A stretch of 64,000 nucleotides of DNA from Carpediemonas membranifera BICM (taxonomy: Eukaryota; Protista; Fornicata): assembly GCA_019828565.1 (NCBI GenBank), contig JAHDYR010000038.1, forward strand, positions 140,735 to 204,734, written 5' to 3'. The position numbers were made by a program, and so were the translations under genes. Each line of letters opens with the position of its first letter. The first letter of the stretch is position 1. The notes under the pieces are model-generated. The model had not been told where the DNA came from, ran no database searches, and saw only the letters and a list, made by a program, of their open reading frames with translations. Below, one piece after another: positions 1 through 64,000 of this stretch.

Positions 1-869
1 GCCCACTTCGACGAAGCTTCAGCAATGGCGGCTTTCGCCTCCTGCTCTTGCTCTGGGGTCGAGAAGAAGATGGCAGACCGGTAGCTGGTTCCCCGGTCGT
101 TCCCCTGGCGGTCCTTCGTTGTCGGGTTGTGGGCCCTGAAGAAGTGGTTCACAAGCAGCTCCCGCAGGCTGACTTTGGCTGGATCGAATGTAACACGGAC
201 CGCCTCGGCGTGGCCGGGATGTCTGCGGTACGTCGCCCCCTTGTTCTCCCCGCCAACATAGCCGCACACGGTCGAGACCACACCAGGAACCTGCCGCAGC
301 AAGTGCTCTAGCCCCCAGAAACAGCCGCCAGCCAGAGTGATCGTGGCCATGGACCCTTCGTGGGTCGACTCCTTCCTTTCAGTCCCAGCGGCAGAGTCTA
401 GGTACTCTCCATACCCTTCCTTGGCCATCTCAGCGAGCGGTATAAACCGCAGAGCTGCCGCGTTGATGCAGTATCGCTGGCCGCCCAGCTCTCTTGGCCC
501 GTCGTTGAAAACATGCCCGAGATGAGAATCCGCAGTTTTAGACCTGACCTCGACCCTGGTCATGCCGTGGCTCGTGTCCTTCTTCTCCTCGACCTCGGTG
601 TCGTCGATGGTGCGGGCGAATGCTGGCCATCCACAGTGGCTGTCGAACTTGTCGGCAGAAGAGAAGAGAGGGACGCCAGAGACAACGTCTACGTATATTC
701 CCGGAGCGAATGACTCCTCTGTGGAGAATGGAGGCTCGGTGCCTGCCTTTTGAGTGACGTTGAAGGCCATTGGTGAGAGCTTCTTTGATAGCTCTTCGAC
801 AGATGGTTTGACAAATGATTGCTTGAACTTCTGGCCAAGCAAACTGCTGATCATACTTGTTGGCTTCAT
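1..869 (-). CDS. msrBA: Methionine sulfoxide reductase MsrB-MsrA fusion (3' end runs off the window)
   Basis: Manual translation from ATG at 869, open to position 1 and absent from the ORF track. MsrB motifs: [63 protein letters not shown]. MsrA motifs follow in frame: [43 protein letters not shown]. Confidence 0.93.
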
Positions 870-1094
870 TTCGATGAGTTGAGTTTTGTTTGCCTCGCGG
901 CTGTCATGTTGCCCTGTAAGAATAGTTTTTCCAACGAGCTGTCTGAAGCACAGATCCGCGGGCAGGGCGACTGAGCACCATGAGAGCCACCGACTTAGCC
1001 TCTTTATGCAGAAATTTGTGCGCGCGCAAAAATGCGTAGGGGCGCATCATCTCAGGGCAAGGCAGTGCCGGCGTCAATCAGCTAGCAACAACGA

Positions 1095-2111
1095 ATGGCA
1101 CCAGCAGACGGCGATATCACGCAGTATTTCGGGAAAGTACCCGCCAAGGGGAAGAAGAAGGCGGCAAAGAAGGTCGATAATCATCTCATCGAGGAAGAGA
1201 AGGCGTTCAAGGAAAACGAAAAGAACATCGGAGCTGGCGAGCAGGATGAGGACCTCGACACACCCTATGGCGCTGCCAAGGTGAGCCACATGAAGTTTGT
1301 TTCCTTCAACGTCAACGGAATCCGCGCTGCTCTCAAGAAGGGCATCCGCTACTACGTCAAGAAGGAGCAACCGGACATCATAGCATTCCAGGAGACCAAG
1401 ATCCACTCAACGAAGATCCATGAGATTCCCTTGGATCACACGAACTCTCTGATTGACGGATACAAGGTTGAGTGGCTCAGTGCGGATCGCCCTGGCTACA
1501 GTGGTGTGGCCATCGCGTACAAGGAGGAGCTTGACGGCAAGCTGACTTTCAAGCGCCGTATCGGGCTGGATCACGCCATGGATACCGAGGGGCGTGTGAT
1601 GACCGTACTGGGGCCAGGGTTTGCCCTCGTAGCATGCTATACCCCTAACTCTGGCAGCAAGGACAGTTCCACAGGTTGGCCAGCGCGGCTTGATGAGCGG
1701 GTTGAGACCTGGGATGTCAGTTTTAGGAATTATGTTAATTCTTTGAGAGAGGAGGGGAGAGTCGTGTTGGTAACAGGTGATCTGAACGTAGCACATGAGG
1801 AGATCGACATCAAGAACCCCAAGACCAACACCAAGAGCGCTGGGTTCACGCCACGTGAGCGCGAGTCCTTTACCGCCCTGCTCGACAGCGGGTTCATCGA
1901 CACGTTCAGGGCACTGTACCCTAAGAAGGTGAGGTACACTTGGTGGTCATTCAGGACGAACGCCCGTGCCCGTAACATCGGCTGGAGACTTGATTACTTC
2001 CTGGTGGATAAGGAGCATGAGATGACCGTTGTTGACTCGTTTGTCCGGTCATCGGTGAAGGGGAGCGACCACTGCCCGGTGGGGTGTCTGGTGAACATGA
2101 CCAAGGTGTGA
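1095..2111 (+). CDS. APEX1: Exodeoxyribonuclease III / AP endonuclease 1 (ExoIII family)
   Basis: SFNVNGIRA, FQETK, GYSGVA, EGRV, YTPNSG, GDLNVAH, AGFTPRER, YTWWSFR, GWRLDYF and GSDHCP motifs, with a Lys-rich N-terminal extension. Confidence 0.95.
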   Translation: MAPADGDITQYFGKVPAKGKKKAAKKVDNHLIEEEKAFKENEKNIGAGEQDEDLDTPYGAAKVSHMKFVSFNVNGIRAALKKGIRYYVKKEQPDIIAFQETKIHSTKIHEIPLDHTNSLIDGYKVEWLSADRPGYSGVAIAYKEELDGKLTFKRRIGLDHAMDTEGRVMTVLGPGFALVACYTPNSGSKDSSTGWPARLDERVETWDVSFRNYVNSLREEGRVVLVTGDLNVAHEEIDIKNPKTNTKSAGFTPRERESFTALLDSGFIDTFRALYPKKVRYTWWSFRTNARARNIGWRLDYFLVDKEHEMTVVDSFVRSSVKGSDHCPVGCLVNMTKV

Positions 2112-2198
2112 GGGTCTGCTAGTGTAAAGTGCAGATGTTTTTATGGTTTATATTGCCCGTTTAATCAAGAGTGCTCACATGTATCAGCCGAACTTGAC

Positions 2199-2850
2199 TC
2201 ACTCAGTCAAGAACCGGGTGAAGGACTTCTGTATCGCACCACACCGTCCCACAGCAGCCGTTGTAGCCTTGTCCAGCTCCTGCAGGCCCATGGTACCGGT
2301 CGTGCTAACCATCGTTACATGGCCCAGCCCAGCCATGGCCGCCACAGTCACAGGAACCTCCTCCTCTGCCCCAACAGTGGCCGCAGTGACAACACCGAAG
2401 AGGGATATGCCCGCGAAGCATAGGGCGAGTGAGAGGGAGTTGATGGCGGCGGGAAGGAGGTCGTCGGAGCCACAGAGGACATGGACTGAGGCGGTGAGGT
2501 CGCACTTGGGGTACTTGGTGAACTGAATGGATGGGCGAAGGGCGTCTGCGGCGGTGCGAGCGAGGCTGGGAGCTGGATCGCCGCCAACAGTGATGGAGAC
2601 GGAGAAGCGGCCGTCTATGGCCCCTTCGGACGGCGCGGGCGGGTTGATTACAGCTAATATGCGGGTATTCCCCATTTCATACAGCACAGACCCTGCAGCT
2701 TCGGCAGAAACATTCTTCGTAACCTCTGTGTGAAATAGGGAATGAGAACAGACTAATATCCATAGAAGTCGTGCTTTTGTACATCGTTACATCATCCTGT
2801 GCCTCTACCGGAGCCACGGAGACGAAGCTCTTCTGTCGAGTTTGAAGCAT
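2199..2850 (-). CDS. RNA exosome RNase PH-like subunit (Rrp41/Rrp46/Mtr3 family); one intron at 2726-2753
   Basis: AAGSVLYEMGNTRILAVINP, ADALRPSIQFTKYPKCDLTASVHVL and AAINSLSLALCFAGI are RNase PH signatures. Removing a 28-nt GTCTGT...TTCACACAG intron joins the ATG at 2850 to the main ORF in frame. Confidence 0.8.
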
Positions 2851-3143
2851 TTCACTTCCTGGCGGATCGACTGCAGATTGACTCGCGAACAATGCGGTCT
2901 GGGGGTTGAAAAGGAGTGTAAAGCGAAGATCTAGGCGAGTCAGCAGCGGTGTGTTTCACTCCGATGAGAGGCCTTGCTTCGTTTTGCAGAATGCACGCGC
3001 AGGGTCTTCCTTCCACAAAATATCAATTGCCATGACTGTAAAGCATCTCCACAAACTCATTGATGACCTTCTTTGCTCATAATGAGGACCTGCCGCCTCG
3101 TCATGAACCTGCAGTTTAAGACACAACAAGCAACTTGGCCGCG

Positions 3144-6100
3144 ATGTCCTCAGATAAAGCAGGACAGCGTAAGCCAGTGGATGCAACCCTCACTGGTAAT
3201 GGTGAGCGATTGATCGCACCAATACCACGTGGGACATCCACGATGAAGGACACTGAGAAGCTTTTCAAATTTTCATCGAAAGATATCAGCCAGTATGACC
3301 TCCCCTCTGAAAAACCCAGGTATAAGAAGGGAAAGATCACTCCTGTTGACGCTGGCGACGTCGGCAACAGCCATGTTGCTTCTGCGCTCAACGACTTTAA
3401 GCGTGCCTCATTTGCCGGCCCCGTCGACGAGCCCAGCTGCATTCGCCTCGAAAATCCGTCCATCGCCAAGTCTAGCCTTCGGAAAATCGAGGACGAGATC
3501 TACGCAGAGGACACCCAGGCCAACCCCCGCCCACTCGTCGACGGCTGGCGCCCCCAGCACCCCATAACCCAAGACATCGACCGTGCCCGCCAGATCGTCA
3601 CAGAGCTCCGCACGGGCGAGGATGCGATCCGTTACTTCTCCCAGGCAGGTGACAGGGACCCCGTGAAGTTCGTCTACCTCGTCCCTGCCGAAACAGGCAA
3701 AGATTTCCGCCCCTACGACCTTCTTGTCGTCCCTAAGAGCAAGACGGGCACCGACTACTACACCATCTCAGCCAGTGGCGTGGTCCACGTCTGTGACGGC
3801 CAGCCGTCGGATGTCGTTCTCCTCGGTGATTGGCTCCGGGAGTCTTCCTTGTTCAACGTGCTCCGGTGTATGCCGTTCTTCCAGGAGTACTTCAAGCGCA
3901 AGGCGTTCAAGCTCTGGGTGAAGCATGTCCGCTATCGTCGCTTCTGTAACAACAGGCAGAGACTCACTCAAACCCTCTTCCCTGCCAAACCGCACTTCCT
4001 TGAGCCTATCCAGAAGGTCTACGCCCTCTGCTACAAGCTCAGCGTGACCAAGGGCGTCGATATAACCGTCAAGCAGACCTTTGAGAGGGAGGAACTCCAG
4101 CAGGTCCAGGCACAGACCCGCAAGGAGCTCGGCGAGACTCTGGAGGCCACGGTGGAGGGCATACTCGCCATACTCACCGCCACGATCGACGGCGTCGTCG
4201 CCCGGACCCGTTCGGCGGCTGACGAGGACGACACCGGCCTTCCTTCGTTCATCCAGCCGCAGAAGGTACGCTCCATGGTGCAGGCTAAGGCCGAGCTCAT
4301 CGAGAAGCAGCGCGCAGTCCGTGAGGCCGAACACGAGCGCCGCAAGCTCGGCGACCTCGTGCGCCTCTTTGACACATTCGTCCTCGAGGCCCTGATCGCA
4401 GTCAACCTCCACGCCGCCACAAGCGTCATCGCCAGCGTGTCAGACACCGCCGTGAAGCGCAGGGCTGGTTTGCTACTCACCATGGTGGAGTTCGACAGCG
4501 TCGCATGCTCGTTCACACCCTCCAAGGCGCAGTATCGCGACACTCTCGAGTCCATCTTCACAGAGCTCAGAAAGACTGTCACGGTCGCACCCAGAGTCAT
4601 CTCTGCGCCCGTCGTCCGGCAGCACGTCCATCGCGGCCGCGAGACGACGCATGTGGGTGTTGACGACTTCATTCTCGGATCCCCAGAGGGTGCAGTTTTG
4701 CCGTACGAGCCATTCATCGAGGCCGAGGCCAAGATCTTCAGCACACTTGAGGAGAACTTCCAGCAGGCCGTTGCGTACGCCCAGGTCTTTGATGAGTACC
4801 GCGACGTCCACAACTTCGGCCAGACGTGGGCTCCTGAGGCATATTCCAACCAGGACGCCAGCGTAGAGACCCTGCGCGCGGACATCGCGAAGCTCCAGCG
4901 CTGGATCGTTGAGCTCGAGCGGATGAAGACGTCTCAGGCGGTCGACCTCATCCACGTCGATTCCAGGAAGCTCAAGCAGCGTCTCACGCCAATTCCAGTC
5001 GACGCCCTTGAGCATGTCAAGCAGGTCTGCCTCCAGAAGTTCCGCGACCTTGGCAACAGCGTCGTCGACGGCTTCCGCGGACACACCAAGGTCCTCGCCC
5101 AGCAGCCGCGCCACCTCAAGGAGTTTACAGAGTTCGTCGAGCTCGTCAACCACCTCGAATCCATCTCCGAGGGCCTAATGGAGGACGTCCGCACGTGCAT
5201 CGAGCTCGACAAGGTCATGGCAGAGGCTGACCCCAAGCTTGAGCAGGCATCGGACAAGGCCCTCCTCGGCGCCGTTGGTGACTACAAGGAGAGCTTCCTG
5301 GCAGCCAAGGAGGAGGCTGCGGTGTTCATCAAGCAGCAGATGGGCTCCATGGTCTCACAGCTTGACTCCCATATCGTCACCCTCGAAGAGGAGACCGCGA
5401 AGATGGCGGATGAACTGCAGGAAGGCATCTTCGTCGACGCGAACGCCGACCCTACACAGGTGCTTTCTCGGCTCCAGGCGATCGGCGAGGCAATCGCGAC
5501 TCTCGAGGGCGGTGCTTCCACATATGGCAGCTACCAGAAGCTTTTCAACGTCTCCGAGGCCGCTTTCGAAAAACTCCAGGAGACCCGCCAACTTCACGCC
5601 GACAAGACGAACCTCTGGACGACCGTCGACCACTGGAATGAGGTCCACCAGCAGTGGCTGTACTCGAGCTGGCTCACACTCGACTCTGAGGCTATCGTGG
5701 CCGAGCTCGCAGCTATCCACAGCAAATCGGTGCGGTTTAAGAACAATCTGGAGGAGGAGGGCGAGGACGGTGTCGCTTCTACGCTGGTGCGTCGTATCAA
5801 GCAGTTCCAGCAGCATTCAGACCTTGTCTCCACCCTTGGCAACCCCGCCCTCCGCAACCGCCACTGGATGAAGATCTTTGCCCTATTGGAAGGCGGGGAC
5901 CAACTCGTCCCCGGCTCTCCCTTCACCCTCGACCAGCTCATGCAGATGGGCATCGATCGCGTCAAGACCGAGGTGTCTGACATATCAGGCACAGCCAGCG
6001 GCGAGTACTCGCTTGAACTTGCCCTAGATAAGATCGAGGCCGGCTGGGAACACATGGAGTTCACCGTCAAAGACCACGTTAAGGGCAAGGGCACTGCCAA

Positions 6101-9100
6101 CCAGGCGGACGTGTTCATCCTGTCCTCGATCGAGGAGATCCAGCAGCTGCTTGAGGATAACATGGTCACGCTCCAGACCATGCTTGCGTCCAGGTTCATT
6201 GTCGGCATCCGTGAGCCCGTCGAGAAGTGGGAGCAGCGCCTGATCCTGCTCAGCGACGTCCTCGATGAATGGGTGACATGCCAGCGCTCCTGGCTCTACC
6301 TCGAGGTCATTTTCTCTCAAGCAGACATCCAGCGCCAGCTCCCGGTCGAGTCCCAGAAGTTTGCCCGGGTTGACACAATGTGGAATCAGCACATGGCCTC
6401 TGTCCACGCCAGACCCGGTGTCATTGCTGTCCTGGGCATCGAGGGGCTCAAGGACAAGTTCGTACAGGCGAACCAGGCGCTGGACGAGATCCAGAAGTCC
6501 CTCGAGGATTACCTGCAGACCAAGCGTATCGCCTTCCCCCGGTTTTACTTCCTGTCCAACGACGAGCTCCTCGAGATCCTCTCGCAGACTACGGACCCCC
6601 AGGCCGTCCAGCCCCACCTCCGCAAGTGCTTCGAAGCTATGGCCCACCTCGACTTCGCGGAACCTGGATCCGATCAGATCAACGCCATGCAGTCTGTTGA
6701 GGGCGAGCGCGTGATGTTCATCGAACCCCTCTTTGCCCGAGGCGTAGTCGAGTCATGGCTCAAGGAGATTGAGGGAGGTATGGTCGCCACAGTCAGAGAC
6801 CATGTCGCCCGCTGCCTCAAGGCTGCGATGGACCGGCAGCAGACCCGGGCTGAGTGGCTCCAGTCGTGGCCCGCCCAGTGTCTGCTCACTGTCGATCAGC
6901 TGATGTGGACTAGCGGAGCAGAGAAGGCACTCAACGCGGTCGAGTCCGGCACTGATAAGGAGGCCCTAGTGCTCTTCCACGAGGCATGTATCGCCCAGCT
7001 CGACCAGATGGTGACGATGGTAAGAGGCCAGCTCACCTCCCTCCAGCGCAAGGCGATCGGAGCACTTGTCGTCATCGACGTGCACGCCCGAGACGTCCTC
7101 GAGCGAATGAACCAGGCGGGCTGCTCCTCCATCCACGACTTCGACTGGGTCGCCCAGCTCCGGTACTACTGGGAAGAAGACGACCCTGAGCGGCCTTGCA
7201 AGACTCGGCAGACGAACACACAGCTCGACTACGCGTACGAGTACCTCGGGGCGTCGGGCAGACTCGTTGTCACACCCCTAACCGACAGGTGCTACATCAC
7301 TCTCACATCGGCCCTGCATCTCCACCTCGGCGGGTCGCCCCAGGGCCCCGCTGGCACAGGGAAGACTGAGACCACCAAGGACCTCGCCAAGGCTCTGGCG
7401 GTGCAGTGTGTTGTGTTCAACTGCTCTGAGGGCCTCGACTATAAGATGATGGGCCGCTTCTTCTCCGGCCTCGCTCAGTGCGGTGCGTGGGCATGCGTTT
7501 GTTTCCTTTTCCAATCATTTGATTACGCAGTTTGACGAGTTCAACCGTATCGACATCGAGGTTCTCTCCGTCATCGCCCAACAGATCCTCACGATCCAGC
7601 AGGCAATCATGGCCTCAGCCAAACGTTTCGTCTTTGAAGGCCAGGAGATCCCACTGAACGCCAGCTGCGGCTTCTTTATCACCATGAACCCCGGCTACGC
7701 TGGCCGTACTGAGCTCCCCGATAACCTCAAGGCCCTCTTCCGCCCGATCTCGATGATGGTACCCGACTATGGCCTCATCGCAGAGATCATCCTCTTCTCC
7801 GAGGGCTTCAGCACCGCCCGGGCCCTCTCCCGAAAGATGGCGCAGCTCTACAAGCTCTCGTCTGAGCAGCTGTCACAGTGTGACCACTATGACTTCGGTA
7901 TGCGTGCTGTCAAGTCCGTCCTCGTCATGGCGGGCGGGCTCAAGCGACAGTATGAGGATCTCGGCGAGGACATCGTGCTCATCCGTGCGCTGCGAGACTC
8001 CAACGTGCCCAAGTTCCTCGCCCAGGACGTCCCTCTGTTCATGGGCATCATCCAGGACCTCTTCCCCGGTGTCGAGATCCCCTCGGTCGACTACGGATCG
8101 CTGCAAGAGGCTATTGAAGCCGACCTCACGTCCCATAACCTCCAGCCCGTCCCTGCTTTCGTCACCAAGTGCATCCAGTTCTACGAGACTCACATTGTCC
8201 GGCACGGCCTCATGCTCGTCGGCCAGTCGGGCACGGGCAAGAGCACCATCTGCACATCCATGGCACGCTCCCTCCAGGCGCTGTTCAAGGCGGGCGACAC
8301 TACTTCCCCGCACTTTAAGCCGGTCCAGCGTTACATCCTTAACCCCAAGAGTGTCTCCATGGGCGAGCTCTACGGTATGTTCGATGAGGTCTCCCACGAA
8401 TGGACTGATGGCCTCGTGGCCAACATTGCCAGGCAAGTGGTCAACGCAAGAGACGATACCAAGCGGTGGATAGTATTTGATGGGCCAGTCGACGCCCTGT
8501 GGATTGAGAACATGAACACCGTGCTCGACGACAACAAGATGCTCTGTCTGGCCAACGGCGAGCGTATCCGCCTACCGGACACTGTTAACCTCGTCTTCGA
8601 GGTCCAGGATCTCGCTGTTGCCTCCCCTGCAACCGTCTCCCGCTGCGGTATGGTCTACCTCGAGTCCGTCCACCTCGGCTGGCGTCCACTCGCCAAGTCT
8701 TGGACTGAGCAGTTTAAGCCCGCTGCGGCTAGACTCATCTCAGTCGCCCTCGGCTTCGATATCGACCATGAACGCGAGAAGGCTGACCAGGAGCGTGCAA
8801 ACAAGCTCGCTAAGGAGGAAGACGAGGAGCGCCGCCAGGCCGACCTCGCACGCGAGAAGGCCCGCGCCGCCAAGGGCCAGAAGGACGGCGAGGCCTCCGA
8901 CACCGACGATGACGAGGACAGCGGCTCCACAGTCGACTCCCTCTCTGACAACGACGAGGACGTCCCTGAGACGACGAACTCACGCCGCCGCAAGTCGATC
9001 TCTACGGTCGGCACGGACCAGCGGTTCCTCGCACTCGAGGCCAACTGCACGGCACTTGCCGAGGACGTGTGCGAGATCATCGTCGATAAGTACATGGACA

Positions 9101-12100
9101 AGGTCGGTGACGGCATCCTCAAGTTCATCAGAGCTAACTGTCGCGAAGACATCGCCTCTGTCGATGGCCAGCTCGTCCAGTCATTCTTGGATATCGTTCT
9201 CCACTTTATCGCTGACCTCGCCGACCGGAAGGCTGCTAGCCTCCGTGAGAAGCTCGATAGAGAGCACGCAGAGGCGGTGGAGATGGCGCTGGACGCTGGT
9301 GCCGAGCCCCCCAAGCGGCCCGACATCCGAGACACCCCGTGGGCCACCATATGCCCCGATGACGCCGTGCCAGAGTCCATCATCGCCGACATCGACCGTG
9401 CAGTCAGCTTTGCTCTCGTCTGGGGCTTCGGCGGCTCTATGGCCGAGGAAGCTCGCTCGGGCTTCGAGGACTTCATCCGCGAGCAGTTTACGGCCATCGG
9501 ACTGTCCAACACGATGCCAGACGACCGTTCTGTGTACGACTGGTCGATCGGCGACGGCGCCTGGTTGAGCTGGGACTCTCTCACACCCGCCTACGAGTTC
9601 AGCCCCGCCACTCCGTTCTTTGATATCGTCGTCCCCACCGCAGACACTGTGCGGGCCAACTACATCGTGAACTTGCTCATCCGAGGCGATGTCAACGTTC
9701 TTCTCTGTGGCCCAACTGGAACGGGTAAGACTCTGTCAGTGAACGCATTTATGAGAGACCGATCCACCCTTGAGTCATTCGTGACGGACGCCTTCTCGTT
9801 CTCGGCACAGACAACTGCTAAGCAAACCCAGCAGTTTATCGAGGCCAAGCTCGAGAAGAAGCGCAAGAACCTCCTCGCGCCCCCGAGCGGCATGCGTCAG
9901 ATCTTCTTCATAGACGACATTAACATGCCCGCCAAGGAGGAGTACGGCGCCCAGCCCCCAGTCGAGCTGCTCCGTCAGACCATCGTCCAGCGAGGCTTCT
10001 ACGACCGCGCCAAGCTCTTCTTCAAGAACGTAGACCACACGCTCTTCGTCTCAGCCTGTGCCCCGCCCGGTGGTGGCCGTAGCGTGGTCACGCAGCGTCT
10101 CACACGTCACTTCTTCCTGCTCGCCACGCCTGAGATGTCCGCATCCTCCATGCGTCGCATCTTCAGCGGCATTCTCGGCGGATTCCTCGCCAACCCTTCA
10201 GTCGACCCCGCAGTCGCCTTCAACCCCGACGTCGTGGCGTTGTCCGACTCGATCGTCAAGGCCTCGGTAGACCTCTACCACCAGATCTCCGAGGACCTGA
10301 GACCGACTCCGGCCAAGTCACACTACACATTCAACCTCAGAGACCTCGCCAAGACGATCCAGGGCCTGCTCCTTGCAGTGCCTGCCGCTGTCAACACCCG
10401 CTTTGGGTTCCTGAGGCTCTGGGCCCACGAGGTCTCGCGTACGTTCAGAGATCGACTCATTTGTGATGAAGACACCACGTGGTTCGACAGACAGGTTGTT
10501 AAGACCATCACCGACCACTTCGACATCAACGAGTGGGATGAGGCCAAGGAGCTCGACACTAGCCAGGCGCTCGAGTCCATTAAGGACGAGGACGCCGAGC
10601 TCGACGACGCTTCGGCCAAGGAGCGCGCGATGGTCACGGTCGGCCTGACCAAGGCTGTACCGGACATCATGTTCGGCGCCTGGTGCCCAGATAAGGCTGA
10701 ACAAAAGCGCTACGGTTCCCTCGACGACGATTCCCGCGCGGACTTCCGCTTCCAGTACAAGGAGCTGCACGACATCAATGGTGAGGTGGATAAGCGACTC
10801 AACGAGGCACTCGAGGAGTTCAACCTCTCGTCAGACAAGGAGATGGAGCTCGTCTTCTTCAAGGACGCCATTGCCCACCTCTCCCGAGTCGCCCGAGTCA
10901 TCCGACAGCCTCGCGGTAACGCCCTCCTCGTGGGCGTCGGCGGGTCGGGCCGCCAGTCGCTCGTCCGACTTGCAGCCTCGATGGCTGAATATTTCCTCAT
11001 CCAGCCGGAGATCTCCAAGAACTACGGTAGGAATGAGTTCGTCGAGGACATCAAGAAGGCGATGATGAAGGCGGGTGTCGAGACGACCAACTGTGTCTTC
11101 CTCCTGACCGATTCCCAGATTGTCTCAGAATCCTTCCTCGAGGACATCAACAACGTGCTCAACTCTGGCGAGATCCCCAACATATGGGCCCCTGATGAGA
11201 TGGAAACGATCATCACTGCGGTCCGCCCCATCTGCGCCAAGCTCGGCAAGGAGGGCACCAAAGACAACATCTACTCTACCTTCGTTAACCTCGTGCGCCA
11301 GAACATGCATGTTGTTCTATGCATGTCGCCCGTCGGCGATGCTCTCCGCAGACGTCTCCGGCAGTTCCCCTCTCTCTTGTCGAACTGCACGCTCGACTGG
11401 TACCATCCGTGGCCGTCCACGGCACTCTTTAGCGTTGCAGGCTGGCTCCTCAGAAACCTCGACGTCGAAGAGAAGGACCGCGAGGCAGGCATCATCGATA
11501 AGCTGGCCCAGCTCTGCATGACGGTGCACACTTCCGTCCAGCGACAATCCCAGGAGTTCTATGAGCAGTTTAGACGCCACGTATACGTCACGCCGACCTC
11601 GTACCTCGAGCTCATCAGACAATACTCCATGCTGCTCGGTGAGAAGCGGAAGCAGATCATCGGTAAGATTGAGACATTCGAAGGCGGCCTCGAGAAGCTC
11701 AAGGCAACTCGTGTCCAGGTCGCGGAGATGCAGGAGGATCTCGTCAAGCTCCAGCCAGTTCTGGAGCAGGCCTCTAAGGACACTGCCGAACTCCTCGTGC
11801 AGCTCGAGGTCGACCAGAAGGAGGCCGCTAGTGTCCGAGAGAACGTAGAACAGGAGGAGAAGCAGGTGTCTGTCATGGCCCGCGAGGCCCAGGAGATCAA
11901 GGACGACGCCCAGTCCGACCTCGACGCCGCCCTCCCCGCCCTGCACGCGGCCATCAAGGCACTCAAGAGTTTGAATAAGAACGACATCACAGAGATCAAG
12001 TCATTCAAGACGCCGCCTGAGCTAGTCAAGGTTGTCATGGAGTCGATATGCATCATGAAGGACGTCAAACCCACCTGGGAGGAGTCCAAGAAGCTCCTGT

Positions 12101-15100
12101 CCGACATGAACTTCCTCGGCTCTCTCGCGGCCTATGACAAGGACAACATTCCCGAGAGGATCATCAAGAAGATCCGCAAGTACGCGGCCAACCCAGACTT
12201 CCATCCTGACAAGGTCGAGAAGGTCTCCAAGGCGGCCAAGTCTCTCTGCATGTGGGTGCTGGCCATGCTCGTATACTCCGACGTTGCCAAAACTGTTGCC
12301 CCCAAGCGCCAGAGGCTGAAGGAGGCCGAGGACGAGCTGTCTGTCCAGCAAGCTGCACTAGCCAAGAAGCAGGCGGAGCTCAAGACGGTGGAGGATAGGC
12401 TGGCCGAGCTCCAGGCCAAGTACGACGCTTCCATCGCCAAGAAGAACGAGCTCGAGCTGAAGACAGCCGACACCAAGGTCCGCCTCACCAGAGCCGAGAA
12501 GCTCGTCGGCGGCCTCGCCGCTGAGGCTGAACGTTGGGCTGAGCAGAAGGCCAAGCTCGAGTCTAACCTGACCATGCTCGTCGGCAACATCCTCCTCGCC
12601 TCTGGCTACCTAGCCTATCTCGGCCCGTTCAACGTTACGTTCCGAGAGAAGCTCATCGACGAGTGGTGCCAGAAGTGCGCTGAGTTGAACGTCCCCGCCT
12701 TCAAGAACGGTTCAGATTTCACTCTGGACGCCGTCCTAGGCGATCCCGTGGAGATCCGGGAGTGGGGCCAGCAGGGCCTCCCCTCGGATCCCCTCTCCGT
12801 GTCCAACGCCATCATCACCACCAAGGCCCGCCGCTGGCCTCTGTGCATCGACCCCCAGGGCCAGGCCAACCGCTGGATCCGCAAGCGGGAGGCCGAGAAC
12901 AATCTGCAGGTGACTAAGATGAGCGAGGGTAACTTCCTGAGGACTCTCGAGAACGCCATCAGGATCGGCACGCCCGTTCTGCTCGAGAACGTCGAGGAGG
13001 TACTCGACCCAGCGCTCGAGCCCATCCTCCTCAAGCAAGTCTTCAAGCGCGGCGGCCGTAATCTCATCCGCATCGGCGACACCGAGGTAGACTACTCGCC
13101 TGACTTCAGGCTCTACATCACGACCAAGCTCCCCTCGCCGCACTTTAGCCCGGAGACTTCAGTCAAGGTGACCATCATCAACTTTACAGTCACCCAGTCG
13201 GGCCTTGAAGAGCAGCTCCTGGCAACAGTGGCGCGGTCGGAGAGACCCGATCTCGAGCAGCAGCGCGACCAGATCATCGTGCAGCTGGCCGACGGCAAGC
13301 GGCAACTTCAAGCCATCCAGGACCGCATCCTTCAGCTGCTCAACCAGGCGACGGGTAACATCCTCGACGACGAGGAGCTCATCAACACGCTCGACCAGTC
13401 TAAGGAGACGACCAACGACATCAACGCCAGGCTCGAGGAAGCTGAGAAGACGAGCGAGGAGATTAACATCACTCGGGAGCAGTACCGGCCTGTGTCTACA
13501 CGGGCATCCCTCCTCTTCTTCGTGCTCGCGGACCTGGGCCAGATTGACCCGATGTACCAGTACAGCCTGCCATTCTTCACCGGTCTGTTCAACCAGTGCC
13601 TCGCCAAGGCTGAGAAGAGTGACGTCGTCTCCACCAGAATCCAGACGCTCATCTCCTACGTGACGATGCAGGTCTACGCCTCTGTGTGTCGCGGGCTGTT
13701 CGAGTCTCACAAGCAGCTCTTCGCCTTCCTCTGCGCCGCTGCCGTCGAACGCACCGCCGGCACCGTCTCCCCGGCCCTGTGGTCTCTCTTCTTCCGCCCC
13801 CTCGTGGATGCTGAGGGCGTCGACGAGGAGATCCCCGTGCACCTCTCCAAGAGCCAGTACACCAACCTCAAGCGGGTCCAGGATGTCGTCGGCGACCGGG
13901 TGGACATCATGACGCCCGTGTGCAGCGATGAGGACGGCTTCTGGACGCATTACCTGCAGTGTGACTCGCCCCAGAGCGAGAAGCTGCCCGGCCAGCTCGA
14001 GGAACTCACGCCGTTCGAGAAGCTTGTGCTGCTTCGTGTTCTCCGAACCGAGAAGGTCGTCTTTGGCATCCCCATCTACATTGGTTTCGTTCTCGGCGAG
14101 AAGTTCACCTCTGCTCCTCAGTTTGACCTCCGCGACGCCTACGCCGACACGACATCCCGCACCCCTATCATCTTCATCCTCAGCGCCGGGGCAAACCCCC
14201 TCCCGTATCTCCACAAGCTCGCCGAGGAGAAGGGCATGTCCTCGAAGCTCCGCTCCATCTCCCTGGGACAGGGCCAGGGTCCCATCGCCGATAAGATGAT
14301 CCAGCAAGGCCGCCGCAACGGCGACTGGGTATGTCTTCAGAGTACGTAGCCCCATTCTTTCCTAACACAGACTGCCACCTCTCCATCTCATGGATGCCGG
14401 ACCTTGAGCGCGCTTTCCAGTCGATCGACGAAGAGGAATCTCACCCGTCCTTCCGTCTGTGGCTCACTTCCATGCCATCCCCCAGGTTCCCCGTTCCAGT
14501 GCTCCAGGGCGGTGTGAAGATCACTAATGAACCACCCAAGGGCCTCAAGGCCAACCTCGCGCAGTCCTTCCACCACTTCGACGAGGCTGACTTCGAGCTC
14601 ACTGGCGAGAACGTCTCCCAAGCCCGCCGGGTTGAGTGGAAGCGTATGCTGTTTACCCTCGCCTTCTTCCACGGTGTCCTCCAGGAGCGTCGCCGCTACG
14701 GTCCCATTGCTTGGAACATCCGGTATGACTGGAACGAGTCGGACTTCGACGTCTCCGTCCGGACTCTGAGGATGTTCCTCGTGGAGTATAAGGCGATCCC
14801 CTACGACGCCCTCAACTACCTCATCGGATACATCCACTATGGCGGTCGTGTGACCGACTATCTCGACCAGAGAAACGTGCAAGCCTTCCTCACAGACTAC
14901 TTCAAGCCCGAGATCCACGCGGGAGACTACACCTTCACTGCCGACGGTGTATACAAGCCGATGGTGGGCTCCATTGAGGAGATCCGCGAGTACCTCAACA
15001 CCCTGCCCGTTAACGAGCCGCCCGCCGTCTTTGGCCTCCATGAGAACGGCGACATCACACACCAGCAGCAGGAGACGAGCCTCATCCTCGAGACAATCAT

Positions 15101-15998
15101 CTCCGTTCAGCCCAGGGACTCTTCCGGGTCCTCAGGCGAGACACCGGAGGACCAGGTTCTTCGCATGGCCATTGACATCAGACAAAAGGTGCCCGATGAC
15201 CTTAACCTCGAAAACGCCCACGATAACAGCCTGCCGAAGGATAAGAACGGCAATTACACTCCCCTCGCCGTCGTCTTGGTCCAGGAGGTCGAGCGGTTCA
15301 ACGGCCTGCTCGCCATTATCCGCACCACCCTCAAGGACCTCGACCGCGCCATCCGAGGCCTCGTGGTCATGTCGCCAGACCTGGAGACCATGTTTGATGC
15401 TTTCCTGCTCAACCGCGTACCCAACCTCTGGTCGGCCGCCGCGTACCCCTCGCTCAAGCCACTTGCGTCCTGGGTTCGTGACCTCGACAAGCGTATCGCC
15501 TTCATGGCCGAATGGATCTCTCACGGCCCCCCGAATTCCTTCTGGCTCTCGGGCTTCTTCTTCACGCAGGGCTTCCTCACGGGCGCCCTTCAGACCCACG
15601 CCAGAGAAACGCTCATGCCTATTGATGACCTTGTCTTCGAGACGGAGGTCGTTGGCGAGAAGGGCATGGAGTTCCAGCCGGACACGGGCGTCCACGTGCA
15701 CGGCCTGTTCATCGAAGGGGCGCGCTGGGATGACGAACGCCACAAGCTGGTAGAGCAGACAAGAGGCGTGCTGCTCGACACCATGGCCCCCATTTGGCTC
15801 AAGCCCGTGTCCTCGGCCGAATACAACCCCGAGTCGACCTACCGCTGTCCAGTTTATAAGACGACCGAAAGGGCTGGTGTGCTAAGTACGACGGGTCACA
15901 GTACCAACTTTGTCATGAGCCTCGACTTGCCGATTGACTGTGCGCCGGAGTGGTGGATCCGGAGAGGTGTTGCCCTGCTCAGCCAAGAGCCGTATTAA
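3144..15998 (+). CDS. Axonemal inner-arm dynein heavy chain (DNAH6-like); introns at 7497-7530 and 14342-14370
   Basis: P-loops GPAGTGKT, GQSGTGKS, GPTGTGKT and GVGGSGRQS, plus stalk coiled coil/MTBD and C-terminal domain. Intron removal restores GAWACFDEFNRIDIE and DWVCLQNCHL. LDYKMMGRFFSGLAQ resembles the DNAH6 subgroup. Confidence 0.96.
7497..7530 (+). other. Spliceosomal intron, 34 nt
   Basis: GTTTGT...TTACGCAG; removal restores the AAA1 Walker B motif CFDEFNR. Confidence 0.93.
14342..14370 (+). other. Spliceosomal intron, 29 nt
   Basis: GTACGT...CCTAACACAG; removal restores the AAA6 motif LQNCHL. Confidence 0.93.
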
Positions 15999-16492
15999 TG
16001 TGTATATCACGCTGTATGTAAATCGATTTATGAATGCCCTCTGAGGAGCTCGATGAAGAGATCCGGGTGAGATACAGGTTGGCTGGACTGGAACAAGCTT
16101 GATGTGCGTTGATGTGCTTCCGAATTGTCAAGCTGGCTGGTCATTCATCTAGTGCGATGTGACTTATCATTGATGCCAGCAAGGCTGATGACTGCCACAG
16201 CTGTGCCAACCATGTGTCCACAATAGATGATCATCTCCTGCGGGCCCAGTGTTGAGCTGGACCAGGCGAAGTTGGCTGGTACGATCTGGCCGTGCATCAC
16301 GTTGGTCAGCAGGGGAGCAGCTCTGGTTAAATCAATACATGCAATGTGCCGCGCAGTATTAGAATTGTTGAGTCTAAGCCTTCTTTACATGAACCCCCAG
16401 TAAACATCAACCACATCAGCAAATTTTCTTATCGTGCGAAGAATTTTATTGAATATTAATAAAGACATTTTGGCATTGAACTGACGAATACG

Positions 16493-18091
16493 ATGCCTGG
16501 TTCTGAAAGCACTTCGACAAGCGTAATGGACGATTTGACAGCTGCATACCGGCATTCTCTGGCGGTGGCTTCGGATATTCGCGGGGATATCCCTTCTTTG
16601 CTCCGCCACGCCTACTCCAGGCACTTCAACAAGGTCCTGCCCGTAGAGAACGATGCAGAGACCACCAGTGCATCCGCGAGCAGCGCAGAACTCGAATCCC
16701 TGCAAACCATGCTCTCGAGAATTCCCCCTCTCAAACCAACCGCGCAAGCCCTCCTCGACCGCGCCCGCTCGATCCTTGCAGACGGCCCCCCGCTCTCCAT
16801 GAACGTAGAGCTCGCGGAGGGGCAGGAGCTCCCGGTCGCCCTGCACACGCTGCTCCAAGGCACGCTCTTCGCGGTCCTCGTGCACGGCGGCGCCGACCCA
16901 GACCTCGAGAGGACTGTCGAGCAGGCCGAGAAGCAGGGCGTCGGCTACAGCCAGGAGGACAAGCTCCTCTGGTTCCTCTGCAAGAAGTTCGCCTTCGTCC
17001 ACCAGGTCGCCGCGAAGGACGGCCAGACCGCGACCGACCTCAACAACAGCATCGCCCACCGCATGTATGCGGGCCGAGTCTTCGAGCTCATGCCGGGACA
17101 CCAGATCCCCAAGTACGCCATGGTCCGCGTGCCCCCCGTCGCGCATGCCTTCGGTCTTGGGACGCCGCTGGTTCTGCTGTCCACGGGCACGGGGCTGTAT
17201 GGTCTCGACCGCGGCGACTCAGGGATCACCTTCAACGAGCGGAGCAAGTCGTCTGCGCACCCAGCGCGGGTCGCGTTCTGCCACTGCCCCGCGGTGGCCG
17301 AGCTCGAGGAGAGCCTCCCCGCTTGGCGCAAGCACGAGCTTGTAATCGACGCCGCCTTCGCGTTCAGGACATGCTTCCTCCTCACGCCCGTCGGTGTGGC
17401 AGCCGGAGGCAAGGGGAACCAGTACTACGTTGGCCCCGATGTCCCATTCGACGACAACGCTCTGCACCCGGTGCCCCTGCCGGAGGGCTTCACGCCCGAC
17501 AGCATTGTCGCCCACAGCGAGGCGTGTGTCGTCTCGATGGGCGCGAAGCAGATGATCGCTGGTGTCAACGCAGGCGGCCAGCTCGGGTTGGGGCACAGCC
17601 AGACGGGCAGGACCTTCGTGGACCTGCCATTCCGGGTCGACCGAATCCTGCAGGCGGACGACGAGTTCTCGCTCTTCCTCAGCGGCGATCAAGTGCTGTT
17701 CGCGGGTGACATCGGTGAGCACATCATCGAGGCCGGCCTGTTACCCGACTTCGAAGACGGCGACACGTGTGAGACGGCGACACCGCTGCAGTTCGCGACC
17801 GACCTGAAGAGGATCTTCTGCGATCTGGACGATCTGATCTGCGTACACGAGGGCCAGACGCTCTGGACCACAGTCCACCCTGACACCATGCCCACGTGGG
17901 AGCTGCCCGTCGAGGCCACCGCCGCGTCGGTCGACCACCACAGAACGCACATCTACCTGCAGGACGATGCTGGGCGCTGGTTCGAGTTCGATCAGGCCGA
18001 CGAGGAGCGCGGGCTTGTGCCAGTCGAGCCACACGATGTTCGCGGCGAGCTGAGGGAGCTCGTCGAGGTGGATGTGGCCGGGGAGGAATAA
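16493..18091 (+). CDS. Divergent RCC1/BLIP-II-like repeat protein
   Basis: 532-aa ORF with strong GC3 bias; AGVNAGGQLGLGH and GGKGNQYYVG resemble RCC1 repeat cores; the N-terminal half is helical and unassigned. Confidence 0.55.
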   Translation: MPGSESTSTSVMDDLTAAYRHSLAVASDIRGDIPSLLRHAYSRHFNKVLPVENDAETTSASASSAELESLQTMLSRIPPLKPTAQALLDRARSILADGPPLSMNVELAEGQELPVALHTLLQGTLFAVLVHGGADPDLERTVEQAEKQGVGYSQEDKLLWFLCKKFAFVHQVAAKDGQTATDLNNSIAHRMYAGRVFELMPGHQIPKYAMVRVPPVAHAFGLGTPLVLLSTGTGLYGLDRGDSGITFNERSKSSAHPARVAFCHCPAVAELEESLPAWRKHELVIDAAFAFRTCFLLTPVGVAAGGKGNQYYVGPDVPFDDNALHPVPLPEGFTPDSIVAHSEACVVSMGAKQMIAGVNAGGQLGLGHSQTGRTFVDLPFRVDRILQADDEFSLFLSGDQVLFAGDIGEHIIEAGLLPDFEDGDTCETATPLQFATDLKRIFCDLDDLICVHEGQTLWTTVHPDTMPTWELPVEATAASVDHHRTHIYLQDDAGRWFEFDQADEERGLVPVEPHDVRGELRELVEVDVAGEE

Positions 18092-19004
18092 ACAGCTTTA
18101 CATCGTTCTCGCATCAATGATCCGGCTGGGACTCGCGCTGACCGTGGCCTACTGATGGCAGTGGGGCACGTGACGGTGCGCCACCTCGCGACGCCATCAA
18201 ATAAGTCGACTGTCTGGCGCGAACACTGATGTCGAGGGCGTCTGGAGTGAAGACCAGCGTGCTCTCGTGGAAGGTGGGCACGATGCCCCGACGACATGGC
18301 GGATGGCCACCCGCCGCTCGGCGACCAGATCGCGCAGGGCATTTGGTGTCGCCGCCCGAGAGCGCCGCAGGGATGGCGAACAGGTCCTCTGCGCGCGCGG
18401 AGATGCCGGCAATACTCGCCGAAACGGTCAGGCTGGCGAGCAGGGCGGCGCAGCGTGTGTCATCGTTGACGGCTGAAGCAGGCGTGTTATTTGAGGGAAT
18501 CGTGATGCAGCCGTCTTGCTGCTGTTGTTACACACCATCTGCGTGAGAATTGCTTTGACCAGCGTTCGTTCCACCATTTCGCTCAATCATGAGTCCGTGC
18601 CCAACAGTAACTATTGAAGAAAGTTTGTGCAGATAATACCTCTATGCTCACAATAGCTTCGTTTATGCCTGTATTGCTTTGATTGATGTTGTTAACAAAG
18701 GAGTATGGCGCAGATCAGGTGATCACGTGAAAGGTATGGTACTTGCCGTAACCGTTTTCATCCACGCCTCTAGCGAGTATTAGATCGACTTTGAGTTCTC
18801 CAGCAGGTTGTTCTGCCGTGATCCTTCGAATCGTTCTCGTTTGTGTTTGGAGAAGAGGTTTCTGACAAAATTGGTTGAAACTCTGGATACAATATGCTGC
18901 TTCAAGGCACCGACTACACTATATCACATGACTGTGTCGCGTCCGCGGCTTGATCTCGCTCCTGAGGTGCACATTCATGTGTTTCGCAGTTTACGCCGTC
19001 GCGG

Positions 19005-21713
19005 ATGAACGCGCAGAGACAAGTCGAAAGCGATGTTCCAGCCTTAGACCCGGATATTAAGGATCACATACCACAGAAAATGACAGTGTTATGGAATTCA
19101 GCTGATTTTACGCCACTACTGACGAATGCAAACGCGATGCGCGTTGTTTCACTTCCATACTCTCGTCTCATCTCCCTCGTTCGCTTCAAAGAGCTATTTG
19201 ATGAGTTCTACGACGCTCTCCTCGCCGTGACCATCGTAACCCACGCCCGTGACGTCGACGACGCCCTCCTCCACATCATTGACGCAGATCGCCTCCTCTT
19301 CCTCCTGGAGTGCGCTGAGGCCCCATCAGACTCAGCATCGTCCACAGCGTCTGAATTAGAACATACCGCCGCCACTCTGCTTTCGCTGGCCTGCTTTGTG
19401 GCCCGGTGGTCTCTCCCCGACGCCTCCCTCAACCCGTTCTTCACAGTGGTCATGGACGCGGTATACAAGCACAGCGAGGCTCAGATCTCTGTCAGGAGAC
19501 TCTCCCGTTTCCTCATTGCCCTCCTTGACCGCTTCAGACCAGCGTTGCTCTCCTCGCTCATTGGATCAACACTTCCCGAGCGGCCAATCAACGAGCAGGA
19601 GAGAATGATACGAGCCATGAGTCAGGCCGACTCGACCCTCGCTTCCGTCTTCAAGTCGACAGATATACTCATCACTAGCGAGTCGGAGAGCTTGTGGGAA
19701 GTTGCGGGCGGGATGAAGCGGTGCTGTCCACCCGTGGTGATCACCGGACATCAGCTGCTCGCCAAGTTCAACTGGTGCATCAGTCAGAGACCAACTAGAC
19801 TGTCCAAGGCGGTCGTATCTGCAGTATTGAGTCATATCTCAAAATCTGACTTCGTATCTGACTCTATCACACGATCTCCCAGGTTGTATGCCAAGCTCGT
19901 CGTCTCCCTGCAGAACGCCACGGCATCTGACCTGCATGGTCGTCTCCAAACCGTGCTCTTTTGTCTCGAAGCCTTTTGGCCTGCCCTGAGCGATGAATCT
20001 GAAGTCATTTCAACTCTATCGAGTCTCGCTGACTCCAATAATCTTTCTCCAGCAGAATCTCTCGATATTTACGACTTTATGCTGAAGTGCTCAAGCAACT
20101 TTATCACCTGGGGTTCCCTGAGCCGAACTCTCGGCTCCTGCCTCGCCCGACGCGCCCAGCTTGTGTCAGAGCGCACTGGGCTGGCCAGCTCAGCGGCACT
20201 CGCCCGCCATCCCCTCACCCGCGAGATCGGGGCCATTGACGACAGTCTCCAGCGTCTGACCAGAGAGTGTGTCGACCTCTCCACCGCCCCCCCGGCCGCT
20301 GTGAGAGTGGTTCTCGAGGCAGGGCTGAGCTACCCCGATGTACCGTCGCTTCTCACGGCTGTCGAGCCGTTTATCGGTCGGCTGGAGGGTGACCCAGTCT
20401 GGTCGACCTTAACGATGGAGAATTTATTGAAAACACGCCCGACTTTCGTGTTGTCAGTCTACCCATACGTCAAGCGGCGCCTAGCGCAGTACCTGGAGAG
20501 CGCGGAGGGGGGTTTCAGTCAGAATGCGGCTGTGCTTCTCACCCTCATTGCACATCACACGGACGTGGGTCTGGTGCGGCAGGCGGCCATGCTCTGCCTC
20601 AAGGCCCATTTCCTAGGCCAAGATCATGCTGTTCATTTACTACAGGCTAAGTTAATCGACCAGGGCCATGTAACAACTGGCTCGCCCTCTGAACTCATGG
20701 CCGCTCTCGGCGATGGCCACCGTCTCAATGTCCCCGTCCAATTCCTGGCTGGCGACACCGCCGTGGACATCTTCGCCGCCGACCCAACCAAACTCGTCGA
20801 CGGGTCGACCGTCATTCAATTTATTAACACCGTGGTAGACAATGATGGGTCGACCACCGCCCTGCTCGCTGGCCTGGTGAGGGCCGATGACGCGACATGG
20901 TTCACTGACGCGCAGCCAGCACTGTTTAGACGGCCAGCTGCGCTAGAGGCGGCCATTCGACAGCTTCTCTCGCAAGATCCACCGTATCGTATCTCCAGAC
21001 TCGAAGCAGAGTCAATCCACAGTCGAATATTATTGACAATCTCAAGATTGTATCGCGGGTATCATATCTCTCCCCTACCGTCCCAGATTCACATGGCGGG
21101 TCGACTCAATCAATTCATCTTGGGTGTTGAAACTTCGCCCGACTTCCCCTCTGCACAGTCGGCCCTCCTTTGCATTGCCCAGACGCTCATCCCCTGTGCC
21201 CGGGGCAACCCGTTTAAGGGAGCGCTGACCCTGCTCACCGCACCGCATCTCCGCAACCATTTGGCCGTGAGCGTGCTGATCATCCGGAACCTGGTTACCC
21301 GCTTCCTCGACGACGGGTGTCTCAACGACTTTGCTGCGACCCATGTCCTCCGCTCAACCATCGCCTGGGCCTCCACGGTCGTATTCATCCGCAGCCTCTT
21401 CATGCGCTGGCCCTCTGCTGTCAGGGCCCACTACGGCGTTCAGGGCGGGCTCGCGGACCAGGACCTTACAGCCTACGTAGAACACTACACGGCCGTCCAG
21501 CCCTTGAACGTGGGGAGCCCTATTGTTCAGCAGAGCTTAGCGATTGCTGAAATGCTGTCTGGGAACGTCGCGGTCGACCCCCTGCTCGTGCCGCCAGTGC
21601 AAGGCCAGGATGTGAGCTTGGACGTTGTGAGGGAGTTCTTGTACTGGGGTAGTACTCTTGGAATCATCGACGCCGAGTTGACGAATTTTTTGCAGTTTGT
21701 TGGCGAGATTTGA
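19005..21713 (+). CDS. Hypothetical protein, 902 aa, Leu/Ala-rich, probably alpha-helical solenoid
   Basis: Long uninterrupted ORF with host-like codon usage; no recognisable motif. Confidence 0.7.
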   Translation: MNAQRQVESDVPALDPDIKDHIPQKMTVLWNSADFTPLLTNANAMRVVSLPYSRLISLVRFKELFDEFYDALLAVTIVTHARDVDDALLHIIDADRLLFLLECAEAPSDSASSTASELEHTAATLLSLACFVARWSLPDASLNPFFTVVMDAVYKHSEAQISVRRLSRFLIALLDRFRPALLSSLIGSTLPERPINEQERMIRAMSQADSTLASVFKSTDILITSESESLWEVAGGMKRCCPPVVITGHQLLAKFNWCISQRPTRLSKAVVSAVLSHISKSDFVSDSITRSPRLYAKLVVSLQNATASDLHGRLQTVLFCLEAFWPALSDESEVISTLSSLADSNNLSPAESLDIYDFMLKCSSNFITWGSLSRTLGSCLARRAQLVSERTGLASSAALARHPLTREIGAIDDSLQRLTRECVDLSTAPPAAVRVVLEAGLSYPDVPSLLTAVEPFIGRLEGDPVWSTLTMENLLKTRPTFVLSVYPYVKRRLAQYLESAEGGFSQNAAVLLTLIAHHTDVGLVRQAAMLCLKAHFLGQDHAVHLLQAKLIDQGHVTTGSPSELMAALGDGHRLNVPVQFLAGDTAVDIFAADPTKLVDGSTVIQFINTVVDNDGSTTALLAGLVRADDATWFTDAQPALFRRPAALEAAIRQLLSQDPPYRISRLEAESIHSRILLTISRLYRGYHISPLPSQIHMAGRLNQFILGVETSPDFPSAQSALLCIAQTLIPCARGNPFKGALTLLTAPHLRNHLAVSVLIIRNLVTRFLDDGCLNDFAATHVLRSTIAWASTVVFIRSLFMRWPSAVRAHYGVQGGLADQDLTAYVEHYTAVQPLNVGSPIVQQSLAIAEMLSGNVAVDPLLVPPVQGQDVSLDVVREFLYWGSTLGIIDAELTNFLQFVGEI

Positions 21714-21789
21714 TTATTCTCTGCTGCGTATCTATATGTCGAGATATCTTACTCTTTAAATTACCTTAAATATCCCCACTATGTCCTGT

Positions 21790-24027
21790 TTACTCCACCG
21801 TTACGCTCTTGGCCAAGTTCCTAGGCTTGTCGACGTCGAAACCTCTCTCCTCGCAGAGGTACAAAGCCAGCAGCTGAAGCGGCACGCAGCTGACGAGCGG
21901 CTGCACCATCTCGTGCACTCTGGGGGTCTTGATGACGGACTTGAATCCCGCGCTGACCCAGGCCGTGTCATCCGTGATGATGACGACGCCGTCCTTGGCC
22001 TTGTCGGTACGTCTGGCAGTACACTGGGCGACTGCGTTCTGCATCTTGGGCATGTACCTGTCGCAAGGGGCAACGAAGACGAGAGGAATGTCGTCGCAGA
22101 CAAGGGCTAGGGTGCCGTGCTTCAGCTCACCGGCAGCAATACCCTCGGCGTGGATGTAGCTCACCTCTTTGATCTTGAGGGCTCCCTCTCGGGCGACACT
22201 ATAGCTGAAGCCCCGGCCGAGAACGAGGCAGGAGCTGGCGGCTGAGATCTTCTTGGCGATCTCGTGGATATGCTTTGATTCATCAAGAGCCTCGCTGAGA
22301 GCATCGGGAAGTGTGATGATGCCATCAAATATCTCATCGTACAAATCAGATACGGGCTGATTCTGGCGCAATCTCTGCTCAAAGTGGATACAGAGAGCAA
22401 TCATGAGTAGAGATACGCACTGGCAAGTGTACGCCTTAGTGGAGCAGACGGAGGCCTCGTAACCGGCGTTGATGTGCACGCCACAGTCGGTCTGGCGGTA
22501 GATGGACGAGCCGACGGTATTGACAATGCCGACGGTGAGAGCATCGCACTTGTTGGCGTACTCGAGGGCCGCGATGGTGTCGGCGGTGCTGCCAGACTGG
22601 GAGATGAAGACGCACATGTCACCGGGGCCGACGTGGGGCAGACAGTCGATAAAGTGCGAGGCGAGGACGCTGGTGACGCTATAGCCACAGAGGCGCTCGA
22701 TCACAGTCTCGGCCATCATCCCTGCGTGGTACGACGTGCCGCAGCCTACGAGGAAGACGCGGCGGCACTGAAGCAGCTCGTCCATGTGCTCGGCGATACC
22801 ACCAAGCCTTATCCTGCGCTGGTTCGAGTCGACCCTGGAGAACAAGGCCGACTGTGCCGCCCCGGGCTGCTCGAAGATCTCCTTCTCCATGAACGTGCGG
22901 TGCGACCCCTTCTTGATCTCATCCACAGAGAGTGCGAGCTGGGTAAACTTGCGGGTTGGGGCTGGTGTGGCAGGAGGCAGCGGGTCGGCCGGGTCCTGGA
23001 AGCCCATGGCCACGCGGAGCTCGTGCATGCGGCGCTGGGAGACATGGGATAGAGAGAAGGTGCCGCCGGGGAGGATGGCGACGACATCGCCGTCTTCAAG
23101 GTAGGTGGTATGGGTCGTGAACGGCGTGAGTGCGACAACATCGCTCGAGAAGTAGTAGGTCGCCCGGGAGGGACAGGCAACCCTCGTGCCCACAGCAGCT
23201 GTGGTCTGAAGCACAACCTCGCCCGTCGTCGTCTGGGGTCCGGGGGTGTCAGATGCTGCAGTGTCTTCGGCTCCCTGAGGCGTGGCGTTCGACGAGGAGA
23301 GAGTCGACTGGGAGTCGAAAGGGTCGAGGCTGGCGGCCGTATACTCCTTGTTCTTGCCGCTGCCGTCTTCGGGGAACGACAGGCCGAGGACGAGGGGGCT
23401 TTTGTGCTTGACGGCAATGAGCTGGTCGGGGTAGTGGCTCGACTTGACGAGGATGGCGTACTGGCCGGATAGGCGGGCCATGACGGCGGTGGTGAGGCTC
23501 ATGAACTCGGGCTCACCGTCTCTGTGGCACATCTGGCCGTAGTAGTGCTGGAACAGCTTGGCGATCGTCTCAGTGTCCGTGTCGCCGGTGAATACGTGGC
23601 CGGAAGCCTCGAGCTCGGCGCGGAGGGCCTCGTGGTTGGTGATGATGCCGTTGTGGACCACGAGGAAGTCGCCTGTGGGGGAAGAGGGCACCGGGTGGCT
23701 ATTGACAACGGAGGGCGTGCCGTGGGTCGCCCAACGGGTGTGAGCGATGCCCGTGTAGTTCTGGAGGCGTTCGTTGAGGTCAGTGTCGATGGTGACCTCA
23801 CCGTCGGCGCGCTGGGCTACGGGTGCGGTGCTTTGGGAGAGTTCACGGAGGCGTGAGACTTCGCCGACGGTCTTATAGACGAGGTTGGTGTCCTTGTAGT
23901 CTACTGCTATGCCAGCGGAGTCATAGCCACGGTATTCTAGGAGCTGGAGTGCGTCCACAAGCGTCTTGATCACTTGGTCGCGTGTTCTCGGTTCGTTGAA
24001 GGCTGCAATGCCGAAGATGCCGCACAT
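21790..24027 (-). CDS. GFPT1: Glucosamine--fructose-6-phosphate aminotransferase (GFAT/GlmS)
   Basis: N-terminal MCGIFG, LEYRGYDSAG, GIAHTRWATHG, VVHNGII, two SIS domains (GCGTSYHA, ISQSGSTADT, STKAYT, GELKHG) and C-terminal DVDKPRNLAKSVTVE. Confidence 0.96.
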   Translation of the reverse strand: MCGIFGIAAFNEPRTRDQVIKTLVDALQLLEYRGYDSAGIAVDYKDTNLVYKTVGEVSRLRELSQSTAPVAQRADGEVTIDTDLNERLQNYTGIAHTRWATHGTPSVVNSHPVPSSPTGDFLVVHNGIITNHEALRAELEASGHVFTGDTDTETIAKLFQHYYGQMCHRDGEPEFMSLTTAVMARLSGQYAILVKSSHYPDQLIAVKHKSPLVLGLSFPEDGSGKNKEYTAASLDPFDSQSTLSSSNATPQGAEDTAASDTPGPQTTTGEVVLQTTAAVGTRVACPSRATYYFSSDVVALTPFTTHTTYLEDGDVVAILPGGTFSLSHVSQRRMHELRVAMGFQDPADPLPPATPAPTRKFTQLALSVDEIKKGSHRTFMEKEIFEQPGAAQSALFSRVDSNQRRIRLGGIAEHMDELLQCRRVFLVGCGTSYHAGMMAETVIERLCGYSVTSVLASHFIDCLPHVGPGDMCVFISQSGSTADTIAALEYANKCDALTVGIVNTVGSSIYRQTDCGVHINAGYEASVCSTKAYTCQCVSLLMIALCIHFEQRLRQNQPVSDLYDEIFDGIITLPDALSEALDESKHIHEIAKKISAASSCLVLGRGFSYSVAREGALKIKEVSYIHAEGIAAGELKHGTLALVCDDIPLVFVAPCDRYMPKMQNAVAQCTARRTDKAKDGVVIITDDTAWVSAGFKSVIKTPRVHEMVQPLVSCVPLQLLALYLCEERGFDVDKPRNLAKSVTVE

Positions 24028-24532
24028 ATGTGGTCTGCGGGGTATCTAAAAGCAGTGCGAATGGTATTGGTTGTCACAGGGTCTACAATCCCTTGTGACA
24101 TCACTGCTGTATTCTGTACAGTGCTCGTCAAGGGAAGTCAGTGAACTCTGGGTCTAGTGAGGCGATGTAGAGCGGTAGGGGTGCGCAAGGGGACGCTGGG
24201 TTTGGATGTCGAGGTGGGTTTGAGACATGCGATTGGACTGCTGGCGCTGTAGTGGGTGCCGCGAGGCTATCGGGCTGTAAAGAGGCGGCGAGACATACGA
24301 AGCACAGGTCACGAAACCGCCCATGGTGAGGAGTTTCGTCCACTCATTGATTCCGAGAACGCAGCTTTGTCCAGCTGTGCAACGGCTGCTCAATCCGAAA
24401 CAACAGGCTTCAGAAAGTGATTTCCTCACATCGTGTGACCCTCTATACGCACGATTCGGCACTGAAGTAACGTATGTAAATCAGACGTCCTTCACATAAT
24501 TCGCTGGACGCCGGATAGAATGAGAGAATTGA

Positions 24533-27105
24533 ATGAGCTCTATAACCGATAAGCTGCAGGAGATCGATCAAATAACCTCCAACAGCGATGCAGAATACCC
24601 AGCTATGCTCGTTGAAGAGAGTATTCACATTCTGCCCTCCGTGAACCTCCAAACGTTCCCTTCTTCCCAGCGGAAGCGCCTCGCGTACCGAATTTGGAAT
24701 AATTCCGTTATACGAGGCCAGAATGGCAAAGATGCATCATCCGAGCTTGATCGTATGTCCTACACTCCCTTTCTCACCCAGTCCGTATCCTTTCCGCCCG
24801 GCTGCTCCATTCGGCCCTCCAGCCCTCTGACCCGGCCGAAGAATGGCTCAACCTGACCAAGTTCTACGGTAAGATCGGCCACTTCGTCGCTCAGAGTGGA
24901 AACCACGACGCCGCTCTCCAACATCTGAGCGTAGCCCTCGAGACCTTCGAAACTGCCGCCCAGCATGGCGCCCCAGAGCGTGCAGCGACCAACGCCCTCT
25001 TCTCAACGCTCTGCTGGCGGGCCGAGTCCCTCTGGCGCCTTGACCGCATGTCGGAGGTCAAGCCCGTTGTCGCCCGACTCCGCGAACTTCTCCCCATCAT
25101 CCCCCAAGAGACCGCATTCCTCGGCGGACTGTGCTACAACCTCGCCGTCTTCCTCCACAACAAGACAGACTTCGGTCAGGCGTCGTTCTGGTTCAACGAG
25201 TCTCTGTCCATTTACCGCTTGGACCAACAGGCTCACTCGGCCCATATAGCGCGGACTCTGCGATTCCTGGCAGCGTCACTTGTAGCCCACGGAGCTGCAG
25301 ACAAGGCGGTGGAGGCTGCGCGCCAGTCACTAGCGGTGGAGGACGCCCCCTCGACCAGGTTCGTCCTCCTCAAGGCCCTGGTGGCTGCAGGAGATGTGGA
25401 AAGCGCGAAGACAGTGATGGACCAGCTCATTGCCCCCGGTGCGGCCACGAACGTCGCCATGGCCGCTCTTCAGGTGGTCGCGGACGCAGGCCTCTCCGAC
25501 GTTTCCCAGCACGGCCTCGCCAGGGCCACCGAACTCTTCCCCGGCGATCCCCTCGTCATCGCTGCCCAGATCCGTCAGCTCGAGCTCCTCCTATCTTCAG
25601 AGGCGGACCCCCCGCCCGCCGCCACGACCCTGGCCTCGACCCTCGTCGCCATGCACGACAAGACCCGCCTCTCCCTCACCATCCGGCCCCATGTACACGC
25701 CATACTTTGGAATACAGCGCTCGCTGCCCGGGGGCGTGGGTCGACCTCCGTCGCCAGGACTTGGGCGGAGTGGGCTGAGAGGTTCGCTGCTACAGACGCC
25801 GCGTCGAGGGCTAGGGCTCTGCTGCTCGTGGCCGACTGCATGGCGGAGGATAGGGCGCTTGATGCGGCCCTCACCAAGGCACAGGAGGCGGCTAAAGTGC
25901 ACTTTTCCATCCATGCGGCATACACTGTCTTCCGGATCCTGCTGGCAATGGAGCGGCCTAGTGCTGCCACTGCTGCCCTATCTGAGCTCCAGCAGTCCGA
26001 GGGCTTCGAGCCAGGGTTCCTCGCCGTCTGCGCACAAGATGCTTATGAGAAAGGCCTCGCAGCCACGGCCACCGCCGCCCTCGAGGCCTTGGCCAAGCTC
26101 GACCCTGCCGCCGGCGCCCACGTCCTTCCCAACCTCGTCAAGCTCGCTGCCCTTGCGGAGCCCCCCGACCTCGACCTGCTCGCCAAGTACCTAGCGATGG
26201 CTGTCAGTCAAGTGAGGAGCGGCGCCATCGGGGCAGAGGACGGTGAGTTCTTCCGAAGAGTCGCGTGGAATAACGCGCTTGAGGCTGCTAAGGCTGGAAA
26301 GCGGGCGGCAGCGGCCACCCTGCTCGTGGCCTCAGCGGAGCTCGCGGCGCTGGACCCGGACGGCGACACTGGCGACGTTCTCGCGTCGAGAGTCAGGGCG
26401 CTGCTCATGGCAGCAGGCGCAGCTTACGGTGAGGGTGGACCTGCTCTCGAGGGAGAGGCCGCCGCTAAGACCATGGAGCTCCTTACCGCTGCGTACAGCA
26501 GAGCGGTTGAAGTCATGCCGCTCCGACTTTCGCTTTCCATGGTGAGCACCTACCACGTCAGCTGCTTCCAGCATGCCATGGCGACGGACCGGGAGAGAGT
26601 GGAGGCCGTCATCGCCCAGGCTGCCGCACAGGTGCCAGACGTTGCCCCGTGCCCCTCAGAGGTGCTGGCGTTGATCGCGAACGACTGCTTCACTGCCGGG
26701 CTATTTGGCCAGTGCGTCGTCGCATGCAAGGCACTCATCGCCCGACCGCCCGCGGAGACGCGATTCTTGCTGCCTCGCGCCGTTCGCATGGCCATAGAAG
26801 CGATGGAAGCGATGCATGTCTCCCGCCGCGAGCTGCTGCCTTTGTACACCGAGGCTGCATCGCTCATTCAGTCAGCCGGCACGCACTACATCCCGATAGA
26901 GCGCTACTGGGTGCTCGTGTCGTGTTGGAATAACGCCGTGGATGCTCACAGGATGAGTGAGATTGAGCTGGCAGAGAAGCTCATGGCGGCGGCGGTGGGG
27001 TTGCTCGACACGGTCGACAATGAAATGTGCCCGGAACAGCGGCGGCGAGAGCTCAAGGCGGCGTACGATAACGTGTTGCAGGCCGTCAGCGACATCGCCA
27101 TGTAA
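24533..27105 (+). CDS. ZIP4/SPO22/TEX11-like meiotic TPR protein; intron at 24753-24781
   Basis: A 29-nt GTATGT...CTCACCCAG intron joins ORF 24533 in frame to ORF 25048. TPR-like helices with repeated W-N motifs (RIWNNS, ILWNTA, VAWNNAL, YWVLVSCWNNAV...AEKLMAAAVGLL) typical of TEX11/ZIP4. Confidence 0.7.
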
Positions 27106-27231
27106 TTCGGGAGAGAGCGTCAGATAAATGCGTGTTTTATAATGAACGTCGTAACAAGGAGCCGACACTTCAATCAGTACAATCACCAAATAAAAATAAC
27201 CATTTCATCTTTAATTTACAGCCGGCCTCCC

Positions 27232-28674
27232 TTATTGCCTCAGTCGGGGCGTGTCCCAGGTCACCTCGACATTCCAGTCAACCTTGTGGTCACACTCAAT
27301 CTTACCCGTATCTAAGTCAATCTTCACCGGCACGTCACGAGGGAACTCCCAGATCGAGGGCCGGAACCCTCTCTCAAGTAGGATATCCATGATGAGCTCA
27401 GCCTTCTCAGCGCTGACGTCCTCGCCTTGCAACACCATGCGGAGATGACCGGTCGGCGCATGCTGCAATATCATCGGCACAATTTGAGATTCGATGATCT
27501 CAACCGCTGCTCTGAGTGTGGAGGCAGAGTGAAGCATGGCGTCGTCGAGACGGCCGGTGAGCTTCTGCCTGACGTGGTTGGTGAGGGAGACCGCCTTGGG
27601 AATGTGTCTAATGGCGTTGTGAGTCTCAGGTTCGAGCTCCAGGCTCGACTGGTACTTCATCTCCTCCTCAATCCTGTTTTGTACGCATGCAATACTTTCA
27701 CCGGCGTCCACAAAGTGATAATGGAAGCTATTCTTGAGACTCTCGAGGGCGGCAAGAGTTTCTTGCTCGTAGACGCGATATCTTTTCCGGCAAGATTCAT
27801 CGTCTAGATCGGTCGGCCGGACCTCTCTTAGCGGTCCTGATAACTGCCCCAGGCGAATCTTGGCGTTTTCCTCGATAGCCTTCTCCCCACGTGACATTTG
27901 ACGGAAAACTGAGACATGCTCGTTCACTGCGAGGCAAACGATGCGGAACGTGGGCTTGCGACTGTGTTCGTTCTTGCTCCGCTTGAAATGCTGGTCAAGG
28001 ATGAAGTCGTAGAGGAGACGGACGACCTCGGCCTGGGCAGGTGTTCTGGGGAAGCCATCGACAACACATCCCTCGTGGTATTCGGCCTTGAGCAGCTCTT
28101 CGAAGAGAAGCTTGACTGCTGCTCTGTCATCGATCAAATAACCCTTGTTGATTAAAGCACGCATCTCGGGTGTCTTGAACAGATCCGACATAATGATGGG
28201 CGGCGCGGTGATGCCACGGAGCTTGCATATGAAGGGCGTGTTGGTGCCCTTACCCGCTCCAGGGGCGCCGCCGAGCCACATGATCTCGCGGGGAAATCTA
28301 AGATCGGATACAGCCCGCTCGGCAATAATCTCGTCGAGGATCTCCTATAGTAAGCTGGTACGGTGCAGTGGCGTGGTACGAACGTGGAACATGATGATGG
28401 TGGTGTCGCTACAGTGGGCCCCGGCGGGACTCGTTCCAAAAGTGGGGATGTGGCTGCGATAGTCCTTGTGGAGCTGCTCAGCAACCTCCTTGCGATCCTT
28501 GTCGATTATATCGGAAAGACAACGGCTGAAGGCTGGAACGCTGGAGGAAAGCGAGTTCTGGAGGCATGCAGAAATGCTGCTGGAAGGAAGAATGTTTCGG
28601 ACGCCGGAAAGAGCATGCATGGAGTTAAATCCACCTACAGGGAATAGGCTGGTTTTAAGGAGGGCAGAGAGCAT
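27232..28674 (-). CDS. Adenylate kinase-family protein with long N-terminal extension; intron at 28345-28383
   Basis: LRFPREIMWLGGAPGAGKGT P-loop and CVVDGFPRTPAQA. A 39-nt in-frame intron GTTCGT...TTACTATAG supplies the interrupting stop. First ATG at 28674 (MLSALLKTSLF...). Confidence 0.85.
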
Positions 28675-29088
28675 TTCAAGAGTTGCCGACAGCACAACAC
28701 TGTTGTGTTGATCAAATCAGAATTTGAGTGATCTGGACGAGATCGGGCCACATCCACGGTCGGACCCCCAAAGTGGCATACATGCCGCCCTCAGACCGAA
28801 TCTTGTTTTGTATCAATCCATATCAAATCGTTTCGTCGCCAGATTGCAGACAGCATCAGATATACTCGGGACGCGAGCCCCAAGTTGGTGCATCTGGCAT
28901 ACTATATCAGCCTCTGAGTGTGCTCAGCCGCATCTGGAGATGGACTTCTCGCATGGGCTTGGTCTAGCATATCCAAAAATCAACCTTGGGATCTTGTTGG
29001 CTCATAGACTTACCACATAACCTCGTGACCGCCAGTCAGTTAGCCCTGGACGTTTACATAGGCTCGCGCAAACATAATTTGCTGGTGC

Positions 29089-29807
29089 TTACTGGTACTT
29101 GGCGAACTCCGCGCTGACGAAGTTCCAGTTGGCGAGGTGGTGGCAGAACGTCTTGATCCAGCCAGGGCGGTCGGACGTCCAGTGGAGCTATGTAAATTAT
29201 GTAAATGGGGGGTACACACGTAGTAGGCGTGCTCCCACACATCGATGGTGAGGAGAGGCTTGAACTTGCCCTCGTTGATGGGGGTCGCCTGGTTGAGCGT
29301 CTTCATGATCGACAGCTTCTTGGTGGCGGGGTCGACAACGAGCCAGGCCCAGCCGGAGCCGAACTGCGTGGCAGCGGCGTTGGAGAACTCCTCGATGAAC
29401 TTCTCGAACGAACCGAAATCACGGTCGATCGCGGCCTTGAGGGGGGCGCTCATCTCGCCGCGCTGGCTCTCAGGCTGTGTTAGTATTGTGTGTTGAAATC
29501 GCCGCTGCCTCTACTCTGGGGCCAGAAAGGGGCTCGGCGGGGAACGAACGGCCATGCACTTCCAGAAGAAGGTGTGGTTCCAGGCGCCGCCACCGTTGTT
29601 GGCAACAAACTGGCGCTTGGCTTCGGGAACCTCGTCGAGGTGGCCGAGGACGTACTCGAGGTCCTTGTCGATGCCAACTTCCTTGAAAGCGGCGTTCACC
29701 TTCGTGCAGTAAGCGGTGTGGTGCTTGTTGTAGTGAACATCGAGAGTTCTATCGTCGTAGTGGGGCTCGAGGGACTTGTAGGGAAGAGGGGCTTGTTCGT
29801 AGACCAT
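29089..29807 (-). CDS. sod: Fe/Mn superoxide dismutase; introns at 29475-29549 and 29188-29219
   Basis: [39 protein letters not shown] and DVWEHAYY. Removing a 75-nt intron (GTTCGT...ACTAACACAG) and a 32-nt intron (GTGTGT...TTACATAG) gives a complete ORF ending ...FAKYQ*. Confidence 0.93.
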
Positions 29808-30092
29808 GTTTTGTCGGTTGATTCGTGATGACACGACTCCATGACTTCAGCCAGAGGTTCGGTCAGGGGACGGGTCCATGAGATGTTGTTCAAAATAGTG
29901 CCGCTACATCGTGGGGAGAGATGAACTATTGGGGCTGCCCGGGTACTTCGCAAACGAACCCAGAAAGTCTTATGAATTATCGAGAGCGTGGCCTGGGTTC
30001 GGTAGGGGGCAGGTGCATTGGGCTCGCTTCTAGTGATCCGCAGTCGACGCTCGGGTCAACATGGTGAGTAACTTTGAGCAACGACGACAAGA

Positions 30093-31166
30093 ATGCTGAA
30101 CTCGAAATTCACCGGTCTTTTGGATGAAACCAAGAATGTTATGAAGGTGTTCTCCGCTGTTTACGCGGAGTACGTCACTAGAGGCGACAACCCCGCCAAT
30201 GTTCTCAAGATCAAGGAGGACACGCTTGATCTCGGCTCCATGCCGGGCAATTCGATCCTTGTGGGCATGCTTGCTGCCCCAATCAACCCTTCAGACGTCA
30301 ATCAGATCGAGGGCACGTATGGGCTCCAGCCCCCGCTCCCGGCTGTCGCTGGCAACGAGTGCCTTGGCCTGGTGCTCCGTACTGGCGCCAACTGCACCAC
30401 GCACAAGCAGAACTCGCTCGTAGTACCCCGCAAGCATGGTCTTGGGACCTGGAGATCCGCTGTTATTTGCCCAGAGGACGACTTCTACCCTCTGGCAAGC
30501 GTCAAGCCCAGTGAGGTCGATGTCGGGCAGATGAGCACACTTCTTGTCAACCCGTGCACCGCCTACCTCATGCTGAAGGAGCTAACACCGCTCAAGGAGG
30601 GCGACGTCGTTTCATTCAACGCGGCTTCTTCCCAAGTCTGCCTCCACCTCACACAGCTCTGCAAGCACTTCGGGTTCAAGTCTCTGGCAGTGCTTAGAGA
30701 CGGCAAGGACTTCGAGTATCACAGGGAAAAGCTCGAGAAGTCGGGGGCTACATGGGTCGTGAAGGAGGGCTACACGTCAGCTGACATCAAGGCCCTGGGC
30801 GTACCGCCCGTCGCACTCGCCCTCAACTCGGTCGGCGGCAAGTCTTCTGAGGGCCTGGCTAAGCTTCTCAGGCCTGAGGGCGTCATGGCTACGTATGGCG
30901 GGCTTGGGAAAGAGGCTGTGATCGTGCCCACTCCCAAGCTTCTATTCCATGACATCGTCTCCCGGGGCTTCTGGCTGACAAAGTGGTTCAAGACCCACCC
31001 TGATCGCGTCAGTGAAATTTATGACACTGTGTCGGATCTAATCGTATCTGGCGTGATTAAGGCGGATCTGAAATTGATGGATTGGAACAACGGTGAAGGG
31101 ATGGAAACGGCAGTGACTGAAGCTTACAAGCCTACTAAGCCGGGCAAGACTGTCATGATTATGTGA
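30093..31166 (+). CDS. MECR: Trans-2-enoyl-CoA/ACP reductase (MECR/Etr1 family, MDR superfamily)
   Basis: LAAPINPSDVNQIEGTY, AVAGNE, GLGTWRS, VNPCTAYLML, LALNSVGGKS, TYGG and RGFWL are MECR-diagnostic motifs. Confidence 0.88.
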   Translation: MLNSKFTGLLDETKNVMKVFSAVYAEYVTRGDNPANVLKIKEDTLDLGSMPGNSILVGMLAAPINPSDVNQIEGTYGLQPPLPAVAGNECLGLVLRTGANCTTHKQNSLVVPRKHGLGTWRSAVICPEDDFYPLASVKPSEVDVGQMSTLLVNPCTAYLMLKELTPLKEGDVVSFNAASSQVCLHLTQLCKHFGFKSLAVLRDGKDFEYHREKLEKSGATWVVKEGYTSADIKALGVPPVALALNSVGGKSSEGLAKLLRPEGVMATYGGLGKEAVIVPTPKLLFHDIVSRGFWLTKWFKTHPDRVSEIYDTVSDLIVSGVIKADLKLMDWNNGEGMETAVTEAYKPTKPGKTVMIM

Positions 31167-31215
31167 TTCAATGCGTTAAATTTGTGACTTTTGATCAGTT
31201 TCGTGATCCGTCAAG

Positions 31216-32361
31216 ATGGGAAATCCGAAAGAAATCGGCAATCAAAAAAATAAACACGGGTGGGGTTTAATGTGGAGCAGAGTGGGGCTCCCCTTGGCTC
31301 GCCCCTCGCCTTCAGAGTGGAAGCTTCTTGACTCCGCACCTTATGCCATCAACCTCATCATGGGCTTCACCTTCCTACCTAGCACTCACTGCCACCACAA
31401 CGGTGGTGTGTTGGGAGACATAGAGACTATTAGCAGCTTTGTGGATCTCGGGGCCTGTCTCGCTTCACTGGCGGCGCTAGTTCCCTACGTTGTGCTCTTT
31501 CTCCTCCTTGCGGACAAGAAAACGCGCAAACGCCCCTATTTCATCCGTATATACATTCTATCCATCGTTTGGTCGATCTACGACGTTGCTGACCTTATGC
31601 GACATGTCGCACTGATCCTCGTTGAGCACGCCTTTTGCTCCACGTTCAATGACACCATCCCAATGGGCATCAGCCAGCTTCCCAACATCATAGACTATAT
31701 TCGAGGCATAGCGTTCTATTTCTGCATCGCCTTCATCGCGACTTCTGCGGGAGTTATGCTCAGGCTCATCCAGTCCTCTGTCGGCAAGGGTACTGCCCCA
31801 AAGGACCCCCGCTACTTCCTCTACATGTGGGAGTGGGTCCTGTGCTCCTGCCTCTGCTTCATTCTCTTCCTCCTCCACCTCGCCTGTGACACTGGCAGCG
31901 GCATTTCCCATTCGCTTGACGCTCCAAACTTCGCCCACGTCATTGACATCCTCGGCCATTCTGTCAGAATTGCAGTGATGGTGCTCATCGTTATATTCAC
32001 CGCCAGCTGCTTCATCGCAATGCTCGTGTACTATTTTAGGTACCACCGCATTCTCAAGCCGGTGACGGCGGTCCTGCTGGCCATGTTCCTCCTCCCTCTC
32101 GCGGTCCAGGCGGTTGCTCTCCTGTTCGATGTGGGCGTGCTGCTGTGTTTCCTCGGAGTCTCGGCTGTCGAGCTCCTAACCCCAGGCGAGGGCACCACGT
32201 TCATCTGGACGTTCCATAGATACGCTAACATCTCGTTTAATCTGACTGATGCCATCACTCTTCTTCAATTTGCAGTCATTTGCTTCACTCACCTCGTGGC
32301 GGTGGGTTACATGCGATGGAAGGACCTGAAGACGGAGAAGGAGATGTATATCGAGCTGTAG
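31216..32361 (+). CDS. Multi-pass (about 7 TM) membrane protein, possibly GPCR-like
   Basis: 381-aa ORF with about seven hydrophobic segments and a Cys (FC) at the start of the third helix region; the true start may be a downstream ATG. Confidence 0.55.
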   Translation: MGNPKEIGNQKNKHGWGLMWSRVGLPLARPSPSEWKLLDSAPYAINLIMGFTFLPSTHCHHNGGVLGDIETISSFVDLGACLASLAALVPYVVLFLLLADKKTRKRPYFIRIYILSIVWSIYDVADLMRHVALILVEHAFCSTFNDTIPMGISQLPNIIDYIRGIAFYFCIAFIATSAGVMLRLIQSSVGKGTAPKDPRYFLYMWEWVLCSCLCFILFLLHLACDTGSGISHSLDAPNFAHVIDILGHSVRIAVMVLIVIFTASCFIAMLVYYFRYHRILKPVTAVLLAMFLLPLAVQAVALLFDVGVLLCFLGVSAVELLTPGEGTTFIWTFHRYANISFNLTDAITLLQFAVICFTHLVAVGYMRWKDLKTEKEMYIEL

Positions 32362-32467
32362 AGCGGTATGGTAGCTGACGTATAAAGTGCGTTGTATTGC
32401 TGGGGGATGTTGATTGTGGGATAAGATGGACCGTTTAAAGGAGACGCTAGAGAAAAATGGGGGCTAC

Positions 32468-32830
32468 TCAGAAGCAGCAGTCGCAGTCGAAGGGGCACAG
32501 GGGAGTGTCTCCGCCTCTTCCAAGCTTCAACTCGTCGAAGCTGTAGATTTTGTATCCTTCCTCGGTCTCGCGACGTTTCTTGTCCTCTGCAGTGACACCG
32601 GTGAGGATTTCAAGGGCTTCCTTCTTCTTTTCCTTGTCAATTATCTTCTTCTCCTCCTTCTTCTGCTTTTCTTCCCTGTCAATCTTCTTCTTTTCCTTCG
32701 CCTTCTGGAAAAGATCGTCTATGACATCGCTACGCGCTTTCTTTTTCTCAATCGGAGTCTTAGACGTCTTATTAATACTCTTTCCCCTCTGAATGGCGCT
32801 AGAACCGCCTTTTTTGCCCTTTTCTGCCAT
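32468..32830 (-). CDS. DUF1764 family small basic protein
   Basis: Lys-rich, IDDLF motif, and C-terminal RRETEEGYKIYSFDELKLGRGGDTPLCPFDCDCCF characteristic of DUF1764. Confidence 0.85.
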   Translation of the reverse strand: MAEKGKKGGSSAIQRGKSINKTSKTPIEKKKARSDVIDDLFQKAKEKKKIDREEKQKKEEKKIIDKEKKKEALEILTGVTAEDKKRRETEEGYKIYSFDELKLGRGGDTPLCPFDCDCCF

Positions 32831-33028
32831 GAACGAATCGGAATGTCCTTAAAGTGCACCACCACAGATCAGCGGCAAGATGGCGAGACATCACGAAAAG
32901 TCCGGAAGCTGATGTCTTGTGACCCGGCAGCACAACAACAGGTACTAGCACAACAGATATAGCTAACAGAGTCGGTTCTCCCGATGCATTGTCAGCATGT
33001 GCAAATCTGACAAAACAATCGCAGAGCC

Positions 33029-34671
33029 ATGTGGAGAGAATGGTCGCTTCTTCTCTCCTTTGTTATGGCTATATTCGTAGTAATATGGACGTTTGTGAAG
33101 CACTTTGACGTATGTCTCTCATCCTCCTTCTTCTGACACCGGCTGAGACCAAGGGTGTGTTTGGCGCCTGGCTTGATCGTCACGGCCTTTCTTTCCAGCC
33201 ATTGAAGATCAAATACACCCGCAAACTCCAGCAATCCGCCCCCGATGCCAAGCTTTCTCTCTTCCAGCGTGCCCTTGCCCTCCCTTTCGCCCTCCTCGGT
33301 CTGGTAGTCCACGCCCTCGTCATGGCCAGCCCTGTGCTCGTGTGGTGGTACATCATACTCTCGTTCAAAGACAGTGCGAGAGACCGGCCTCTTCTCTACA
33401 TTCCGAGCGGCGGTGATATAGGCCCAGGAACTCTCCTCGTCTTCTCCGTTGCAGCAGGTGTCATAGCCCTGATCCTCCACGAGCTGGGCCACTACCTGGC
33501 CCTACGGTCTACAGGTGCCCACGCCTCCTCCATCTCCTTGACACTCTGCCCCGCCGGCCCCGTGATGTCCGTGGGGGTGCCGCCGACCATCAACACCCGC
33601 CCCGTCGCCCAGCAGACACGGGTTATAGCGGCCGGGGTGGGTGTCAACCTTGTCCTTGCCCTGATGTGCTGGCACGTCCTCCGCTCGCCCACGGCCCTCC
33701 CAACACTGCTCTCGCCGCTGTTCACACTCAACGGTGGGGTTACGATCGTCTCAGCCCCAGTAGACATGCTCGAGCTTGGCGGGGCTGTCTCTTTCCTCCC
33801 TGGCCAAGTTATCACCAGCCTTGGAGCCATGCCGATCATGAGTACCGCGGACCTGCAGGACGCAGTGAACAAGGTCGCCGACGAAATGGCCGCCCGGGGT
33901 GACGTCAGCAGTAGGGCGTTTAGACCAGTGGTGTCTGGTGGTATCTGTGTCCAAGATAAGGAAATCGTCGCAAAAATTCCGGACGGGTCCCTCATCCCGC
34001 TCGATTTACGTGAATACATGCATTTATGGACTAATGACACTGCTGCAGGGGAGTATGAGCATGTTTTCCTGAGTCCCGGCACAGCGTCGTACACTGAGCT
34101 CTGTAACTACAACACAACTTGCATTCGAGTCGCGGGCAGTTTTAATGAGATTTACCGCTGTGTCTACCCGCCGCATGTGAACGGTGTATTTATCCCAGTG
34201 CACGCGTATACATTAGACTCACGTAACACGAAGGTCCACCACAAGTTTTTTGCCGCCGCAAAGCTGGACTGTCTTGTTGAAGAGCTTCAAGTTTCTCCCT
34301 TCGTATCCAAGTACCATTGGGCGTCTCCCTCAATTGCCCACATTGCTCAGTCAGCCATTGAGCTCTTTTACATTGCCAACCAGGGCATTACAGTTCTCAA
34401 CACCCTCCCCCTCTTCCGTGGGACGGACGGCTGGCGTCTTCTCCGTCTCTTGGGAAAGAAATGCAGGAGCAAGAGTCGTCCATCGACCCAACCCACTGAG
34501 AGCAGAGAGGTTGCCCAGGAAATGACGCTCACCGCTGCCCCCCAGCACACTGTAGTCGAGTACGCCGTCATGTTCCTCCAGCACTTCATCCAGACCGCGG
34601 ACAGGGTGGGGGCTGCGGTGGTCCTTGTGGCGTCTGCGAGGAGGGGGGCGTGTGAAGCTGGGCTTGGATGA
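33029..34671 (+). CDS. MBTPS2: Site-2 protease (MBTPS2, peptidase M50); probable intron at 33110-33147
   Basis: LILHELGH zinc motif, VIAAGVGVNLVLA, PDZ-like insert, Cys-rich region and LNTLPLFRGTDG. An upstream hydrophobic exon (MWREWSLL...KHFD) joins in frame via GTATGT...GCTGAG. Confidence 0.8.
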
Positions 34672-34826
34672 ATGAATGGTGATGGCTGTAAAGCAGCTGG
34701 TCTCGTTGTGCTGATGTGTTAGTATAGTAGTACGTTGCTAACCATGTCGACGAGTCTTGTCAGCTCAAGCTCCTTCGTCAACCCAACCTCATCTCAAAAC
34801 GGAAATTTAAAAAGTCAAAACTCAGC

Positions 34827-35784
34827 TTAATTCACCTCCTCGGCTTCCGAGGAGGCCCAGTCCGTGCTGTCCGAAGCCTCCTTGTACAGCATATCCGCAG
34901 GATAAAGCCGCTCCATGTCCTTGGTTATACGGTAGGCAAGCTCGGTCTTTTCGAGCTTTCCCTTGTGGAAGCGCCGTGCTTGCTTACGGAACCCCTTGCA
35001 TCCGAGAGGAACTGTGTGAGAATCTTTTGAATGAAAGAAAAACAAACCCGTCATCTTAAAAAGCCACTTGAGGAAGATCGAAGGGACGTCCATTGGGAGC
35101 TTGGGGCTGATATCGCAGTAAAGCGTGATCCTGGTCTGCGGGCCGTGCGGACCGAGCATGGGCGTGATACGGGAAATGCCTTGGTGCATCTTCATTCGCT
35201 CGTGGAGGTCGAGGCCCTTGGGAATGGGTATGAGCTCGTCCTCGCCCTTGAGTGAGGCGAAAGTCATCATTAGAGACTCGCCGTTCGAGTCGGCCTCCTG
35301 GTTGGCCGAGCCGATGCCGTCAGAGGGGTCTTGTTCGGTGGCAGTGAAATACTCGCCGTTGAGGATGACCTCGCGGGTCCTGTAGCGCTTAGGGATGAAT
35401 ACAATGGGTAGCTCGAACACTAGCTGGGCCACCTGGTGCCGGACATTGCCGTTGTTGTGCTTAGCACTGTAGTCGGTGACTTTCGGGTTGCAGGGTATCC
35501 AATCGTGCCACGTATCAACGCCTGTGGAGACAGAAAGGCACTCTACAAGCGGGCTTCTGTGTTATATGGATGCTGGTAATGACTTACTCGATGATATAAT
35601 CAAGCCAGACGGAATAAACGCCGTCGTGGATCTTGAAGGCGATAACGAAGTCGCTTTTGTCCACAGGAAAAGTGTAATCCTTGCCTGGACGATCCAGCCG
35701 GCCACGGTGGATATCTAGGTTCTTTAGCTCTTCGGAACTCAGCATTGGAAATTGATGTGATGGTTCGTGACTCCGCAAAGTCAT
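34827..35784 (-). CDS. START/Bet v1-like domain protein (tentative); introns at 35557-35587 and probably about 35012-35047; 5' end uncertain
   Basis: A 31-nt GTAAGT...ATAACACAG intron gives ...DYIIESPLVECLSVSTGVDTWHDWIPC...; TRITLYCDISPKLPMDVPSIFLKWLFK resembles the START C-terminal strand-helix. Confidence 0.45.
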
Positions 35785-36929
35785 GGCGTAATAAGATATT
35801 CACGGCAGGTTCGGGTGGCAGCGGCTGGGAACGTATAGAGACATGTGCTGCGTAGTTTGAACGGATGTTCAAAGGAAATCCATTTTACCTTAAAGTGCAC
35901 TTGGAGTATCTCATGATTCGTGTGTTTGCAGTGCTCTGTGCAGTCTCAAACGTTGAATTCGCGCTAGATAGCTAATATATTGGCTGATGCCTCCGTTTTA
36001 TTTCCAATGACCTTCCTGAACCCATCGAACTCGACTTCACGTTCGCCAACTCGCCTGTTATTCACATGAAGCAAAGCTTGCCGACATGACAAAACCTTTG
36101 ATTCGATGTTACATCAGCTGTCTCTTACGCCGCATCGACTATCAGCGTTATGAAATCGTGGCCAAATCGCCGCGGTTCACTCTCATCGCCGACATTCCCG
36201 GCATATCAGCGACGCTATTGTTACCGCGCCAAGATTCTGATGGTCGTTAGGTGCGCCTGCATGGTTGCTGCCGTGTTCTCCGATGTCTAGTCCACGTTCG
36301 AGACTTCACAACTTTTTTGCCACCGACGAATCGCGGTGAGGGCACACATGGAGCCCACGTTCCTGCGGCCTCGGCCCATCGAGTAAACGTCCCTTTCTAA
36401 TTCCATGCCTGCGTCTCATTGATGGAATGATTGCTGGAGGTAAGGTAGGCTGGTGCTCTGTGATAACAAATCACTCAGAGATCAGGAACATTTTGCCAGG
36501 CGCGTGTTTGTCCCACTGTCAACCATCGTATAGCGAAACGTCCAATCACAGGTTGAACGAATTGATGCGCTGTGTGAGCTCGGGTGGTCTGTCCCGTGAA
36601 GGTGGACTTGGGATGTCCAGCGATGACGTCCTGCTGTCCGAGCTAACCAGGAGGAGCGCCCATTATGAATTGGGACAGCAATTTTGCAATGGCGGAGAAG
36701 CTGGAGACCGCCAACTTGCGATGCAGAGAAGTCGATGGACCCTGCCGACAGCCGAATAAACGACTTACGCCATGAGCGAAAAAAAAATATCCCCAGTAGC
36801 ATGGACAAATACTCCCCGTAAGATAAATGAACATTGGTAAAGTGAGGTTCTCGCTTTAATTTAGTTGTCTCGTTTGCACGATCTCCCGCATATGTCTGAC
36901 TGGGCAGACGGTCCGGTAGACTACGTCTA

Positions 36930-38346
36930 TATCCCATAGAAAAGAGCCAGTCGTCCAGATAAATGGTTATGTTCACCCCCGGAAACCTCCTGGCCACGAC
37001 TGCGCCCGCTTCTAGCATTATCCGTTGGAAGTGAAATGGCGCAGCTTTCCAGCCGAATGGGAGGACTCGAAACGCATACGGCCTGCCGTCCACAATGAAG
37101 CCTAGGAGAGTCCAGTCGGCGGGGCGGACCCCAACCTGATAATAACCCTTGGTTAAGTCTAATCTGGTGAGCCAGTCGCCCGGGCGAATCGTCGCGAGCG
37201 CCCTCTTGATCCCGTGCAATCTGAACGTCCTGTTCTCGGAGGAAACAGCATTCAGCGACCTGAGGTCGTGAATCAGTCTCGTCTCGGCGAGGGACTTCGG
37301 GATGGTGAAAATCGGAGAGACGAGCGTCGGTGATCGCATCGGCACTGCTGCTCCGAGGTGGAGGAGCGTCTGTAGATGGCGACGGAATTCTTTCCTGTCC
37401 TGCGACCGCACTGGTGGGAGGCTCGGATGCCGCGGTCTGCTGAACAGGGAGATTGGTACGCCGTCGCGCAACCACGTGACCACTTCTGATGGCACGCCTA
37501 ATGCCTTCCAGAGCCGCCACGTCTTGTTGATGCTCGGGAATGGACGTGTTTCCGCGCAATTGGTCTCTAGCGCTATCAGATGGCTCTGAGGGGATGGTAA
37601 TGGGTGAGGGGACGTTGGAGGGGACGGTGGGGGAGAGGGAGGAGGCGATGGGGGAGGAGATTGAGGAGGACATGGATGAAGAGGAGGGAATGAATGATGA
37701 TGATGAATCTTGGACAGAGGGCGGTTTACCGATTGTTTGCCCGCTTGGGTTTCCTCGGCTTCCGAAAATCCTCGTCCTGTCTCGTTCGCTCCTTGAGGTG
37801 CGGGTTCTTCGCCAGAGTCTTAAACACAACCTCGCTGTCAATCTTCTCAGGGCCCATGTCGGGTTTCTCTGCGAGGGCCGCCGAGCCGGCAGTGGCGACC
37901 GAGAGACCAACGAGGTAACCATACCGGTCCTTACACCACAGAACACGGTGGCGGAGGTACAGGCGCGAGAGCAATCCATAGCCGTTCAGGCGTCCGAACT
38001 TGAAGCCTCGATAGAGGTCTTCGAGGAACTCAGCTTCCTCCTTCATTGACTGGGAAGCAGGGCGTTTCCAGGAAAGATTTGCCTCCTCCTGAAGCTGAGC
38101 CACGGTGGTTTTGAGCTTCCTCTCTTCGGTCTTGTCATCGAGCTGCTCCTTTAGCTTGTCCAAAGCTCCGGAGAGTTCTGCGATCTTGGCCGTCGCTTGC
38201 GTTAGCTCTTCTTGCTCATTGGCGTTCATGCTTGCCATTCTTTGCTCTCTTTCCTGAACTGCGACGATTTGATCGGAATCAATTCGATCAGATTAACCTC
38301 GACCGCTCAGCCGAAGCGTGGGCGTGGCGCTCCGCTCACCTACCAC
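36930..38346 (-). mobile_element. DIRS-order retrotransposon family 2, 3'-truncated (gag plus RT N-terminal part)
   Basis: Coiled-coil gag-like ORF at 37726-38238. RT with SPIFTIPK, RLIHDLR, LDLTKGYYQ, LPFGWKAAPFHFQ and IYLDDW, with homology lost right after YLDD. A second overlapping open frame (36927-37979) runs through the RT. Confidence 0.8.
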
Positions 38347-38383
38347 GACTTGCAGTCGACTACGGTCGAAGTCTCCAATTGAT
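38347..38383 (-). repeat. Split direct repeat B (37 bp); other copies at 38662-38698, 51659-51695, 55988-56024
   Basis: gacttgcagtcgactacggtcgaagtctccaattgat occurs at four positions. Confidence 0.92.
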
Positions 38384-38424
38384 TAGATCAAATTTATACC
38401 CGAGATTGATGGGAAACATGCTCT

Positions 38425-38661
38425 GGCCTCCAGGCTCTCCAGTGTCACGGGGGGCTGTGCGTCGCCCATCTTCTCGGAACTACCGGGGAATGGGGTTTTA
38501 ACCCCTTGGTAAAATTGGTCTGAACTGGACCGTAGATTTGATTCGAATATTTGGTCAATATTCGATCTCTCTCGAATATTTGTACCAGATGGCCGGTAGT
38601 CCATCTGGGCCTGTACCACGCCCCGAGGCGTACTTACGCATCGCGTCTACGACGGTATGCC
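38425..38661 (-). repeat. Split direct repeat A (237 bp); other copies at 51422-51658, 55751-55987, 60079-60315
   Basis: The same sequence (ggcctccagg...gacggtatgcc) occurs at four positions. Confidence 0.92.
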
Positions 38662-39062
38662 GACTTGCAGTCGACTACGGTCGAAGTCTCCAATTGATGT
38701 ATCCCGCCATCATATAATAAAAATTTTCTCTTCAGAAATTATTTCTCTGGTCTCCTGTGCCTCCCAGCATGCCATTGATGCCCATCTCTCAGGCACATAT
38801 TTTCACAGCCTGATAGTCATTCTTTGTGCGCGGTTTTGGCCATTTCCATCGCCGGCATTTTCTCACTCTCTCCGGCCAATTCTTCGATAGTCTTCGATAT
38901 ATCGATCTTATTAACCATTAGTGACAATCTGCTGCGGTTTCTCCTTTCTCCCGCCTTATCTTCTGCTCTCTATCATGTCTTTAACTCTTACATGGCCTAT
39001 TGTACAGTCTAATGGGGCCTTATGCAATCATATTCTATGTATTATCCGTCTTTCTCGTCCTT

Positions 39063-40292
39063 CTACACCCAAGCGCTCGTGGAGAGGCGCACGGCTTCAC
39101 TGACGTAGGTCTGCATCGAGTCGAGCTGTTTCCAGCCCCCGATTGCTTGGATCACTGCTGGGGCTACACCTAGCTTCATCATGTGGACTGCGCCTCCTCT
39201 CCGGAATGAGTGGCCCGACGCGCGCAGCACCTCCTCTAGGTCCATGGACATCTCCCATCTTCTCCAAGGGTGGTCTCTGTTCATCAGGGAGGACCTGTTG
39301 TCCTTGATCAGCGCGTCCCTGGCCTCGAATGAGCGCCACAGGGGTCCTTCATCTGGGAGGTTTTCCATATGTCTCGCAAGCCAGTCTGCCGGGTTGTCGT
39401 CTCCGGGGACGTTAGGGACCAGCTTTAGCATGGGTTCATCCGATGTCTTGGAGCGTCGTATGGTGATGGTGATGTCCCTGCCGTGTCGTTCGACGTCTGA
39501 TGTTGAGAGCCCCCGTATCTCCCCCGACCGAGATATTGTCGCGAACCCGACCAGCCCGAAAGCTATTGCTTGAGTCAATGCTGGTGTGGCGCTCTTGCCT
39601 GCTTGCACCGCGGCCTGTGACAGGGTCTCCCTGGCTATTGGCCATGCTTTCCCTGTTCGACGCTGGCTTGACGTTGGGCACCTTCCAGCCAATCTGCCAC
39701 AGGCCTTGATCAGGGCCCGGTGGAGTGGTGGGCATTCTATGGGTTCGCCCAATGCGGTCATTCCATCTCTGATGTTTGCCTCCTTCGTTAGCAGTGAGTC
39801 TTTGGCGAGGAAGGGCACCTCCCCTATCATGTACCATAGCAGTGTGTCGTCATCGTCCCCCGCGATTGCCACCTCCTCGAACTCTTGCACCCACTTCTGG
39901 TCATGGATTTTCTCGTGGGCTTGTCGTACGATCTCCCATGCAGCTTCCCGTGGGGTTGGTGCCGGGTCGTCATTTTGTCCGAGGTAGGCCTCGAAGTCCG
40001 AGTCATCTGGTTCTCTGGTCATGTTGCGGAAGAATGTGAACTTTGCGGTCTCTGTTGCAATTCGATCACGCGTCACCTTCTCGAGGCGGAGCAGGAGCGG
40101 GCTGGACGCGACCTTTCTCTCGACGTCCTCGTTCTTAGGACGGCTAGCCCGGGACCATATTATCTGCGTTCTGGTTCTGTCGGGTGTCACGCCTGCGGCT
40201 CTTAGTGCTCGGTGTCGCGCTTGCACTGCTGATGCTGATAGGAAGATTCCGAGGCTGACGTCGTCACCGGGACCCAGTACGCCCTGAAGGGA
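39063..40292 (-). pseudogene. Tyrosine recombinase of family-1 unit 1, separated from its upstream part by the LINE insertion
   Basis: TISRSGEI, RRSKT, GHSFRRGGA, GGW and MQTYV; nearly identical to the unit 2 and 3 YR. Confidence 0.88.
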
Positions 40293-40766
40293 CAGTTCAC
40301 CAATGATTTCAGCAAAGTGGAAACACTTCGATCATGGATGGACAAGGACCAACAGGCCTGGCCTATATGGATAGGGCAGTGCCCCATGGAGCTCAGAAGG
40401 AGCGGCCTTGGCCTCCTGTCTGAACATTCAAGGGTTGCTATCAGGGCATACCGCTGGGCGCGAGTGGGAGCTCCACGCCCATACCAAGGAATCAAAGTGT
40501 CTTCATGGAACGTATGTTTACAAGGAAAAGGAAAACAACCGTCGAGGGCCAGTGCTAGCACCGGCGGCTACATGGTTTTGTCAAGACCACAAGGAAGGAA
40601 GGGCAGCACAAAAGGGAAACAGGGGCCGTCGATAGAGGCTAAAAGGAGACTACGAACAAAGCAACAACAACTACACAGAAAGGCCCCGCTACTCAGAAAA
40701 GGGCGACGCATTTTTAGGACCGCGCCTTTTTGGAAAGAATGGCCTATATAGTACGGAGCATGGACA

Positions 40767-43700
40767 ATGGGAGAAACTGGAAGGCCTGGACGGAGACCTC
40801 ACCCGGATATGTACATGTGGCCCGACTTTCGGACCCAAAAATTCCGACCCAGTTTATGGACTAGGAAAAGGGGAGAAATTTTGCACTCAACAATGCAGGT
40901 AGAAATACCGACAAGGATCAGGGATTCCACGCAGAAGCAGTGGGAGGACATCAGGGAACTACTGGACAGCTTCCTCGCTGAAAGGAACGATTCAAGGACT
41001 CTACTTCTTCGTAGAACAGGCAAGTTTACAGGAAAGTCGCTCAATGCGAACTCCAAAGGACGCAAGGAAGTAATCATGAACGCCAGACGCATCCTCTTCG
41101 CAACCGGCGTCACTGACAACAAGGACATCATCCTCAGGAACCCATGCGGCATCCACGGCCTCCGCGACCTTTTCTACATGCTCACAGAGGCGCTCAACCC
41201 CAGAGACGAGGAAGCAAAGGACATGGCACAGGCACTGGAGCCCAAGACGCTGAAAGCGGGCTTCACTGGCATGGCAAGATGGCCATCTGAGAAGGACATC
41301 GAGACGGCGATCCTCAAGCCGAAGGAAGATGGGCCCATCGAATGGGATGTAGACAGGGACAGCGTCAAGAAGGCCGAAGGGTCGTTCATACTGGTATCAG
41401 GGGCTCATGGAGACGAGGCCGTAGAAGGCGTGCCTTACGACAAGGTATGGGATCCGGCAAACCAAGGCCCGGTCACCAGAGTGGCCTACGAGCAAGAGGA
41501 CGGCAAGTACAGGGTCATCCTAGAGCTAAGCGACACGTCAGCATGGTCCATCAGCCGCTTCATGGAGGAGGCTAGGGACATCCTCAGGCTTCAGGCACCG
41601 GAGGCCCCGGCCATATGGCAGGCAGCATGGAACAAGTCAGGGATCTACCTGAAGGGCAGAACCAATATCCTGGGCGAAGGGGAGGAGACCCCCCTTAGCA
41701 ACGAGCCGCCGTTCCGGAAGGTGAGGCTGGAAGTGCTCAAGGCCACCTCGGTCCGCAGCAATAGGGACGAACATGCCGATCTGGACAGGTCGTCCGCTAG
41801 CACGGTCATCGACGGAGACGAGGAGCAACATGTCAAGGACAAGGAGGAACGACGCCAGCAGGCCACCATGCCCGGCAGAAGAAGCCTCGACGACAGCCTC
41901 CTGGAAGTGAACAAGGACATGGTCGGGGCCAACCAAGGCAAGATCGACCAGGACGAGGAGGTCGACTCAAACAAGGTCAGCAGCCAGCCGCCGAGGATGC
42001 CTAGAAAGGACAAGGAGAAACGACTGGTGATCGGAGCCATCGACTTCGAGTGCGCAGACCCTGGCGTCAAGAAGGCAGGGATCCCTGCCATCCCGGTTGA
42101 GGGCGGGATCGTACTCTTTGACCTCAGCACTGGGGACATTCTTGGACACGGGCATGGCCTGTATTACCAGGACATACCGGCAGCAAGCATGGACCAAGCG
42201 AGGTACACGGCATGGGCAGTGACGGGGCTGCCGCCGGCCACCTTCGTGGAGGTCGGGACGGGGCGGCCGCCGATCGAGTATGAGAAGCACATACATACTT
42301 TCAGGGACTGGGCCAACCGCCTGGCGGCTCAGCTGGCAAGGATCGAAAGGTCGGAGGGTTGGAAGATAATCATGTATGCAAAGGGGGTGGAGATGGAAAG
42401 CTTCCTCCTCACGAACCCCACAAATGGACTGGAGCAAGGAACCAGGGAATTCTTCCAAGCTAGGCTGGTGGACGAGAAGAAGCTACCAGAGATCCTGGAG
42501 AACAACGGCAAGGGAGGAGGCTGGCCAAAACCTCAGGGACAACCTCGACAAGGCCAACTACCTGGAAGCAGTAACAACATGGTCAAATGGATGGCAGAAC
42601 AGGAGCGAGCCCAAGGGAGTCTGTCCGTACCACAGACACACCGCGGGTTGCTACCACTGTGGGTTGGCGGATACAGTAGTCTTCACAGCCAGGATCAGGG
42701 CCCTATGCAAGGAGAGGATGAGCACCCCAGACGTCTACCACTACATGGGTAAGGCACTCGACAAGACCATGGAAGCAGTCGGGAAGGCGGAGCCGGGCAT
42801 GGATATCATGGGAGGCCCGGAATTCGCGACAAGGAGGGACACCTTTGAGATCTTCGGCACGTACCCGATCGGGGACGCAAGGGACGTCAGCAGGGAAGTC
42901 GGCGACAGGATCCTCGTAGTCCCGGACAACGGACACCGCTTCGGCATCGGCTTCGGGTTCGGGGAGGTTCTGTTGGGCATGAAGGGCATCTTACTGGCCC
43001 CCCTCACAATCATGGACAACGAAGGTGTACTGGAGAGAAGCCCGCTATGGACCATCATGGAAAGAGCCACGGCTAACCAGCTCCGCATGGTACGCGTCAG
43101 GAAGGGCCTAGGGGCAGCAAGGGAGGAGGACATCATAACCATGGCCATGCTATACGAGTGGTGGCCCTCGAAGGAGGCTACGGCTCATCAAGGAGTCTGG
43201 GGCTGCGACGACCTAGCAGAGAGCCTCAGGGACTATGAGAAGGTCATAGTCAACGTCAAGGCCCCCAGGAACAGGGGTAGGATCACCCTAGGGGCGAGCT
43301 TCATCCCGAGAGACTGGGGCATGGTCAGGGTCAGCGAGGCTGGGACCATCCTAAGCCGCATGCGCAAGGAAGGGGCCAGACTAGTCTCGGCAGCTATCCC
43401 GGACGAGCCCAGAGCCAACACAGTCAATGTCCCAGGCATCACGTATGTCCCCACCATCGACGGAAAGTCCGAACAGCCATACCAAAGTAGGTTCTTCGAC
43501 AACGGCCTGGAGGAAAAGGCGAGGCGGATTAGCACCAGGATGGTGGGCAGGCACTTCGGCCAGGACGCGGATCAAGGACATCACGACCAGCATGGAGACA
43601 GGGAAGAGGACAGAAGGGTAGGACACGGAGCCGGCGGTAGAGCTGGTGTCAGAGCTGACGACAGAACCGGCGACAGAGCTGGTAACATGAACAGGACCTC

Positions 43701-44271
43701 GGATCGTAACCACGGAGGAGACGACAGGGAGAGACAGGACAACACGGGAACGCAGATGAGAGGCTCGTTCAGCGGGAACACCTGGGCCGGTAGAGGCTCA
43801 GAGGGAGGCATGGACAACAGCAAGGATCACTCTTCCTCCACGACGCTCAAGCGCAAGGAGGGCAGCACGAGTAGGATCATGGACTCGGACAGCGGAAAGA
43901 GAAGCAGGCACGAAGAGGACATGGACTGGGAGTCTGGAAGCAGACAGGCAACCGGCATGGACTCGGAGAAGCTGCGGCTCCGAAAGCAGTTGGCAGAGGC
44001 GCAACAAGAGATCTCAGCGCTCAAGGCTGCCCGACTCATGCAAGAGCAAGGCCACGGAAGGTTGGTGCTCTCCGGCGTCGCGACTAAGCCCAGCAAGGAG
44101 AAGCCCACGATCCCCCGGCACAAGCACAAGAAGGCTAAGAAGGCCAAGCAGATCTCACCCATGGACCTGATGACCCAGTTCATCACGGTAATGCAGAGTC
44201 TACAAGGACAGCAAGTGAGTCAGGCCGAGGACAGCTGCAGCGGCAGTGGGGAGTCCACGGAGGAGGAGTAA
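40767..44271 (+). CDS. LINE ORF1 (frameshifted at about 42500-42620) with a Maelstrom/DEDDh-like domain and C-terminal coiled coil/basic tail
   Basis: ORFs 40767-42752 and 42376-44271 overlap. AIDFE...IPVEGGIVLF...TGLPP...YAKG lies in the first frame and CPYH...HCGLAD in the second, followed by EKLRLRKQLAEAQQEISALK and RHKHKKAKKAK. Confidence 0.7.
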
Positions 44272-44603
44272 GGACATGGTAAAGCAGTATTCTTTCAAGG
44301 AACAAGCAACATTTTCTTTATAATTCACAAGCCCTGGCTCCCACCCAGGGCCCGGCATTAGCTGAAATGCACTGCCGGTAGGCTGTAGCGGCAGCCAAAG
44401 GGGGGGTCACGTCATATCGTCCCCCTCCTAAGTACCCTGCCCGAAGAATGGAAGGTCACCAGGTGGTAACAAGGTTGGCCTGACAAGGGTCACCGAGACC
44501 GGCATCTAGGCCCCTTGTTAGGACAAGGATAGCAGGAGAGGAGCGGGAAGCTGGGGCTCCCAAATTCTGGGAATTCGCAGGATAAGGAAACAGGACAAAG
44601 GCA

Positions 44604-47600
44604 ATGGTAACCTACAAGATACTTAGTCTGAACACAGAGGGACACATAGGAAGAGGAAAGGACTTCACGGCGTCTATGGCAACGGCGATTCAGCTAAGGT
44701 TGAAGGACATAGAGGCAGTACTCATACAAGAGACATGGAGAACGGCGAATACGAGGGTTCATTGCTTCATGGACCTTGACTACGCACTAGCAGGGAGGGA
44801 GACGGAAGAGGACCTGGTCTTAGCCAACGAAAAACGAAAGGCGGATGTCAAAAGTCAGCACCGCATCAACCGACAACTAGGCATAGCAGGCAATGACGAA
44901 CCTGCGCCAAGATGGAAGGGAACAAGGGAAGGCATCGGCACGATAGTGAGCCCACACGCAACTGCAAAGTGGGACATCGGCATAACGGACAGCCTATCGG
45001 GAAGAGTGCAAGCCAGCATAATGAGAACCGGCAGGGACATACTAGTCATCAACGTGTATGGCCCTCCATCCGGCCACAGCAAGCAGGAGAAGGATGGATT
45101 CAGGGACACTATACAGAAGATCATGGACATGAAAGGGAGCATGGAGGCCATAATTATGGGAGACTGGAACATCGACCCAGGCCAGATGGAAAGATCCACC
45201 CGGTGGAAGGATATGATGGAGAAGCACAGGCTCAAAGCCATCATACCCAAGTCTGGGACGCTCACATCAGGAACATCAACCCCGGACTTTGCAGTGACAA
45301 CACCAGGAATCCAGGGGGCGGAGATTGAGGTGGTAGAGTCTCAGAAGGTCGGGGTATGGGGCTCAGCACACAATGGAATCACACTAGCATGGAAGGAACA
45401 ACGGTACTATGGCAGAAGTGAGCGAGACGTGGCTCTGGCCATACCCGAGGTGCACACCTGGCCCATGAAAAGAAGGAGGGGCCAGTCACAGTCTCAAAGC
45501 TGAACAGGATCAAGAGCTCGGACCAATGGGAAGAGACTATAAGAGCATGCATGGGCGACCCAGTGAACAACAGGGGAGCAAAGGCAAGGGACAAAGTGTT
45601 CGGGAACGGAGTGTGGAGCGAACTCCAGCGAACCCCATGGACAGAAATAGGCAACAGGACCAGGAAGGAAAGGATGAAAGAGGAGCTGGAGAAATACTGG
45701 GGAGAGCGCAGGGCCAAATGGGTGGCCGACATCAGCAGAAGTGCAAAAGGGGGTATAGGGCCTCAAGGGCCTCAGTGGAAGCTGCCATCAGAAGGTGGTG
45801 GTGTGACAACCAATACAAGGGAATGCCGGAGAGCCTCCTCAAGGACGGAGTGATAACCACGGACAAGGCGGCCATCAGCGAGATCCTCTTGCAACAGTAT
45901 GCTAGAGTCAGCAGAGGCAGGGAACCCACCTGGAAGACATGGAGGGGCAGGGACGGAAATGAGTTCAAGGAAAGCGAGGTCAAAGCCGCAATCAAAAGGA
46001 TCAGGAGGGACACCGCACCAGGGCCTGACCTCACATCTGGAGACATGCTGAGAGAGCTGGATGAGAAAGGCCTTAGGGAAGTGACGAGGCTCATCAACAG
46101 GGTCTACAGGGAGGGCGACGTACCCAAAGCATGGAAGTATGCCACAGTGTCGGCCATACACAAGACAGGGAAGCCAAGGGTCAAGCCGGAATCATATAGA
46201 CCAATATCCTTGACACCACTGCTGTACAGGGTCTATGGTAGATTGCTCAAGATACGTCTGGAAGCAGCAACGAAAAGGTTCATACCAAGAGAACAGGCTG
46301 GTTTCCAGTCAGACAGGGACGTCATCCAGCAGATACAGTACATTGTGCAGCGGCACCAGGAGGGGGGTGAGACCACGTCAATCTTTCTGGACATCGAGAA
46401 GGCATATGACACGGTACCAAGGGACATTCTCATGGATAAGCTACAGGGTATGGGGGTGGAGGAGCACTTGATCAGGGCAATTCAAGGCACAATAAAGGAA
46501 ACCTGGATATCAGTCAAGGGGGCAAAGGCATGGGAAAGAACCAACAGGGGAGTTAAGCAAGGGTGCGTCCTGGCACCGACACTGTTTGTGCTGTTCATGG
46601 CTAACTGGCCCCACCTGGCCAGAAAGAAAATCAAGGGAGAACGGTACGACATCAGAGAACCGCCAAGGACCACGAGCCACCTCAGCGACCGACTACCGGC
46701 AGCACTTACCATGTTTGTGGATGACACTGCGGTCACAGGGAGCAAACCGGAGCATAGCCAGATGGTCGCCAACATAATGGTGGACATAATCAGAGAGCAT
46801 GAAATGAGGGTGAACGCCCAGAAGAATGTAATGATTAGCGTGGACAGAACAGCCCTAGTCAGGATCGAGGGGGTAACACTACTGCCAGAGAAGGAGGCGA
46901 GATACCTGGGATTATGGATCGCAAGTGGGAAGGACCCTATGTCGGCCTGCATAAGGCGGAAACAGGAGCAGAGCGAAAGGTACAAGAGACTGGTGAGATG
47001 GGCAGGGTGGACCAGGGCAAACATGCCAGCACTAGCGAGCAGGCTACTACTGGAAATATATATATGGCCCAGGATCCTCTTCGGAGTCGAGGTGTGGGGG
47101 AACGCACCGGGAGGTAGAAGGATCTGGAATGACTGGCAGGGAATCATGGCAGGAACAGGACCGGGAGGGGGCGCAGCCATGAGGCTGATGAATGGATGGG
47201 TGGACCTCCAGGCACACATGGAATGGCTGGCAGTCAAAAGGATAGTCAACTACAGGGACCAGGATATACCAGTCAGAAACAGAGAATGGGGGCGGGGCAC
47301 GGTTATGTGGGAAGCTAGGGAGAGAGTGCAGCATCTACTGGAGGGCACCAGAGAGGGAGCCCCTAAACCAGCGCTACTGGATTATGGCATGGAAACGATC
47401 AGGAGGGGGTGGATGAAGCGGTGCAAAAGCCGTACGGCACTAGGACTAATGGAAATCATGGGGACAAGGAAATTAAGCAAGTGTCTGCAAGGTAAGCCTA
47501 CGGTAGACCGAAAGGCTGGGAAGGGGCAAAGCAGGGCGGAATGGAAGAGAATTGTATCCATTGCAGCCAATGTCAGCCCATCCCCATCGTCGGCAGAGAG

Positions 47601-48046
47601 AGGGGAGGGCCCTATGAGAGCCATCACAGAGCTGGCCCAAGGCGCTGACCTGAAGAGAGAAATTAGCAGACTATGCCCCCTATGCTCGGAGGAGTCGGAG
47701 GTGAGCCTGTTCTACAGGATCATTAGGGAAAAGCCAGGACCAGCAAGGAAGCAGGAAATGATCAGGGGAGTGGGCAGAGGGCCAGAGGCTAGGATCGGCA
47801 GCGCACATAATCTGTGAATGCCCGGCAGTAGACAGGGGAGAAGCTTGGACAAAGCTGTGGACAGCAGCGAAGCACAAAACTAAGGACTTGGAAGTAAGGC
47901 AGGGCCCCCAGGGCGAATGGTACCAGGAAAGACCCATCCTAGAATTACAGCAACTAATAATATGGGGCTCGGAGGACATTTGGGAAGGCCTCACGGCAGG
48001 ACTACGGGAACTGGCAAAGGTTTACAACAGCTTCAAGGTGGAATAG
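44604..48046 (+). CDS. LINE ORF2: AP endonuclease - reverse transcriptase - CCHC knuckle (about 3 frameshifts)
   Basis: EN: ILSLNTEG, LIQET, INVYGP, IMGDWN, TPDF, GSAHN. RT: APGPD, YRPISL, QAGF, FLDIEKAYDTV, GVKQGCVLAPTLF, FVDD, RYLG. CPLC (about 47673) pairs with HIICECP in the next frame, which stops at 48044-48046. Confidence 0.88.
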
Positions 48047-48960
48047 AAGCATGTCATGAACCCCTGACTCCAGGACCGGGAAGGGATGGACAAGGAATCA
48101 GCCATGGACCACCCTCGCTGGTGCTAAGCTCCTGGGATCAGTGAGGAAAGGCCCCACGTATCCCGGTAGCCAGGAACCAAAGCAAGGGAAGGAACGACTG
48201 CAAGGAAAGAACAGGAAGGACAGACCAGAAATAAGAAAGAAAGGACATGCGACAAGGACAGAGCAAGGATAAGGTCAAGGAAATCCATATTCATATGGTT
48301 GCACCACTCGTTGGGACCCCAAGGAAACTGCAGGGACTGGCCACGGGGGTCGGAGGGGCACAGGTGCCCCTGCCGCCCTTGTTAACGACATGGGAAACCA
48401 AGGACATGTAGTGCAAGCGAAATGTTGTAAGGGGTAACAGGACAACCAGGCCTAGTGCCTGGGGCATGCCGCTGACCCACGCCACCTAACCGGGGTAGAC
48501 AGCATGGACTTAGTCACTTTCCCCGCCTTCGGGTAGGCTTCTTAACAGAGTCGAGGGGGCATGGAATTGGGGAACCGGACAGACGAGAGGGTGCCGTGGC
48601 TGAACGGCTCTACAAGGACTGCAGGGAAGCAAGGAGTGTCATAGTCAAGGTTCTGCAGGACGATCCTGCCTGTCAATGCCCCGAGGACAGACCCCCAGGC
48701 TCCCCGGATAGTTGCCGGACTTTCAGGGAGACAGGAAAGCATATTTGCACGGAGATGGCCGCAGGGCCTCTGGGGCGATTGGAATCGGCTTTCCGCGGAG
48801 ACAGTAGCACCGAAAGCCCAAGGCAAACGCTGCTGACCAGTTTGCCACGGGAAATAGGCAGTACCCCGGGGCACTCAGCTCCAAGACAACGGGAAACAAG
48901 CTCAGTCCGGGGTCAGAATCCAAGCACCATAAATTTCTTTCTTTCTACGCCCTGAAGGGA

Positions 48961-51466
48961 ATGTGTGTCTTGCCCTCGAACAGTACCGCCAACTCCGTGT
49001 CTGCCCACCAGTGGGCTGGTAGCGATGCGTTGACTGTCTCCTGTGCGACTCGGATAAGGCGCAAGTCGATGTTCGTCTGCCTGACTGGGGCGATAACTAG
49101 GATTCCTGACTGTTGTTGACTGGGATGTCTCTCTTCTCGTTGGTCTACGATTGCCTCCAGTCGTTCGGCCACTCGGTCGAGCATGGCCACCGGGGGGACC
49201 GCCATTGACCGGCACTCTGTCCAGTTCGCTGTGAACGCGTCTCTGCAGTAGTCGTAGTCCTGGGGTAAGAACCTTTCGGCCGCGAACAGCGCTCGGTCCA
49301 CTGCTCCCCACCTCTCTATCGCAGCTGCCAGCAGGGCTGCTGGCATGGCCCAATCGAGCTTCTTGTACCTCGACAGAGCATCGGCCGTTGTGTTGAATAC
49401 ACCTGCGATATGTTTGACTCTCAAGCGGCAACCGTTGGCATGCAGGAAGTCGTGTAGGTCGGCGATCTCCCCGGCGAATGTGGGCTGGGGCCTTCGTCGA
49501 ACTCTTCGCAACCCACGCGAGTGACGAGGTGTTGTCTCCCGCGATCAGGACATCTCTGTCTCGGATCACATGTGCCCAGTGTCGCAGCGCCGTGGTTATG
49601 GCCCTCGTCTCTTTGCAGTTGATCGACTTGTGTATGAATGACTGCTTGAACCGGCCCTGGATCTCCATCCTCTCGCTGTCTGTCCATATTGTCGCGCCGT
49701 AAGCTACGTCCGAGGCGTCTGTCTCGACCCTGATCTCCGGTCGCGGTGACCCCTGCATTGCGTACTGCGGGTCTGTCGCGATCACACGCGCCCACCATCT
49801 GAGGTCTGTGCGGGCGTCTCGGAGCATGGAGGCTCTCGTAAATCGCTGACTCGGCGCAGTCACCATTAACTGGAGTTCTCTCAGTCGAGGAAGCGTTCTT
49901 GCTCCTACTGCGAATCTGGCGAAAAGGAGTTTGCCAATGAGTCGCTGGAGTTCTATCTTCGTTGTTCTTCGTTCTTTGAGCACCTGATCGATCATTCTTC
50001 TCAGCTCCACGCGCTTGTCGTTCGGAAGAGACATTGTGTTCTTGCGCGTATCGATAACTATTCCCAGGTACTCGATTCGTCGTGTCGGTGTAAGAACGCA
50101 CTTGTTTCTCGAGATTATCATTCCTAGCCGCTCCATTATCTTCAGGACTTCGGGCATCTTTCGTGCTAGCTCTTGCTGTGATGGGTCGGCGAACAACAGG
50201 TCGTCTAGGTAGACGAACACTGTGAGAGAGCTCTCGGCGGATGATCTTCGCCGCCTGCGCCGTGATCGATTGAAATGCTTCCGGGGCCGTGTTGAGGCCG
50301 AAAGGAAGCGCGTTCCAGCGGTACGTGTTCCCTTCGTGCTGGAAGCCTAGCCATTTCCGACCCGTCTGTTCGACCAGGACTTGGTAATATCCGCTCTTCA
50401 GGTCCACGCTGGCGAGCCACGCCCCCTTGGTCAGTGCATTCGCTATCTCGGTCAATCCCTTCAGTCGGAATCGCCTGGTTGTCTGGTACCAGTTCACCGG
50501 CCTCAGGTCGTGGATGAGGCGCCAGTCTATGTGGTTCTTCTTCAGCGTCATGAAGATTGGGCAGACTTGCGCTACCTCTGTCGGTGCACACTGCTCCACT
50601 GCTTGCAGCTCCATTAGCTCGTTGATTGTGTCTGTGATCGGGCCCTGTGACCCGTTGGGCGACGAGTTCGTCGTCTGCCCGTCCTGTACTGGGACTCCCC
50701 TGCCGGAGTAAGTCCACGACACTCGTGCTGGCCCCCATGGCCTCCCCACTCTTTCCACGCTCGACTCATTGAGCCAACCACGTGTGTCCGTTGACCTGGA
50801 CCAGAGACGGGCTGAGCGTCGGACAATAGGTGCCATGTGTCCTGGCTTGTTTCGCTTCTTGCTTGCTCTTGTGACATTCTTCTCTGTATTCAAAACGTAG
50901 ACGGTGCCTTTTTATATCTGAGGATGGCATAACCTCACTTGGGCAACTACTGCTGCCCCGGGGCCGCATTGCGGTTGCCCGAGGCTTTCTGGAATCTGTG
51001 GTTGTTGTATCCGTGGTTTCGGAAGGGACGCTTGGCGAACCGGTGTGATGTGTGAGCCCGCGTGGCAGGGATGGCCTTCTTGGCCTTGGCGGCGACCTTG
51101 ACGAGGTCCTTGACGTTGGATATGTCCTCGGCGGTGACGATAAAGTAGGCGGCCGCTTCTTCGTTGGCAGAGTCGAGGACTCGGAGGAACTCGAGGCGCT
51201 TTTCAACGGCAAGATTAATGGCTGTGGTTATGTCAGCAATCGTCTCCTTGCTGGGGTCAGCCAGGATTGACTTGATTTCTCCGTGTAGGGCGCGCAGGTG
51301 TTGGAATTCTTTGAGCACTGCTGGGATTTTTGGTGGGTTTGCGTACATCCTCAGCATTCGTGCGGACATCGTCAAGATTCTCGCTCAGTGATGCTATTGT
51401 AGCAGCCTGTGACCGCACCAGGGCCTCCAGGCTCTCCAGTGTCACGGGGGGCTGTGCGTCGCCCAT
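48961..51466 (-). pseudogene. gag and RT-RNaseH-MT of family-1 unit 1 (several 1-2 nt indels, cut by the LINE)
   Basis: Same sequence as unit 2 except homopolymer/dinucleotide indels (about 49470, 50225, 50700). Confidence 0.85.
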
Positions 51467-52059
51467 CTTCTCGGAACTACCGGGGAATGGGGTTTTAACC
51501 CCTTGGTAAAATTGGTCTGAACTGGACCGTAGATTTGATTCGAATATTTGGTCAATATTCGATCTCTCTCGAATATTTGTACCAGATGGCCGGTAGTCCA
51601 TCTGGGCCTGTACCACGCCCCGAGGCGTACTTACGCATCGCGTCTACGACGGTATGCCGACTTGCAGTCGACTACGGTCGAAGTCTCCAATTGATGTATC
51701 CCGCCATCATATAATAAAAATTTTCTCTTCAGAAATTATTTCTCTGGTCTCCTGTGCCTCCCAGCATGCCATTGATGCCCATCTCTCAGGCACATATTTT
51801 CACAGCCTGATAGTCATTCTTTGTGCGCGGTTTTGGCCATTTCCATCGCCGGCATTTTCTCACTCTCTCCGGCCAATTCTTCGATAGTCTTCGATATATC
51901 GATCTTATTAACCATTAGTGACAATCTGCTGCGGTTTCTCCTTTCTCCCGCCTTATCTTCTGCTCTCTATCATGTCTTTAACTCTTACATGGCCTATTGT
52001 ACAGTCTAATGGGGCCTTATGCAATCATATTCTATGTATTATCCGTCTTTCTCGTCCTT

Positions 52060-55000
52060 CTACACCCAAGCGCTCGTGGAGAGGCGCACGGCTTCACTGA
52101 CGTAGGTCTGCATCGAGTCGAGCTGTTTCCAGCCCCCGATTGCTTGGATCACTGCTGGGGCTACACCTAGCTTCATCATGTGGACTGCGCCTCCTCTCCG
52201 GAATGAGTGGCCCGACGCGCGCAGCACCTCCTCTAGGTCCATGGACATCTCCCATCTTCTCCAAGGGTGGTCTCTGTTCATCAGGGAGGACCTGTTGTCC
52301 TTGATCAGCGCGTCCCTGGCCTCGAATGAGCGCCACAGGGGTCCTTCATCTGGGAGGTTTTCCCTATGTCTCGCAAGCCAGTCTGCCGGGTTGTCGTCTC
52401 CGGGGACGTTAGGGACCAGCTTTAGCATGGGTTCATCCGATGTCTTGGAGCGTCGTATGGTGATGGTGATGTCCCTGCCGTGTCGTTCGACGTCTGATGT
52501 TGAGAGCCCCCGTATCTCCCCCGACCGAGATATTGTCGCGAACCCGACCAGCCCGAAAGCTATTGCTTGAGTCAATGCTGGTGTGGCGCTCTTGCCTGCT
52601 TGCACCGCGGCCTGTGACAGGGTCTCCCTGGCTATTGGCCATGCTTTCCCTGTTCGACGCTGGCTTGACGTTGGGCACCTTCCAGCCAATCTGCCACAGG
52701 CCTTGATCAGGGCCCGGTGGAGTGGTGGGCATTCTATGGGTTCGCCCAATGCGGTCATTCCATCTCTGATGTTTGCCTCCTTCGTTAGCAGTGAGTCTTT
52801 GGCGAGGAAGGGCACCTCCCCTATCATGTACCATAGCAGTGTGTCGTCATCGTCCCCCGCGATTGCCACCTCCTCGAACTCTTGCACCCACTTCTGGTCA
52901 TGGATTTTCTCGTGGGCTTGTCGTACGATCTCCCATGCAGCTTCCCGTGGGGTTGGTGCCGGGTCGTCATTTTGTCCGAGGTAGGCCTCGAAGTCCGAGT
53001 CATCTGGTTCTCTGGTCATGTTGCGGAAGAATGTGAACTTTGCGGTCTCTGTTGCAATTCGATCACGCGTCACCTTCTCGAGGCGGAGCAGGAGCGGGCT
53101 GGACGCGACCTTTCTCTCGACGTCCTCGTTCTTAGGACGGCTAGCCCGGGACCATATTATCTGCGTTCTGGTTCTGTCGGGTGTCACGCCTGCGGCTCTT
53201 AGTGCTCGGTGTCGCGCTTGCACTGCTGATGCTGATAGGAAGATTCCGAGGCTGACGTCGTCACCGGGACCCAGTACGCCCTGAAGGGAATGTGTGTCTT
53301 GCCCTCGAACAGTACCGCCAACTCCGTGTCTGCCCACCAGTGGGCTGGTAGCGATGCGTTGACTGTCTCCTGTGCGACTCGGATAAGGCGCAAGTCGATG
53401 TTCGTCTGCCTGACTGGGGCGATAACTAGGATTCCTGACTGTTGTTGACTGGGATGTCTCTCTTCTCGTTGGTCTACGATTGCCTCCAGTCGTTCGGCCA
53501 CTCGGTCGAGCATGGCCACCGGGGGGACCGCCATTGACCGGCACTCTGTCCAGTTCGCTGTGAACGCGTCTCTGCAGTAGTCGTAGTCCTGGGGTAAGAA
53601 CCTTTCGGCCGCGAACAGCGCTCGGTCCACTGCTCCCCACCTCTCTATCGCAGCTGCCAGCAGGGCTGCTGGCATGGCCCAATCGAGCTTCTTGTACCTC
53701 GACAGAGCATCGGCCGTTGTGTTGAATACACCTGCGATATGTTTGACTCTCAAGCGGCAACCGTTGGCATGCAGGAAGTCGTGTAGGTCGGCGATCTCCC
53801 GGCGAATGTGGGCTGGGGCCTTCGTCGAACTCTTCGCAACCCACGCGAGTGACGAGGTGTTGTCTCCCGCGATCAGGACATCTCTGTCTCGGATCACATG
53901 TGCCCAGTGTCGCAGCGCCGTGGTTATGGCCCTCGTCTCTTTGCAGTTGATCGACTTGTGTATGAATGACTGCTTGAACCGGCCCTGGATCTCCATCCTC
54001 TCGCTGTCTGTCCATATTGTCGCGCCGTAAGCTACGTCCGAGGCGTCTGTCTCGACCCTGATCTCCGGTCGCGGTGACCCCTGCATTGCGTACTGCGGGT
54101 CTGTCGCGATCACACGCGCCCACCATCTGAGGTCTGTGCGGGCGTCTCGGAGCATGGAGGCTCTCGTAAATCGCTGACTCGGCGCAGTCACCATTAACTG
54201 GAGTTCTCTCAGTCGAGGAAGCGTTCTTGCTCCTACTGCGAATCTGGCGAAAAGGAGTTTGCCAATGAGTCGCTGGAGTTCTATCTTCGTTGTTCTTCGT
54301 TCTTTGAGCACCTGATCGATCATTCTTCTCAGCTCCACGCGCTTGTCGTTCGGAAGAGACATTGTGTTCTTGCGCGTATCGATAACTATTCCCAGGTACT
54401 CGATTCGTCGTGTCGGTGTAAGAACGCACTTGTTTCTCGAGATTATCATTCCTAGCCGCTCCATTATCTTCAGGACTTCGGGCATCTTTCGTGCTAGCTC
54501 TTGCTGTGATGGGTCGGCGAACAACAGGTCGTCTAGGTAGACGAACACTGTGAGAGAGAGCTCTCGGCGGATGATCTTCGCCGCCTGCGCCGTGATCGAT
54601 TGAAATGCTTCCGGGGCCGTGTTGAGGCCGAAAGGAAGCGCGTTCCAGCGGTACGTGTTCCCTTCGTGCTGGAAGCCTAGCCATTTCCGACCCGTCTGTT
54701 CGACCAGGACTTGGTAATATCCGCTCTTCAGGTCCACGCTGGCGAGCCACGCCCCCTTGGTCAGTGCATTCGCTATCTCGGTCAATCCCTTCAGTCGGAA
54801 TCGCCTGGTTGTCTGGTACCAGTTCACCGGCCTCAGGTCGTGGATGAGGCGCCAGTCTATGTGGTTCTTCTTCAGCGTCATGAAGATTGGGCAGACTTGC
54901 GCTACCTCTGTCGGTGCACACTGCTCCACTGCTTGCAGCTCCATTAGCTCGTTGATTGTGTCTGTGATCGGGCCCTGTGACCCGTTGGGCGACGAGTTCG

Positions 55001-55206
55001 TCGTCTGCCCGTCCTGTACTGGGACTCCCTGCCGGAGTAAGTCCACGACACTCGTGCTGGCCCCCATGGCCTCCCCACTCTTTCCACGCTCGACTCATTG
55101 AGCCAACCACGTGTGTCCGTTGACCTGGACCAGAGACGGGCTGAGCGTCGGACAATAGGTGCCATGTGTCCTGGCTTGTTTCGCTTCTTGCTTGCTCTTG
55201 TGACAT
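52060..55206 (-). CDS. Tyrosine recombinase ORF of family-1 unit 2 (1048 aa; N-terminal two thirds overlap the RT ORF)
   Basis: Catalytic R-K-H-x-x-R-W-Y set (TISRSGEI, SKT, HSFRRG, GGW, TY) in the C-terminal part. Confidence 0.88.
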   Translation of the reverse strand: MSQEQARSETSQDTWHLLSDAQPVSGPGQRTHVVGSMSRAWKEWGGHGGQHECRGLTPAGSPSTGRADDELVAQRVTGPDHRHNQRANGAASSGAVCTDRGSASLPNLHDAEEEPHRLAPHPRPEAGELVPDNQAIPTEGIDRDSECTDQGGVARQRGPEERILPSPGRTDGSEMARLPARREHVPLERASFRPQHGPGSISIDHGAGGEDHPPRALSHSVRLPRRPVVRRPITARASTKDARSPEDNGAARNDNLEKQVRSYTDTTNRVPGNSYRYAQEHNVSSERQARGAEKNDRSGAQRTKNNEDRTPATHWQTPFRQIRSRSKNASSTERTPVNGDCAESAIYESLHAPRRPHRPQMVGACDRDRPAVRNAGVTATGDQGRDRRLGRSLRRDNMDRQREDGDPGPVQAVIHTQVDQLQRDEGHNHGAATLGTCDPRQRCPDRGRQHLVTRVGCEEFDEGPSPHSPGDRRPTRLPACQRLPLESQTYRRCIQHNGRCSVEVQEARLGHASSPAGSCDREVGSSGPSAVRGRKVLTPGLRLLQRRVHSELDRVPVNGGPPGGHARPSGRTTGGNRRPTRRETSQSTTVRNPSYRPSQADEHRLAPYPSRTGDSQRIATSPLVGRHGVGGTVRGQDTHSLQGVLGPGDDVSLGIFLSASAVQARHRALRAAGVTPDRTRTQIIWSRASRPKNEDVERKVASSPLLLRLEKVTRDRIATETAKFTFFRNMTREPDDSDFEAYLGQNDDPAPTPREAAWEIVRQAHEKIHDQKWVQEFEEVAIAGDDDDTLLWYMIGEVPFLAKDSLLTKEANIRDGMTALGEPIECPPLHRALIKACGRLAGRCPTSSQRRTGKAWPIARETLSQAAVQAGKSATPALTQAIAFGLVGFATISRSGEIRGLSTSDVERHGRDITITIRRSKTSDEPMLKLVPNVPGDDNPADWLARHRENLPDEGPLWRSFEARDALIKDNRSSLMNRDHPWRRWEMSMDLEEVLRASGHSFRRGGAVHMMKLGVAPAVIQAIGGWKQLDSMQTYVSEAVRLSTSAWV
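53199..55067 (-). CDS. DIRS-type reverse transcriptase - RNase H - DNA adenine methyltransferase-like polyprotein (family-1 unit 2)
   Basis: RT: CPIFMTLKK, WRLIHDLR, VDLKSGYYQ, LPFGLNTAPEAF, VYLDDLL, IEYLG. RH: ETDAS, INCKETRA, GDNTSS, NTTADALSR. MT-like: DWAM...RWG..DRALFA...DAFTANW...AVPP...ILVIAP. Confidence 0.92.
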   Translation of the reverse strand: MGASTSVVDLLRQGVPVQDGQTTNSSPNGSQGPITDTINELMELQAVEQCAPTEVAQVCPIFMTLKKNHIDWRLIHDLRPVNWYQTTRRFRLKGLTEIANALTKGAWLASVDLKSGYYQVLVEQTGRKWLGFQHEGNTYRWNALPFGLNTAPEAFQSITAQAAKIIRRELSLTVFVYLDDLLFADPSQQELARKMPEVLKIMERLGMIISRNKCVLTPTRRIEYLGIVIDTRKNTMSLPNDKRVELRRMIDQVLKERRTTKIELQRLIGKLLFARFAVGARTLPRLRELQLMVTAPSQRFTRASMLRDARTDLRWWARVIATDPQYAMQGSPRPEIRVETDASDVAYGATIWTDSERMEIQGRFKQSFIHKSINCKETRAITTALRHWAHVIRDRDVLIAGDNTSSLAWVAKSSTKAPAHIRREIADLHDFLHANGCRLRVKHIAGVFNTTADALSRYKKLDWAMPAALLAAAIERWGAVDRALFAAERFLPQDYDYCRDAFTANWTECRSMAVPPVAMLDRVAERLEAIVDQREERHPSQQQSGILVIAPVRQTNIDLRLIRVAQETVNASLPAHWWADTELAVLFEGKTHIPFRAYWVPVTTSASESSYQHQQCKRDTEH

Positions 55207-55275
55207 TCTTCTCTGTATTCAAAACGTAGACGGTGCCTTTTTATATCTGAGGATGGCATAACCTCACTTGGGCAA

Positions 55276-55795
55276 CTACTGCTGCCCCGGGGCCGCATTG
55301 CGGTTGCCCGAGGCTTTCTGGAATCTGTGGTTGTTGTATCCGTGGTTTCGGAAGGGACGCTTGGCGAACCGGTGTGATGTGTGAGCCCGCGTGGCAGGGA
55401 TGGCCTTCTTGGCCTTGGCGGCGACCTTGACGAGGTCCTTGACGTTGGATATGTCCTCGGCGGTGACGATAAAGTAGGCGGCCGCTTCTTCGTTGGCAGA
55501 GTCGAGGACTCGGAGGAACTCGAGGCGCTTTTCAACGGCAAGATTAATGGCTGTGGTTATGTCAGCAATCGTCTCCTTGCTGGGGTCAGCCAGGATTGAC
55601 TTGATTTCTCCGTGTAGGGCGCGCAGGTGTTGGAATTCTTTGAGCACTGCTGGGATTTTTGGTGGGTTTGCGTACATCCTCAGCATTCGTGCGGACATCG
55701 TCAAGATTCTCGCTCAGTGATGCTATTGTAGCAGCCTGTGACCGCACCAGGGCCTCCAGGCTCTCCAGTGTCACGGGGGGCTGTGCGTCGCCCAT
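55276..55795 (-). CDS. gag-like ORF of family-1 unit 2 (split across two frames)
   Basis: MGDAQPPVTLESLEALVRSQAATIASL coiled-coil start, then ...PAVLKEFQHLRALH...KRLEFLRVLD... with a basic tail in the +1 frame; first ORF after repeat A. Confidence 0.55.
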
Positions 55796-56388
55796 CTTCT
55801 CGGAACTACCGGGGAATGGGGTTTTAACCCCTTGGTAAAATTGGTCTGAACTGGACCGTAGATTTGATTCGAATATTTGGTCAATATTCGATCTCTCTCG
55901 AATATTTGTACCAGATGGCCGGTAGTCCATCTGGGCCTGTACCACGCCCCGAGGCGTACTTACGCATCGCGTCTACGACGGTATGCCGACTTGCAGTCGA
56001 CTACGGTCGAAGTCTCCAATTGATGTATCCCGCCATCATATAATAAAAATTTTCTCTTCAGAAATTATTTCTCTGGTCTCCTGTGCCTCCCAGCATGCCA
56101 TTGATGCCCATCTCTCAGGCACATATTTTCACAGCCTGATAGTCATTCTTTGTGCGCGGTTTTGGCCATTTCCATCGCCGGCATTTTCTCACTCTCTCCG
56201 GCCAATTCTTCGATAGTCTTCGATATATCGATCTTATTAACCATTAGTGACAATCTGCTGCGGTTTCTCCTTTCTCCCGCCTTATCTTCTGCTCTCTATC
56301 ATGTCTTTAACTCTTACATGGCCTATTGTACAGTCTAATGGGGCCTTATGCAATCATATTCTATGTATTATCCGTCTTTCTCGTCCTT

Positions 56389-59300
56389 CTACACCCAAGC
56401 GCTCGTGGAGAGGCGCACGGCTTCACTGACGTAGGTCTGCATCGAGTCGAGCTGTTTCCAGCCCCCGATTGCTTGGATCACTGCTGGGGCTACACCTAGC
56501 TTCATCATGTGGACTGCGCCTCCTCTCCGGAATGAGTGGCCCGACGCGCGCAGCACCTCCTCTAGGTCCATGGACATCTCCCATCTTCTCCAAGGGTGGT
56601 CTCTGTTCATCAGGGAGGACCTGTTGTCCTTGATCAGCGCGTCCCTGGCCTCGAATGAGCGCCACAGGGGTCCTTCATCTGGGAGGTTTTCCCTATGTCT
56701 CGCAAGCCAGTCTGCCGGGTTGTCGTCTCCGGGGACGTTAGGGACCAGCTTTAGCATGGGTTCATCCGATGTCTTGGAGCGTCGTATGGTGATGGTGATG
56801 TCCCTGCCGTGTCGTTCGACGTCTGATGTTGAGAGCCCCCGTATCTCCCCCGACCGAGATATTGTCGCGAACCCGACCAGCCCGAAAGCTATTGCTTGAG
56901 TCAATGCTGGTGTGGCGCTCTTGCCTGCTTGCACCGCGGCCTGTGACAGGGTCTCCCTGGCTATTGGCCATGCTTTCCCTGTTCGACGCTGGCTTGACGT
57001 TGGGCACCTTCCAGCCAATCTGCCACAGGCCTTGATCAGGGCCCGGTGGAGTGGTGGGCATTCTATGGGTTCGCCCAATGCGGTCATTCCATCTCTGATG
57101 TTTGCCTCCTTCGTTAGCAGTGAGTCTTTGGCGAGGAAGGGCACCTCCCCTATCATGTACCATAGCAGTGTGTCGTCATCGTCCCCCGCGATTGCCACCT
57201 CCTCGAACTCTTGCACCCACTTCTGGTCATGGATTTTCTCGTGGGCTTGTCGTACGATCTCCCATGCAGCTTCCCGTGGGGTTGGTGCCGGGTCGTCATT
57301 TTGTCCGAGGTAGGCCTCGAAGTCCGAGTCATCTGGTTCTCTGGTCATGTTGCGGAAGAATGTGAACTTTGCGGTCTCTGTTGCAATTCGATCACGCGTC
57401 ACCTTCTCGAGGCGGAGCAGGAGCGGGCTGGACGCGACCTTTCTCTCGACGTCCTCGTTCTTAGGACGGCTAGCCCGGGACCATATTATCTGCGTTCTGG
57501 TTCTGTCGGGTGTCACGCCTGCGGCTCTTAGTGCTCGGTGTCGCGCTTGCACTGCTGATGCTGATAGGAAGATTCCGAGGCTGACGTCGTCACCGGGACC
57601 CAGTACGCCCTGAAGGGAATGTGTGTCTTGCCCTCGAACAGTACCGCCAACTCCGTGTCTGCCCACCAGTGGGCTGGTAGCGATGCGTTGACTGTCTCCT
57701 GTGCGACTCGGATAAGGCGCAAGTCGATGTTCGTCTGCCTGACTGGGGCGATAACTAGGATTCCTGACTGTTGTTGACTGGGATGTCTCTCTTCTCGTTG
57801 GTCTACGATTGCCTCCAGTCGTTCGGCCACTCGGTCGAGCATGGCCACCGGGGGACCGCCATTGACCGGCACTCTGTCCAGTTCGCTGTGAACGCGTCTC
57901 TGCAGTAGTCGTAGTCCTGGGGTAAGAACCTTTCGGCCGCGAACAGCGCTCGGTCCACTGCTCCCCACCTCTCTATCGCAGCTGCCAGCAGGGCCGCTGG
58001 CATGGCCCAATCGAGCTTCTTGTACCTCGACAGAGCATCGGCCGTTGTGTTGAATACACCTGCGATATGTTTGACTCTCAAGCGGCAACCGTTGGCATGC
58101 AGGAAGTCGTGTAGGTCGGCGATCTCCCGGCGAATGTGGGCTGGGGCCTTCGTCGAACTCTTCGCAACCCACGCGAGTGACGAGGTGTTGTCTCCCGCGA
58201 TCAGGACATCTCTGTCTCGGATCACATGTGCCCAGTGTCGCAGCGCCGTGGTTATGGCCCTCGTCTCTTTGCAGTTGATCGACTTGTGTATGAATGACTG
58301 CTTGAACCGGCCCTGGATCTCCATCCTCTCGCTGTCTGTCCATATTGTCGCGCCGTAAGCTACGTCCGAGGCGTCTGTCTCGACCCTGATCTCCGGTCGC
58401 GGTGACCCCTGCATTGCGTACTGCGGGTCTGTCGCGATCACACGCGCCCACCATCTGAGGTCTGTGCGGGCGTCTCGGAGCATGGAGGCTCTCGTAAATC
58501 GCTGACTCGGCGCAGTCACCATTAACTGGAGTTCTCTCAGTCGAGGAAGCGTTCTTGCTCCTACTGCGAATCTGGCGAAAAGGAGTTTGCCAATGAGTCG
58601 CTGGAGTTCTATCTTCGTTGTTCTTCGTTCTTTGAGCACCTGATCGATCATTCTTCTCAGCTCCACGCGCTTGTCGTTCGGAAGAGACATTGTGTTCTTG
58701 CGCGTATCGATAACTATTCCCAGGTACTCGATTCGTCGTGTCGGTGTAAGAACGCACTTGTTTCTCGAGATTATCATTCCTAGCCGCTCCATTATCTTCA
58801 GGACTTCGGGCATCTTTCGTGCTAGCTCTTGCTGTGATGGGTCGGCGAACAACAGGTCGTCTAGGTAGACGAACACTGTGAGAGAGAGCTCTCGGCGGAT
58901 GATCTTCGCCGCCTGCGCCGTGATCGATTGAAATGCTTCCGGGGCCGTGTTGAGGCCGAAAGGAAGCGCGTTCCAGCGGTACGTGTTCCCTTCGTGCTGG
59001 AAGCCTAGCCATTTCCGACCCGTCTGTTCGACCAGGACTTGGTAATATCCGCTCTTCAGGTCCACGCTGGCGAGCCACGCCCCCTTGGTCAGTGCATTCG
59101 CTATCTCGGTCAATCCCTTCAGTCGGAATCGCCTGGTTGTCTGGTACCAGTTCACCGGCCTCAGGTCGTGGATGAGGCGCCAGTCTATGTGGTTCTTCTT
59201 CAGCGTCATGAAGATTGGGCAGACTTGCGCTACCTCTGTCGGTGCACACTGCTCCACTGCTTGCAGCTCCATTAGCTCGTTGATTGTGTCTGTGATCGGG

Positions 59301-60123
59301 CCCTGTGACCCGTTGGGCGACGAGTTCGTCGTCTGCCCGTCCTGTACTGGGACTCCCTGCCGGAGTAAGTCCACGACACTCGTGCTGGCCCCCATGGCCT
59401 CCCCACTCTTTCCACGCTCGACTCATTGAGCCAACCACGTGTGTCCGTTGACCTGGACCAGAGACGGGCTGAGCGTCGGACAATAGGTGCCATGTGTCCT
59501 GGCTTGTTTCGCTTCTTGCTTGCTCTTGTGACATTCTTCTCTGTATTCAAAACGTAGACGGTGCCTTTTATATCTGAGGATGGCATAACCTCACTTGGGC
59601 AACTACTGCTGCCCCGGGGCCGCATTGCGGTTGCCCGAGGCTTTCTGGAATCTGTGGTTGTTGTATCCGTGGTTTCGGAAGGGACGCTTGGCGAACCGGT
59701 GTGATGTGTGAGCCCGCGTGGCAGGGATGGCCTTCTTGGCCTTGGCGGCGACCTTGACGAGGTCCTTGACGTTGGATATGTCCTCGGCGGTGACGATAAA
59801 GTAGGCGGCCGCTTCTTCGTTGGCAGAGTCGAGGACTCGGAGGAACTCGAGGCGCTTTTCAACGGCAAGATTAATGGCTGTGGTTATGTCAGCAATCGTC
59901 TCCCTTGCTGGGGTCAGCCAGGATTGACTTGATTTCTCCGTGTAGGGCGCGCAGGTGTTGGAATTCTTTGAGCACTGCTGGGATTTTTGGTGGGTTTGCG
60001 TACATCCTCAGCATTCGTGCGGACATCGTCAAGATTCTCGCTCAGTGATGCTATTGTAGCAGCCTGTGACCGCACCAGGGCCTCCAGGCTCTCCAGTGTC
60101 ACGGGGGGCTGTGCGTCGCCCAT
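56389..60123 (-). pseudogene. YR, RT-RH-MT and gag ORFs of family-1 unit 3 (1-nt indels at about 57850, 59567, 59903)
   Basis: Near-identical to unit 2; the indels swap frames between the RT and YR ORFs. Confidence 0.85.
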
Positions 60124-60317
60124 CTTCTCGGAACTACCGGGGAATGGGGTTTTAACCCCTTGGTAAAATTGGTCTGAACTGGACCGTAGATTTGATTCGA
60201 ATATTTGGTCAATATTCGATCTCTCTCGAATATTTGTACCAGATGGCCGGTAGTCCATCTGGGCCTGTACCACGCCCCGAGGCGTACTTACGCATCGCGT
60301 CTACGACGGTATGCCAA

Positions 60318-60390
60318 GGTCCCTTAGTGTAAGTGGTTAGCACTCAGGACTCTGAATCCTGCGATGCCAGTTCGAGTCTGGCAGGGACCA
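60318..60390 (+). tRNA. trnQ-CTG: tRNA-Gln(CTG)
   Basis: Acceptor stem GGTCCCT/AGGGACC, D arm TAGTGTAAGTGGTTAGCACT, anticodon arm CAGGA-CT CTG AA-TCCTG, T arm GCCAG-TTCGAGT-CTGGC. Confidence 0.95.
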
Positions 60391-60399
60391 AACTTTATG

Positions 60400-62925
60400 T
60401 ACTTCTTGTCATTTTCATGAGTCAATCAGCTAGCTATCCTAGCCTCATGACATTCTTTTCATTAACCAACGGGGATATCCCGCCGGCAACGTGCTAACAA
60501 TGGTTGGCCCACAGGCACGCAAGTGGGCCCCCCGACCAACCCCTCGTGGGTTCGCGTCCAAGAATGTCAGTACCGTGCTAATCGTCACTGCCCCACGACT
60601 CCCGTCGTGATTTAGAGTGGTGGTTGTAGTAGAATTGAGGCCAGGTGACCCTGGACCCCTGGATGGGTGCGTACCCCGTTACCCATGTACCTCAGCATGC
60701 TCTTCGTAGATGACCACGTGCCCATTGAAAGGAGGACCTCCGTGTTTGTGTTGGCCACTGCCAGCTCAGTAGCTGCCCCCTTGCGGAAGGAGTGCCATGA
60801 AACGCTCGGGCCGAAGGCGCTGTGGATCCATGTGCGGAGGGTGGACGCTGCAAGTGGACACGTGAGTGATATACCTCCCGATGGACCGATCGTGCGCCAG
60901 ATCGAGTCGGAATTGTGTCGCGTCGCAGTTGGGACCCAGGCCTTGAGGGCTCTTGCCGGGTTGAAGCGGTCCCATGACCTGTTAGGAATAAGCTTATGGA
61001 TGCCCTTGGCCGTCTTGGTGCGGGGGAACCAGAGCATAGCGTTGCCCTGTTCATCGAAAGAGATGTCGCCTCTCGTCAGGCCGAAGATCTCGCCTCCCCG
61101 GCTGACTGAGATGAATGTAAGTGCAGCGAACAGCGCTACCTGGAACGCTTTCGGTGAGGAGCGTCGCCTGTCGACGACCTTGCGGACCTGGGCTCTGGTC
61201 ACCGGTAGTGCGCCTCCTGTTAGGCCGTCGAGAGATGCTACGTTCTCCGCACTCTTGATGATCTGCCTGGCTTCTGGCGGAGGTCGCCAGTTGGAGACGA
61301 GTGGAGCCGCTTGACAGATCCAGTAGCCCTTTCTGTGGATACTCTGCGGGCCAGTGGTCTCGCCCTCGGCGAGGAGGAATGCTCTGAGTTGTTCGGCGTC
61401 GGAGAGGGCTGCCTGTCGCGATAGGACGAACTTAGAGACCCAGCCAGCCGCTGAGCGGCGCGATGACTCGTTTCGGAAGTGAGATAGCCTGTCGTGGCGG
61501 AGGAGTTCGTCGAACGGGTCTTGACGATCATCGCAATCATTCTGATCTTTCCTTGCCTCTCGGTCCAGGATAGCTCCGTGTTGAGCATGTGCGAGGAGTG
61601 GACTCTGAGATACATCTTGTGTTGGGACAGCCGTTTCAGCGCTCTGACTTCGGGTGAGTTGAGATCGGGGAAGAGGAGTATTGCCGCTGACCTCCACGTC
61701 CGAGGGGACGTAGTCGGGGTCTGAGGCGTCCGAATCTTCTCCAGACGACGATGTGCCGCTCCCAAGAGCGCTGTCGGCGGAGCCAGATAGATCCTGGCGC
61801 CGGTCCAGGAGCGCTGGAAGCCGTGATCGTCGAGGGACCAAGCTTTCCTGACGAATCCTGGCAGTGCGAGCTTCTTGTCCGGAGATGCAGTGACGTCTAT
61901 CTCCGCCGGACCCCACTTGGCCATTATCGTCTCGAGTACCTCGCGGGGTGAGTGCCAATCGAGCTTTGCGAATCTCGACAGCCGGTCCGCCTGGACATTG
62001 AGGTGCCCTGCGATATGGAAGCAGTGAATATCGACATTCTTCGTGTTCGCCGTGGTGAAGATATCCTGCAGGAGTCGAATGGCCGTGTCGGCGAGACATG
62101 GGGAGCCCTGGCGGTTGACCCATGCGATGGCCGCGGTGTTGTCCGAAAAGATAGCTAGTTGGGTCCTGGTGCGCTGGGTTGGGGTGAGCTTGATAGCCTG
62201 GCCAATCGCGTAGAGCTCCTTGACTCCGATATGAGAGTCTCGGAACTCGGGAGGAAAGCGGCCTTGAGCCGAGCGGCCCTGGTCGCCGTTGAATAGGCAG
62301 GCGCCCCACGCGAAGGAGGACGCGTCGGATGCGACCGAGAGCTGGAGTTCGTCCTTGATCTCCCAGTCTGCCCTGGCCTGAGCGAAGGGTCTGGATGGAC
62401 GATCTCTGAGCAGCGCTAGCCAGCTGTTGAGCTGGCGACGCATCTGCTGCGAGATGTGAAGCGTCGGGGCGGGATGTAGGGCCTGGAGTGATCTGAGCTG
62501 GAGCCTGGCGAACTGTGTCGTACTTGCGAAGAACGAGAGGCGGCCTAGTAGGCGTTGCCACTCGGTTGCATCGATCCTGCCGGCCCTGAGGGCCTGCTCG
62601 ATTGATGTTGCATAGCGATCGGCTCTGTCCTTGGAAATCTGCAGTGTCTCGGCGGCTGTGTTGATGGTGACTCCTAGGTACTCCAGGCGTTGTGTGGGAG
62701 TTAGGATGCACTTGTTGAGCCCTGGGATAGCTCCCAGCGACCTCATGAGCGCGACTATTTGGGGAGCGGCGTCTGCTAGGTGGCGACGTGACCGATGTGA
62801 GATGAGAAAGTCGTCGAGGTACACCGCTATTGTCACGTTGAAGCGGTTCGCGAGTATCTTTGCTAGCTGGATGGACGTAGACTGGAACACGAACGGGGCA
62901 GCGGTCCAGCCGAACCCTAGTGTGT
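60400..62925 (-). mobile_element. DIRS-order retrotransposon family 3, 5'-truncated; 3' boundary approximate
   Basis: RT begins abruptly at LGFGWTAAPFVFQ; VYLDDF, RNase H (ASDAS, SDNTAA, NVQADRLSR), MT-like region (WG..EIDVTAS...SW...YLAPP) and YR. Protein-level similarity to family 1, but clearly different DNA. Confidence 0.88.
60612..62711 (-). CDS. Tyrosine recombinase ORF of family 3 (overlaps RT-RH-MT)
   Basis: ISVSRGGEI, PRTKT, WHSFRKGAA, GTW and MLRY. Confidence 0.85.
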   Translation of the reverse strand: MHPNSHTTPGVPRSHHQHSRRDTADFQGQSRSLCNINRAGPQGRQDRCNRVATPTRPPLVLRKYDTVRQAPAQITPGPTSRPDASHLAADASPAQQLASAAQRSSIQTLRSGQGRLGDQGRTPALGRIRRVLLRVGRLPIQRRPGPLGSRPLSSRVPRLSYRSQGALRDWPGYQAHPNPAHQDPTSYLFGQHRGHRMGQPPGLPMSRRHGHSTPAGYLHHGEHEECRYSLLPYRRAPQCPGGPAVEIRKARLALTPRGTRDDNGQVGSGGDRRHCISGQEARTARIRQESLVPRRSRLPALLDRRQDLSGSADSALGSGTSSSGEDSDASDPDYVPSDVEVSGNTPLPRSQLTRSQSAETAVPTQDVSQSPLLAHAQHGAILDREARKDQNDCDDRQDPFDELLRHDRLSHFRNESSRRSAAGWVSKFVLSRQAALSDAEQLRAFLLAEGETTGPQSIHRKGYWICQAAPLVSNWRPPPEARQIIKSAENVASLDGLTGGALPVTRAQVRKVVDRRRSSPKAFQVALFAALTFISVSRGGEIFGLTRGDISFDEQGNAMLWFPRTKTAKGIHKLIPNRSWDRFNPARALKAWVPTATRHNSDSIWRTIGPSGGISLTCPLAASTLRTWIHSAFGPSVSWHSFRKGAATELAVANTNTEVLLSMGTWSSTKSMLRYMGNGVRTHPGVQGHLASILLQPPL

Positions 62926-62929
62926 TCAT
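61238..62929 (-). pseudogene. 5'-truncated RT - RNase H - MT-like ORF of family 3
   Basis: The upstream RT motifs seen in families 1 and 2 are missing; the rest is open. Confidence 0.85.
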
Positions 62930-63438
62930 GCTGCGTTTTCCGGTACTCTAACCGGGACTTAAAGTCCCAGAATCAAGTCCCGGAATCCTTGATTGATTTT
63001 GATCGATGTCGTCGGATCATCCCCAAAGTGGGTGACAGTCTTCTACTAGCCTAGTTCTACCTCTGGAAACATTATTAGCGCATGTCGATGTCACAAAAAA
63101 TATTTATGATCGTTTTCCGTATCGTCAGTGCAGGATAAGGTCGCATGACTTGGCCAAAGTCGCTCTTCAGAACTCGATCGTCTGACACATACAAACGCTA
63201 AAAGTGGTTGGCAAAGATGCATTAGACCTTGTATATGACGTGTATAGACAAAATTTCGGGTGTTGCACTGTCACCTCTGAGGGGTATCCTCTCAAAAAGT
63301 GTTGAAACTCCTACTGTAACATCCCCTTGCTGTCCTAGCAACGGAATAGTACTTTATTTACTTCAACTTTATCCCATTCGATAAAGAAAAGTCAAATTGT
63401 GTGAGCAATCTTCAACCTTAAAGTGCCATACAGGCATC

Positions 63439-64000
63439 ATGGAAAAGACCCAAAAACGAGAAATCCTGATTGCAATTGCAAAAGAAGTATTCTACTTTCA
63501 ACGCGATTGTGCTCAAGCCATGCCTGTTGCGGTTTCAGAGGTGTGCTGGGCTATTCTGCCAGATGATATCCGAGCTCTCTACAAGAAGAAGCAAGCGATG
63601 GCTTGTTCTCTTCGTCATGCCCTTATCCACGCTCTGGATGGACTCGCCCCCTCGTCTTACCAGATCAACACCGAGGGTAAGGTCAAGGGTGTGTTCCTCA
63701 AGGACTTCGGCGAGATCAACCTATCAAGGCTGCAGGACAACCTGCAGGCAGCATCAGGTACCACTAGCACTGTGGTATGGCAGCCTCCGGTTTCGCGCTA
63801 CATCAGCATCCCCTTCCAGACCTATTCGAAGAAGAAGGACAAGAGGGCTCGGAAACAGTCTCAACCCGCCCCTCAGTCGGTCGTAACTGTTCGTGACAAT
63901 CTGGCCAGTGAACACAGACAGCGGGAAGCAGCGCACATCGACCAAGTCGCTTCCCAATTTTCCACATGTGTGGCGCAGGCAACGGCACTTATCCAGACAG
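63439..64000 (+). CDS. Hypothetical protein (runs off the window end)
   Basis: Manual translation MEKTQKREILIAIAKEVFYF... is open from 63439 to the window end and absent from the ORF track. Confidence 0.55.
   Translation, partial: MEKTQKREILIAIAKEVFYFQRDCAQAMPVAVSEVCWAILPDDIRALYKKKQAMACSLRHALIHALDGLAPSSYQINTEGKVKGVFLKDFGEINLSRLQDNLQAASGTTSTVVWQPPVSRYISIPFQTYSKKKDKRARKQSQPAPQSVVTVRDNLASEHRQREAAHIDQVASQFSTCVAQATALIQT

Follow-up and report, generated by a model that had tools for sequence, protein, structure and literature searches.

A probable DEDDh exonuclease domain with a Maelstrom-type zinc motif in ORF1 of a LINE from Carpediemonas membranifera

Can ORF1 of a non-LTR retrotransposon be built around a nuclease of the kind found in Maelstrom (MAEL)? 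The question is raised by a locus of Carpediemonas membranifera, for which an earlier note had described a Maelstrom-like nuclease with DEDD and Glu-Cys-His-Cys (ECHC) residues encoded in ORF1 of a LINE. The locus lies in a 64,000-nucleotide stretch of contig JAHDYR010000038.1, here called the window; coordinates are window positions and all features are on the forward strand. To our knowledge, LINE ORF1 proteins are viewed as RNA chaperones, with the esterase as the single enzymatic exception, and in the literature no report was found of an exonuclease domain of the Maelstrom/arenavirus nucleoprotein (NP) kind in any LINE ORF1.

The element and its reading frames

The host element of the domain is an APE-type non-LTR retrotransposon. 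The whole copy in the window is 8653 bp long (40293-48945) and is nested in a tyrosine-recombinase retroelement. It is flanked, as the earlier note had stated, by a target-site duplication (TSD). The duplication is perfect and 15 bp long: the left TSD copy (tacgccctgaaggga, 40278-40292) and the right one (tacgccctgaaggga, 48946-48960) were both read directly. The 3' end of the element has no poly(A) tail, its final letters being ...aaatttctttctttc. ORF2 consists of an apurinic-type endonuclease part (44604-45503; Pfam Exo_endo_phos_2, E 2e-7) and a reverse transcriptase part (45526-47817; Pfam RVT_1, E 1.4e-32), which are in different frames in the window copy; in a sister copy ORF2 is a single uninterrupted open frame of 1153 codons. 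The genome contains full-length, 5'-truncated and internally deleted copies with 98-100% (mostly 99-100%) identity, some of them about 100% identical across almost the full length of the element. Assignment to the LINEs is based on the 15-bp TSD, on an ORF2 with endonuclease and reverse transcriptase (EN-RT), and on dispersed, often 5'-truncated copies. The LINE is young and multi-copy.

ORF1 (40767-44271) is split over two frames in the window copy by one extra G (GG to GGG) at 42512, as seen by comparison with other copies; in intact copies it is an open frame of 1172 codons encoding a protein of about 1170 residues. The peptide strings that had been quoted from ORF1 were all found in place. 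The frameshift reported with them was also there, in the form of this single nucleotide, which may be either genuine or introduced by long-read assembly. At least 11 copies carry the extra G and at least 26 do not, and the copies reading straight through 42512 are otherwise identical to the window copy over the compared stretch; in run X2 the sole contig spanning the position lacks it. Numerous 1-bp indels between the LINE copies show that the repeats are imperfectly assembled. Provided that the assembly is correct, the window copy is frameshifted inside the exonuclease domain. All analyses of the intact domain were made with a natural read-through copy, using neither a consensus nor frame repair.

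The exonuclease domain was the only region of ORF1 recovered by HMM in all lineages. The region on its 3' side (about 42750-43600), for which a PIN/NYN domain had been suggested earlier, was modelled by AF2 with an unusably low pLDDT of 33 and gave no usable match in an ESM Atlas feature search; outside the exonuclease, ORF1 may thus harbour a cryptic RRM. Weak matches to coiled-coil families in ORF1 relatives suggest that a coiled coil is probably present near the C-terminus. Like the known LINE ORF1 types (RRM/CTD with coiled coil, CCHC knuckle, PHD, SGNH esterase), this ORF1 is located upstream of the EN-RT ORF and shares the probable C-terminal coiled coil, but its conserved core is of the exonuclease type, and a 1064-residue ORF1 searched at E<=10 had no Pfam match to RRM, CCHC, PHD or esterase domains. 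An ORF1 with an enzymatic function is not without example, since CR1, L2 and RTEX elements encode an esterase there.

Fold and conserved residues of the ORF1 core

The domain comprises about 255 residues (42021-42783, residues 24-277 of the modelled segment), as judged from the AF2 model, structural matches and invariant residues. The model (pLDDT 78.6, pTM 0.79, built from only 10 sequences) has the element order of the RNase H-like DnaQ-H fold (beta1-beta2-beta3-alphaA-beta4-alphaB-beta5-alphaC). With Foldseek, DEDDh exonucleases and MAEL were matched at E values of 1e-4 to 1e-3, the best match being 3'hExo (E 1.4e-4). An unbiased search with VIA, covering 48,161 chains, gave animal Maelstrom (Bombyx 9NHC and 5AF0, Drosophila 4YBG) as the best or tied-best match: 9nhc_F was ranked first (Z 12.1, 192 residues aligned), 5af0_C scored Z 11.7, and 4ybg (Z 11.5) had the longest coverage, with 197 residues. 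The structural comparison with MAEL that the earlier note had proposed yielded a match, at an identity to animal Maelstrom of only 9-10% in the structural alignment. Many DEDDh exonucleases reached Z 11-11.8, and the MAEL scores were within 1 unit of those of DinG-exo, ESRP1, 3'hExo, RNase T and Pol III epsilon; therefore the fold by itself does not single out MAEL. The highest identities among the structural matches were obtained with the arenavirus proteins Lassa NP (Z 10.1, 18%) and LCMV NP (Z 9.9, 17%). The BFVD viral fold library gave generic DEDDh exonucleases only, and the ESM Atlas feature neighbours of the domain were unnamed or belonged to RNase_T/Rv2179c-type exonuclease clusters, none of them Maelstrom.

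Sequence profiles were silent. At E<=10 no Pfam family was matched by the intact domain or by the whole ORF1; either half of the split ORF1 in the window likewise gave no family, and at E<=1 neither MAEL nor any DEDDh family was matched in the relatives. Genome scans gave no match with PF00929 (RNase_T), for which controls were positive in 11 of 14 genomes, and none with PF13017 (Maelstrom), for which the controls were likewise silent in every genome. A phmmer and profile search against PDB sequences produced chance matches only (E>0.4). A homologous-protein search with an 11-sequence alignment at E<=10 retrieved a single protein, of the same LINE ORF1 family, and relatives were likewise absent from JGI metagenome contigs and IMG/VR when these were scanned by pattern. 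Since no sequence profile detects the domain, membership in the MAEL group has to be argued from fold and motifs. The Pfam Maelstrom check suggested earlier gave no match at any threshold tried, and homology to MAEL proper can be put forward only as an inference.

The motifs were examined in the alignment of 11 diverged domains, which are 24-48% identical to the reference copy. Eleven positions are invariant (E33, E50, E149, D174, C224, P225, H227, H235, C236, L238 and D240), and D31, E33, E50, E149, C224, H227, H235, C236 and D240 are conserved in every lineage compared, with D31 replaced by Y in one copy. For sequences so far apart this conservation is, on the alignment, far beyond chance. 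The Exo I motif D31-F-E33 (42042-42050; D31 at 42042-42044, E33 at 42048-42050) lies on beta1 (model strand 24-36). The predicted Exo II acid, E149 (42396-42398), is in a helix (146-154) just after strand 137-143; the assignment, made from this helix position, places a Glu where DEDDh enzymes usually carry Asp. The invariant D174 is encoded at 42471-42473. In the segment C224-P-Y-H227...H235-C236-x3-D240 (42622-42672) the Cys, His and Cys predicted to bind zinc (codons C224 42622-42624, H227 42631-42633, C236 42658-42660) are interleaved with the Exo III motif H-x4-D (H235 42655-42657, D240 42670-42672). The fourth predicted zinc ligand, E50 (42099-42101), is on beta2 (model strand 47-57) and is equivalent to E137 of Bombyx Mael (PMC4408791). 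In sequence and topology the ECHC tetrad is complete, with E50 on beta2 and C224, H227 and C236 on the loop before helix 237-253. The spacing C-x2-H-x8-C-x3-(D) is exactly that of C290/H293/C302/R306 in Bombyx Maelstrom (PMC4408791).

These features have to be weighed against the view that a generic DEDDh exonuclease (ERI-1/3'hExo, RNase T or Orn-like) was recruited by the LINE and acquired a lineage-specific zinc site, independent of MAEL and arenavirus NP. The first place of 3'hExo in Foldseek, the Z difference of less than 1 between MAEL and other DEDDh enzymes, the language-model neighbours and the silence of PF13017 would all fit such an origin. However, PF00929 was without a match as well, and MAEL chains aligned over 192-197 residues as compared to 153-180 for all other matches. 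Moreover, the four zinc-type residues occupy the same secondary-structure elements as in Bombyx Mael and keep the same distances up to the last catalytic position (PMC4408791), and a survey of DnaQ-like exonucleases reported the ECHC finger in MAEL and arenaviral ExoN only, the aligned cellular ExoN domains being without zinc finger (PMC7968707). Taking these data together, we consider generic recruitment unlikely.

The conserved core of ORF1 is thus probably, as far as model and sequence can tell, a DEDDh-fold 3'-5' exonuclease domain with a stabilising Glu-Cys-His-Cys zinc site of the MAEL/arenavirus NP kind. The earlier description of a Maelstrom-like DEDD and ECHC nuclease agrees with the fold, with the invariant motifs at Maelstrom spacing and with the linkage to EN-RT. 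In the proposed mechanism zinc would be bound through E50, C224, H227 and C236, two Mg/Mn ions would be held by D31, E33, E149 and D240, and H235 would serve as general base; the domain would strip nucleotides off 3' ends within the LINE ribonucleoprotein. Sequence comparison shows the domain to be under purifying selection: pN was lower than pS in 45 of 45 pairs, and dN/dS was 0.13-0.6 where synonymous sites were unsaturated.

Could the domain nevertheless be catalytically dead, its function limited to RNA binding or packaging within the ORF1 protein? RNA chaperoning is the classical role of LINE ORF1 proteins, animal MAEL is devoid of nuclease activity while binding single-stranded RNA (PMC4408791), and the Glu at Exo II departs from the usual Asp. 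In inactive MAELs, however, DEDD is lost, whereas here D/E/E/H/D are kept across all lineages despite deep divergence. A DEED arrangement is also seen in exonuclease ORFs of other retroelements, and the authors judged the invariant residues there to be compatible with activity (PMC5408684). Exonuclease activity is plausible because a protist MAEL-domain protein with DEDD and ECHC, that of Entamoeba, has Mg/Mn-dependent exoribonuclease activity (PMC4408791), and the same is predicted for the LINE domain. A dead module is accordingly given a low probability.

Lineages of the domain and its linkage to EN-RT

The domain has at least 150 matches in the C. membranifera genome, spread over many contigs. 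It is shared by diverged LINE lineages, four at the least: three subfamilies and a more remote fourth (P0014). A second assembly, GCA_002919055.1, encodes at least four ORF1 proteins with the domain, followed downstream by EN-RT. An EN-RT ORF was present downstream of the domain wherever this was checked (the window family, subfamilies 2 and 3, and the second assembly), so that the association about which the earlier note had asked is fixed in these lineages. A search of 1.84 billion representative proteins yielded only 15 with the domain, and all traceable ones come from these two assemblies; no cellular or other non-LINE relative was found in the same set.

These numbers bear on the idea that a single LINE copy acquired a host gene by one-off 5' transduction or chimeric capture, or that the assembly was mis-joined. 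No support for the idea was found; the one point to note is the imperfect assembly of repeats, of which the 1-bp differences among copies are the sign. The copy number, the spread over diverged lineages and two assemblies, the lack of non-LINE relatives among the representatives searched and the location of the entire element inside one TSD pair all speak against it, and its probability is negligible. Copy-number and lineage data refute both a one-off capture and a mis-join, and the confinement to one copy that the earlier note had named as a test of its proposal was not observed. The word "captured" in that note presupposes a direction of transfer, whereas the representatives searched contained no cellular relative.

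Related systems, possible roles and significance

By description, one close cellular counterpart is the MAEL protein EHI_192630 of Entamoeba histolytica (Zhang 2008, PMC2628886; Chen 2015, PMC4408791), which has the DnaQ-H/DEDDh fold, the full catalytic set and the ECHC tetrad, and a protist host. It is a stand-alone cellular gene, whereas the LINE domain is part of a mobile element; in contrast to protist MAEL, the LINE domain escapes the Pfam Maelstrom profile and has Glu as Exo II acid. Animal Maelstrom shares the spacing of zinc ligands and last catalytic position, but has lost DEDD and carries an HMG box, while the LINE domain keeps the active site. Animal Maelstrom silences transposons for the host; the LINE domain belongs to the transposon.

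The C-terminal exonuclease of arenavirus NP (Lassa 3R3L, LCMV 4O6H) resembles the LINE domain in its DEDDh residues and ECHC site, including H-C-x3-D, and in being the exonuclease of a selfish RNA-based replicon, placed inside an RNA-coating protein. In arenavirus NP, judged from Lassa, the zinc His and the last Cys are further apart. The arenavirus enzyme differs in that it is part of a viral nucleoprotein and degrades dsRNA, evading vertebrate innate immunity. Among retroelements, LTR retrotransposons and Athena/Terminon elements of bdelloid rotifers encode in ORF3 an exonuclease of the DnaQ superfamily with intact catalytic residues (DEED variant), for which a role in 3'-end processing was proposed; Vesta2 and Vesta5 ORF3 also have a Cys-His-Cys motif (PMC5408684). 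The rotifer enzyme is, however, DEDDy (RNase D-like) and encoded in a separate ORF3 of LTR or Penelope-like elements in an animal host, whereas the LINE domain is DEDDh and located in ORF1.

What the exonuclease might do for the LINE can be suggested with reserve, and the counter-silencing and RNA processing put forward in the earlier note are likewise hypotheses. The best guess, and a tentative one, is that it would trim 3' ends, either that of the LINE's non-polyadenylated RNA or the one that primes at the target, and so enable target-primed reverse transcription. A second and somewhat more doubtful guess, drawn by analogy, is that it would destroy double-stranded or small RNAs and blunt the host Argonaute pathway. 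ERI-1 and arenavirus NP exonucleases destroy such RNAs, and the host genome contains two Piwi-domain genes. As to expression, parts of the window are contained in only two runs, both as low-depth contigs; one of these runs is RNA by guess only, and its contribution is a single contig of 161 nt, which speaks neither for nor against expression. A long shot is that catalytically intact ECHC-zinc DEDDh exonucleases have long been a component of selfish replicons based on RNA (LINE ORF1, arenavirus NP), that host Maelstrom and/or the arenavirus exonuclease descended from such a retroelement protein, and that the LINE enzyme is an anti-silencing weapon against the dsRNA or small RNAs feeding Argonaute.

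The ORF1 exonuclease family is very narrow and, being invisible to Pfam, would be missed by routine annotation. An ORF1 built on what appears, from its residues, to be an active 3'-5' exonuclease would represent a new functional class of LINE ORF1, and would place a nuclease of the Maelstrom/arenavirus type on the transposon side of the host-transposon conflict. The finding makes testable the shaping of 3' ends by non-polyadenylated LINEs, the existence of retroelement-borne suppressors of RNA silencing, and the origin of the MAEL domain and of the arenavirus exonuclease.

Reading frames of the LINE and the break in ORF1

All peptides quoted in the earlier note were recovered in a long reading frame, ORF1, that begins at position 40767 on the forward strand. 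This frame lies in an insertion of 8653 bp (40293-48945), bordered by a perfect 15-bp direct repeat, the target-site repeat tacgccctgaaggga (40278-40292 and 48946-48960, forward strand). Besides the long first ORF, the insertion contains an apurinic-type endonuclease (EN; Pfam Exo_endo_phos_2, E 2e-7) and a reverse transcriptase (RT; Pfam RVT_1, E 1.4e-32). It is a LINE nested inside a tyrosine-recombinase retroelement, and there is no poly(A) tail at its 3' end.

The exonuclease domain of ORF1 (42021-42783) had been described as split by a frameshift, and the window copy does carry one: over 834 bases its single difference from the read-through copy L021, located in an element with an internal deletion, is an extra G at 42512 (GG to GGG). 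The extra G is carried by at least 11 copies and absent from at least 26; in the copies without it the ORF1 frame is open over 1172 codons. Comparison of the window copy (40293-48945) with the full-length sister copy L058 (G000:C6:736421-745069, G000 being the host genome) revealed 8 substitutions and 19 indels, 18 of which were one-base length changes in homopolymer runs. This pattern between near-identical copies points to residual, uncorrected long-read consensus errors in repeats. Given this pattern, and given that in an independent run the sole contig covering site 42512 was without the extra G, the ORF1 break may not be biological and the reported frameshift is possibly an assembly error. 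The domain analyses used the natural read-through copy, with no frame repair.

In ORF2 of the window copy one A is missing at 45467 and another at 45744 relative to two sister copies, so that EN and RT fall into separate frames. In a sister copy, EN and RT together form a single uninterrupted open frame of 1153 codons.

Predicted fold and invariant residues

AlphaFold2 was supplied with ten natural copies that represent three subfamilies and share 26-48% identity with the reference copy. Its model of the domain is confident (pLDDT 78.6, pTM 0.79), and the strands and helices follow one another as in DnaQ-type exonucleases. Foldseek matches in the PDB were exclusively DEDDh exonucleases and Maelstrom (MAEL) domains (3'hExo, 1.4e-4; Bombyx MAEL, 2.8e-4). 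The VIA structural scan, which is independent of Foldseek and covered 48,161 chains, ranked Maelstrom 9nhc_F first (Z 12.1, rmsd 4.2 Å, 192 residues), with Maelstrom 4ybg at Z 11.5 (197 residues). DinG-exo, ESRP1, 3'hExo, RNase T and Pol III epsilon were tied with Maelstrom within 1 Z unit, and the Lassa and LCMV nucleoproteins (Z 10.1 and 9.9) had the highest residue identity among all matches (18% and 17%). The exonuclease fold is thus certain, whereas the tie leaves the subfamily uncertain.

Natural copies were aligned with ORF1 proteins of a second assembly, GCA_002919055.1. Across this alignment, in which identity with the reference copy is 24-48%, E33, E50, E149, D174, C224, P225, H227, H235, C236, L238 and D240 were invariant and D31 almost invariant. 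Exo I corresponds to D31-x-E33 and Exo III to H235-x4-D240, and E149, placed by its helix, would be the Exo II position. The predicted zinc ligand E50 is on beta2, C224 and H227 are in the loop ahead of the last helix, and C236 immediately follows the catalytic His. The zinc ligands of Bombyx Maelstrom are E137 (beta2), C290, H293 and C302, in the same C-x2-H-x8-C-x3 spacing as in the LINE domain, and its last catalytic position is taken by R306 (PMC4408791). A survey of DnaQ-like exonucleases described the ECHC finger solely in MAEL and arenavirus NP (PMC7968707), and Mg/Mn exoribonuclease activity is documented for an Entamoeba MAEL protein in which DEDD and ECHC occur together (PMC4408791).

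The MAEL-like DEDD + ECHC domain proposed in the earlier note is thus borne out by fold, invariant motifs and spacing, but not by sequence profiles: Pfam, including its Maelstrom profile, gave no match to the domain at E<=10. PDB sequence searches with the domain, an RNase_T profile run against the genome, and pattern scans of metagenome and viral sequences were likewise negative, and a word-indexed protein search found nothing linking the domain to other families. Since no sequence profile detects it, its putative MAEL membership is based on fold and motif signature rather than on demonstrated sequence homology.

Association of the domain with the LINE

At least 150 matches to the domain were found in the genome. 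They form groups with ~100%, 52% and 34% identity, and a further, more distant lineage is represented by the protein P0014. Each of the Carpediemonas subfamilies tested has EN and/or RT ORFs downstream. Of four contigs examined in the second assembly, two likewise have them and the other two end shortly past ORF1. Among 1.84 billion representative proteins, a profile search yielded only 15 relatives and no stand-alone cellular homologue. Every relative that was traced proved to be an ORF1 protein, or a fragment of one, encoded in C. membranifera or GCA_002919055.1, with direct EN-RT linkage observed for three. With region-by-region HMMs, the exonuclease was the one ORF1 part recognised in every lineage, at E 1e-9 to 1e-49. 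The ORF1 N-terminus was never recovered, and the segment past the exonuclease just twice. Non-synonymous differences were fewer than synonymous ones in 45 of 45 pairs (crude dN/dS 0.13-0.6, at unsaturated sites). Confinement to a single copy would, by the earlier note, have refuted its proposal; the exonuclease domain is instead part of the element and not a passenger.

At least five copies (G000 C27:64184-70507, C1:773279-779987, C24:133223-140631, C54:248552-254893 and C43:22163-28506) share one internal deletion (element ~5361-7681, most of RT) and keep ORF1 with the exonuclease; they look like a non-autonomous derivative, repeatedly copied, presumably in trans. A second conserved ORF1 segment (window ~42750-43600; motifs ILVVPD, GIGFGF, GMKGILLAP, WWPS and AFIPRDWG) is common to subfamilies 1-2 and weak in two second-assembly proteins; it had no Pfam match, and its AlphaFold2 model (pLDDT 33) was unusable. 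At locus L047 (5309-9001) a Ty3-type polyprotein (RT, RNase H, integrase zinc domain), probably a nested insertion, lies directly 3' of a subfamily-3 LINE ORF1. The annotated P0014 (KAG9391364.1, 908 residues) has a remote version of the exonuclease at residues ~180-393 and, within the same gene model, an apurinic-type endonuclease at 661-822; it represents either a LINE lineage with fused ORF1 and ORF2 or a gene call merging both.

Novelty and proposed function

Bdelloid LTR and Penelope-like elements carry DEDDy exonuclease ORFs (PMC5408684), and DEDDh nucleases are known from P and piggyBac DNA transposons (PMC3627910). The literature searched contained no report of an exonuclease or MAEL-type domain in any LINE ORF1.

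The domain is probably an active, zinc-stabilised 3'-5' exonuclease within the LINE ribonucleoprotein. Because the 3' end of the element is defined and non-polyadenylated, our first guess is 3'-end trimming: the exonuclease would act on read-through transcripts, or on the target 3' end used for priming. Our second guess is that the LINE exonuclease might blunt silencing by degrading double-stranded or small RNAs, as do the exonucleases of ERI-1 and arenavirus NP. The host genome has two Piwi-domain (Argonaute-family) genes (G000:C7:87108-88037 and G000:C65:23790-24737), which makes the presence of a small-RNA pathway in C. membranifera plausible.
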